The notes under the pieces: model-generated
What the model was told of the DNA's origin: nothing
Databases searched by the model: none
What the model saw: the letters and a program-made list of their open reading frames with translations, nothing else
Origin: the human T2T-CHM13v2.0 reference genome, Homo sapiens
Reading direction: 5' to 3' (one strand)
Assembly (NCBI RefSeq): GCF_009914755.1
Contig: NC_060931.1
Length of the DNA: 64,000 nucleotides
Part shown: positions 1 through 64,000 of the stretch, in pieces
Position numbering within the stretch: position 1 is the stretch's first letter
Layout of the letters: each line of letters opens with the position of its first letter
Program-made: the position numbers and the translations under genes

Positions 1-901
1 GTTTTAGACTTCTTCTCAGCCTAAAGAGTATCCAACATTGACACATCGCCAAACTGAATTATTTTCCTAAAGAAACTTGAAGTCGCCATGGAGGAGGAGG
101 CAGCTGGAGACCACTCAACCACACTGCCGCGCGGCAGGGCGGAGGTGATTCCTACAGCGTGCATTATAGATTAAGGAGCTGGGCGTCTTGGGGAGTTGCT
201 AAACAAGGGTTAGCCAGGGAGAAGGTTTAGCTGCCTCTCATCTCTTACCCCTGTGCAGAGGTCAGGGGAATCTCCAGGCCAGGGGAATGCCTCTGTCCAG
301 GGGTAAGAGATGTGAGGCAGCTTACCTGTTTTCTGCTTGAAAAGGGAAAAAATTGCAAATAAAAAAAACCCTAACCCCAACCCCAACCCCAACCTGAACA
401 TGCCGTGAGCAACTTTCCAGAGAGGAGCTGCCTCTGCTCTCCCTTCTTATAGGGCAGCCCAGAGCAACCTTATAAGTAGGAGGAAAGAATGACCAGGTGG
501 CCATTCAGCAGCTGGATTAAATGACAGATGTTTACAGGAGAAATCTGAAAGAAACAGCTGTCCAAAGCCCTTCGTGCCGGGCAGGGAGCTATGGGTCTCT
601 CAGGAAGCTGAGGTGCAGTCCATGCTGCTAGGAACGAGGTCCCCAGCTCAGTCCCCTGAGGTGGCCCTGCCTTGTCAAGGCAGCTGTGAATCAGCTCCCC
701 GGGCCGACCTCCAGTAGCACCGTGTGCCACTGCCAAGTGCTCATGGGTGTGCTGGGAGCTGGCGTTGCTCACGGGGAGCAGGTGAAGCTGCTGCTGGAGC
801 CGTCTCTGGGCACTCGGGTCAGCCCTTTCTCCAAAGCGCACTGGCACGGGATGTGCAGCAGCCGCAATGGAGACTCACCTGGAAAACATCTATTACTACC
901 C

Positions 902-1320
902 TATAGGAGGCTGTTCTTGCCTTGCTACTAAGCAATACCTGAGGCTGGGCAATTTATGAAGAAAGGAGGTTTAATCGGCTCCCAGTTCTGCAGGCTGTGC
1001 AGGGAGTGTGGCGCCAGCATCTGCTCTGCTTCCCGGGGTGAGTCAGGAAGCTTACAGTCGTTGGGGGAGACAAAGGGGAAGCTGGCGGATCACATGGCAA
1101 AAGCAGGAGCAAGCAAGGAGGGGAAAGAGGCCACACGCTTTTTAAACAGCCAGATCCTGTGAGAACCCACTATGGAGAGGGCAGCCCCAAGGGGATGGTA
1201 CTAAACCATCCATAAGAAATACACCCCCAGGATCCAGTCACCTCCCACCAGCCCCATCTCCAGCATGGGGGGTTACAGTTCAACATGAGATTTAGAGGGA
1301 CAAATATCCAAATTATATCA
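902..1320 (-). mobile_element. MST (MSTB-like) MaLR solo LTR
   Basis: Resembles the antisense MST consensus (aatacctgaggctgggcaatttatgaagaaaggaggtttaatcggctc ... caaatatccaaattatatca); flanked by taccc/tgccc, a possible 5-bp TSD. Confidence 0.8.
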
Positions 1321-1785
1321 TGCCCCTAGTTCACGGAGCTGTGAGCAGGGCTGTGGGCTCAAAGGTAAGCTCAAGAATGGCCTCATGTTGAGAAAGAGAA
1401 TCCCCAGGTGCCGGGATCCCCCCCCACCACTCCACAGCCAGGTGAGAACAGGAAGGTGCCTCTGCCCCTTCCACAGCCCCTGGTGTACCTCTGTTGGATG
1501 TAGGGCCTCCCTGGAGAGCTGCTTTTTCAGAGGCCAAGCAGAGCAAGAAGGATTTGTGTCTGTGTTTTCCTTTCTGAAACATCGGGCATGTCAGCAGCAG
1601 CGGGTGCAGTGAAGCGGAGCTGCCTAAGAGACTTTGATGGGGCGATCGCCTGTGCGGGCCTAGGGAGGGCTCTCCTCCCAGGGCAGGGGCACTCACTTGC
1701 ACAGCCCAGAGCCACCCCACACTTGATCTCCAGCTTAAACTTAAAGCACATGCAGTCAACACAGTTGTTAGGTTTTGCAAAATAA

Positions 1786-2128
<343 letters not shown>

Positions 2129-2139
2129 TGTTCTGTACC

Positions 2140-2320
2140 TTCTTACTGAGTGACTGATGTGTGAAAAGCCGTGCATCTTTAATACATACAACTTGATGCA
2201 TCTGGGGATATGTGCACAACCATGAAACCCTCACCACCATCAAGGCCATAAACATATCCATCACCTCCCAGAGTTTCCTCCTGGTCCCTTTATTATTATT
2301 ATCACCAATGTTATTATTAC
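2140..2320 (-). mobile_element. Old L1 (L1MA/MB) 3'UTR fragment
   Basis: catgaaaccctcaccaccatcaagg...aacatatccatcacctcc motif, similar to the copy at ~46.1 kb. Confidence 0.65.
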
Positions 2321-2334
2321 TTTTTGTGGTAACA

Positions 2335-2690
2335 GCAGCCTTGAACAACATTGTGGTAGACCTCATGGATCTAACATATTTGCAGAACACTCCATCCAAC
2401 AGCAGCAGGAGACACATTCTTCACAAGTGCACATGGAACAGTCTCCAGGGCAGATCAAATGTTAGGCCACAAAACCAGTCTTAGTAAGTTTAAGATTAAA
2501 ATCATATCAAGTATCTTTTTTGACCACAATGGTATGAAACTAGAAATCAATACCAGGAGCAATTTTGGAAAAGTCACCAACATATGAAATGAAACGAAAC
2601 ACTTCTTCACAACCAATGGTTCAAACCACAACCGATGGGTCAAACAAGAAATCAAAAAGGAAATAAAAAATTATCTTCAGGCAAAGGAAG
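2335..2690 (+). mobile_element. Old L1 ORF2 endonuclease-region fragment
   Basis: acattcttcacaagtgcacatggaaca...gaccacaatggtatgaaactagaaatcaata resembles L1 EN coding sequence. Confidence 0.75.
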
Positions 2691-3309
2691 GTGTTATGTA
2701 GCTTTTTAATAGGACCTTCTGGGTGGTGTGAACCCCTCAGTTACACACCTAGATTTCTAAAAACTAATGGCATTGAGAGGGGAGAGAAGGCGCACAATTG
2801 ACTTCAGTGTGAAAGTGTTCTGGGGAGCAGAAAGGCAGAGAAACGAGTCATAATGTCAGGTTGTCCGAGGCCGGCAAGGCTTTATCTTCCAAGGGATCAC
2901 ACAGTGCTAAGAAAATGAGAAAAGGGAAGGAGTTTCTGAATGAGTCTGCTGACTTGCCGAAACCTGAGCTACGAACACTTGGGGTCAGGAATAATAACTC
3001 CTGTGCTGGGATATTGGGTTTTCCGTCTCTCCTAGCTTCAAGGATAAGGTAGTGGAGTTAAGTTAACCCGAGGTCTTAATTTTATTAAATGATCACTGCG
3101 GTGCAGTGGGTTGAATATGGGATTCAGAAATAGAAGGTTTGGCTTCATTTGGTCCACAAATAGTCATTGCTGTGTTCACAGATTGGCACACAGTGATGTA
3201 TAATAGCGGAGACAGACAGATTGCAAGCTCTGTGACAGCGATGACGAACGTGGGACGTGAAAAAGCATGGTGGGATGATCCCGGGCAGGAGATGCTATTT
3301 GCTTAGTCA

Positions 3310-3600
3310 TTTGTTTATTCATTCATTCAAATATCTATGCACTTACCAGGATGTGCAGGTACCATTTTGGGCATTGGAAACACAGCAGTGGGCAAAACAG
3401 ACAAAAAAAAAAAAGTGCCTTTATGGTGTCGATGATAAAAAATAAAACAGTAAATGAGATGGATTTTGCTTAGTTGTGTCATGGAGAATAACTACGCGGG
3501 AAAGGAGAGAGGGAGTATGGCAGAGATGGGAGGGTGGCATTTTAAATAGGGTGGTTAGGGGAGAAGGAAAGGGTGGCCAGGGGCACCTGACCTGTCACTG
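3310..3600 (-). mobile_element. L2 3' fragment
   Basis: attcattcattcaaatat tail followed by degenerate L2 3' sequence. Confidence 0.6.
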
Positions 3601-4427
3601 GGCAGGGAGGAGCTGAGGACGCCGGGGCTGTGACCTCGGCCTGCTCCTCTGACCTTGTGCAGCCTCCTTTCCTCCACACCTGCAGTGGTGGCCTTACCTC
3701 CTTCGCCAGCCCCAAGGGCGTGAGACAACCAGAGGCCTGGAGGATGAGCATGCGCTATTGGAATGCCAGTTATCACCAGAGCACGACTTTGACATTTGAT
3801 GGGAATAAATGAAAATGTTGAAAGGCTGTGACAGATACTGGAGGCTTTTCTGAATATTTGAGTAGAAGTAAAATAACAGAGCCCCGCGGAAAGTTCACAC
3901 CAGCAATCAGATAAGGCAAAAGTCAGCAACTAATACATAATTCCAAATTAAACTGTCCGCTTGAAGGGGGCCTAGGCAGGTTAGGCCCGGAGGCAGTGTT
4001 AGCCTTAGAGATGGGATTCTGTAAGAAAGGTTAAAGATGTCAACACAGCAAGCGTTACTGAGAGCTCATCCAGCTCTGTGCTGTGGAAGATTCAAACAAA
4101 GCAAGATCAGGTAAGAGTCTAGAATCTTAGGAGATAAATGTGACTCAATAGCTTTAGAGAAAAACAGAATAATTCAAGACTTCTGTCTGAACTCTAAGAT
4201 TGGGGCTTGGGGGATAATTCCCGAGCACACAAGGCTAGAGCTTGATGACTTACATAAGTCCACGTGTGATCACCCAAATACTTTTGGGGCGGATATTAAT
4301 CTTTGAGTCTGTATGGATATGAATTCAAATATAGATAAGGCCTGTCCAGCTCTTTCAACTATATTCGAAAGCTTGAATTCAGGAAATGAATATAAGCTGG
4401 GGGCAGAACACTAGGCAATGTAAAGTA

Positions 4428-4755
4428 CTGTTATCCCTCAGTGTTCATGGGGGATGGGTTCCAGGACCCCCATGGACCCCAGAATCCACAGATGCTCAAG
4501 TCCTTTCTAGAAAATGGGTGTAGTATTTGTGTGTAACTATGCACATTCTTCCATGTCCTTTAAATCATCTCTAGATTACATATAACACCCAATACAATGT
4601 AAATGCTATGGACAGAATTGTTATGCTGTATTGTTTAGGTAATAATGACTAGAAAAAATGTCTGTATGTGTTAGCACAGATGCAACCATCCATTTTTCCC
4701 CCGGTATTTTTAATCCTTGGTTGGTTGAATCTGTGAATATGGAGCCCACTGATAA
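4428..4755 (+). mobile_element. MER2 (TcMar-Tigger MITE)
   Basis: ggttccaggacccc...ccacagatgctcaagtcc...tttaaatcatctctagattac...ggttgaatctgtg follows the MER2 consensus. Confidence 0.85.
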
Positions 4756-6149
4756 TAACATAAAAAACAAGATTCTTATTCATGATTTCATAATTTTTAG
4801 GACCAGCTTATTAACGTTCAATCTTAGGTTCCTGAATTTTGGCAGTCTGCCAATTGGGTGATTCACACTGGCCGGTGGATGGGATTTACACTCTGCACTG
4901 GGGGCTGCAGAGGACCTAGAGGAGAAGGGAGGAAAAGGACCAGCCATGGGGGAGATTTTGGGGGTCTGCGCATAGAGGGTCAGTGCAGGTTTGGAGGAGA
5001 AGGGGGGGTGAGGGTCTTGGGGTGAGTGGTAGGAAGGCCAATGAGTCAGGTGCACAGGCTGCACGCTGTTCTGTCCCCCTAGCCCTCCAGGCTCGGCACT
5101 GTGGACGCTGTGCTCCCTGAACATGCAGTTCAGAACATGACTTCTCCAGTTTGATAAAGAATCAATCATTGGTCCAGACCCAGCCACCTTCAGCCATCAC
5201 CAAGAGGCAGGGCAGTTGAGGAAATGGGGTGGGGTGGAGGGGAGGGAGAGGTGGGCACAACAGCACTAGCTGCTTTCAAAACTCATGTAAGGCCCCTCGT
5301 GGTCCTCAAAGCCACTGTGTCACGCTGAGGGAGAGCAGGTGGGGAAGTGGAGGCGGGAGAAGGGCAGGACCGTCCTGAGTGGCAGGGCTGCCCGAGGTCA
5401 TCAAGTGCATCTGCAGCAGCCAGTTTGCTAAGCTTTGCTAAGCGCTCTGCCACGTGCTGCCAGTATAGACGCAGAGAACTCATCCGGGAGGAGACACCAG
5501 GCCTGCGAGAGAGCGATCCACTAAGATCATGCAGGTGTTGCCCAGTACTGCCCCGGGAGCTGTGTGGCTCTGAATTGATGGGTGTTGTTGGAAGGAAGCC
5601 TATGTGGGAAAAAGTCACGAGGGTGGGTAGGGGGCTTAGGCTGAGCAGGGAGGGGGTGGGACATACACAGACAAAAGGAAGGGGTGACTTAGAGCCTCCT
5701 GGATGAGGACAGGTGAGGAGGCCCACCGTCCAGAGGGAACAGGTGGCAGGCAGGACTGCAGCCAGATTCTATAAGACATGGTCATACAGAGCCCCGGCTT
5801 TGGTTTCTGATCTGCAGACAAAGGGGAACCACGTGAGATATTGAGCCTTTACATGGCGCAGGTAAGTGATTCCAGGAAAATCCCCCTGAGAGCAGATTGA
5901 AGGGTATTTCAAAGAAAAGAGAAGATAAGGGGAACCAGATAGGAGGCCATGCAGCAGCCCCGAGTGACGTAAGTCAAGCCAGGAAGGGGAAGTGCTGAGT
6001 GATGGTGCACAGGTGCCTCTGAAGGACTTGGTGGCCCTTTGTCCAATCCTGAGAGTAAAGGAGGTGGAGCAGAGAGCCCTCTGGGGTTTCAAGGCTAGGA
6101 GAAAGGCTGTCCATTAAATGAAATGGGATCTTTAAAAAGTCTGGATCTT

Positions 6150-6939
<790 letters not shown>

Positions 6940-7359
6940 GTTTGTGATTACTTGATTGATATTATTAACGGCTTATCTTGACTTGCTATTCATGTTCACA
7001 AAATTAGATAACTTGGATTGTCACTGTTTCCTCCTTCTAATTTCAAATGACAATTCTGCAAAATCTGTTAGTTTTCCTGGAGAGGTCAGGAAACTGCCAC
7101 CCTCTGAGGAGATTTCACCAACAGAACTATTTTGATTGGATTGGAATAGGGTTTTGTTTAACTGAGTAATATAGGAATGCTTTATTTAGGAAGGCATGCA
7201 CACACAGTTGGCCAAAATCCTGCCATTCTTATGAAAGGACACCAGCCTGTTCATTCGTTACCTGTCAAGGGCATTTGGCTCCAAATCCTGGTCTAATAAT
7301 GTATTCGTACAGCTGTGGAAGATTCCCCTCTGTAATCATTTGATCTCTGCCTCAGCACC

Positions 7360-7930
7360 CATAGTGGACATTGTTGGCTGGTCCCCAGCAGTAACTTTCC
7401 CTTTTCCATTCCTAAAAGAAACTCAGGTTTTGTTCAGGTGTTTTCACCTCTTCCTCTCACAGTCCATGTGCAGCAGGGAACCATGGTCCCCACGCTAGAT
7501 ATGGGCCCTTTTTAATCTATGCCTGATTGTGCTTCTCCTCTTTGCCCATGATTGGTTGAGGAAAGGACATGTGATCTAATTCTGGCCAATGGGGCATGAG
7601 GAAGGGTTTCTAGAGCCTTCTGGAAAAGGAAGTCCCTCACTTGTCTTGGAAAAGCTGCTGGAAGCCACCGAAGTCTCTCTTTATAGCTATTCTGAAGAAG
7701 CGCTGAGCACACATGTGTCTGTGGGGGAACCAGCCTCCCCTTTATAAACAGGGGAGAAACAGAGAACCAGTATTTTTGATACCATCATTGAGCTGCTGAA
7801 TTAACCAGTTTGGACATCTGCCCTACCTGTAGACATCCAATTACAGGGCCAAATAATTTTCTTATTGTTCCTTTCATTTTAATTCAGTTTGAGTTCACTC
7901 ATTCTATTTACAGTCAAAAGTATACTAATG
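7360..7930 (+). mobile_element. Old ERVL LTR (LTR33/LTR16-type)
   Basis: gattggttgagg...acatgtgatctaattctggccaatg motif and an LTR-like 3' end. Confidence 0.5.
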
Positions 7931-9989
7931 TCCATCACGCCTTTTCAAGAAATCAGTAGTTTCTTGTGCTCCATACCTAAAATACTCCAAAACACTTTTT
8001 TTCCTTGTCATATGAAAGGTACAGAAGAATAAATGATAGTTTGTATATTTTCATTCACTTCCCGAAACATGGCACAGAATTAGACATAATGTAAATGACC
8101 AGCCACAGGGAGGCACAAGAGCTCTCTGTTACAACATGTCCTTTCTAGGAACAACAGGAAAAGAAAATTAAAATCCCTCTGGCTTGGGGAAAAAAGGAGG
8201 AATCATTATATTTTTAATGGTGTCATTGAAGGTCTTCCAAAATACTAGATGAAACTATTAACAACCTGACTTTTACATTTCCACCAGTAGTTTCTGAAGC
8301 AATATTAAAACCTCTAAATTAAAACTAGGAGTGATGAAGAGATAGAGACAGAGATAGATTTAATAATCCGTGCAACTGAAATTAGGGCGTTTGCAAACCC
8401 TAAAATGTTGGGAATGTCTAACAATGATTTGAAAATTAGATAGTGGCCTGGTTGATTTCATAAAGTCCTTTGCCTTCCTATAGCCTTCCCAACTGAATAT
8501 ATTAATTTATAGAATAAAAAGCAGATTTGGAAGCTCTCAAAGCTGCACACGGTCATTCTTTCTAGTGCAAAGACTCTTCCTCCAGTGGATAATCTGAGTC
8601 AACGTGGTGGTAGGCACAAGTCTTTGTGAAGATAAAATTAGATTTTCCTGTGACCGCTCCTAAAAATGGCAGATCATATTGTTTCATTTTCTTCGTCACA
8701 GAGTCCAAGAGTAGATAGCTGCAATCCTGAAAAACGCAAGCAGCATTTTTAACATTTTAGATATTCCTGAAACAGCAGGTGCAGATGTGAGCGAGCAGGC
8801 GCTGAGCAAGGCAGGAGATGACTCAAGACTGCCGCGTGGTTCTTTCTGCAATTTGCTGCCGTTGCAGGCTCTGACTCTCTGCTACCCTGGGCAGAAGCAT
8901 GCGATGAATCGATCTCAGTGGTAATTTCAGCCACAGAGCTGGGTGCGCAAGTGACAGAATTGTGCAGGTGGACAGGCCCACTGCGAATACAGAAAGGAGA
9001 ACCAGCAAGAGCCTGTTTGACTCGGGAAAGACAGCGTCCTGAGGCTTGCACAGCCTGTGGGACTGGGGAAATCTCTCCACTCTCAGGACAGACCAACCCC
9101 CACCAGGTCCTGCATGCCGAAAGATGCAGACCCCCCTTGGCCTTTGGGCTACGAGGGCAAGTAAAACCACACGCGAATGCTACAGCCCCCATGGTCCGTT
9201 ACCTGTGCCCCAAGAGCTTCTCTCCCCTCACTAACTCTTACTCCAGACTTAGAGCAGGGTCTAAAATGGAAATTTTTCCATGGATGCTGACTTTTGTCAA
9301 AAGCATATTTGAAAGGAACTTCACGTTTGGGTTTCCTTTAATCTCTCATTGTATACAATACAAAGAATGGCTGTGTTCAATTCTGTTAGTGTTTATTTCC
9401 AGTTCCATGGCAGAAACCGTTAACATTTGGAATTACTGCTTAATCATAAATCCCTGAAGAAGGCTTTAATCCAAAATTCAATCAAAGCAAGAAAGCTCCC
9501 TGTACATATGGCCTTTCTGCCAATCTTTTCTTCTGTATACATTACTCGGGAAATGCAATGTGAAGGAGAGATGCAGCATCGATTAGAAATGAAGCAGGTG
9601 ATCTGGGATGATGTGCACTTGAAGCCATTCATCTCTCCGATTCAAGAAAGGATTTTACATTAGAAGCAAAGATGCGAAGAGTGAACAAAATGTTAGAATA
9701 CATGTGTCGGAAGATGTGATTAAAGTTACATCCTTGTTTAACCAATATATTAGATTTAATCAATCCCTTAATTCCCCAATATTGTAAACATTACTATATT
9801 CAGAAATAATTAAGCTCTACAAAGGACAAAAATATTTAATATTTTTGAAGACTACCAAAAAAACAAAATAAAAGCAGAGGTGCCACAGGAATTTGGCAAA
9901 GACAATTACATCTCAGGTGCAGGCGAGAATAGGTCATTCTTCTGTTGCCCTCAATATATGTCTCTGAAAGATGGAAACCTGCGTTTAGC

Positions 9990-10284
<295 letters not shown>

Positions 10285-10748
10285 TGTATTTAGCTTTTAA
10301 TAGTAAATACACATTATTTGACTTTACAGTACATGAAACAAAAACAAGACATTTAGGAAGAAGAGGAAAAAGTTGGGGTTAAGGTTTTTTTTTTTTTTTT
10401 TTTTTAGGGTAATCAGGTCCTAGAGACAGAGGGAAATTTGAGATGGATACAGAGGAGTACACCCAGGAAATGAGCTTCTCATTGCTTCCATTACATCAGG
10501 GCCAAGGCACCTGGATATAGAGTGGGCTTTTGGATTCTCACAGCTGTTTTTTTCTGGTCAGTGGGAGAGTAGACCCACTTCCTATCAGCCTCCAGTCAAT
10601 ACTCTACCCAATGTCATTCTTCTTTGGTCTGGCCAATGCCTGTGCTGTTCATGAGACTTTGCTCAGAGTCCTAGATTCCAAATACATCATGGTACCCTTT
10701 GGTCTGGAATGCTACTTCCAAATAGATTTCATTAGAGGAAAAATTTTA

Positions 10749-11096
<348 letters not shown>

Positions 11097-12029
11097 TTAA
11101 TTCCTCAAGACCTAGTTTTTGAAGTAGGAGATACAGTATTCCCTAACCCACTCTACACACACACAGTCTGCTAAAAGACCTGCCAGTGGTCACCCAATTA
11201 ATGCAGCATGGCAGATAGAAGACCTCTCTCATCACTCTCAAACGCCCTTACATCCGACTTTTATTAATGGTTCTCCTAACCTATATGCATGATCCTTCTG
11301 CCTAAAATGTCACAAGCACCACTTTCTCCAATGCAGCCCCTTCCAGATCCCATCAGATAAACTACAGAACCTTCCTTGGTCCCCAGTGGTCCCTTCGTAA
11401 GCATCCATCATAGCGTGGCTATGTGTTAACTGCTCTCGTTTGTGTGTCTGAATCCTTCTCCTGGATACTAAACCTCTCTAGCACAGATGCTGTTTATTTT
11501 CATCACACTGTCCCTGGGGTGCTGTCCAGAGTCAGGCACATAAGCAGTTCTTCACTGTGCTCTGATGCTTGAAGGTTGCCTTGTAGGGTTACATCTTCCT
11601 CAGCATGAATGGGGAGCAGTGACACAGGTGCCTCCAGCCCTCTGGTGTCCTAGAGAAATCCCAGATAATGAAAATCGGCAGCAAATCTCTTCTTTTGATA
11701 CTGATTGTACCTAAAAGATCTCCCTCCTAACCTAAAAGATCTCCTTATAGTTTTTCATAAATGACACATGCCTTAGGACTAAACATGTAAAAAACTTTAA
11801 AAGAATCCTAAAAATGGCTTTTCCCCTTGTATTTTTCTGAACACCTAAATCTTTAAGCCACTGGTGAGGTGGAGCACACTGGTGTCTGTGCTGGCAGTGG
11901 GGCAGTGGGCTACAGTAGCACAGAGCATGGTGTCAGAATCCTAGCAGGGTGGGGGATCCTGGTGAGGGGCCTGGCATGGGGTGTTGGAGCTTGAGGGGGT
12001 GAGGAGGGTGTCTATCCAGAGGAGGGAGT

Positions 12030-13810
12030 ACAGGCTGATGTGGGAGACTGATTGCATTCAAGGGGACTGATCAGTGAAGTAAACACATTAAAGATATGAG
12101 AAGCCAGATTTCTTACTGGAGAAGGGGGTTGCCAAAATGGAGCTACAGATATGGAAATGTGTATTAGTCTGTTTTCATGCTTCTGCTAAAGACATATCCA
12201 AGACTGGGTGAATTACAAAGAAAAAGAGGTTTAATGCGCTCACAGTTCTACGTTGCTGGGGAGGCCTCACAGTCACGGCAGAAGGAGAAAGGCACATCTT
12301 ACATGGTGGCAGGCAAGAGAGAAAATGAGAGCCAAGCAAAAGGGGAAACCCTGGAAAAAATCATCAGATCTCATGAGACTTATTCACTCCCACAACAGTG
12401 TGGGAGAACCATCAGCATGATTCAGTTATCTCCCACTGGCTCCCTTCCACAAGTGGGAATTATCAGAGCTACAGCTGAAGATGAGATTTGGGTGGTGACA
12501 CAGCCAAACCATATCAGAAGGGAAATAGCTGGGATGAATATTGCAATGTTGGATTGACATTGGAGGTATTTGTGCAAACAAATAATTTGTATGTATGAAA
12601 TGATTTTATATAAAGAATATATAACCTATCCATATGTATGAAAATATGGACATACGAATAGTTAAAGGAATAAATACAGATGTAAACGTGTATGTTGTAC
12701 GCATAGACACACAGATATTCCCTAGTTCTGTCCACTGAGAGGAACTGGGAGCAGTGACACTCCTGCTGCAATGAGCACTCCAAATGCCCAAATTTGGCTT
12801 CTAAATATTATTCTCCACAACAACGAGCTACGGCTTTTTGGAGAAATGGCTGATACCAGGACTGGAGAAGAGAAAGTAAAGGTGAGAATGGACCCTCCTG
12901 TTTGGCCAGCAAACAAGAAAGTGCTCAAAGAATGATGGGGATAAGCCAAAGGGACACAGAAGCCATGTAGAGGACCTCCCACTGCCCACATCAGAGGGGA
13001 TCTGAAGGTCAAATAGGTAATGATAGTGACAGATGTTAAACCATTGAGTAAAATAGAAAGCCAGGAGTTCATACCAATATAAATAGACAAATAAATAGAT
13101 TGAAAATGTGATGAGGCATGGATATTTACACAGTTTCAGAGTATCTCCCCACAAAATATTTATTAATTACAAAAAAAGGAAAGAATAACTTTACATGAAG
13201 AAGCCTGGAAGATACCATCCTGTCCACATGGTCAGAGTGAAATCTCCAGCAATGGAAGAAATCCAAGTCACGCGGCACCTGAGGGATGCAATGAGGAGAG
13301 CACAGGGTCATGTCTGAGCTGCTGCGGCCACAGATGTGTCACCAGGATGTAACCACAAGAAAATGCCAGGCAAATCCAAACTGAGGGCCATTCTACCAAA
13401 TAATTAGCCTGCAATCTTCAAAAGGATCCCGTTCATGAAAGTCAAGGAAAGACCTGAAAATTGTTTTAATTAAGCATACATAAAGATCAATGATAACGAA
13501 ATATAACGTGTGATGTTTGAACATTTACATTACTCTTGTTGTAAAAAATGTATCAAGGCAGCTGGCAAAACTTGAGGGGAGTCAAAGAATTAGATGTTGG
13601 TGACGTATCACTGCAAGTTTCCTGATTTTGATGGTTGAATTATGGTTATGTAAGAGACCATCCTAGGTTGTAGAAAATACCCACTAAACCATTAGGATGG
13701 CAACATACTCTCAAATGGCTCAGAGAAGAAAAGAGGTTTTTTCTTGGTACTGTGTTGCAGTACAAAAAGTTTGTATGGCAAACTTTCTGTAAGGTTTAGG
13801 TGGTTTAAAA
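12030..13810 (+). mobile_element. L1MC/L1MD 3' region, interrupted by THE1
   Basis: tagttctgtccactgagagg...gcaatgagcac...ggagaaatggctgataccagg motifs typical of L1MC/MD 3' ends. Confidence 0.65.
12160..12516 (-). mobile_element. THE1 (B/C-like) MaLR solo LTR
   Basis: tgtattagtctgttttcatgct ... cacagccaaaccatatca termini. Confidence 0.9.
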
Positions 13811-14104
13811 AATCAAGAAGGAGAATTTAAGTCTATGAAATGCTTTTACATTTATTATGTCTTGAAATTTTTGCAACAACTCTTTTGACAAAAAACAAAA
13901 TGCTATCATTATTGTTTCAGACATCAGAAAAGAGGGTTCATGAAGTCAGTTAAGTGGCACATTCAAGGCAAAATCAGATCCTCAACCTGGGTCTCATAAC
14001 CCCACATCCATTCCTTCTAACTGCATATTCTTTACTCTCGGTCCAAGGGATGCTCCCAAGGACCAGGCTAGGACAAGACACGTTAGGGTAATCACTCTGT
14101 GGGG

Positions 14105-14310
14105 TAATGGCTCTCAAACTTTTCTATGTTTGTAAGTCATGCAGGGAAGCTGTTTAAAATGCCTATTTGTAGTTATCACCCTTAAAGATTCTGATTCAGT
14201 AGTTTTGGAGTAAGAACCAGAAAATGTTTTTTTTTTTTTTTTCTTTTCTAACAAGCATTCCAAATGATTCTGACATAGGTCATCCCTGGGCCAGACTTTG
14301 AGGAACACTG
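14105..14310. mobile_element. MER5 (hAT-Charlie MITE)
   Basis: tctcaaactt...agattctgattcagtag...taacaagc...actttgaggaacactg. Confidence 0.7.
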
Positions 14311-15207
14311 AACTTGATTAATGGTCTTCAGTGGCTACTGAAATAAATTTAAATCAAATGCTGTGCCTGAGGTGTCATGATGGAGCCACATGTATTCAGA
14401 GCTAGGAGGTGAGGTGCACCTTCCGACTAACTGCAATACAGTCTTCACTTCATTTTAAACACACGAGAATTAGCAACATATAATGAAGTCATAGCACGCA
14501 GGCATTCTAAGACTTTAGGCGGGCTTGTCTTGCATCCTAGACAAGAGAGTTCTGCAGGAGACAGAAGAGTTAGGAGCTTAGAATCAGAGAAGTCCCTGTG
14601 AAAACCACCTTAGAAGTATTTCTTTACCTTGGAAAATCCATGTTGTTTATCCTCTTTGGAAGTGAGAACAATGATTATTCAGAGCTTTTTATCCTTCTGC
14701 TCAATGCCGGCTAAAGTATTCCCCCTTTAAGTCTTTGCATGCAGTAGAAGGTGGTCTTCAAAGGAAGCATCGTCTGCTGAAGACACTTCCAGGAAGAAGG
14801 AAGATTGTTTTTACCAAGGAAAATCAGCTTGAAATGTTTTAAAAATATGCAGAATGTCTGGGAGTTCTTCCAATACGCTTATGTTTAAGGTAAGCACAGC
14901 ATGAATAAAATTACACTTCAGGAAAAGAAAAAAACTCCAAAAGTTTCTAAAGTATTTAGTGGAGGAAACACTTTCTTACTGAGAGAGAGAGAGGGGAAGG
15001 GAGGATGACGTTTGATGGAGGAGAAGCGGCAGCACCTTTGCCCTTACCCTCTTAATAGTTTGAGAACATGACGGTTTTCTGGTTTGGCGATGGTCCCAGG
15101 TTGAGCCTCATCTGTACTCATTGCTGGGAGTTGAACATGACCATGCATGTCTGCAGAACTGTTCTATAGGTTGGGCTATCAGGAGCCTATCTGCACAGTG
15201 CAGAGAG

Positions 15208-15536
15208 GAGAGTACTTTGCAACCATAAAAAAGGATGAGTTCATGTCCTTTGCAGGGACAAGGATGAAGCTGGAAACCATCATTCTCAGCAAACTAACAC
15301 AGGAACAGAAAACCAAACACCGCATGTTCTCACTCATAAGTGGGAGCTGTACAATGAGAAGACATGGACACAGGGAGGGGATGATCACACCCTGGGGCCT
15401 GTCAGGGGGTGGGCGGCTAGGGGAAGGATAGCATTAGGAGAAATACTTAATGTAGATGACAGGTTGATGGGTGCAGCAAACCACCATGGCACATGTATAC
15501 CTATGTAACAAACCTGCATGTTCTGCACATGTATCC
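15208..15536 (+). mobile_element. L1PA (PA7-like) 3' fragment without poly-A
   Basis: Encodes the ORF2 C-terminus ([40 protein letters not shown]) plus 3'UTR, and stops at catgtatcc. Confidence 0.9.
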
Positions 15537-15772
15537 TCACCATGCAGGTGAGACCCCCCACACAGAAGGAAGATAGGGTTGCTGTTGTGTAAGACCAGGA
15601 AGGGAACATGGGACTCCAGTGTGGGCGTCCAGTGTGGGACTCCAGCGATCCACTTGGCACCCCTGGGTACTCCCTTGTCTGATTGTGGTTGCGAATTGAC
15701 AAGAATAGCAACCCTGGCCTAAACTATGAATGATCCTCAGGGGCTCCCACCCCTTTAAGCAGGACTGGATCA

Positions 15773-16197
15773 TGTTTAGTTCCTCAGGCTGCTGTAACAA
15801 AGTACTCAGACTGGGAGGCTTCAAACCACAGAACTTCATTTTTTCTAGAAGTCTGAAAACACACTGTCAGCAGGGCCACTCCCTCTGAAACATGCTGGAG
15901 AGAATCCTTCCTTCCCTCTTCCTGTTTGGGGAGCTCCTGGAAATCCTCGACTTATGGATGCATCTCTCTAATTGCTACCTCTGTCTTCACATTGGCCGTC
16001 TTCCCGCTGTTTCTGTGTCTTCTTTTCTTATATGGATGCCAGTCATTTGGAATCAGAGCCTACTCTTCTCCAGTTTGGCATCATCTTAACTAATTACATC
16101 TGCCAAGACTCTATTTCTAAATAAAGTCACATTCACAGGTACTTGGGTTGAGAACCTCAGCATATCTTTCTGGGGGACACAATGCAAATCCAAAACA
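15773..16197 (-). mobile_element. MLT1 (B/C-like) MaLR LTR
   Basis: ggctgctgtaacaaagtac...aattacatctgc...ataaagtcacattcacaggtac...gggggacacaat. Confidence 0.8.
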
Positions 16198-16420
16198 CCA
16201 GGTAAGCCATTGAGAGCAGTAGAGGTGATGACAACCGAGGAAGAAGGGAATTTATAAAGTGTAGTGAAGGAGGAAGATGATGAGGATGAGCTGCAGTTGC
16301 ATGACAGGGCACAGCTGGTGCCATTGACCCCCATTTCTCAAGCTCCCCTCAGAAGGGGAGGCTCAGGGGAACTTTGGGGAATCTTCTCCATGTACATGTA
16401 TGGAGGTGCGTTGGGTGGAC

Positions 16421-16912
16421 ATAGCCACCATGGAAGTGTGCCCCCCACACAGACCTCAGCCACCATGGAGGCGAACCCCACACAGACCTCAGCCACAATG
16501 GAGGTGAACTCCACACACAGACCTCAGCCACCATGGAAGTGAACCCCACACACAGACCTCAGCCATCACGGAGGTGAACCCCACACATAGACCTCAGCCA
16601 CCATGGAGGTGAACTCCACACGCAGACCTCAGCCACCATGGAGGTGAACCCCACAGACCTCAGCCACCATGGAGGTGAACCCCACACACAGACCTCAGCC
16701 ACCACGGAGGTGAACCCCACAGAGACCTCAGCCACTATGGAGGTGAACCCCACACAGACCTCAGCCACTATGGAGGTGAACCCCACACACAGACCTCAGC
16801 CACCATGGAGGTGAACCCCACGCAGACCTCAGCCACCATGGCAGTGTGCCCTACACACAGGTGTCAGCCACCGTGCAGGTGTGCCCCACGCATAGACCTC
16901 AGCCACCATGCA
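16421..16912. repeat. Minisatellite, ~14.5 units of 31/33/35 bp, consensus agacctcagccaccatggaggtgaacccc(ac)1-3
   Basis: Read directly; homogeneous centre with degenerate outer units. Confidence 0.97.
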
Positions 16913-16914
16913 GA

Positions 16915-17286
16915 ATTTATTCAGCTGCAAGAAGTGCAGTCAACTCACGACGTCCAGTTGTCAGCACATTCAGAGTCCACCTTGCCTTTCAAAATGAGGC
17001 TGCGCTCAACCTGAGGGGCCCCAGGCCATTGCTGAGCTCCACGGTGAGAGGAGTAGAGTCTCACCACTTCTGCCCAGAACCTCCGATGGGCAATTTTTGC
17101 CCCGAAGCCCCCCATTGAGTTTGCAGAGACTTTATCAGTGCTGTTCCACAGTATGAGATGATATTCCATCTTTCTTCTTCTCTCTTTATCTTTCGCAGGC
17201 ACTCTCCCCTACTCACCACTCCATAAATCTCTGTCACTCCTACCTCCATCTCAGCATGTGCTTCTCAGGGGCACAAGCGTGACACA
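16915..17286 (+). mobile_element. LTR16A-like ERVL LTR
   Basis: attcagctgcaagaagtgcagt...gggcaatttttgc...cccattgagtttgcagagacttt...ctccatctcagcatgtgcttc...tgacaca. Confidence 0.65.
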
Positions 17287-17870
17287 GTGTGTCAGGTGAG
17301 AATGATGGGTTGGGGCGGGGATGGAGCTGCCTGCTTCACATGTGGCTCCTTATTTCCCTCCCAGCTTCTGTCTCTGGGTATACAAATCTCTTTACTGTGT
17401 CTTTCCAGTTACTCAGCTCTCTTTCCCCCTCTCTCATTTCTCTCTACCTGGGATTCTATGTCCCATGACATGGAAAGATACACTACCAAATACAATCATT
17501 CATTGAAGTTTATGACCACTGAAGGCAGAGTAGGTAGAAGTCTGTGTCACACAAACATGAAGCTCAAACATATCCTAAGCACTGCTTGAAATGATTACTT
17601 GGCAAACATGTATCCCCTGGGGAGCTACCTCATTCAGTTAAGAATTTTCTTTCCTTGGATACAAACCTGCCTACAAGGAATAAAGAATTATACTTCTGTT
17701 ATTATTAATGCATATTTAGTGTGAATATGAGTTTAATCCAGAGATAAAAACTTGGAGCCATAAAGTAAATCTTGTAGAAGACAGAATATGCTGACATTTT
17801 AGTGAATGTTAATTCTGTTTTAGATGGGTGAGGTTTTGAAACAGTTGATTTGATTACCAACATGCTACTA

Positions 17871-18250
17871 TTAGGTTGGTGCAAAAGTAATTGCGGGCCA
17901 GGCATGGTGGCTCATGCCTGTAATCTCAGCACTTTTGGAAGCTGAGGCAGGTGGATCACTTGAGGCCAGGAGTTCAAGACTAGCCTGGCTAACATGGCGA
18001 AACATCGTCTCCTACTAAAAATACAAAAATTAGCCAGGCGTGGTGGCGCGCACCTGTAATCCCAGCTAGGCAGGAGAATCGCTTGAACCCAGGAGGCAGA
18101 GGTTGCAGTGAGTCGAAATTGTGCCACTCCATTCCAGCCTGGGCGATAGAGCAAGACTGCCTCAAAAAACAAAATACAAAAACAAAAAGTAATTGCAGTT
18201 TTTGCCATTTTTTAAATGACAAAACCGCAATTACTTTTGCACCAAACTAA
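17871..18250. mobile_element. MADE1 (Hsmar1-derived MITE) split by an Alu
   Basis: Left part ttaggttggtgcaaaagtaattgcg; right part aaaagtaattgcagtttttgccatt...ccgcaattacttttgcaccaaactaa; TA on both flanks. Confidence 0.92.
17896..18184 (+). mobile_element. AluS with a small right-arm deletion
   Basis: Full Alu; TSD aaaagtaattgc; cccagctaggcagg lacks the usual ctcgggaggctg. Confidence 0.95.
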
Positions 18251-18671
18251 TACTATTTGTTGGATGCATCGATCGCTACTTAGGAACTGAACTGAACTGG
18301 ATGGAACTGCACCATGAACATCCTGTAGACATTCACTGTTGGTGGTGAAACGAACAATCACAACATTCCATCAGTCATACTCATTGTCTTCTTAGCTGTC
18401 ACTCATTAGATCCCTGCTGTGTGTGAGATATGCTAAGAAAAGTAAAATATGTTGTAAAAACAACAATGCAATTACTGAAATAACAGCTAGCACAAACTCC
18501 AGTGAGAATAAGATAATATGATATTTCATCACTATCCAGTAATTTATGCATGGGAATTACAATAATATGAATTAATCAGTATGACCAATTTAATTGTATC
18601 ATTTCTGATCCTACATTGGGATAGGCTTAGCAGCAGAGGGGAACCCTAAGGTTAGTTTCCTGATCTGTGAG

Positions 18672-19085
18672 TCCTATGGTTTGAATGCATGTCCCTGCCA
18701 AATGTTGAACTGTGATCCCCAATGCTGGAAGTGGGGCCTGGTGGCAGATGTTTGGATCATTCATGTGGGCAGATCCCTCATGAATAGCTTGGGTCAACCC
18801 CTTGGTGATAAGTGGGCTCTTGCTCTGGGTTCACATGAGATCTTGTCATCTAAAAGTGTGTGCCCCCCGTTTCTCTTTCTCTCTTGCTCCCGTTCTCACC
18901 GTGCGATGTCCCTGTTCCCGCTTTGCCTTCTGTCATAATTGGAAGATTCCTGAGGCCTCCCCAGTAGCAGATGCTGCTACGCTTCCTGTACAGCCTGCAA
19001 CGCTGTGAGCCAATTAAACATCTCTTCTTATAAATCACTCAGTCTCAGGTATTTCTTTATAGCAGTGCAAGAACAGCCCAATACA
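18672..19085 (+). mobile_element. MSTB-like MaLR solo LTR
   Basis: tatggtttgaatg ... gaacagcccaataca; perfect 5-bp TSD gtgag at 18667-18671 and 19086-19090. Confidence 0.9.
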
Positions 19086-19090
19086 GTGAG

Positions 19091-20645
19091 GTAAGGGCCT
19101 TTATGGTAGGAAGGGACAAGTGGAAGCTTCTGAAACCCACTCACGTTTGGAGTCATTACAGAGATTAGTATCACCAAAACTAAAGGATGCTGGATGGTGG
19201 TTTCAATCATATGCCCAATTAATTCACCAGCCAGGCTTCTGTAAAAACAGGATGCATCATGGCAGGTGATAGTAGACAATGATTAGTACCTAGGTTGTAG
19301 CTCCAGTCACAGCTGCCACGCTGGCTCTGGGTCTTACTAGGGGGGCATCTTCACTGGAGTGGACCAACACAGCCTCTGCTGTTTGATACGTGGTTACTGA
19401 CTTGCAAATGTTTTCTTCTTCTCTTCCTTTTTATTCTATCTCCTCCTCCTCCTCTTTTTCTCCTCCTCCTCTGCCTCCTCTTTCTCCTTCTTCGTTAAGA
19501 CTAGCTCTGTTAAGATACAATTCACATATTATATCATTTATCCACTTAAAGTGTACAATTCAATGGCTGTGAGTATATTCCATATATGTGCAACCATCAC
19601 CACAGTCAGTTTTAGAAAGATTTAATCATTACAATAATATGAATTGATCAATATGATCAATTAAATTGTATCATTTCTGATTCTACATTGGGATAGACTT
19701 AGCAGCAGAGTGAACCATAAGGTTAGTTTCCTGATCTGTGAGTGATATGGTTTGAATGCATGTAAAAAAGAAACCCTGTATCCTTTATCCCCCTATCTCC
19801 CTAGCCCCTCCCTGCAAGTCCTAAGAAACTACTATTCCAAGTTCTGCCTCTATAGAGTTCCCTGTTTTCATTTCTCTTAGGTAATTACCTAGAAGTGAAA
19901 TCAAATGCTTTCTTCTTGGTAGTAATCAATAAGGAAGATCAAAATCAGTTCATCTTCAGAAAGGAGAAACAGTTTCTCATTCTCTGTCTTGCCCTATGGC
20001 TATGTGAACTTTTAGCTGTTTGTTATCATATATTCCAGAGAGACCTTGAACATCTCAACATTTCACACACTGCCACACTAATCCATAGTATTGATGACAA
20101 TCTGCTAATTGAATCTGATAAAACCGAAAGTAGCAGGTATCCTAAATGCTTTAGTAATTCGTAAGTGAGAGCATGGCAGTGAAAACCCCGGGAATATTTG
20201 GGAGGCTGCCATATCAGTGAAGTTAGTAGGGGTCTGATGGTTTGGGACATGCTGGGATATCACCTGTAAGGGGAATGAGAAGTTATTAAACTTGACCCTC
20301 TTACTGATAAGAAAGAGGTGTGTGTTTGGTGCGCCTCTTCAGATTTTGGAGGTAGCATAAGCACTTTGGAGAATATTGCCCTGACCCACTTATGGGCAAA
20401 TGGGAAAGCTGTCAGTGTTTGGAAAGACAGAACAAGAGGGCTCAGTGGACAGTTCAAGGCAGGTGCAAGCTGCCCTAATGCTCAAGCATCTTAAACTAGG
20501 AGGTATGGCGGTGCTTGGAACATCCACATTGGGTCGGAATGCTCTGAAGTCGGGAGAGGAGCTGTAGACAGAACTCTAGGGTTCTGGAGCAGGGCTGTGC
20601 CTGGGGCAACAGCGAGCTACTGTCTATTGGAGGAACAGCTCCCAT
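19091..20645 (+). mobile_element. ERVL-class internal pol (RT/RNase H) remnant
   Basis: ORF 19895-20164 gives NAFF...EDQNQF...CYHIFQRDL...LIHSIDDNLLI, a decayed ERVL RT with HYIDD changed to HSIDD; upstream DNA resembles the NSP/WRMTVD motifs; many stops and frameshifts. Confidence 0.75.
19421..19901 (-). mobile_element. 5'-truncated L1MB-like insertion in the ERVL pol
   Basis: L1MB 3'UTR motifs (ttaaagtgtacaattcaatgg...gtgcaaccatcaccaca); 16-bp TSD caaatg(t/c)tttcttctt at 19405-19420 and 19902-19917; tail decayed to a (CCT)n tract. Confidence 0.8.
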
Positions 20646-21959
20646 GTGTGAATTCGGTGTAAACTTACTATAGCCCTGCCCCTTGAATCAACTGGTTGGA
20701 TGAGTGCCTAAGCCAAAGACAAACCTACATGCGAGTCACTAAGCTGTGTATCAGAACAAAGGGGAAATGGTTGCCGGGCAGACCAACAGCCAGTGTCTAC
20801 TACCAGCAGCCCCTGGTGGCAGCTGTACCGTTAAGAAGGCAAATTAATAACAGTACCTGGGGTGGGAGGATGCTCATCTTACTCAATAAAAACTGCATTC
20901 AGGTAGGACTTTTTGACACTAATCAGTTTGCTAATTATAATTATTTTCATTAAAGCAGGTGCTCAAAAACTTTCCACTTAGCAATGCGTTGTTGATGGTC
21001 TGAGTGACTGTATGTGGCTGGGGGCTTTTTAAGTTCAATTTCCTGATGAGCCTTTGATCAATAATTTGAAGCAATTAGGGTCAAGTTCTATCTGGATGTA
21101 GTTGTGCTCTGCCTCCATTCCTTTTCATTCTGTTGTTCTGTGAACATGAAGCTGCCCAGCAGCTGCCTTAAGGAAGCTGTGCTGGGCTTGCATCAGAGTG
21201 GCCTCTTAATAATTTGCTCGTAAGGAATTTAAAATCTGTGAATCTTCCTTGACTTATTAGTAAAGTGGGGGTAGTACCTAATGCCTAGGGATACTGAAGG
21301 TTCCATGAGAGTGGGAAGCACCTGCCTTGTGTCAAGTTATGGTGGGAACTTAAATTCGATTGGCCTGAACCTAACCACTGTGGGGTCAACATGGGAGAAG
21401 TGGGCAAGGCTCAGTGCTATTCAGTGCCTGTCTTCCACTAGGATATTAAGACTCGGACAGTGTGACTCTTGATCTAAGACGAGTACAGTATGTCTGCAAG
21501 CACGAGACACCAGGGGGAGGTATGTTCCTACCTAAACATAAGACAAATTGTTAGCATAAAAAGAATTCACTTGTTTAGTGAGGTTTGAGATTGATCTCAG
21601 TCAATTGTATACTGGAGCCATGAAAAGGAGACAATGGCTCCCTAAGAGGCTGAGCCTCTTCATGTTGTCATCGTCTCTGTTTCTAAGCCCAGCTATAACA
21701 AGTCAAGTGTGTGCGACTGGGAGGGTGCACAAATGCCCCTCCCCTGCTGGCCAATGATTGCTCCTCTCACTGCAGCACCCTTGGCTGTTTAAGGAACCCT
21801 GGGCTCAGATAAGGTGTCCAGCTAAGTATTTTTGGATTTATTCTCCAAGAATCCAGACAAAGTCCTTAACAGGTAAGGTGAGTACAGATTGTGGGGCACA
21901 TTCCCACGTTTTTATGGAGTCCCCTGACACCAAGCGGAATTTTGAATTCGGTAGCACCC

Positions 21960-22070
21960 TCCATTTTCTGATTAAGTTGGAACTTGGAGGTTGCAACTTG
22001 CTTAAGTTCACTTGGCAAGTCATCAGCACAACTTGGACTTGACTTCTGGCCTGACTTCAAGCCTACCCCA
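21960..22070 (-). mobile_element. MIR fragment
   Basis: ccatttt...gcaacttgcttaagttcac...ctgacttcaagcc. Confidence 0.45.
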
Positions 22071-22664
22071 GTCCATGATGATCTTACCATAGCAGCGTGC
22101 TCTGAGGGACAGCGCTCAATTCCTACCCTGGGCTCAATTCCTACTCCCTGGGTGCAGAGGGTGTAAAGTGGGAAGCCTCTAAAATTACGACTCTTGACTT
22201 TCCTGATCTACAAGATTCATGCCATCCATTGCACTTTTAAAATGTAGTGTTTACTTTTGAACAAAGAGATGCACATATATGTTTTAAAGAGTGAAATTAT
22301 TTTACAAAGCCAGTTATGAGAGAGAATATTTCTCCTCCTCCAGTATTCTCCCCAGAAGCTATCACTTTGAACTCTTCCAGCATATTTTATTGGTATTTAC
22401 ATCTATAACTCCAATTATCATGCTTATATTTCTGCTTTCTAAATGTTTCAGCTTTAGGCATTATCTTGTTTTCCCATTAAGAAAGCTGAGGATTTAGCCT
22501 TTTTTCATCCAATTTCTCCACTACTCTATATACACACATTTGTTCTGTTTCTATCTTCCCAATATGCTATTAGTATAATTTTAGTTAAATCACATGTTGG
22601 TGTTTGTATTACTATGACTATGTAAATCTTATTAGAGCTGGGCTCTGTAGCATACTATGATTTC

Positions 22665-22960
22665 TTTTCTTTTTGATACAGCATAGCTTCTTTCCTTGCT
22701 TCCCTCCTTTGTTCCTCCCTTCTTTACCCCTTCCCTCTCCCTCCCTCTCTTTTTCCTTTTCTTCCTTCCCTCCCCTCCCCTTCCTTCCCCTCCCCTCCCC
22801 TTCCCTTTTCCCTTCCCTCTCCTCCCCTTCCCTTTTCCCTTCCCTTCCCTTCCTCCCTGCTCTCCCTTCCCCTCCTCTCTCTTTTCCTTTCTTCCCCCCG
22901 GCCCCGCCCACTGCCACATTCTCCCCTTCCTGCTCCCTTCTCCTCTTGTTCTTCTTTCCT
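22665..22960. repeat. Polypyrimidine (CT-rich) low-complexity tract
   Basis: About 300 bp of (CCCTT/CCCCT)n-like sequence. Confidence 0.95.
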
Positions 22961-23825
22961 TAATATTCTGGGTACTGATCATTCATTCAATCCCCAGCTC
23001 TCTCCCTGTTGTGCAAATCTCCTCTCAAGACATTCACATACATTAGGCAGAACATCGCTTTCATCTTCTTGAATAGATGTCTCCTGCAGCCTTCTCCAGC
23101 TGGGTGGCATCATCCTCCTTTTGCTGATAAGAACCAGGAAGAGAATGATTCAGAGCCACCGGGCCAGCCAGTGAGTGGCTGTGGCTCTTATCCAAGTCCC
23201 TGAAACACACACATTTATGCCAGAAGTCAACTTTGTGTTGCATCGGCCCATTTGTTCCATTATTTGTCCTTTCCTATAAGCCAGCGTGTCTCTAAGCATA
23301 TCAATATCTGGCATCCTGTTAGTCCAAATCCCCATTGGCTTTATTTGCATCTGCTGCTTGAGGGTTGGGGATATAAATACCGACCACAAAGTGCCTTCTC
23401 AATCTTCGAAGATAAATTTCATCAGTATCCAGTAATTTATGAGTGGGAAATAAGATATTTATTTGTCTTTTTCTGGTACATTTGTAATGAATGTGTATGG
23501 AAATTTGATATCAGAATATTTAATTTCCAAACATGTCTCACTCTTTAAACATCCTAACTGCAGGTGGGAAAAGGAGATATTATGCATAAAAGTTAATAAC
23601 TTAAGAAATCTTATTACAATGCTTTATTCTATTCAGAACTCTTTCACTTATAAAATTGCACTTGCTTATCACAAGGCTCTATAAGTTAGATAAGAAGGGA
23701 TGTGTTATTCTTTACACCCAGAGATATGAACTAGTTCAAATTCAAGTTTATTCAGTGACTAAGATCACACTACTTACACTTTCAGGATTTTGGCCTCAAA
23801 GATTCCCCTATGTGAATACTGGCCC

Positions 23826-24001
<176 letters not shown>

Positions 24002-24209
24002 CTAGAATAGAAACTCATAATATACGACCTCTTCTTTTCTCCTGGCTCTATCACTCCCATGGCAGTCTATCATGGGGGAGGGAGGGGAGACCAGAGGCTG
24101 CTGGAGAACGTTGGAACCCTTTTGGTGGAGGGAAGTTAAGCACAGTGGGATGCGGACAGCTGAGCTTGGGGGATTTCTATTTCAGAAAGTGTTGGCTGAA
24201 CATGGCTAT

Positions 24210-24960
24210 TTTTTACTGAGGTGAAATTTATGCAACATAAAATTAACCCCTTTAAGTGTACAATTCACTGGCATTTAGTACATTCAAATGTTGTGCAACC
24301 ACCGGTTCTGTGTAGTTCCAAAACACTTTCCTCACCCCAAAATAAAATCCTGTGTCCAGCTACCCCCATCCCCGCAACCTGCTAGCTCCGGGGAAATGCC
24401 AATTTGCTTTCTGTCCCTGTGATTGATCCATTTTGGATATTTCATATAAATGGAATCATATAATATCGGTCTTTCACTGGGGCCTGTATCAGAACTTTAT
24501 TCCTTTTTATGGCTGAGTAATATTCCATTACATGAATATAAACAATTTGTTCATCCACTCATGCACTGATAAATATTTGGGTTGCTTCCACTCTTTGACT
24601 ATTGTGAAGAGTGCACCATGCACACTCACATATTTTTTGAGTCACTTATATATTTTCAGTTCTTTGGGGTACATATTAGGAGTGGAATTGCTGGTTCATA
24701 TGACAATTGTATAGTTAACTTTTGAGGAACTGCCAAACTGTTTTCCACAGCAGCCACACCACTTCAAACTCCCACCAGCAACGTCTAAGGGCTCCAGTTT
24801 CCCCAAATTCTTTCCAACACTGCTATTTTCTGATTGTTTATTATTGCCATCCCCGTGGGTATGAAGCGGCATTTCAGTGTGACTTTGATTTGCATTTCTC
24901 TAATGACTAATGGTGTTGAACATCTTTTCATGCGTTACTGGCTGTTTGCACATCTTCTGA
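24210..24960 (-). mobile_element. L1MB-like 3' fragment
   Basis: tttaagtgtacaattca...gttgtgcaaccacc...tttgaggaactgccaaactgttttcca...gatttgcatttctctaatgactaat. Confidence 0.8.
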
Positions 24961-25757
24961 ATGTAAACTTTTAACAAAAGGTATTTTGTCATCTTGTAAC
25001 CATTTTAGGCAATATTTTCAGGATTTAGGAAATTCAACAAAGCCTCAATAATGTGCATTCCCCCCATAACCTGTAAGTAGACATAGGATCAGGGTGGGAT
25101 GGGATGGCTGGAAATAAAAGACCTACGCTCTGATGTTCTCCTCTACTTCCACCCTGCTGACTTCTTGCCGGGCAGGCTGTTTTGAAAACATTATCATGCA
25201 CTGAGCAGGAAACCTTAGCTTTTCTAAAGCTCACACATTATTTTCTCTGGCTCTTTGTATATCTAGTATCCTTCCAAATAGGTGTATGTTTAGGACAGAG
25301 CTGGGCACAGCTGTGCAGAGTAATGAAGCTGGGGTCCCTTGAGCTGCCCGTGATATTGCTTCAATAAGGAGAACTCGGAATGCAGGCTGTGGCATTACAC
25401 TGCATCCCATTTAGTCTCCTCATGGGAAACTCCACTGCTATTTAGCTCTTCCCGAATCTTGAGCTAACAATTTTAGACAAACCATGAATTTGCTGGGGGT
25501 CAGGAGGATGGTGTATTCTCAGCTTCAGATAGGCAGTAGATATAAAATAAGTTAGCTCCTACCTTCTTCTCAGTAGTCACTGAGAGCATGACGTGCCCCT
25601 GCTTAAACACCTCCCCTGGCTGCCCCGCTCACGGAATGAAATCTGTTTAGCATCCTGCAGACCCCACGTGGCTGCCCCAGCCCTCCCTCCCACGGTGTCT
25701 AATACTCAAACCGCCCCCTCCAGGCTCCAGTCACATCAGCACAGTTTATCTTTTACA

Positions 25758-26061
25758 TATTTATTTTATTTTATTTTTTGAGATAGGGTCTAGCTCTGTT
25801 GCCCAGGCTGGAGTGCAGTGGCACAACTCTGCTCACTGCAACCTCTGCCTTCCAGGCTCAAGTGGTCCTTCCACCTCAGCCTCCTGAGTAGCTGGGACTA
25901 TAGGCGCCTGCCACCATGCCTGGCTAATTTTTTGTGCTTTATGTAGAGATGGGATCTTGCTATGTTGCCCAGGCTGGTCTCAAACTCCTGGGCTCAAGTG
26001 ATCCACTTGCCTTGGCTTTCTAAAGTGCTGGGATTACAGGTATGCACCACTGTGCCCGGCC
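25758..26061 (-). mobile_element. AluJ within L2 remnants
   Basis: J-type diagnostic ggctcaagtg...tcc; the flanks (25560-25750, 26070-26490) resemble L2. Confidence 0.9.
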
Positions 26062-27574
26062 CCACTTTCTATTTTAAACCTGCCAAGGTGTTCTGCCCCA
26101 GAACCCTGAATATGAAACTGTGAAAACACAGCCTTGGCCAGCACATGCCCCTGTTCGTTCTGGGTGCGGAACACCCTTTCCTTCATTCTTCTCCTCCAGG
26201 TCTAACCAAGTGACATCCCACCTTTGAGAGGCCTCACCTTACCCTCCACATCAAAAATAGCATGCCTCTTCCCTTGACTCACAGTCCCATCGCCCTGTTT
26301 TCTGAATTGCGTTGATCACACTATATAGTACAATGCTTTAATGATGATGTCTTTGTTATTGCTTGTTTTGTCTTCCCCAGTAAAGCAAAAGCCCCTGAAG
26401 GCACAGACTCTGCTCCTTACGGCTCTGTCCTCTGTGTCTAGAATAGTGCTTGCCCACAGGAGGCTACCAATGAGTGTGTGCTCAAAGAAAGGCTGGGTCA
26501 CGGAAAGTTGTCCAGCAGTAACACCAACATGGAATTTGGGCCCTTTCTTGCACATAGCACATGTAAACAGAAAATAGAGCAGGGCTGTGGTGGGATTCTG
26601 GAATAAGTAGACCTTGATCTACCCATCAGTCTTGGCATCTTACCCTCCTGGTACCTGGAGACATTGCTGGGGTCCCCGTCATCCCATCCTCCATGGCCCA
26701 AGGGACTCCTTGGTAGGTAGGACTTCTCCTGTAGCTCAGGGATCCTGGCAGTGACTTCAAAAGGTTGCTTTTCCACCTCAGACTTTGTGCTGACACTTCC
26801 TACCTCCCTGCTGTTTTAGTGGCAGCCTTGGGACTTCACAGCAACTCAAAGAGACTCGCCGAGAAGACTTTGAGGACCCTATCATAGTGCACAGTGGGCA
26901 CAGATGGCAGCGTTGGAGCAAGTGTATATGGGCAGCTGAGGCTCTATCCACAACACTGTCAGTGTTGTGTTTTATAGCTTAATAGTCAAGGCTTCCTATA
27001 GGAAACTATTTTCCAGCACTGTCAGGAATGGGATTCCCATGAGTGTGGGTTGTACATCCCACGGTTGTTCTTGGCATCCAGACTTATGCAGATGCCTCTG
27101 TGCACGCCACCTGGGTACGGACTAACACAATGTCAGCTGGAGTGCCGAGGCTGTGTGTGACGGTGGAGGATACGGGCTGTGGCTCTCAGCAGTGCTTTGA
27201 GATGCTGGTCCCCTGAAACACATTAAAAACCCTGCAGCAGCCTACAGGATTTACTTTTGATGTTAGCATACGGCTGGCAAAAATTTCATAGTCAGCGAAT
27301 GATTTTTTTGGCAGTGTGAATGTACACAGTGTGTGACACTCAATTTACTAAACTAGTTTATGAAACTTTTATTTTGGTCTTCATGATGCCACATCCTTGT
27401 TTCATGAAATAATGACTTTTAAAGTGGTTGCTTTAGTGTCATAGAGAGAACTTGAGTGTGCATATTAATCTTTTTTTCAAATAAAGGAGAGTAAAACATC
27501 GTAGCTGGTTTTAGTAATTGTTGAGTATATCAAATAAAATGCAAACATTTGTGGAGAAATAAATGAGAGGCAGA

Positions 27575-27884
27575 TTTCTTTTTTCTTTTTTTTTTCTTTT
27601 TTTGAGATGAAGTCTCACTGTATCACCCAGGCTGGAGTGCAGTGGTGCAATCTCGGCTCTCTGCAACCTCCGCCTCCTGGGTTCAAGTGATTCTTGTGCC
27701 TCAGCCTCCTGAGTAGCTGGGATTACAGGCGCCCACCACCACACCTGGCAAATTTTTGTATTTTTAGTAGAGACGGGGTTTCACCATGTTGGCCAGGCTG
27801 GTCTTCAACTCCTGATGTAAGGTGATCCGCCCGCCTCGGCCTCCCAAACTGCTGGGATTACAGGTGTGAGCCACTGCACCCAGC
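27575..27884 (-). mobile_element. AluSx-like
   Basis: Full antisense Alu; TSD tgagagg(c/a)agattt. Confidence 0.95.
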
Positions 27885-29021
27885 TGAGAGGAAGATTTGT
27901 AACACAGCCGCTCACTGTGTGAACTTGGGAAAGTTACTCAACTTTGTCTTAGTGTTTATCTGTCAAGTGGGTCAATTTCTGTTTAATCACCTTGCAAGAT
28001 TTTTGTGAAGTTCCTGCTAGAGAAAATTCAGAGAGGAACTACCTTGTTTATGGCTGCACAGCTGGTTAGTGGCAAAGCCCGCATCTAGCTGAGGTCTGTC
28101 TGGATGTGAACTCTCTCCAGCTCACACCAGCATGTGCCCTACACATCCGGTGCTCAGGAGGGAGGCTGTTGGGTTTCATTTAATGGTCAGAGGAGAAAAC
28201 CAGGTGACAGCCGGTTTCAAGACAGCGGAGCTTCAGGCAAGGTTTGATATGCAGGTGCTACAGGCTGTGCTATCCCAGGGCAGAAAGCGATGGAGAGGGC
28301 AGGGAGCAAGGGTGGGGAAGAAGTCCAGGTCCATGTGAGGGCATTGGCCCTGCTTTCCTTGGAGCTGCTGGGAGACACACTGGGTCACTGTGCTTGTGCC
28401 CTTGCTTGGCCACATGGAAGAAACCCCATGCTTTGCAACAGTCAGTTTGGGAGAAGGGAGAGCAAGTTTCTGTGCCCTGTCTGCCCTTGGCCTCGTGATA
28501 TTGACCTGCCCTGCCTCCTGGGGTATCAGCTGCTCCTTGAGCTGCCACAGGGAAGGCCAGATCCTGTGATGTGGCGTTTCACTTGCATTGTGGACGTGAA
28601 AGATGGTCAGAGACTCTGTGTGTTCTGCTGGTGGCTGGGAAGATGCACTGGTTCTGGCCAAAACCCTGGCCCCTCTGAGGAGGGCATTGAACAGGAAGGA
28701 GGGATGAGGTGCAGGATGCACTGGCCTTCAGTGTCATTAGGCTGAGATGTTAGCTAAGACAGGTAAGCAGCCCGGATCCAGGGGACAGAGGAGGCGCAGG
28801 GAACCTGAGAGCTGCCCAAGGCTCACCTTTCAAGCTGCCTGAGGGTTGGCATTGGCATCGGTGAGTATCGGACACACCATATCCTGATGCTGTCTGATAA
28901 GGTTTAGACCAGGCAGTAAAAATCCTGTCCTTGCGGCAGCCGGAGAGTTCCAGCTTCAAGTCTCAAGAGTCTGATGTCTGTACTTTAAAGTAACTTTTAA
29001 AAGGCTAAAAAAAAGGACTCT

Positions 29022-29551
<530 letters not shown>

Positions 29552-29707
29552 TTAAGATGTAATATCTTAGACTTGAGGCGCTGTACTAGACACTGGACAT
29601 GGCAAGGAGGATACAAGAGCACATGATATGTAGGCCTTGTTTCTGTGAAATTCCAACTTGGTTATCAGCAGTGTTAGTGGGCTGTCAGGTTAGCTTCACC
29701 CTCCAGC

Positions 29708-30060
29708 TATATATATATATGTGTGTGTATATATATGTATGTGTATATATGTATGTATGTATATACACACACATACATATATGTATATATGTATACATGT
29801 ATATACACACATACATATATGTATACATACATATATGTATATATGTATATATGTACACATACATATGTGTGTATATATGTACACATACATATGTGTGTGT
29901 ATATGTACACATACATGTGTGTGTGTATATGTACACGTACACACGTGTGTATATGTACACGTACACACACGTGTATATGTACACGTACACACACGTGTAT
30001 ATGTACACGTACACACACATGTATATATTTTATATATAAAAATACATATGAGAAATATAT
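29708..30060. repeat. Compound (TA/TG/CA)n microsatellite with a 24-bp higher-order unit
   Basis: Near-continuous purine-pyrimidine alternation; gtgtatatgtacacgtacacacac repeated about 4 times. Confidence 0.95.
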
Positions 30061-30061
30061 A

Positions 30062-30419
<358 letters not shown>

Positions 30420-31824
30420 TAGGGGGCAGCAGAGAAGGGTTTGGCACCTGGTGATGGGGAAATCCTCTGCAGGAAGATTGAGGCATGAACAACCAGCTTT
30501 TACGTCCGGGTTTTGTTGTGGGCTCTTTGACTGTGGGTCGTAGGCTTCCTGCGTTTGTGGTCTTTTCCAGACAGACAAGGTAGATTTTTATCGTGGGAAG
30601 AGTTTGGCATCTGGTGTCAGAAAACCTTGGTTTGAGCACTGGCTTCACCCTTGACCTGCTCCGCATCCTTGGTCACATGGTCCAACCCGAGTCTTTCTCT
30701 TACATCGTGAAGTCGTAAGGAGTGAAGGAATGTATGGAAGAATGTTTGTCAAGATCTTATTATTGTTTTTGTTATTGGAATTATTCTCTTATCTCCAACT
30801 GGGACCATATCTTTTCCTGTCTGCATTCCCCAAAGTACAGTCTGCCTTAAAGCTTAGTAGATGCTAAATAAACACTTTCTGGCCGGTTGATGGAACAGGA
30901 TCCCTCCCTTTGCTCCCCAGATTTTCAGGAATATGCCCTGGCCTGTTGGTGTCACTTCCCAGTGAAGTGCTAGGGTGCTCCGAGGTCACAGAGTGTTGCT
31001 CCTGTGGAAGCCTTCCCCTTTCATCTTGCAGAGAGGAGATGTCTCTTCATTTCAGTGGACTCTCACTCTCAGATTCTGGGAGAATTTTGTTCTCGTCATA
31101 GTGAGTTAGCTGACTTGCGTGATTCATATAGAAAAAAACTCACTCTGAATTTAACGTGATAGGCTTGTTAAATGACAACAAAGTGGTCACCAAAAGTGCT
31201 GTGCTGTAACTTAACCAGAGTAAACCTGATGGATGGAGGCAGCACCTCCAACTAAGCTGAACTCTATGACTTCCTTGTTTATTCAGTCTGGATGATAGAA
31301 TTCATATCCTCCCAGTGCTCCAAAGAATACTACATGGGAGGAGGCTCCCTGGCTACATCAGGGACGGTAAGGCTCATGATTCTAGCAGAAACACCTGGAT
31401 GCCAGAACTATTGTTTTCCACTGGCTTTGTGTATTAGCATTATCTCCATAACCTTTCTGTAAACTCTTTGAAGACAGGAATGCTGGCTGCTGGGAAGGAT
31501 GGAGAAAAAGAATTAACACAAATGGAACACTTGCTTATTGAAAGAAACACACGTGGTCACCCAGAGAGGATATAATCATTCAAAGAAGAAAGTGGGAAAT
31601 GAGAGAGAATTCTTAGGATACATGTAAAGCACACGCCAGTATTCAAAAGCCACAATACTAGTATTCCAATCAGGATCGATTTCCTTTTGATGTGTTAATG
31701 CAAGAAAACCTTAGAATGGAAAACATAAATGCTTCAAAGAGCTGCTCAAAATAGTGGAAGTAGAAAAGGTCCTATTTTCCCCCACCCCACTATCTATATT
31801 TGTGTGATATGAAAATGCTTTCCA

Positions 31825-31887
31825 ACTATATTTAATAACACTGTACTGTATAAATAAAATTTGCTAAGAGTAGAACTTGTGTTCTCA

Positions 31888-31937
<50 letters not shown>

Positions 31938-32080
31938 TCATTATGTGAATTGATGATTATATTAATTCGCTTGACTATAGTAATCGGTTTACTATGTATA
32001 TGTATATCAAAACATCACACTATACACCATAAATGTATACCATTTCAATAACATTTTTTAAAACCCAGAAATAAAAAATA
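31825..32080 (+). mobile_element. L1MA-like 3' end containing (AC)23
   Basis: aaatttgctaagagtaga...gttctcac...tatatcaaaacatcac; AC repeat at 31890-31935. Confidence 0.75.
31890..31935. repeat. (AC)23 microsatellite
   Basis: Perfect dinucleotide run. Confidence 0.98.
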
Positions 32081-34306
32081 ACACGTAGTATGGTTGTATA
32101 TAATTTATTTAACTAGCCCCATAGATTATTTCAATTATTTCCAAACATTGTATAGCTAAAAGACATAGTTATTAATATATAATTCCACACAAGTGTAAGG
32201 ATAAATTTCTAGAAATGGAATTTTCAGGTAAAAGAAATTTGCATTTGCAAGATTGATAGATCCTACCAGATTTCTTTCCTTAGAAAATATACTGGCTTAC
32301 TCTTTTATCTACAGTATACTTATGTTTTCACATTCTTGCAAACACAGTGTTATCTTAATTTTTTTTGCAGTATAACAAAAGGATTTGTTATCTTAAAAAA
32401 TATTAACTTTGACATGCTTGTTAGACATGGAGATGTCTGGTAAGCACTTATAAATAAGTTCCAGGAGCTCAGGAAGAAAGTTAGACTTGCAGATATAAAT
32501 GTGGTTGTATATAGATAGTAATGAAAACCATAGGACCAGATGAGGTCACCCAGCACCTGAGTATAGTTAGAGAAGAGGGTACCTGGACCTGCAGTGGCTT
32601 CTTTCATAGACTTCAGCGAGCAAGTCCTTGGTCCTTTTATGAGCTAATTGTGTTTCATTGATTTGGTGTTTATCTATGTGCCAAAAACACATGTTTCATT
32701 TATTATAAATTCATTACGTCTTTCTGTAGGGTTTGCCCACCTGTGATGTTTGTATGTTGATAAGAAATACCCAATCAATAGAGATAATTTGATAAGAAAG
32801 AAGAAAAAGGGAATAGTTGCAGGATTAAAGTTCATGAGTAGATGAGAGAGGGTGGGATCCATTACCTTTGCCAGTGCAAGGATTGACTCTAGGTAGCGGA
32901 GGTGTTCATTTCTTAGATGAGAAAGAGGAACATTTGAGCACAGATTTCTCTTATATTTCGTTTATCTATTTTGATAGAATTACATTGAATTTATACATTA
33001 ATTTGAAAGAAATTAATGTAATTAGTACATTGTATCTATTCATCCATGAACAAGGTATACCTCTAATCTGTTTTTTCTTATCTTATTGCACTTGCCATAA
33101 GACTTGGCATAAAAGACTGCCAATGTATTTTACTGGACTTTATTGGAGATATTTGATGGAGATATACTCAATAAGTATGTTTTTCAGAGATTTCAGGTTA
33201 GGGAAGTTCCTTCTATTCTTGCTAAAACATTTTTTTAAAGTTAATTTTTTTAAACAGCTTTAATGAAGTGTAATTTACATATCACAAAATTTGCCCACTG
33301 TAAATGTACAATTCAGTGATTCTTAATACCTTTATAGAATTGTACTGGCATCACCACCAGCTAGACTTAGAATATTTTCATTTCCCAGCAAGTTCCCTCA
33401 TGCTGTTTGCGTAAAACATTTTTCTGATTGTGAGTTAATGTTGAATTGTTTTTCTGCATTAAAATGAAAATAAAAGAAAAAATGCTTTTCAAGCAACAAC
33501 TTTTCTCATATACTAGAAACTAAAAATAAGAGTCGACTTGATAATTCTAAAAATAGCATGGGAAAATGTAAACTCATTATGGCAGGGAGGACAGCAAGCC
33601 ATTCACGAGGGATCCAACCTGATGGCCCAAACACCTCCTACTAGGCCCCAACTTTAACGATGGGATCACATTTCAATATGAGATTTAGAGGGGACAAACA
33701 TCCAAACCATAACAATACCCAATAGAAAGTTAAATGTTAAATAATAGGGAAGATAATGAGCATCTTTTCCCTCCGCTCTCTGTTAAGGGAGATGTGCCTA
33801 GTGTTTCTGCATTATGTAGGATGCTGGTTTTGGACTGAGGTATATACACATTTCCATGTGAAGGAAGTATCTATTGATTCCTATTTTATTAATGTACTTA
33901 CCAGGACTAAATGTTGATTTTGTGGGCTTTTGTTGGCATTTGATCTTTTCTATACCTATTAAAAATAAACATATGATATTTTTCTTCTTAGATCTTGAAA
34001 GGTGAATTACACATGCAGATTTCTCATTATAGAGCCATCCTTGCATTCCTGGAATATATCCTATATAGTCATGATTTCTCTTTTTTTATCTTTCTTTTTT
34101 TTATTATACTTAAAGTTCTAGGGTACACGTGCACAACGTGCAGGTTTGTTACTTATGTATACATCTGCCATGTTGGTGTGCTGCACCCATTAACTCGTCA
34201 TTTACATTAGGTATATCTCCTAATGCTATCCCTTCCCCCTCCCCCGACTCCACGACAGGCCCTGGTGTGTGATGTTCCCCTTCCTGTGTCCAAGTGTTCT
34301 TATTGT

Positions 34307-38131
<3,825 letters not shown>

Positions 38132-38194
38132 TATGATGTTAGCTGGTTATTTTGCTCGTTAGTTGATGCAGTTTCTTCCTAGCCTTGATGGTCT

Positions 38195-39210
38195 TTACAA
38201 TTTGGCATGTTTTTGCAGTGGCTGGTACCAGTTGTTCCTTTCCATGTTTAGTGCTTCCTTCAGGAGCTCTTCTAGGGCAGGCCTGGTGGTGACAAAATCT
38301 CTCAGCATTTGCTTGTCTGTACAGTATTTTATTTCTCCTTCACTTATGAAGCTTAGTTTGGCTGGATATGAAATTCTGGGTTGAAAATTCTTTTCTTTAA
38401 GAATGTTGAATATTGGCCCCCACTCTCTTCTGGCTTGTAGAGTTTCTGCTGAGAGATCTGCTGTTAGTCTGATGGGCTTCCCTTTGTGGGTAACCCGACC
38501 TTTCTCTCTGGCTGCCCTTAACATTTTTTCCTTCATTTCAATTTTGGTGAATCTGACAATTATGTGTCTTGGAGTTGCTCTTCTCGAGGAGTATCTTTGT
38601 GGCATTCTCTGTATTTCCTGAATTTGAATGTTGGCCTGCCTTGCTAGATTGGGGAAGTTCTCCTGGATAATATCCTGCAGAGTGTTTTCCAACTTGGTTC
38701 CATTCTCCCCATCACTTTCAGGTACACCAATCAGACGTAGATTTGGTCTTTTCACATAGTCCCATATTTCTTGGAGGCTTTTTTCATTTCTTTTTACTTT
38801 TTTTTCTCTAAACTTCTCTTCTTGCTTCATTTCATTCATTTGATCTTCCATCACTGATACCCTTTCTTCCAGTTGATCAAGTTGGCTACTGAAGCTTGTG
38901 CGTTCATCACGTGGTTCTCTTGCCATGGTTTTCAGCTCCATCAGGTCATTTAAGGACTTCTCTACGCTGGTTATTCTAGTTAGCCATTCGTCTAATCTTT
39001 TTTCAAGGTTTTTAGCTTCTTTGCGATGGGTTCAAACTTCCTCCTTTAGCTCGGAGAAGTTTGATCATCTGAAGCCTTCTTCTCTCAACTCGTCAAAGTC
39101 ATTCTCCAACCAGCTTTGTTCCATCGCTGGCAGGGAGCTGTGTTCCTTTGGAGGGGGAGAGGTGCTCGATTTTTAGAATTTTCAGCTTTTCTGCTCTGTT
39201 TTTTCCCCAT
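38195..39210 (-). pseudogene. L1 ORF1p remnant
   Basis: ATG at 39210; the intact C-terminal 248 aa contain YVKRPNLRLIGVPE...ARREWG...YPAKLS; the N-terminus is disrupted. Confidence 0.93.
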
Positions 39211-40117
39211 CTTTGTGGTTTTATCTACCTTTGGTCTTTGATGATGGTGACGTACAGATGGGGTTTTGGTGTGGATGTCCTTTCTCTTGGTTCGTTTTCC
39301 TTCTAACAGTCAGGATCCTCAGCTGCAGGTCTGCTGGAGTTTGCTAAAGGTCCACTCCAGACCCTGTTTGCCTGGGTATCAGCAGTGGAGGCTGCAAAAC
39401 AGCGAATATTGGTGAACAGCAAATGTTGCTGCCTGATAGTTCCTCTGGTAGCTTCATCTCAGAGGGGTACTGGCCATGTGAGGTGTTAGTCTGCCCCTAC
39501 TGGAGGGTGCCTCGCAGTTAGGCTACTCGGGATTCAGGGATCCACTTGAGGAGGCAGTCTGTCTGTTCTCAGATCTCAAACTCCGTGCTGGGAGAATGAC
39601 TACTCTCTTCAAAGCTCAGTTGGAAATGCAGAAATCACCCTCTTCTGTGTCGCTCACGCTGGGAGCTGTAGACTGGAGCTGTTCCTATTCGGCCATCTTG
39701 GAACCACCCCCCAGTCATGATTTCTTAATATTAGGAATGTCATTGATTTTTTGCCATTATTTTATTTTAGATTTTTACATTGATAGCTGTAGATGAGATT
39801 GGTCTGTAGAATTTTGTTTTGGTTCAATCTTTAGGAGAATGAAATATCAAAGGTACATGCAATTCTTAAAGAATTTGTGAGTTTTCTTCCTTTTTCTGTT
39901 GTGCTCTAAAATAATTTAATAGGCATTAGGATAATGTATTTTTATAGATTTCTCCGTGAAATCATTTAGGCCTAATGTTTTGAGGGATATAACTTTTAAA
40001 TAATTTTTTCTATTTCTTTTCTGGAAATTAATATTAACTTTTTCTCAATGTAGTATATCTCTTTTGGTATTCAATTCTCCCAATATTACGTTCTCTTTTG
40101 TTAAATAAACAAGTGTA

Positions 40118-41430
<1,313 letters not shown>

Positions 41431-41983
41431 GTCTATACAGTTTGGGAACAATTGATTTGGAACTCTGATCTGAGTTTTGTGTGATGATTGGGCTTAGATT
41501 AAAAAGGGTTGTGTAAAATTCTGATAATATTTCCTATGTTTCCTGAAACTCTGCTAAGAGAAACTTGTCACAACTGGTATTGTGAGTAAAACAACACCCA
41601 TCGGGCGGCCCCCTTGTCTGTCCTCTTTCTTGGATGATAAAGCTTTTGTCTTCACTGAGGTCCAAGCGAGCAGGAAGAAGAGCATTTGGCCAGGAGACTA
41701 CTTGGCTGAGTTAAGTGGGAGTGGCTGCAAGGTCATCCTGGTGTTTGTCAGTGGGATGCTATTGCATTTTGGGTAAGACGACTCTCATTGGGTTGGTCTA
41801 CCGTGTGTATTTCAAAGTGTTAGGCATCTCTGCCCCCTCTCTCCTAACATCAAGTTTTCCCCCATGCATTTGCTCCACAGCAGTACTCTAAGATTTCCAC
41901 ATGTCCTTTGGGGGTTGGTACTATCATCTAGCAAGTCCTTTATGTCAACCTCTATAAGACACTCCTGAGCTTGGAATGTGATG

Positions 41984-41985
<2 letters not shown>

Positions 41986-42017
<32 letters not shown>
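41986..42017. repeat. (AC)16 microsatellite
   Basis: Perfect run. Confidence 0.98.
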
Positions 42018-42019
<2 letters not shown>

Positions 42020-44195
42020 ATATTTTCTGGGATCAAAGCTTGGCAGCTTTTTGAGATTTGTGTACGGCTCCCTCTTCCATGCACCTGGGTCACTGAGTTT
42101 GCCTTAGGATTATAAGTGATCTGGCAATGCATTGACTTCGTTCCATCATTTGGAGTTAGAAATTGTTAAATCTGGACTTTGAATCTTGAGATACCTACCA
42201 TTTTATTATTCATTCCCACACCAACTCCTACCTTCTCCCAAATAAATGTCTGTGCCTCACATTTGCTTTTAATTGCAATGGTCTTGAAAAATTCAGAAAT
42301 CCCTGAGGGTAGAAATTTTTCATGTGGGATGGTGACATCAACTCAAGACCTTTTGTAATATGAATGCTTTCAAAGTAATGAAGTCTTGAATGTTTTTGCT
42401 TTCAATAAACCAACCACTGAAACAGCATATAATGTCTCCAAAGTTTGTCCTTCTGTCAGTGAGGCTATAGCAACTCAGTAATACTGAATATCTATTAATT
42501 CACTTGTGTTGAGGCCTAGAAAGAACTTTACGTGTTCATACCTTCATGTCTTTGGTTAAGCTGATAATGTGTCACTCCCACCTCCCATGGACAGAACTAC
42601 CTTGAGAAGAAGTAACTTACAGAAGGTCATATATTTGCAATAGGGCCAGAGTTAAACACTGACCCCTACCTTGTCCTCTGGCAGCCAGGTGACTCTTGGA
42701 GAATTAGAGAATTCTCTTCTTGTTGCTGCTCACAGAACAGCCAGCCCATCACTGAGTCATTGGGGTAGCATGCCAGGATTATCATATAACTTACCCGGTT
42801 GAAAAATACTCACTTGGTCTCCTAGGGCACAACTCACTCCAAAAGACATACTTCAAACCAACGCATTTTACAAATATATGTAAACACATCTTAGCAGTTA
42901 GTAAGTACATAGAATGCATCCAAGACCAGTTGGTTTCAGTTCCAACCTCTGAGCCTTTGTTAGGCTATTCTTCTTGCCTAAAAGCTGCTTTTAGAAAATC
43001 AGTGACCACTCGGTAGATGATATGATATTGTTTGAATGCTCTTGTTTTTTCTTTCTTATTTAAAATATTTCCAACTCCTATTTCAAAGTGTGACTTAAAT
43101 TCTACTTCTCTCATTAAACCCTGTCTGATTATGACACCCTCTAACGAGCTCTTTTCCTGAGTGTGTTTACTATATTTAACATCTTTTCCATCTACTTGAG
43201 CACTTAAAACAGCGCCTTACACGACAGCATCTCTCTAAGCAGCTGGCGGGCAGAATGGTTTCCATATTCCTTGTAGAACTTGCAAAGGAGACATGAAGTA
43301 CTCAGGTGAGATTTGTGTGAAATTCCAGAAAGAATTCTACCTTTCTGTGCCGGAATTCAAGTTTGCTTACTTTGTTTTTTAAGTGAATTCCTTAATACAT
43401 ATCTACGATAGTGTCTTCTTAAGCATCCCAGGACAGGGGTCGGTATCATGGCTGTGAAGTGCAGTTTTGCCTTTTGAAGCAGAGGAGCATTTCTGCCTGC
43501 TCACTATCACAGATGTGTTTGCCTGCCCCCTTTTATCTATGGTCTTCATTTTAATTTGTTTTTAATTGCCTATTTGACACACCTAGCAATTAAGGTGAAA
43601 TGGGCTCTTTGACAAATGTGAGAGCTTTTAAATTAGTGCTAATTGCTTTTGTTAATTAAAAATAATGCTTTATATGGTGTTATTGGTATTCTCTTACATG
43701 AAACTGGATTAATGACTTCCAATCAATCCCACTACAAAGACCTTTCTTTGTAATCACTGGGACTTTAGGGCATGAAGCTCCTGCAGAACGAAAAAAGATG
43801 GCTAGAACTTCAGGACGAGTGAGAAGGGAGATGGGTGAATGACAGCACAAGGCTGGTTCCGTTGCTGGCTCTGCCCACGCCCATGCCCACTAATTTGGAA
43901 GTTCACTGAAAGCCACTGTCTAGGGGGTGGTGTGGGCTGCTGCATCAGTCAGGTTTCCCACAGGAAACAGGTGACAGACTGGAAGCAGGATGATTTGAGG
44001 GGGATTTGATAATGGGACTATTTACAAAGTTCTGGGCTGATTAAAAAGGGCAGCAATGGAAAGAGCTGTCACCAACCTTAGGTCAGAGCAGGGAGGGGAG
44101 GGGAAGATCACCGGAGCCTGGTACCTGGAACAATAGCCTCATGTAGCAAAAGCTGCTTTTAGAAAATCAGTGACCACTGGTGGACAGTATGATAT

Positions 44196-44264
44196 CGTTT
44201 GGTGTTTGTCCCTTGCTACGTTTGTTGTTTGTCCCTTGCCACGTTTGGTGTTTGTCCCTTGCCA
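44196..44264. repeat. 23-bp tandem repeat x3 (cgtttggtgtttgtcccttgcca)
   Basis: Read directly. Confidence 0.95.
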
Positions 44265-46014
44265 TGGGAAATCATTTCTATCACAACAAACACACGCTGC
44301 TTTCTGGATCCAGCACCCTCTGGAGTGTTCCCACCTGCACTCGCCCCACTCCTGGCAGTACTGGTTGTCTTCCCTGATTCTAAGGGCAGCTCTTGGTCTG
44401 GGATGGCCCTTGGCGTTACTGTGAAATGGGGTGAAGGCAGGCCTTAATTTTCCTTCAAAAATCGGGCATGGAATACCACCCCCCACCCTCATGGCATTGG
44501 GCTGGTGGCTGTCTCCAGCCAAGGGCAGAGGGTTTGAAGAGCAACTCTATCTGGCCTCCCAGGAGTGAGCATCTCCGTCAGCTGGGATGGTTGCTGGCCA
44601 GCACTCCCTGCATCCACTTCACTTGTTTATGTAGATAACTTGGTAAACATAGACAAGAATACGATCCCACACATAATCTCAATAGCTAGAGAGAGGCATA
44701 TTTTGCTTATTATCTCTCCCCACATGCAGACTGTATATAAATGCAATCCTCTCACGCGGTTCTCCATCTGCCCTCACCTTCTTCCCTCCCTTCTAATGCG
44801 CTCTGTGTCATGGGGACCACAGTTTTCAGGATGCCTTTAGCATTGATCTCCATCCTGGTTAGGCCACCGGGAGACACGGGGTAAGACTGGAGGGCAGGAG
44901 GAAGGCAGGCTGCAAGGTATTATTCTCCCTCACCTTGGCACAGGCAGTGGCACCTGCTCTGAGGTCTGGTTCTGCCCCACCTCCTGGTCTCCCAGAACAG
45001 CCCACTACCATGGAACTGTGGGCTTTGCCTGCTGTTGCTAGCCTTGGGTTGCCTCACCATTCCCTGATAAATTACCTAGAGATGGACTTGCTGGAAACCA
45101 ATTTCTTGTAATGCATGTCCTCTGTCTAAAACATTTAGAATGATTTTAACCAATACCCAGATTTAGGATCTGAAGGTTGTTTCTTACGAGGAGCACTGAG
45201 CCACGACTGTCCTTTGTACCAACTCTCTGTGCATGTCCATGGTTATTTTGTAAAGCTAAATTCCCAGAGGCAGAGGAATTGCTGGCTCCAAAGGTTTAAC
45301 ATTTTTGTTCACCTATGGCTATGTTTTCTTCCAGAAAGTTTTCACTGGCTTATACTCCCATTGCTGATCTTTTCTTGGTCACTAACTGTAATTGAAGCCC
45401 TCACTGGGTTCTCTGATTTGCAGCATTGTACATCAGACTGTGCAAGGCTGCAGACAGTGCCCCGTGATGTGAACCCTGGTCCTCAGCACCGTGCTTTGTA
45501 CAATCTGCACAACTGTTCCCAGCAGTCCTGCTGATCCGAACACGTGGAACATGATGGGATCAGGCCCTGCCTACCATGCAAGAGCCGCTGAAAGTCAGAG
45601 TGCTGCACAGATGGAAAGGCTGTGGCCGAATTGCCTCTCACTGCCCATGTGTGCATAACTGTTCCTCTGCCATCTCTCATGTCCCAGTCCTGATGGGGTC
45701 TCCCTGGTCCCAGTTCCTCCTCTTCCTAGAAGCTGTCTTTGACTTTATCTAGACACTTTCTCAGGTAACCTCCTATGTGCTTGCCCTGTTTCATGTACCC
45801 ATGTCTTGCTGTTCCGTCTCCAGGCTCACTTTCTCAGCTGGGACACGCCTGACTTCCCCCAACGCCACTGTCTTCACTCTTCCTCTCGAAGTGCTTATAA
45901 TAATGCTGTTATGGCAGGCTTGCTTGAAAAACCTATTCCTTTTTCTAGGATTCTGGTGATTATTCTTCCGCCAGAGTCCGATAGCCTACTCTTTTCTTGA
46001 GGCCCAGCGTATTT

Positions 46015-46750
46015 TAAAAATAGCTTTATTGAGGTGTGATCGATATATGAAAAACTTTTCATATTTAATGTATGCAATTTGATGGGTTTGAATATATGCA
46101 TACACTTGGGAAACCATCATTACAATCAAAGTAATAAAAATATCCATCACCTCTAAAGTTTCTTCCTGCCCCCACCTCCCCTTTTGTGGTAAGGACACTT
46201 AACCTGAGACCATTTCTCTTAACCACCTTTTTAAGTACTGTTAACAATAGGTGCACTGGTGTACCTTAGAGCTCCAGGACTTATTCATCTTGTATAACTA
46301 AAACTTTATACACCTTAGTCCACAATTCCTCTTTTTCCTGTCCCATAGCATTGGCAGCCACCATTCTACTCTCTGCTTCTTTAAGTTTGACTATTTTAGA
46401 TATGTCATACAAATGGAATCATGCAGTATTTGTCCTTCTGTGACTGGTTTATTTCACTTAGTATAATGTCTTCAAGGTTCATTCATCTTGTTGCAAGTGG
46501 CAGGATTTCCTTCTTCTTAAAGGCTGAATAATGTTCCATTGCATCCATATGCCATACTTTCTTGATCTAATTATCTATTAATGAACATTTATGTTGTTGC
46601 TACATTTTGACTCTTGTGAATAATGCTGCAATGAGCACAGGAGTGCAAGTATCTCTTCAAGATTCTGATTTCAATTTTTTTTGGATACGTACCCAGAACT
46701 AGGATTGCTAGATCATATGGTAGTTCTACTTTTAAGTTTTTAAGGAACTG
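46015..46750 (-). mobile_element. L1MB/L1MA 3' fragment
   Basis: ccaccattctactctctgcttct...tggaatcatgcagtatttgtcc...aataatgctgcaatga...ggattgctagatcatatggtagttct. Confidence 0.85.
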
Positions 46751-46759
46751 GAGACCCAG

Positions 46760-47043
46760 TGTATTAATCATGTTTTCAATTTTCTGTATCTTATGATGTT
46801 TGATATCTTAAAAATCTTACAGACCAAGGAAGAGACTGCCTCTCCCAGGAGTAGCCATTTTTTACAAGTAACAGAGGCTTGGTCCCAGATCATGACTTTC
46901 CTATGCAAACCAACCAACCCAACTGCCTCCTTACCAAACTTTCATACACCAAGCCATTTTTCCACCTGCCCTAAATCACCCAGGGCCAGGTATCAGGCAA
47001 CTAGAAACCACCCTACAGCCCCAAGTTATTCAAACTTGCCCAA
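46760..47043 (+). mobile_element. MER74-like ERVL LTR (partial)
   Basis: tgtattaatcatgtttt...gagactgcctctcccagg...atgcaaaccaaccaa...cctaaatcacccagggccaggta. Confidence 0.6.
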
Positions 47044-47231
47044 CTTTGCCAGGTATAGCAAATAAAAATACAGGCCACCCAGTTAAATGTGAATTTCAGA
47101 TCAATAACAAATATATTTTTATTGTCAGTCTTTCCCATGCCATATTTTGGGCATGCCTATGCTAACATTTATTTGTTGTTTATGCAGAAGTCAAATTTAA
47201 CTAGGCATCTTATGTTTTATTTGGCAACCCT
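47044..47231. mobile_element. MER53 (palindromic hAT MITE)
   Basis: ttgccagg...aaataaaaatacagg...cccagttaaat.tgaatttcagat...aaatttaact.ggc...tggcaaccct; self-complementary. Confidence 0.85.
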
Positions 47232-48941
47232 ACAGCAAAAAACATTGTATTGTTTTCCTGCAGTGTAGATAATGCCAAGGGGCAGTGTGCTGTCGTTAGT
47301 AACCATTGTCATGTGAATTTATGGAAAACAATTGTTATCTTAAAGTAACTTACCAATCTACCGTGGCTTCCCCCACCCACCCCCAGCCATCTTCCCACTT
47401 CCTTCTCTCCTTTCCCCCCCATCTCACCTCCATTTCTCTCTTTATTTTCTTTAATCCTCTCACTGTTCCTCTGAGGGTTTGAAGGAAGTCTTCACAGCAT
47501 CCTAAACCACATGCACAATGACTCTAGAGTGAATCTAGCAAAAGACACGTTTTTAAAGGCAATGTTTTCTGAAATGTCTTTATTAAGATATAATTCACAG
47601 ACCGTAAAGTCCACCCATTTAAAGTGTACAAGTCTTTGATTTTAAGGATATTCACAGAATTGTGCAACCAGCCCCCAAATCTAAGTTTAGAATAGTTTTA
47701 CTCCCCCAAGGTTACTGTACACATTAGCAGTCACCCCTCACCCTCCCTTCTCACCTAACACCTAGGCAACCGTTTCCTATCTCTATAGATTTACGCATTC
47801 TGGATATTTCCTATATGAACAGTCACATAATATGTGATCTTTTGTGACTGGCTTCTTTTACTTATTATGATGTTTTAAAGATTCATCCTGTAGTTGGCTG
47901 TGTCAACACTTAATTCTGTTTTATTGCCAAACAGTATTTGATTGCATGGATATACCATATTTTTAATCCATTCATCACTTTATGGCCATTTAGATTGATT
48001 TTGGCTATTACGAATAATGCTCCTATCAACACTTGCGTGCGAGTGTTTGTGTGGACATACATTTTCTTTATCTTGAGTGTATTGCTAAGAATAGAATTTC
48101 TGAATAATGTGATAACTCCATGTTTAATATTTTGATAAACTTGCAAACTGTTTTCACACTCCCACCAGTATGAGAATTTTGATTTTACACATCCTCACCA
48201 AATCTTGTTATTATCTGTTTTTTTTTTATTATAGCCTAGAAAGTGTGAAGTGGTATCTCGTTGTGGTTGCAATTTGCATTTCCTGATAGCTGACAATATT
48301 AAGCATTCTTTTATGGGCTTATTGACCATATTTATATTTTTGGAGAATTATCTATTCATACCCCTTGCCCATTTTAAAATTAGGTTATCTGTCTTTTTGT
48401 TGTGAAATTTCTTTGTGTATTCTGGATATAAATCCTTGTCAAATATATAATTAAAAATGCTTTCTGCCATTTTGTGGATTCTCTTTTCACTTTCTTGATA
48501 GCGTTCTTTGGTGCACAAGTTTTTAATTTTGATGAAGTTTAGCTTATCTAATTTTCTTTGGTTGCTTATGCTTTTGGTGTTATATCTAAGAAACTATTGT
48601 CTAATCTAAGGTCACAAAGAATTGCACCTATGTTTTCTTCTAAGAGTTTTGTAGTTTTAGCTCTACATTTAGGACTTTGGTCCATCTTGAGTTAATTTTT
48701 GTATGCGTTGTGAGGTAGAGTCCAAATGTATTCTTTTGTATGTATATATACAGTTTTCCTAGTATCATTTATTGAAGAGACTATTCTTTCTCCATTTAAT
48801 TGTCCTCTAACCCTTGTTAAAAATCAATCAATCGTAAATGTGAGGCTTTGTTTCTGGATTCTTGGTTCTATCCCATAGATCTATATATCTATCCCTATGC
48901 TAGGACCATGCAGTCTTGCTTACTGTAGCTTTGTAATAGTT

Positions 48942-49250
48942 TTATTTTTTTATTTTTATTTTTTGAGACAGGGTCTCACTCTTTCATCCAGGCTGGAGTG
49001 TGGTGGTGTGATCACTGCTCACTGCAGCCTCGAATACCTGAGCTCAGTTGATTTTCCCACCTTAGCCTCCTGAGTAGCTGGGACTACAGGTACGTGCATC
49101 ACTATGCCCGGCTAATTTTTTGTACTTTTTATAGAGATGGGGTTTCACTATTTTGCCCAGACTGGTCTCAAACTCCTGGTCTCAAGCGATCTGCCTGCCT
49201 CAGCCTGCCATGGTGCTGGGATTACAGGCGTGAGCCACCATGCACAGCCC
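48942..49250 (-). mobile_element. AluJ
   Basis: J diagnostics; TSD tgtaatag(g)ttt. Confidence 0.92.
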
Positions 49251-49681
49251 TGTAATAGGTTTTGAAATCAGGAAGTGTGAGTCCTCCAACTGTTATTTTT
49301 AAACATTGTTTTGCTTATATTGGGGATATTGTAATTATATTTCCATATGAATTTTAGAATCAGATGGTCAGTTTCTATAAAAAAAAGGCAGCTAGGATTT
49401 TGACAGTGATTAAATCTGTACGTGAATTTGGGAATATTGTCATGTTAATGTTAACTCTTTCAAGGCATGATCACAGAATATCTTTCAATTTATTTAGATC
49501 TTTAGTTTATTTTAAAAATATTTTGTAGCTTTCAGCGTACAAGTCTTGCACTTTTTTGATTAATTTTATTCCAAAGTATTTTACTCTTTTTTTGGTGCTA
49601 TTAAAATGAAACTATTTTCCTAATTTAAATTTGAGATTGTTCACTGTTAGTGTATAGAAGCACAATTGATTTTTATTTTCT

Positions 49682-50018
49682 TATACAGAAAGAGGTTTAT
49701 TTGGCTCACAGTTCTGCAGGCTGTACAAGAAGCATGGAACCAGCATTTGCTTCTGGTGAGGGCTTCAGGTTGCTTGCACTCCTGGTGGAAGGGGAAGGGA
49801 AGCCAGCATGTGCAGACGTTAGTGGTGAGAGAGGAAGCCAGAGAGAGAAAGGGAGGGAGGACATGTCAGACTCGTCTTAATAGCAGGCTTTCATGGGAAC
49901 TAATAGGGCAAGAACTCACTCATTACTGTGATGATGGCGCCGAGCCACTGATGAGGGATCTGCCCTCGTGACCCAAACACCTCCCATTAGGCCCCCAACT
50001 CCAACATTGGGATCAAAT
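49682..50018 (-). mobile_element. MST LTR fragment lacking both termini (putative L1 3' transduction). Strand shown is the LTR sense.
   Basis: On the minus strand it begins at aaatttgatccc and ends ~14 nt after AATAAA (49696-49701). Confidence 0.85.
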
Positions 50019-53000
50019 TTTTTTTTAAACATTTTAAAACATTTTAAAATTTTAAGTTCTGTGGTGCATGTGCGGGATGTGGAGGTTTGTTACATAGGTA
50101 AACGTGTGCCATGGTGGCTTGCTGCATCCATCAACCCGTCACCTAGGTATTATGCCCAACATGCATTAGCTATTTTTCCTGATATTCTCCCTCTCCCTGA
50201 CCCTCTACCGACAGGCCCCGGTGTGTGTTATATCCCTCCCTATGTCCATGTGTTCTCATTGTTCAGCTTCCACTTATAAGTGAGAACGTGTGGTGTTTGG
50301 TTTTCTGTTCTTGTGTTAGTTTGCTGAGGATAATGGCTTCCATCTCCATGCATGTCTCTGAAAAGGACATGATTTCATTCATTTTTATGGCTGCATAGTA
50401 TTCCATGATGTATATGTACCACATTTTCTTTATCCAGTCTATCACTGATGGGCATTTGGGTTGATTCCACGTCTTTGCTATTGTGAATAGTGCTGCAGTG
50501 AACATACACATGCATGTGTGTCTTTATGCTAGAATAATTTATATTCCTTTGGATATATATTCAGTAATAGCATTGCTGGGTCAAATGATATTTCTGGTTC
50601 TAGATTTTTGAAGAGTCGTCACACCGTCTTCCACAGTGATTGAAATGATTTACATTTCCACTAACAGTGTAAGTGTTCCTATTTATCTGCAACTTTGCCA
50701 GCATCTGTTGTTTCTTGACTTTTTAATAATTACCATTCTGACTGGTGTGAGATAGTATCTCATTGTGGTTTTGATTTGCATTTCTCTAATGATCAGTGGT
50801 GTTGAGCTTTGTTTCATGTTCATTGGCCACATGTATGTCTTCTTTGGAGAAGTGTCTGTTTATGTCCTTTGCCCACTTTTTAAAAAATTATTACTTCAAC
50901 TTTATTTATCTTTGAATTTTTTATTTCCATAGGTTTTTGGGGAATAGGCGGTTTTTTGTTACATTAATAACTTGTTTAGCGGTGATTTGTGAGATTTTGG
51001 TGCACCCACCACCTGAGCAGTATACGCTGTACCCAGTGTGTAGTCTTTTATCCCTCACCCCATTCCCATACTTTTTTTCGAGTCTCTAAAGTCCGTTGTA
51101 TCATTCTTATGCTTTTGCATCTTCATAGCTGAGCTCCCACTTGTAAGTGAGAACATACCATGTTTGCTTTTCTATTCCTGAGTTATTTCACTTAGAATGA
51201 CAGTCTCCAATCCCATCCAGGTTGCTGCAAATGTCATTAATTCATTCCCTTTTGTGGCTGAGTAGTATTCCCTCATATATACACACCACAGTGTCTTTAT
51301 CCACTCATCGATTGATGGGGATTTGGGCTGGCTCCACATTTTTGCAATTGTGAATTGTGCTGCTGTAAACATGTGTGTGCAAGTATCTTTTTTGTATACT
51401 GATTTCTTTTTCTTTGAATAGATACCCAGTAGTGAGATTGCTGGATCAAATGGTAGATCTACTTTTAGTTCTTTAAGGAATCTCCACACTGTTTTCCATA
51501 GTGGTTGTACTAGTTTACATTCCTACCAGCAGTGTAGAAGTGTTCCCTTTTCACCGCATCCATGCCAACATCTATTATTTTTTGATTTTCTGATAATAGT
51601 CATTCTTGCCAGTGGTAAGGTGGTATCACATTATGGTTTTGATTTGCATTTCCCTGATCATTAGTGATGTTGAGCATTTTATCATATGTTTGTTGGCCAT
51701 TTGTTTATATTCTTTTGAAAATTGTCTATTCATGTCCTTAGCCCACTTTTTGATGTGATTGTTTGCTTTTTTCTTACTGATTTGTTTGAGTTCATTGTAC
51801 AGTCTGGATATTAGTCCTTTGTCAGATGTATAGATTGTGAAGATTTTCTCCCACTCTGTGGGTTGTGTGTTTACTTTGCTGACTGTTCCTTTTGCCCTGC
51901 AAAAAGCTTTTTAGTTTAATTAATTCCCATCTATTTATCTTTGTTTTTGTTGCATTTGCTTTTGGGTTCTTAGTTATGAAGTCTTTGCCTAAGCCAGTGT
52001 CTAGAAGGGTTTTTACGATGTTACCTTCTAGAATTTTTGTGGTTTCACATCTTAGATTTAAGTCCTTGATACACTTTGAGTTGACTTTTGTATAAGGTGA
52101 AAAATAAGGATCCAGTTTCATTCTCCTACATGTGGCTAGCCAATTATTCCAGCACCATTTGTTGAATAGGGTGTCCTTTCCCCACTTTATGTTTTTGTTT
52201 GCTTTATTAAAGATCAGTTGGCTGTAAATATTTGGGTTTATTTCTGGGTTCTCTATTCTGTTCCATTGGCCTATGTGCCTATTTTTATACCAGTACCAGG
52301 CTGTTTTGGTGACTGTGGCCTTATAGTACAGTTTGAAATCAGGTAATGTGATGCCTCCAGATTTGTTCTTTTTGTTTAGTCTTGCTTTGGCTATGTGGGC
52401 TCTTTTCTGGTTTTATATGAATTTTAGAATTTTTTTCAAGTTCTGTGAAGAATAATAGTGGTATTTTGGTGGAAATTGCATTGAATTTGTACATTGCTTT
52501 TGGCAGTATGGTCATTTTTACAATATTGATTCTACTTATCCATGATCATGGGATTTGTTTCCATTTGTTTGTGTCATTGATAATTTCTTTAAGCAGGGTT
52601 TTGTAGTTTTCGTTGTAGAGGTCTTTCACCTCCTTGGTTAGGTATATTCCTAAGTATTTTATTGTTTTCTGCAGCTATTGTAAAAGTGGTTGAGTTCTTG
52701 ATTTGATTCTCAGCTTGGTCACTGTTGGTGTATAGCAGAGCTACTGATGTGTGTACATTAATTTTGTATCCTGAAACTTTGCTGAATTTATTTATCAGCT
52801 TTAGGAGCTTTTTGGAGGAGTCTTTAGGGTTTTCTAGGTATACTATCATATCATCAGCAAATAGTGACAGTTTGACTTCCTCTTTACTGATTTGGATGAC
52901 CTTTATTTCTTTCTCTTGTCTGATTGCTCTGGCTAGGATTTCCAGGAATATGTTGAAGACTAGTGGTGAGAGTGGGCATCCTTGTCTTGTTCCAGTTCTT

Positions 53001-56000
53001 AGAGGGAATTCTTTCAACTTTTCCCCATTCAGTATTATGTTGGCTGTGGGTTTATCACAGATGGCTTTTATCACATTGAGACATGTCCCTTTTATGCCAA
53101 TTTTGCTGAGGGTTTAAATCATAAAGGATGCTGGCTTTTTTCAGATACTTTTTCTGCATCTATTGAGATGATCATGAGATTTTTGTTTCTAATTCTCTTT
53201 ATGTGGTGTACCACATTTATTGACTTGCATATGTTAAACCATCCCTGCATCTTTGGTATGAAATCTACTTGATCATGGTGGATTATCTTTCTGATACGCT
53301 GTTGGATTTGGTTAGCTAGTATTTTGTTAAGGATTTTTGCATCTATGTTCGTCAGGGATATTGGTCTGTAGTTTTCTTTTTTGGTTATGTCCTTTCCTGG
53401 TTTTGTATTAGGGTGATACTGGCTTCATAGAATGATTTAGGGAGGATTTCCTCTATCTTGTGGAATAGTGTCAACAGGATTAATACCAATTCTTCTTTGA
53501 ATGTCTGGTAGAATTCAGCTGTGAATCCTTCTGGTCCTGGGCTGTTTTCTGTTGTTAATTTTTTAAATTACCATTTCAGTCTTGCTATTTGTTATTGGCC
53601 TGTTCAGGGTATCTAATTCTTCCTGATTTATGCTAGGAGGGTTGTATCTTTCCAGGAATTTATCCATCTCCTCTAGGTTTTCTAGTTTATGCATGTAAAG
53701 GTGTTCATAGTAACCTTGAATGATCTTTTGTATTTCTGAGGTGTCAATTGTAATATCTCCTGTTTCATTTCTAATTGAGCTTATTTGGATCTTCTCTCTT
53801 CTTTTCTTGGTTAATCTTGCTAATGGTCTATTAATTTTATGTTTTCAAAGAACCAGCTTTTTGCTTCATTTCTCTTTTGTATTTTGTTGTTGTTGTCATT
53901 TCAATTTCACTTAATTCTTCTCCGATCTTGGTTATTTCTTTTCCTCTGCTGGGTTTGGGTTTGGTTTGTTCATGTTTCTCTAGTTCCTTGAGGTGTGATC
54001 TTAGATTGTCTATTTGTGCTCTTTCAGACTTTCTGATGTAGGCATTTAAGACTATGAACTTTCCTTTTAGCACTGCCTTTTTTGAATCCCAGAAGTTTTG
54101 ATAGGTTGTGTCACTAATATTGTTCAGTTCAAAGAATTTCTAAATTTCTATCTTGATTTCATTGTTGACCTAATGATTATTCAGGAGCAGGTTATTTAAT
54201 TTCCATGTATTTGCATGGTTTTGAAGGTTCTTTTTGGAGTTGATTTACAGTTTTATTCCACTGTGGTCTGACAAAGTACTTGATATAACTTCAATTAAAT
54301 TTATTGACACTTGTTTTGTGGCCTATCATATGGTCTATCTTGGAGAAAGTTCCATGTGCTGGTGAATAGAATGTATATTCTGTGGTTGTGGGGTAGAATG
54401 TTCTGTAAATATCTAAGTTCACTTGTTCCAAGGCATAGTTTAAATCTATTGTTTCTTTGTTGACTCTCTGTCTTGATGACCTGTCTAGTGCTGTCAGTGG
54501 AGTAGTGAAGTCTTTGACTATTATTGTGTTGCTGTCTATCTAATTACTTAGGTCTAGCAGTAATTGTTTATAAATTTGGGAGTTCCAGTGTTAGGTGCAT
54601 ATATATATAGGACTGTGATATTTTCCTGTTGGACCAAGCCTTTTAACATTATATAATATCCCTCTTTGTCTTTTTTAAATGCTGTTGCTTTAAAGATTGT
54701 TTTGTCTGATATAAGAATAGCTACTCCTGCTTGCTTTTGGTGCCCATTTACATGGAATATCTTTTTCCATCCCTTTACCTTAAGTTTATGTGAGTCCTTA
54801 TATATTAGGTGAATCTCCTGAAGGCAGCAAATACTTGGTTGGTGAATTCTTAATCCTTCTGCAATTCTATATCTTTTAAGTGGAGCATTTAGGTCATTTA
54901 CATTCAACATTAGTATTGAGATGTGAGGTACTACTATTCCATTCATCCTGCTATTTGTTGCCTGTATACCCTGGGTTTTTTTATTTTTATTTTTGTTTTA
55001 TAGGTCCTGTGAGATTTATGCTTTAAGCAGGTTCTGTTTCAATGTGTTTCCAGTATTTGTTTCAAGATTATGAGCTCCTTTTAGCAGTTCTTGTAGTGCT
55101 GGCTTGGCAGTGCTGAATTCTCTCAACATTTGTTTATCTGAAAAAGACTGTTCTTTCTTTCATTGATGAAGCTTAGTCTTGCTGGATACAAAAATCTTGG
55201 CTGATAATTGTTTTGTTTAAGGAGGCTGAGTTAGGGCCACAGTGCTTCTGGCTTGCAGGGTTTCTGCTGAGAAATATGCTATGAATCTGATAGGTTTTCC
55301 TTTACAGGTTACCAATTCTTTCCTTTGTCTTAACTTTAGATAACCTGATGACAATTTGCCTAGGCAATAATCTTTTTGCGATGAATTTCCCAGGTTTTCT
55401 TTGAGCTTCTTGTATTTGGATGTCTAGGTCTCTAGCAAGTTTTCCTTGATTATTCACCCTGAATATGTTTTCCATACTTTTAGATTTTTCTTCTTCCTCA
55501 GGAACACCAATTATTCTTAGGTTTGGTCACTTAACATAATCCCAAATTTCTTGGAGATTTTGTTCATTCTTTAATTCTTTTTTTCTTTGTCTTTGTTGGA
55601 CTGGGTTAATTCAAAAACCTTGTCTTTGAGCTCTGAAGTTCTTTCTTCTGCTTGTTTGATTCAGTTGCTGAGACTTTCTAGAACATTTTGCATTTCTTTG
55701 TGTCCTTTATTTCCTGAAATTGTGATTGTCTTTGATTTATGCTGTCTATTTCACTGAAGTTTTCTCACCTTGTTTCTTTTATCATTTTTTTTATTTCCTT
55801 AAATTAGACTTCACGTTTCTCTTGTGCCTCCTTGATTTGCTTAATAATCAACCTTCTGAACCCTTTTTTAGGTAAATCAGGGATTTCTTCTTGTTTTGGA
55901 TCCATTGCTGGTGAGCTAGTGTGATTTTTGGGGAGTGCTAAAGAAACATGTTTTGTCATATTACCAGAATTGTTTTTCTGGTTCTTTCTCATTTGGGTAG

Positions 56001-58253
56001 GCTATGTCAGAGGGAAGATCTGGGGCTCAAGGCAACTATTCAGATTCAGTTGTCTCATGGAGTGTTCCCTTGATGTAGTTACTCCCTCTTTTCCTAGGGA
56101 TGTGGCTTCCTGAAAGCCCAGATGTAGTGATTGTTACTGCTCTTCTGGATCTAGCCACCCAGCAGGGCTACCAGGCTCCAGGCTCGTACTGGGGGCTGTC
56201 TGCACAGAGTCCTTTGATGTGAACTGTCTTCAGATCTCTGTCACGGGTACCAGCACCTGCTCCAGTGGAGGTGGCAGGGGAGTGAAAAGGACTCTGTGAG
56301 GGTCCTAGTTTTGGTTGTTTAATGCACTGTTTTTGTGATCTCCTGCCAGGAGGTGACACTTTCAAGACGGCACCAGCTGTAGTGTGTAGGGAGGATCACG
56401 AGGTGAGTGGGGCCTTAGAACTCCCAAGAGAATATGCCCTTTGTCTTCAGTTACCAGGGTGGGTAGGGAAGGACCATCAGATGGGGGCAGGGTTAGGCAT
56501 GTCTGAGCTCAGGCTCTCCTTGGGAGGGGCTTGCTGTGGCTGCTGTGTTGGCTAGAGGTGTGGTTTCCAGGTCAATGGAGTTATGTTCCCAGAAGGATTA
56601 TGGCTGCCTCTGTTGTGTCATGCAGGTTGTCAGGGATGTCGGGGAGAGCCGGCAGTTACAGGCCTCACCCAGTTCCCAAGCAAACCAAAAGGCTAGTCTC
56701 ACTCCCAACATGTCCACCACCCCCAGCAGCACCGAGTTTGTTTCTAGGCAGTGGGTGAGCAGGGCTGAGAATCTGCCCTTGGCTACCACCTATCCCCTGA
56801 GAAAGCAAGCAGGCCTTTTGTGCCTCTCCATCTGTTGAGTCTGCACACCGAATTCACACCCCCACCCCATGTTCTGGCCAAGAGACTTCACATTCAGTTG
56901 GAATTATCACAAAGTTCAGCTGGAGGTTTCCTTTTCCCTGTGGTCTTTTCTCAGTTCCTCTGGCAGCCCTCCCCAAAGATCTCTGTGAGACAAGGCAGAA
57001 ACAGCTTCCCAGGGTACCTAGAGAGCCCAGAGGGCTTTTCCTGCTGCTTCGTCTACTCCTGTATTTCTCTAGGCTCTCTAATTTGACCCAGCTCCAGGTA
57101 AGGTCTAGACCTTTAGGTTCCCCAGTGAAGGTGTGTGTCCAGGGGCAATGATCCCCCTTTCCCACTTTCACAGCTTGGACACTCACAGTGTTTGGGGGGT
57201 GTCTTCTGGGTCCTGCAGGAGCAATCTGCTTCCATCAGAGGGTCTGTGGATTCTCTCAGCTTTCCTGGTATATTCCTACAATAGTTCTGGAGCAAAAGTT
57301 CACGATGTGGGTCTCCACACGCTGCTCTCCTGTCCGAGTGGGAGTTGCAATCTAGTCCTGCCTCCTATTTCATTGCCCACTTTTTAATGGGGTTGCTTAT
57401 GTTTTTTCTTGTCAGTTTGTTTAAGTTCCTTGTAGACTCTGGATATTAGACCTTTGTCAGATGGATAGATTGCAAAAATTTTCTCCCATTCTGTAGGTTG
57501 TCTGTTCACTTCGATGATAGTTTCTTTTGTTGTGTAGAAGCTCTTTAGTTTAATTAGATCCCATTTGTCAATTTTTGCTTTTGTTGCAATTGCTTTTGGT
57601 GTTTTCATCATGAAATCGTTGCTCATGCCTATGTCCTGAATGATATTGCCTAGATTTTCTTGTAGGGTCTTTATAGCTTTGGGTTTTACATTTAAGTCTT
57701 TAATCCATCCTGAGTTAATTCTTGTATAAGGTGTAAAAAAGTGGTCTAGTTTCAATTTTCTGTATATGGCTAGCCAGTTCTCCCAGCACCATTTATTAAT
57801 TAGGAAATCCTTTCTCCATTGCTTGTTTTTGTCAGGTTTATCAAAGAGCAGATGGTTGTAGATGTGCGGTCTTATTTCTGAGTTCTCTATTCTGTTCCAT
57901 TGGTCTATGTGTCTGTTTTTGGTACCAATACCATACTGTTTACAGTTGGTTACTGTAGCCTTTTAGTATAGTTTGAGGTTGGGTAGCATGATGCCTCCAG
58001 CTTTGTTCTTTTTGCTTCAGACTATCTTGGCTATCTGGGCTCTTTTTTGGTTCCATATGAATTTTAAAATGGTTTTTTCTAATTCTGTGAAGATTGTCAA
58101 TAAAGGAAGTGAAGGACTTCTTCAAGGAGAATTGTAAACCACTGCTTAAGGAAATCAGAGAGGACACAAACAAATGGAAAAACATTCCATGTTCATGGAT
58201 AGGAAGAATCAATATTGTGAAAATGACTACACTGCCCGAAGTAATTTATAGAT
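50019..58253 (-). mobile_element. 5'-truncated and inverted L1PA (PA8-PA11-like): body 50019-50883 and 57373-58101, inverted piece 58102-58253
   Basis: L1PA 3'UTR and ORF2 sequence is colinear across the nested L1PB; orientation flips at 58101/58102. Confidence 0.9.
50884..57372 (-). mobile_element. Full-length L1PB (PB1-like), ~6.5 kb, degenerate
   Basis: PB-type 3'UTR (ttccataggtttttgggga...gtgatttgtgagattttggtgcaccc) and 5'UTR (aggaggcaggactagattgcaactcccac); ORF1/ORF2 remnants including LFADDM; 15-bp TSD ttgcccactttttaa at 50869-50883 and 57373-57387. Confidence 0.92.
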
Positions 58254-58420
58254 ACAGTTGATTTTTAAATACCGACTTCATATCCTATAACATTGCTGAA
58301 CCGATTTATTAATTCTAGTAATTTTTTGTGCATTCCATAGAGTTTTCTATGTATAAGATCATGTCCTCTACAAATAGAGATAATTTTAATTCTTTCTTTC
58401 CAATCTAGATACTACTTACT

Positions 58421-58462
58421 TCTTCTTCTTTTTTTTTTTTTTTTGTGGGGGGGGGGGGGGGG
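58421..58462. repeat. poly-T followed by a G16 homopolymer
   Basis: G run at 58447-58462. Confidence 0.95.
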
Positions 58463-59277
58463 CCTGGCTAGAACCTCCAGAACAGTAATGAATTGAAGTG
58501 GTAATAGTGAACATTTGTGTCTTATTCCAAATCTTAGGAAGCATTCAGTCTATAACATTTAAGTAGGATGTTATCTATGGGCTTTTTATAGATGCCCTTT
58601 ATCAGCTTAACAAAATTTACTTCCATTCCTAGTTTATTGATTAATTTTATATGAAAATATATTGAATTTTGTCAAACCTTTTTTGTGTCTATTGAGATGA
58701 TCATGTGTTTTTTGTTCTTTATTCTATTAATATGGCATTATATTTATTAGTTTTTGGATGTTAAACTGATATTAAATGCCTGGTATAAATCCCACTTGGT
58801 CATAGTGTATAATTCTTTATATATTTGCTGGATTTAGTTTTCTAGTATTTTGTTGAGAATTTTTGCATGTATAATGATAAAATGTATTAGTCTATAGTTT
58901 TCTTGTGATATCTTTATTTGGTTTTGATATCAGTGTAATAATGAAATGAGATGAAAAGTATTATTTCATCTTATTCAGAAGGGTTTGCAAAGAATTATTA
59001 TTAATTATTCTTTTACTATTTGATAGAATTCACTAAGAAAGCCATCTGGGCTTTTCTGAGAGGAAATTTAAAAAATTACTAATTTAGTGTCTTTACCTGT
59101 TATAGGTCTATATAGATTTTCTGTTTATGCTTGAGTCAGTTTCATTAGTTTTTCTTTCCAGATATACGTCCATTTCATCTAAATTCTCAAATTATTTGGC
59201 ATACAATTACTTATAATATTTCTTTATAATCCTTTTTATTTTTGAAAGGATAGCATGATGTTCCCACTTGTTTAAAT

Positions 59278-59439
59278 GTATATGTTGGATATGGTATGGT
59301 AAAGCTGGTGTGACCACAGGAGGAAATGAGAACCGGTCTTGAAGGAAAGAAGGTTATTACACTCCCAGGGAGGGAGTGACTGCATAGGATGCAGAGCTAC
59401 ACAGGAATACAACCACTAGTGTGGTCAACAAAATGGGTG

Positions 59440-59489
<50 letters not shown>

Positions 59490-59755
59490 AGAGACAGAGA
59501 GAGTGAGTGAGAGAGCACTTGTGGGCCAAAATCTTTATTGGAGTAATCTGGGGTGTGGTTGAGATTTATCAAAACCAGGGAATTTCACTGGGTGGTTTGA
59601 AAGGAAGCCAAGCACATGAAGAAAGGAGAATAGAGTACAGCAGTTGGGTTTGTTTTCAAAGAGCATCAGTGGGTGTGGGTTCACAATTAGAGCAGTGAGG
59701 AAGATGCTGAAGCACCAAAGTTTGAACTCAAAATGGAGGTGTTTTCGAACACATT
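59278..59755. mobile_element. Probable LTR-type insertion with (GA)n, family not resolved
   Basis: Non-L1 block interrupting the L1MB, begins tgta; (GA)n at 59443-59487. Confidence 0.45.
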
Positions 59756-60231
59756 ACTTTAATTCCTGATTGTAGTAATTTGAATCTAAGGTCAGCAGTA
59801 ATGTCTCTACTCTCATGCTTGATTGTAGTAATTTGAGTTTTCCCTCATTTTCTTGGTTAGTCTAGCTAAAAGTTTGTTAATTTTATTTTTTCATAGAACT
59901 TTTAGTTTTGTCGACTTTGTCGATCATTTTCTATTCTTTTTAAAAACTTATATCCTTCTAATCTTTACAGTTTGTTTCATTTTCTTTGGGTTTGGTTTAC
60001 TCTTCTTTTTCTAGTTTTTAAGGTAGGAGGTGGTTAGGTTTTCATTTGAAATCTTTCTTCATTCTTAATATAGGTGTTTACAGCTATAAGTTTGCCTCTG
60101 AGCATGGCTTTAGCTGCATCCCCTATATTTTGGTATGATATATTTTTGTTTTTACTTATGTCAAGATATTTCCTCATTCATTTGTGGTCAGAGAACATAC
60201 TTTGTATGACATATGACTTTAATACTTTTAA

Positions 60232-60543
<312 letters not shown>

Positions 60544-60786
60544 TTAACTTTCTTAAAACTTGTTATGACATAAAATATAGTCTGTGCTGGAGAATGTCCT
60601 ATGTGGACTTAAAAAGAATATGTATTCTGCTATGTTTGGCTAGAGTGTCCTATAGAGGTCTATTAGGTCTGTTTGTTTTATAGTGTTGTTCAAGTCCTTT
60701 ATTGCATTGTTTATTTCTTCTTTCAATTCTGTCAGTTTCACATATTTTGCAGCTTTGTTGTTAGATGGAAATATATGTATATATAT

Positions 60787-61737
60787 TTTCATTTTAAATA
60801 AGAAGCTTATTTAAACAACAAGATGCTTGACTTGAAGGGAAAACTAATTAGGATTTTTTTTTAAGAGTAATTTATCCCTGCCTAAAGACAGATTGACCTA
60901 CATGTAACAGCTACATGCAAAAAGTTATAAAATTGTCTTTGGTTTTACAACGATATATGAAAAACATTAAAATTCTCCAACTGAACAAAGTATGCAGGAA
61001 TTTGTATGCTTTTTTTGTTGTTAAAACGGTGAGAGCAAAATAACTTACTGGAATATAAAGATAAGAGCTGAATGAGCATGCCGCTAATGGAGAAAGGGGG
61101 TATTTTCACAGAATCAGTATTTTTCCCCATCCTGTCTCCACTTGATGTCAACCAAAATATACCATTCGCTGTTTAATTAAAAAAATGCAATATGCTTGTG
61201 CACATATACCAGCTACTTTATGTATAATAAAGGAATGGAGAAGGGGGAAATGAAAGAATAGAGAAAACTATACTGTAGCAGTCAGGATGTGGTGGAACCA
61301 AATTGCAGTTTTCTAACTGAGAATGTCATCTTGGTCTGTAAAGAACAGAGTTCTGGAGGAAAGAAGTAGGCTGCCTTCTCAGTAGACACTCCCGTCTGCT
61401 GTTGGAACACATCAATTGTACCTTCATCCTCCATTTCCAACTGCGCAGTTACATGTGTTTCATTGATTGGTTACCAGTCAAATTGGAATCTGATCCGCCT
61501 CGTTGACAATCCCTGTCATTCACAGTAGGCGTTCATTAATTTACTAAGTGGCGTATGCCTCTTAATCTTAAACTGCACCACAGAATCATCCTGTCCCACC
61601 ACCTTCAAATTAATATGATCGTTGTTTTCAGTCTTAACTCCTTCGTTGGAATTTTTGTTGGCCATGACGAGCACCAGAGTCTCCTCAGCTTAAAAGAGGT
61701 ACCAGGTCCACACTGAGCGAGCATAGCAGTGGCAGCC
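60787..61737 (-). pseudogene. SUMO2P: SUMO2 processed pseudogene (CDS remnant 61379-61665)
   Basis: My translation from ATG 61665: [90 protein letters not shown], then a frameshift. Intronless, with 5'UTR and a long SUMO2-like 3'UTR; inserted in an L1. Confidence 0.96.
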
Positions 61738-63509
61738 ATATGTGTTTATAATGGTTATTATTTACTGGTAGACTGACCCTTTTATTATCATAAAATGTCC
61801 TTCATTTCTAACAGCCTTTTCTGTTTTAATGTCTATTTAGTCTGATCCTAATATAAGCACTCCACCTCTCTCATGAATGCTGTTAGCACACTATTTTTCC
61901 ATCCTTTCATTTTAACCCTTGTGTATCACTGAATCTAAAATGTTTCTCTTGTAGATAGCATATCCTTTGTTCTTCTTTTAAAATTCAGTCTGATAATCTC
62001 TGTTTTGATTGGCTTATTTAATCCATTCATATTCTACTCTGCTTCTCTTGGAGTGACATGCCTGCCCTACAAGAGTAGCATTTGGTCTTCTGGGCTTGTC
62101 CCTCCTGGTGTGGAATCTCTGCCCTATCAGCAAGTTTTGATGGAATCAATCAGAGCCTCAGTATTGTCAGCCTGCTGTGCCTGGGGTAGACATTTAGACA
62201 TTCTGCCCTACATGGAAGAGCAATTGGGGGAATGGAACTTCATCCTTTGAGCCACGCCTGCCTGAAATTCCAGGGAGCATGGGAAATGCCGGTTGCCTAC
62301 CCCTCTCAAAATGAAACTGTAACCCTAAATGGAAAGCCAGGTAGAGAGAGAGCACCTGTCTTGTCTGCACCTGCCCAGGGCAGAACACACGTAGTCAAGT
62401 TACACAGAACTGGGGTGGGCGAGCAGCTTAAATGCTTCAGACTCAGGCTGTTCTTACTGAGATTTCCTAGTTTTCTTAAATGAATATTTCTCCATTTGCT
62501 AAATGCCCTTAGAACAATTTGTAGACATTTTAGGTAATTGTTTAAAAAATGATTTTTCACTAGTTAAGTGGTTTATTTTTTTTCTGGGGAGAGAGTTACT
62601 ATGCTCTTTCTGCTGCCATTCTAGAATTACACCTCTAAAGACAACACTGAACTATTTAGAATAAAGCATTTTTTTTCAATTGCCTGCCCTTGTGAGCTAA
62701 AAATTACAATTTTTATTCAATGTAAAGTTCTAGCTCAAGTATCTTTATTTGTGACAAATGATACTGAGTCCCTCGATGTTATTAAATATTTGGAATTCTA
62801 CATTTTTGTTATAACGTCTTGATTCAGAGAAGAAAGTAAGTTATATGGCTGCAGTTCTTGTTCCATGAATATTTAGCTCAACGATTTGTGAGTTTTTATT
62901 AACAAAATGCCTTTGGACCAATAGTCCTGTAATAAACTTAAACCCTCAATTTAGTCTTAGCGACAAATTTGTCATTTTGTATTTGTTCCCTAAAGGGAAA
63001 TTTAGTCTAGCTAGAGTATATCGGGGGTTTTATGACAAGACACCAAAGCTGTGTAGCTCCTTAAATACTTAATCATGTGTGTATTCTATTCAAATACTTT
63101 AAGATTTTTATGTTTGCTGGATAATTTATCTAATCTTTTTTATCCCCGCTGTTAATGGTAAACCAATAACTGAAAGAAATCAAGGCTAAGAGCCAAGTTA
63201 CCTTTATGCTGTGCTATATTCTTTGATCTTTGCTGAAATTGAGTGGGGCAGGGATATATTTTTCCCTTGGCCCTTTAAAGATTATTTATAAAAATTGTTG
63301 TTATCTTTCATATATTTAACATACACACTGGATGTGTGTATTTCCCATATAATCTCTGAATCATTGAAACTTATGGATAATCCATTTAAACTACACTTAC
63401 TAAGTAAGTGGTCTGCTGAAAACACATTCATGTGGGCCGTAGCTTTTAAGCAGGTTTTAGTTTAATCATTTAGGCTCATAAGAAGCCAGCTAATTACTCC
63501 TTCCCTTTC

Positions 63510-63620
63510 CTCCATAAACCAACAAGCTTATTGAAGACTTACTGTGGGTTATACTCCAAGTGGGATCGTAGGGATACACAGAAAGATTAAACTGAGCTTT
63601 GCCTGCAGGGATCATTGTCT
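63510..63620 (-). mobile_element. L2 3' fragment
   Basis: caacaagcttattgaagacttactgtg...agggatacaca. Confidence 0.4.
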
Positions 63621-64000
63621 CAGGCAGGCTAAGTTGCATGCGTTAAATTATTAAGTAAATGAAAGTTTGTTGTTGTGTTTCTGATTTTCTCTTTCCTTTC
63701 TACTGGGTTACCTCTTTCTCTTATCAAGTATGATCTGCCCTCTTTTCTTGCTCTTCTTTTCATGCTTTCAAACACTGATTTAGAAAGGCATGCTCACTAC
63801 ATGAATCTAAGTTGATGCCTGTCTTCTGAAGGAATCTGTGGGGCCAGGAATTATGGTTGTACCGGCAGTGCCCTATGCAAGAGCACCTGGCCAAGGGGGC
63901 AACTGGCTGGGCTGAATCCAGGCCACTCTCCACTTGCCAAGTCCTGAATCTCTGTGGATGTTTTAAGGAAATAGGGGTGCCATTTATAACTTCTGTGCCT

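What the first reader, a model, noticed from the sequence alone, without database searches (positions are those of the whole stretch)
39560..39712. L1 integrated from a spliced RNA (SpIRE97/622-type junction)
Seen: on the L1 sense (minus) strand the 5'UTR reads ...gatttctgcatttccaactgag|ctttgaagagagt..., with the junction between 39615 and 39614, 98 nt from the 5' end. The element has both ends and a TSD, yet is only 5.63 kb. Established: the L1PA 5'UTR has a donor (CTGAG|GTACCGG, ~nt 97) and an acceptor (GACAG|CTTTGAAG, ~nt 622), and their joining defines SpIRE97/622 (Larson et al. 2018). Inference: the ~0.52-kb GT-AG intron, holding most of the CpG-rich internal promoter and the antisense promoter/ORF0 region, was spliced out before reverse transcription, so this copy was promoter-crippled on arrival.
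Basis: partly seen in the sequence, partly recalled or inferred. Interest (0 to 1): 0.8.

Follow-up and report, generated by a model that had tools for sequence, protein, structure and literature searches.

The report
Known spliced L1 copy, SpIRE97/622-69
This is an old, dead L1 retrotransposon that was copied into the genome from an RNA whose 5' leader had been spliced, and this exact copy is already catalogued in a 2018 paper, so the finding is correct but ordinary.

Summary
On the minus strand an L1 runs from 39712 to 34080 (5,633 nt), flanked by a perfect 13-nt target-site duplication. Its 5'UTR reads ...CCAACTGAG|CTTTGAAGAGAG..., with the junction between 39615 and 39614, 98 nt from the 5' end.

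In 28 unspliced L1 relatives from the same genome, the segment missing here is a median 525 nt long. It starts GT in 26 of 28 and ends AG in 24 of 28, behind a pyrimidine-rich tract. The 30-nt junction occurs at 192 places in this genome, against 0 for the reversed control. A private later deletion is therefore very unlikely.

The element is already published. Larson et al. 2018 (PMC5860796), S1 Data and S1 Table, list it as SpIRE(97/622)-69: L1PA5, hg38 chr7:153116956, TSD 13, with the same flanks. Both ORFs are now broken.

SpIRE copies do not cluster in a tree, so repeated independent splicing fits best.

One side result: the published list of 116 looks incomplete for older copies. Five junction-bearing loci tested by flank sequence are all absent from it.

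Novelty: already known. Interest: low.

The parts
39713..39725 (-). 5' target-site duplication (agaaatcatgact on the L1 sense strand)
   Evidence: family D10, 13 nt, 100% identical to 34067-34079. Larson S1 Table gives TSD 13.
39615..39712 (-). 5'UTR exon 1: the L1 5' end up to the splice donor, 98 nt, ending ...CCAACTGAG
   Evidence: Matches the first 98 nt of unspliced copies at 95-99% identity, after which those copies continue with GTACCGGGTT. Larson's table counts one 5' untemplated base.
39614..39615 (-). Exon-exon junction (donor nt 97 joined to acceptor nt 622 in L1.3 numbering)
   Evidence: The junction word occurs at 192 places in the genome against 0 in the reversed control.
39211..39614 (-). 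Rest of the 5'UTR, from the acceptor (CTTTGAAGAGAG...) to the base before the ORF1 ATG
   Evidence: Aligns as one block (q97/99-502) to unspliced copies downstream of their ...TCCCTGTCTGACAG acceptor.
39339..39472 (-). About 130-nt segment retained here but absent from a younger-type copy (L036); most likely the 129-bp ZNF93-target segment of L1PA3 and older
   Evidence: L036 aligns q97-240 and q375-502 with adjacent subject positions. Larson places the 129-bp segment downstream of nt 622. Equating the two is inference.
38195..39210 (-). ORF1 remnant: ATG at 39210, a stop about 41 codons later, and the domain-bearing part in another frame
   Evidence: open stretches 39085-39309 and 38195-39031. 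Tnp_22_trimer, Transposase_22 and Tnp_22_dsRBD, E 3e-23 to 2e-62.
34307..38146 (-). ORF2 remnant, broken into at least seven open stretches in different frames (endonuclease and reverse transcriptase pieces)
   Evidence: Exo_endo_phos_2 E 2e-06; RVT_1 E 5e-10 and 1e-14.
34080..34306 (-). 3'UTR end with AATAAA and a degenerate A-rich tail (about 34080-34103)
   Evidence: Larson S1 Table comments 'Degenerate 3' poly(A) tail'.
34067..34079 (-). 3' target-site duplication
   Evidence: family D10.

Best explanation
A full-length L1PA5 RNA was spliced inside its 5'UTR. The donor was G98U99 (CTGAG|GTACCGG) and the acceptor A620G621 (GACAG|CTTTGAAG), which removed about 525 nt. The spliced RNA still encoded ORF1p and ORF2p. 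It was reverse-transcribed and inserted by ordinary target-primed reverse transcription at a T-rich site, producing a 13-nt target-site duplication and a poly(A) tail. The result is a 5.63-kb 'full-length-looking' L1 that lacks most of its internal promoter: a spliced integrated retrotransposed element of class SpIRE97/622. It has since decayed, with both ORFs broken, and it lies in intergenic DNA. Shown here: the anatomy, the GT..AG boundaries in relatives, the recurrence of the junction, and identity with the published element. Inferred: that splicing happened in the very RNA that made this copy, and that the copy had a weak promoter on arrival.
For: Anatomy. Boundaries: in 28 unspliced relatives, the segment missing here is a median 525 nt (493-545). 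It is GT..AG in 22 of 28, starts GT in 26 of 28 and ends AG in 24 of 28, with TCCCTGTCTGACAG before the acceptor. Recurrence: 40 of 40 scored matches to the 153-nt stretch span the junction. The 30-nt junction word gives 192 matches against 0 for the reversed control. Nine other junction-bearing loci begin at the L1 5' end behind unrelated flanks. Published identity: S1 Data prints 'Clone 69; PA5; SpIRE(97/622)-69, chr7:153116956-153122711' with the same flanks, TSD and 5'UTR. S1 Table gives 5,621 bp, TSD 13, no transduction, 1 untemplated 5' base and no gene. No sign of a SpIRE lineage: over about 3.4 kb the window copy is 93.8% identical to SpIRE-96, within the 93.5-94.5% it shows to ten unspliced copies. 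The two SpIREs share 3 exclusive variants, where other pairs share 1-4. In a 45-row tree the 9 SpIRE rows need 9 changes of label, against a shuffled mean of 8.3, and the nearest rows to the window are unspliced. Promoter loss: Larson's assays, read in sections 9 and 14.
Against: Exon 1 ends in AG and so does the intron. The breakpoint can therefore be placed in three registers, and this one copy alone cannot exclude a 2-nt-microhomology deletion (HSPs overlap at q97-98). The tree has little resolution (35 of 42 inner branches open), and its rows were picked by similarity to the window copy, so a SpIRE parent is not excluded. No ape orthologue could be examined. Larson's promoter and retrotransposition assays used an L1.3 (L1PA1) backbone, not an L1PA5. 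They also did not detect the 97/622 splice by RT-PCR in HeLa cells (Discussion).
Confidence: 0.94

Rival explanations
1. This copy is the daughter of an already intron-less SpIRE that was transcribed from a neighbouring host promoter. The splice then happened one or more generations earlier, not in the RNA that made this copy.
For: A 2025 bioRxiv preprint (10.1101/2025.02.02.635956, passages only) reports that a SpIRE in RAP1GDS1 acted as a source element by co-opting the gene's promoter. Larson's Discussion allows this in principle. In its first 502 nt the window copy is closest to another SpIRE (L002, 92.7%, against at most 91.3% for the other eight junction-bearing loci and at most about 91.2% over the acceptor-side block (q97-502) of unspliced copies).
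Against: Over about 3.4 kb the two SpIREs are no closer than SpIRE to unspliced copies, and they share no excess of exclusive variants. SpIRE rows are maximally scattered in the tree, 9 changes for 9 rows. All ten of the best-matching whole bodies fetched are unspliced copies.
Confidence: 0.04
2. An intact L1PA5 inserted here and later lost about 525 bp through a genomic deletion, or the reverse transcriptase jumped on its template, at the 2-nt AG microhomology.
For: A 2-nt AG repeat at both breakpoints is compatible with microhomology-mediated joining.
Against: The same junction, base for base, occurs at 192 places against 0 in the control, at sites with unrelated flanks. It coincides with a GT...polypyrimidine-AG intron. 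Independent deletions would not repeat this.
Confidence: 0.02

Closest known systems
SpIRE97/622 (Larson et al. 2018, PLoS Biol 16:e2003067, PMC5860796); specifically entry SpIRE(97/622)-69
   Same: Same locus, flanks, TSD length, subfamily call (L1PA5) and junction. It is the same element in a different assembly.
   Different: By eye, the window differs from the hg38 sequence printed in S1 Data at two bases within the first ~350 nt shown (about 39648 and 39449). My reading of the element is 5,633 nt between the repeat copies, against their 5,621. My reading of the nick site is TTCT/T, against their TCTT/T.
SpIRE97/790, SpIRE97/853 and SpIRE97/976 (same paper; first described by Belancio and colleagues, as cited there)
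   Same: They use the same donor G98U99 and the same route: spliced L1 RNA, then target-primed reverse transcription.
   Different: They use acceptors further downstream. SpIRE97/853 uses an acceptor inside the 129-bp segment that this copy retains, and SpIRE97/976 cuts into ORF1. This copy uses the nt-622 acceptor.
Processed pseudogenes
   Same: An intron-less cDNA copy of a spliced RNA polymerase II transcript, inserted by the L1 machinery with a TSD and a poly(A) tail.
   Different: Here the template is L1's own RNA, mobilised in cis, and the 'intron' is part of the element's own promoter.

Membership tests
SpIRE97/622 | L1 of the L1PA1-L1PA6 group with its true 5' end present | tested here: met
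   the element starts ggggggtggttccaagatggccgaatagg at 39712; exon 1 is 95-99% identical to the 5' ends of other L1 copies. The L1PA5 label is Larson's; I did not assign the subfamily myself.
SpIRE97/622 | Exact joining of ...CTGAG (nt 97) to CTTTGAAG... (nt 622) | tested here: met
   and (one unbroken alignment with nine other junction-bearing loci; a split alignment with unspliced ones).
SpIRE97/622 | The missing segment is a GT...AG intron in unspliced elements | tested here: met
   22 of 28 GT..AG, median 525 nt. The 6 exceptions are single-base changes in old copies.
SpIRE97/622 | Hallmarks of target-primed reverse transcription: TSD, poly(A) tail, T-rich nick site | tested here: met
   13-nt TSD; AATAAA and an A-rich tail. 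The nick site, read, is a degenerate variant of TTTT/A.
SpIRE97/622 | Present in the published catalogue | tested here: met
   entry 69.
SpIRE97/622 | Weak promoter compared with an unspliced 5'UTR | not testable with these tools
   Only Larson's L1.3-based assays are available.
SpIRE97/622 | The junction was present at insertion: orthologues in other apes carry it | not testable with these tools
   No ape genome is held; the genome search reaches only the window's own assembly.

The most novel reading that the evidence does not exclude
The element itself is not new. The boldest reading my data allow concerns the catalogue. The published census of 116 SpIRE97/622 substantially under-counts old (L1PA4-6-type, 'CCAACTGAG') copies. 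This assembly holds 192 junction-bearing places, and roughly a third of the 100 listed are absent from the published table. If so, splicing-then-retrotransposition was about as frequent in L1PA4-6 as in L1PA3, rather than peaking in L1PA3.
Probability: 0.6. Interest if true: 0.25.

Novelty: already known. Interest (0 to 1): 0.08.

Why it matters
For this locus it matters little. It is a fixed, intergenic, decayed L1 that the literature already lists by name. It is a clean textbook example of how splicing of L1 RNA produces copies that look full-length but lack a promoter. The only added value is a hint that the published list misses older copies, which would change the per-subfamily frequencies of this class.

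Tried and rejected
1. SpIRE lineage. I asked whether this copy and the most similar SpIRE (SpIRE-96, chr12) are mother and daughter or sisters. I rejected this: body identity and shared exclusive variants are the same as for unspliced copies, and SpIREs do not cluster in the tree. Two rows, L004 and L036, were dropped from that tree because their alignment was under 700 nt. L001 and L011 (the window itself) and L041 (the same place as L002) were left out.

2. My first recollection was that the 129-bp ZNF93 segment lies inside the intron, which would make the intron about 650 nt. That was wrong. Larson places it downstream of nt 622, and the window retains it (gap in L036).

3. Ape orthologues: no tool holds them.

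5. Later literature. A search for 'SpIRE97' and 'SpIREs' from 2018 on returned only Larson 2018 and its companion primer among relevant papers. Two citing papers were read as passages only. I found no later census in the held library.

Full report
**1. What is there**

Read on the minus strand, an L1 begins at 39712 with ggggggtggttccaagatggccgaatagg.

The ORF1 ATG is at 39210. The element ends with AATAAA and a degenerate A-rich tail at about 34103-34080.

A perfect 13-nt direct repeat (agaaatcatgact in the L1 sense) lies at 39713-39725 and 34067-34079 (family D10). The element between the two copies is 5,633 nt.

Pfam finds the three L1 ORF1p domains, an endonuclease piece and two reverse-transcriptase pieces in the expected order. 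The reading frames are broken. ORF1 meets a stop about 41 codons after its ATG and continues in another frame. ORF2 is split into at least seven open stretches. The hub's annotation shows no gene here, and Larson's table lists none.

**2. Is the missing piece an intron?**

The window's own assembly can be searched. Using exon 1 (98 nt) as query I fetched 30 loci: the window itself and 29 other copies.

Of those 29, 28 gave a split alignment to the window's 502-nt 5'UTR. One block ends at base 98 and the second begins at base 97-104. The remaining locus, L026, matched exon 1 only.

In those 28 the intervening segment is a median 525 nt long (range 493-545). It starts GT in 26 and ends AG in 24, and has both in 22. 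It is preceded by ...CAACTGAG and ends ...TCCCTGTCTGACAG, directly before CTTTGAAGAGAG. The six exceptions are single-base changes in old copies.

One caveat remains. Both exon 1 and the intron end in AG, so the breakpoint can be drawn in three registers, of which GT..AG is one. The single copy on its own therefore cannot exclude a 2-nt-microhomology deletion.

**3. Recurrence**

- All 40 of 40 scored matches to the 153-nt stretch (39 elsewhere plus the window itself) span the junction at 91-95% identity.
- The 30-nt junction word, with up to 3 mismatches, occurs 192 times in the assembly. The same word read backwards occurs 0 times. Forty-three matches are exact.
- Nine other junction-bearing loci each begin at the L1 5' end behind flanks unrelated to each other.

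Independent deletions would not reproduce one junction base for base at so many insertion sites. Splicing of L1 RNA before reverse transcription does.

**4. Already in print**

Larson et al. 2018 (PMC5860796) define SpIRE97/622 as L1s derived from an RNA spliced G98U99/A620G621. I read sections 7, 8, 9, 14, 16, 17 and 21, S1 Table in full, and passages of S1 Data. I did not see the figures or S1 Fig.

They report 116 such elements in hg38, spanning L1PA1 to L1PA6, with TSDs, poly(A) tails and endonuclease-type sites.

Their S1 Data prints 'Clone 69; PA5; SpIRE(97/622)-69: Filled site spans chr7:153116956-153122711'. The empty-site and filled-site sequences match the window's flanks, repeat and 5'UTR.

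S1 Table gives 5,621 bp, nick site TCTT/T, TSD 13, no transduction, one untemplated 5' base and a degenerate poly(A) tail. The finding is thus a rediscovery of a catalogued element.

There are small differences. My span between the repeat copies is 5,633 nt. From I read the nick site as TTCT/T. By eye, the window differs from the printed hg38 sequence at two bases, near 39648 and 39449.

**5. How it worked**

*Shown.* The anatomy of a target-primed reverse transcription event made from an RNA lacking nt 98-621.

*From the literature.* The 97/622 deletion removes five known transcription-factor sites. It lowers luciferase activity from about 267-fold to about 7-fold over a promoter-less vector. 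It lowers retrotransposition to about 7% when no CMV promoter helps, but to only about 70% when one does. A spliced RNA can therefore make one jump in cis, and the product is poorly transcribed.

These assays used L1.3, not an L1PA5. The authors did not detect the 97/622 splice by RT-PCR in HeLa cells.

*Inferred.* This copy was promoter-poor on arrival.

The 129-bp segment bound by ZNF93 lies downstream of nt 622. It appears to be retained here at about 39339-39472, because a younger-type copy (L036) lacks exactly that stretch in the alignment.

That the intron holds the antisense promoter and ORF0 is my recollection of their positions. Larson's introduction only says that the 5'UTR carries them.

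**6. One splice or many?**

A preprint (10.1101/2025.02.02.635956, passages only) reports a SpIRE that became a source element by using a host promoter. I therefore asked whether the window copy descends from another SpIRE.

- In the first 502 nt its best match is SpIRE-96 on chr12 (92.7%).
- Over about 3.4 kb it is 93.8% identical to SpIRE-96, against 93.5-94.5% to ten unspliced copies. The two SpIREs share 3 exclusive variants, and other pairs share 1-4.
- The ten best whole-body matches I fetched, taken from the 40 scored, are all unspliced.
- I built a tree of 45 rows (9 SpIRE, 36 unspliced) on 907 columns that exclude the probe region. The SpIRE label needs 9 changes, the maximum; the shuffled mean is 8.3, and all 500 of 500 shuffles are as low.
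- The window's end branch (0.058) is typical of the set (median 0.055).

The tree is poorly resolved (35 of 42 inner branches open), and its rows were chosen by similarity to the window. This is absence of evidence for a SpIRE lineage, not proof against one.

**7. Side result: the catalogue**

I compared the 100 places listed with the 116 hg38 starts in S1 Table. The match was by chromosome and approximate coordinate, by eye, without a lift-over.

About 64 correspond to published entries and about 36 do not. Nearly all the unmatched ones are the older 'CCAACTGAG' type: about 18 of the 43 exact matches and about 18 of the 57 one-mismatch rows. Two unmatched rows look like paralogous copies of the listed SRGAP2B element.

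As a sequence check, I searched S1 Data for flank strings of five unmatched loci (L003, L005, L006, L009, L010). None of the 5 is present, while the control L002 (SpIRE-96) is found. Long runs in that file were cut when stored, but the flanks are printed. Exact strings could also miss because of allelic differences.

Four of the five (L003, L005, L006, L009) fall in the one strongly supported clade of the tree, apart from the window copy. That fits a detection bias against older subfamilies, because the published probe was designed on L1.3.

**8. Verdict**

The element is already known by name. Interest is low.

Noticed in passing
whole assembly; loci L003, L005, L006, L009, L010: The 97/622 junction word occurs at 192 places in this assembly, against 116 published for hg38. 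About 36 of the 100 listed places have no counterpart in Larson's S1 Table by approximate coordinate, mostly the older 'CCAACTGAG' type. Flanks of five such loci are absent from S1 Data (0 of 5; the control was found).
   Followed up: partly
window about 39648 and 39449 (minus strand): Two single-base differences between this assembly and the hg38 sequence of the same element printed in Larson's S1 Data: A here for G in a CpG, and A here for T. They were seen by eye in the first ~350 nt shown and are probably allelic.
   Followed up: no
window 39339-39472 (minus strand): The spliced copy keeps the ~130-nt segment that younger L1 copies (L036) lack. This is most likely the ZNF93-binding 129-bp segment, so the copy lost its promoter but kept a KRAB zinc-finger target.
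   Followed up: partly
G000:C1:121324187, C1:144089973, C1:205597413: Three one-mismatch junction matches on chromosome 1 lie where I recall the SRGAP2 paralogues to be. Larson lists only the SRGAP2B copy (SpIRE97/622-6). The other two may be the same insertion carried along by segmental duplication.
   Followed up: no
L042 (G000:C4:115614000-115618700): This otherwise unspliced close relative has only about 306 nt between exon 1 and the acceptor-side block. It carries a different, partial internal deletion of the 5'UTR that is not at the splice sites.
   Followed up: no

What the first reader, a model, noticed from the sequence alone, without database searches (positions are those of the whole stretch)
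49662..58267. L1 3' transduction of an MST LTR, terminated at the LTR's own poly(A) signal
Seen: a near-perfect 14-bp duplication aca(a/g)ttgattttta (49662-49675 and 58254-58267, with a TTTTT/AA endonuclease site) brackets both the L1PA and a 330-bp MST fragment. On the minus strand the order is L1 body, A-rich tail (~50019-50050), MST piece missing its 5' terminus, AATAAA (49696-49701), about 14 nt, second A-rich tail, TSD. The MST piece has neither TG/CA terminus nor its own 5-bp TSD. Inference: the source L1 sat inside an MST LTR elsewhere, read through its weak poly(A) site and used the LTR's signal, moving LTR sequence by LINE machinery. Repeat annotators would miss this because the transduced DNA is itself a repeat.
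Basis: partly seen in the sequence, partly recalled or inferred. Interest (0 to 1): 0.75.

Follow-up and report, generated by a model that had tools for sequence, protein, structure and literature searches.

The report
Parentless L1 transduction of MST LTR
An old jumping-gene (LINE-1) insertion carries a 340-base piece copied from a retrovirus-like repeat on another contig, likely because a since-lost LINE-1 read through into that repeat and stopped at its poly(A) signal; this is a known, recurrent kind of event.

Summary
A 13-14-bp target duplication (49662/58254) brackets a minus-strand L1, its A-rich tail, a ~340-bp MST LTR piece ending 13 nt after AATAAA, and a second A-tail. I traced the MST piece to one solo LTR at C6:149,922,701-149,923,130 (87-91% identity against at most 84% for other pairs; sister pair 97/96). 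That donor has no L1 at the junction, so the predicted L1-interrupted source is not in this genome. Best reading: a 'parentless' 3' transduction from a source L1 that was likely never fixed (0.72). Four other MST LTRs carry L1 tails at the same LTR position. One narrow pattern found three more L1-tail/MST/poly(A) inserts, and both donors I could trace are also empty. Template switching is not excluded (0.13). Precedents are in print: an IAP LTR transduced by a mouse L1, parentless transductions, and HERV-W retrocopies ending at the LTR poly(A) site. New member of a known kind; low interest.

The parts
49662..49674 (.). Target-site duplication of the whole insert, copy at the element's 3' end (13 bp; 14 with 49675)
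49675..49682 (-). Second, decayed A-rich tail added after the MST piece
49681..50020 (-). MST LTR piece (donor LTR positions 43-380 of 430; no 5' terminus, no U5), copied from G000:C6:149922701-149923130
49696..49701 (-). AATAAA of the LTR, 13 nt upstream of the last non-A templated base
50018..50051 (-). First A-rich tail, belonging to the outer L1; patterned, no AATAAA left; its last three A's overlap the MST match
50052..50868 (-). Outer L1 3' end (L1PA10-like; subfamily name recalled)
50869..50883 (.). 15-bp TSD of the nested L1, first copy
   Evidence: 2 exact matches, 0.05 expected
50884..57372 (-). Later nested, full-length but decayed L1 (L1PB1-like; name recalled) with ORF1, endonuclease and RT remnants
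   Evidence: (38 of 39 non-self hits start at query 132-138, about window 57368)
57373..57387 (.). 15-bp TSD of the nested L1, second copy
57388..58098 (-). Outer L1 ORF2 part, continuing the 3' piece
   Evidence: colinear on the nested L1 used as a ruler
58099..58253 (+). 5' inverted piece of the outer L1 (twin-priming geometry; about 28 nt lost at the break)
   Evidence: (I1)
58254..58266 (.). Target-site duplication, copy at the element's 5' end; followed by AA (TTTTT/AA)
48500..49661 (-). Older host L1 fragment, left of the insert (extends further; holds an Alu at about 48940-49250)
58267..58950 (-). Older host L1 fragment, right of the insert

Best explanation
One L1-type insertion carries, between two tails and inside one target duplication, a piece copied from the MST solo LTR on contig C6; it likely arose when a source L1 sitting about 42 nt inside that LTR read through its own 3' end, was polyadenylated at the LTR's signal, and was likely later lost as an unfixed allele. 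Shown: one TSD around L1 and MST, two tails, an end 13 nt after AATAAA with U5 missing, the identity of the donor, an empty donor today, a 5' inversion, and a later nested full-length L1. Inferred: the source L1 at C6, the read-through, twin priming as cause of the inversion, and loss of the source by drift.
For: Donor: 88% against 76-80% for the other 39 non-self matches; the reciprocal search gives 88% against 70-82%; 284/319 = 0.890 against mean 0.782, sd 0.021, maximum 0.835 for the other 594 of 595 pairs; sister pair at 97/96 with tips 0.086 and 0.053 against a median of 0.14; a 32-mer drawn from the pair has no third match at <=2 mismatches. Timing fits one event: the outer L1 is 82.9-87.7% identical to 14 of 14 family members tested, about the donor-copy distance. 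The junction is a site that L1 uses: L034 has an L1 with a TSD and the upstream LTR part at the homologous position, and L089-L091 have L1 tails joined there with the LTR running on into U5; the three compared are 75-80% identical to the window piece and L034 is not among the close matches, so none is the donor. The poly(A) site recurs: 5 of 23 pattern hits stop in an A-run 14-19 nt after the hexamer and 3 of them follow an L1 tail. Both donors traced for those (180/189 and 190/191) are intact LTRs with TT/AAAA at the junction. Empty sources are common in print: 17 of 18 in dog (PMC7980453, passages) and mouse Pde6c-cpfl1 (PMC6466679, passages).
Against: The source L1 is not seen: the donor is uninterrupted and the best outer-L1 match within 20 kb is 68%. 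No sibling insertion was found. The junction has a 3-nt A microhomology that a template switch would also leave. The donor junction reads TTG/AAAT, not the canonical TT/AAAA, and the window copy lacks the G seen at the start of the duplication in the four other L1s at this site. The rare-allele test is weak: 6 shared against a next-best 5 at one cut-off, and 8 against 9 for three other pairs at the looser cut-off. The tree bootstrap had not converged. Genome searches scored only 40 of thousands of candidates. No other primate genome could be read.
Confidence: 0.72

Rival explanations
1. Template switch or RNA-level joining: reverse transcription began on the poly(A) of some read-through RNA ending in the C6 LTR, then jumped at the AAA to the poly(A) tail of an unrelated L1 RNA. 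No L1 ever sat in the donor.
For: The donor is empty here and in both other traced cases, 3 of 3. All three junctions begin in an A-run. Template-switch chimeras are cited in PMC6500023 (passages).
Against: It needs a switch plus twin priming in one event. The junction coincides with a position where four other LTRs hold L1s. L067 has a tail-spacer-tail-MST-tail build that suits serial transduction. In the chimeras I recall, L1 is the 3' partner, not the 5' one (recalled).
Confidence: 0.13
2. 3' transduction as above, but the source L1 was fixed and later removed cleanly by recombination between its TSDs or by conversion from another LTR.
For: It gives the same end state. The donor differs from the window copy at several bases just after the junction.
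Against: Precise L1 removal is rare (recalled). It would have to explain 3 of 3 empty donors.
Confidence: 0.07
3. Two separate insertions: an orphan MST-ended retrocopy (HERV-W-like) first, then an L1 landing exactly at its 5' junction.
For: LTR-ended retrocopies made by L1 exist (PMC5016936, passages). Nesting occurs at this very locus.
Against: No second TSD and no remnant of the first TSD lies between the L1 tail and the MST piece, or beyond the inverted end. The MST start coincides with a recurrent L1 insertion position.
Confidence: 0.05
4. An ordinary MST solo LTR inserted here, was interrupted by the L1, and lost both ends by deletion.
For: L1-in-MST insertions at this position exist.
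Against: The host is colinear across one 13-bp TSD, with no LTR termini. The piece ends in an A-tail at the recurrent poly(A) site, and it is much closer to one distant copy than family members are to each other.
Confidence: 0.03

Closest known systems
L1 3' transduction, 'parentless' type (dog: PMC7980453; mouse Pde6c-cpfl1: PMC6466679; passages read)
   Same: L1 3' end, tail, foreign segment, second tail, one TSD; the donor locus has no L1 in the reference.
   Different: Here the event is old and apparently long fixed, the transduced segment is entirely an LTR, and a later full-length L1 splits the element.
Mouse Lama2 dy-Pas: L1 that transduced an IAP LTR and was polyadenylated within it (PMC6466679, passages)
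   Same: LTR sequence moved by L1 read-through and ended at the LTR's own poly(A) site.
   Different: There the IAP lies inside the source L1 and the source is still present; here the L1 would have lain inside an MST LTR and is gone.
HERV-W processed pseudogenes (PMC5016936, passages)
   Same: 3' end has the U3-R form without U5, a poly(A) tail, a TT/AAAA target and a 5-15-bp TSD.
   Different: Those are proviral RNAs moved in trans with no L1 body; here an L1 body and tail precede a solo-LTR piece.
5'-inverted L1 by twin priming (PMC2912911, passages)
   Same: Inverted 5' piece whose TSD-side end lies next to the start of the sense piece; about 31% of recent L1 insertions in that paper's table.
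   Different: Nothing essential.

Membership tests
L1 3' transduction | One TSD brackets both the L1 and the extra segment | tested here: met
   13/14-bp duplication at the host break
L1 3' transduction | L1 endonuclease target (TTTT/AA) at the insertion site | tested here: met
   TTTTT/AA at 58262-58268
L1 3' transduction | Order L1 3' end, A-tail, segment, poly(A) signal, A-tail | tested here: met
L1 3' transduction | The segment has an identifiable donor locus elsewhere | tested here: met
   C6:149922701-149923130; the rare-allele count alone is weak
L1 3' transduction | A source L1 lies directly upstream of the segment at the donor (met in 'parented', absent by definition in 'parentless' cases) | tested here: not met
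   Donor intact; no close L1PA in 20 kb. Filed therefore only under the parentless type.
L1 3' transduction | Outgroup empty site lacks both L1 and segment | not testable with these tools
   No related genomes are held (header)
MST solo LTR inserted in place | Both LTR termini and a 5-bp TSD | tested here: not met
   Only donor positions 43-380 of 430 are present; no termini at either end
LTR-ended processed pseudogene (HERV-W type) | U3-R end without U5, plus poly(A) | tested here: met
   same end in L062, L064, L067
LTR-ended processed pseudogene (HERV-W type) | Own TSD, no L1 body in the same insert | tested here: not met
   The TSD encloses the L1 too; no separate TSD for the MST piece
Twin-primed 5'-inverted L1 | Inverted piece adjacent in L1 coordinates to the sense piece, inside the TSD | tested here: met
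   Ruler positions 1615-1760 (inverted) against 866-1576 (sense); about 28 nt gap after extending to the ends
Template-switch chimera | No L1 ever at the donor junction in any lineage | not testable with these tools
   Needs primate assemblies; the human donor is empty

The most novel reading that the evidence does not exclude
MST/MaLR LTRs are a systematic trap for L1: they offer recurrent endonuclease sites and a downstream poly(A) signal. They have left an uncatalogued class of LTR-terminated, parentless transductions whose donors can be traced by private LTR sequence. Each would mark the exact place of a lost ancient source L1 (3 of 3 traced donors are empty), which would allow a genome-wide measure of how often active L1s failed to fix.
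Probability: 0.35. Interest if true: 0.42.

Novelty: new member of a known kind. Interest (0 to 1): 0.2.

Why it matters
As a single locus it matters little: no gene or listed functional element overlaps it in the hub's table, and every step has precedent. Its value is as a worked case. A repeat-only transduction can be traced to one donor after long decay, and it fixes to within a few bases the place of an L1 that is no longer in the human reference. It also gives fossil evidence for the MST poly(A) site, and shows that a few MST 'fragments' in the genome are L1-made copies, not LTR insertions.

Tried and rejected
Looked for an L1-interrupted source: the junction-spanning search gave one hit of 39 non-self across the junction, L034, which is an independent short L1 in another MST LTR; rejected as source. 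The junction pattern gave 9 matches against 6 for the reversed control, so its count alone means nothing; I read 3 new ones (L089-L091), and left 4 unread (C1, C3, C5, C8). A nearby upstream source at C6 was rejected (best outer-L1 match 68% in 20 kb). The rare-shared-allele count barely separates the donor pair and is not relied on. L064's donor was not found (best 84%, its short flank unmatched). L062's TSD was not found within the held flank: the only candidate lies inside the L1 body. L075 and L076 end in A-runs but showed no TSD and no directly adjacent L1 tail; not counted as transductions. Pfam gave no match for 3 of 7 frames tested, and the endonuclease match is below the curated cut-off. 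Pickeral 2000 and Szak 2003 are not held in the library, so I did not read them. Earlier scan findings were not available.

Full report
1. Observation. The window is G000:C7:154256001-154320000. The duplication lies at 49662-49675 and 58254-58267; it is found twice in the window at <=1 mismatch, 0.29 expected, and 4 of 100 shuffles reach two. The count alone is modest. What makes it a TSD is that the flanks are two halves of one old L1 fragment, colinear across a single copy, and that the right copy reads TTTTT/AA on the + strand. On the minus strand the 3' end runs: L1 end, patterned A-rich tail (50051-50018), MST piece, AATAAA (49701-49696), 13 nt, short A-tail, TSD.

2. An exact 15-bp repeat at 50869-50883 and 57373-57387 (0.05 expected, 0 of 100 shuffles) brackets a second L1 of about 6.5 kb. 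It is full-length: 38 of 39 non-self hits begin at the same 5' boundary, about 57368, and its frames match Pfam L1 ORF1 (PF02994), RT (PF00078) and, below cut-off, endonuclease (PF03372); 4 of 7 frames tested had a match. It interrupts the outer L1, so it is the later event. The outer L1 also has a 155-bp inverted 5' piece (58099-58253) that maps next to the sense piece with about 28 nt lost, the twin-priming form described in PMC2912911 (passages). The original insert was thus about 2.1 kb of the 8.6-kb interval. Subfamily names (outer L1PA10-like, inner L1PB1-like, host L1M, MSTB/MSTB1-like) are recalled and come from no call.

3. The donor. The MST piece matches C6:149922751-149923086 at 88%; the other 39 non-self matches are 67-80%, all but one 76-80%. 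Searching with the C6 LTR returns the window copy at 88%, covering LTR positions 43-380 of 430, and the other 39 at 70-82%. A 32-base pattern drawn from the pair matches those two places by construction and no third at <=2 mismatches. In an alignment of the window piece with 34 natural copies (29 loci and 5 new ones), the pair has 284/319 = 0.890 identity, against mean 0.782, sd 0.021 and maximum 0.835 for the other 594 pairs; the tree joins them at 97/96 with tips of 0.086 and 0.053 against a median of 0.14, so they split well after family members did (bootstrap not converged). Other alignments give 293/338 and 303/334. Against this, rare shared alleles barely separate the pair: 6 against 5, and 8 against 9 at a looser cut-off. 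The outer L1 is 82.9-87.7% identical to 14 of 14 relatives tested, which fits one copying date for both parts.

4. The donor is empty. The C6 copy is a whole solo LTR of about 430 bases with a 4-of-5 duplication and degenerate termini, uninterrupted at the junction. The best match to the outer L1 in C6:149915001-149935000 is 68%. These searches scored 40 candidates each out of thousands, so absence is not proof.

5. Is the junction an L1 target? L034 (C19) has an L1 inside an MST LTR at the homologous position, with the upstream LTR part and a TSD. A junction pattern gave 9 matches (6 for the reversed control): the window, L034, three more L1 tails joined at this position with the LTR continuing into U5 (L089-L091; only the 3' side read; 75-80% identical to the window piece), and four not read.

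6. Is the end the LTR's poly(A) site, and is the case unique? A pattern for the LTR hexamer region followed by A's gave 23 hits (0 for the control). In 17 of 23 the LTR continues into U5, in 1 an Alu follows, and in 5 it stops in an A-run 14-19 nt after the hexamer. Three of the 5 follow an L1 tail in the same direction: L064 (TSD 16/17), L067 (17-bp TSD, 5' inversion, extra spacer and tail) and L062 (TSD not within the held flank). Donors: L062 to L065, 180/189; L067 to L088, 190/191; both are intact LTRs with TT/AAAA at the junction and no L1 there. L064's donor was not found. With the window case, 3 of 3 traced donors are empty and 1 of 4 is untraced. The pattern was built to enrich such cases, so this is not a rate.

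7. Mechanism. Most likely (0.72): an L1 inserted about 42 nt into the C6 LTR in the sense direction; a transcript ran through its 3' end and was cleaved at the LTR's signal; the RNA was inserted here at TTTTT/AA with twin priming; the source allele was lost; a full-length L1 later landed in the copy. The anatomy, the donor and its emptiness are shown. The source L1, the read-through and its loss are inferred. Rivals: template switch at the AAA (0.13), fixed source later removed (0.07), two insertions (0.05), LTR in place with deletions (0.03).

8. Comparison with what is known. I read passages only, no whole texts and no supplements. PMC6466679 describes a mouse L1 that transduced an IAP LTR and was polyadenylated within it, and a transduction whose source site has no L1 in sequenced strains. 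PMC7980453 reports 17 of 18 dog transductions as parentless. PMC5016936 describes HERV-W retrocopies with U3-R ends. bioRxiv 10.1101/2021.07.12.451456 lists 183 top-confidence L1 3' transductions in CHM13; its tables were not seen and may or may not hold this locus. PMC9311842 gives the general mechanism. PMC10735291 and PMC1794541 give MST ages. In the listings of seven searches I saw no title or abstract on MST-terminated L1 transductions as a class; subscription papers, including the early human surveys, are not in the library, so this is weak evidence of novelty.

9. Verdict. Real feature, correctly sensed, mechanism of a known kind. New member of a known kind; interest 0.2. The bolder reading, a traceable class that maps lost ancient source L1s, has probability 0.35 and would merit about 0.42.

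Noticed in passing
window 50869-57387: Full-length decayed L1 with an exact 15-bp TSD nested in the outer L1; by recalled names an L1PB-type inside an L1PA-type, which fixes their order at this locus.
   Followed up: partly
L067 (G000:C3:86361555-86362400) and donor L088 (G000:C3:123098677-123098867): Young L1 insert with 5' inversion, 17-bp TSD, a short spacer between two A-rich tails and an MST piece 190/191 identical to an empty donor: a likely serial transduction and the best case for finding a surviving source.
   Followed up: partly
L062 (G000:C1:33539697-33539900) and donor L065 (G000:C2:72373029-72373216): L1 tail, MST piece and poly(A); donor 180/189 identical, intact, TT/AAAA at the junction. 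TSD not seen in the held flank.
   Followed up: partly
L064 (G000:C1:240655254-240656665): 5'-truncated L1 with a 16/17 TSD carrying about 30 nt of flank and an MST LTR from its 5' terminus to the poly(A) site; donor not found.
   Followed up: partly
L034, L089, L090, L091: Four MST LTRs with L1 tails joined at the same position about 40 nt from the LTR start: a recurrent L1 target site inside MST LTRs.
   Followed up: partly
L075 and L076: MST LTRs that stop in short A-runs at the poly(A) site without an adjacent L1 tail or a TSD found; possible orphan retrocopies or deletions.
   Followed up: no
L002 1500-1530 (donor LTR): The donor now has AGTAAA where the window copy keeps AATAAA, so the copy probably preserves the older signal.
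   Followed up: no
L014, L026, L049: Three MST copies form a supported group (95/96) with long tips, suggesting a sub-lineage within the family.
   Followed up: no
G000:C7:92920421-92921181: Two MST matches lie about 30 bases apart in opposite orientations.
   Followed up: no
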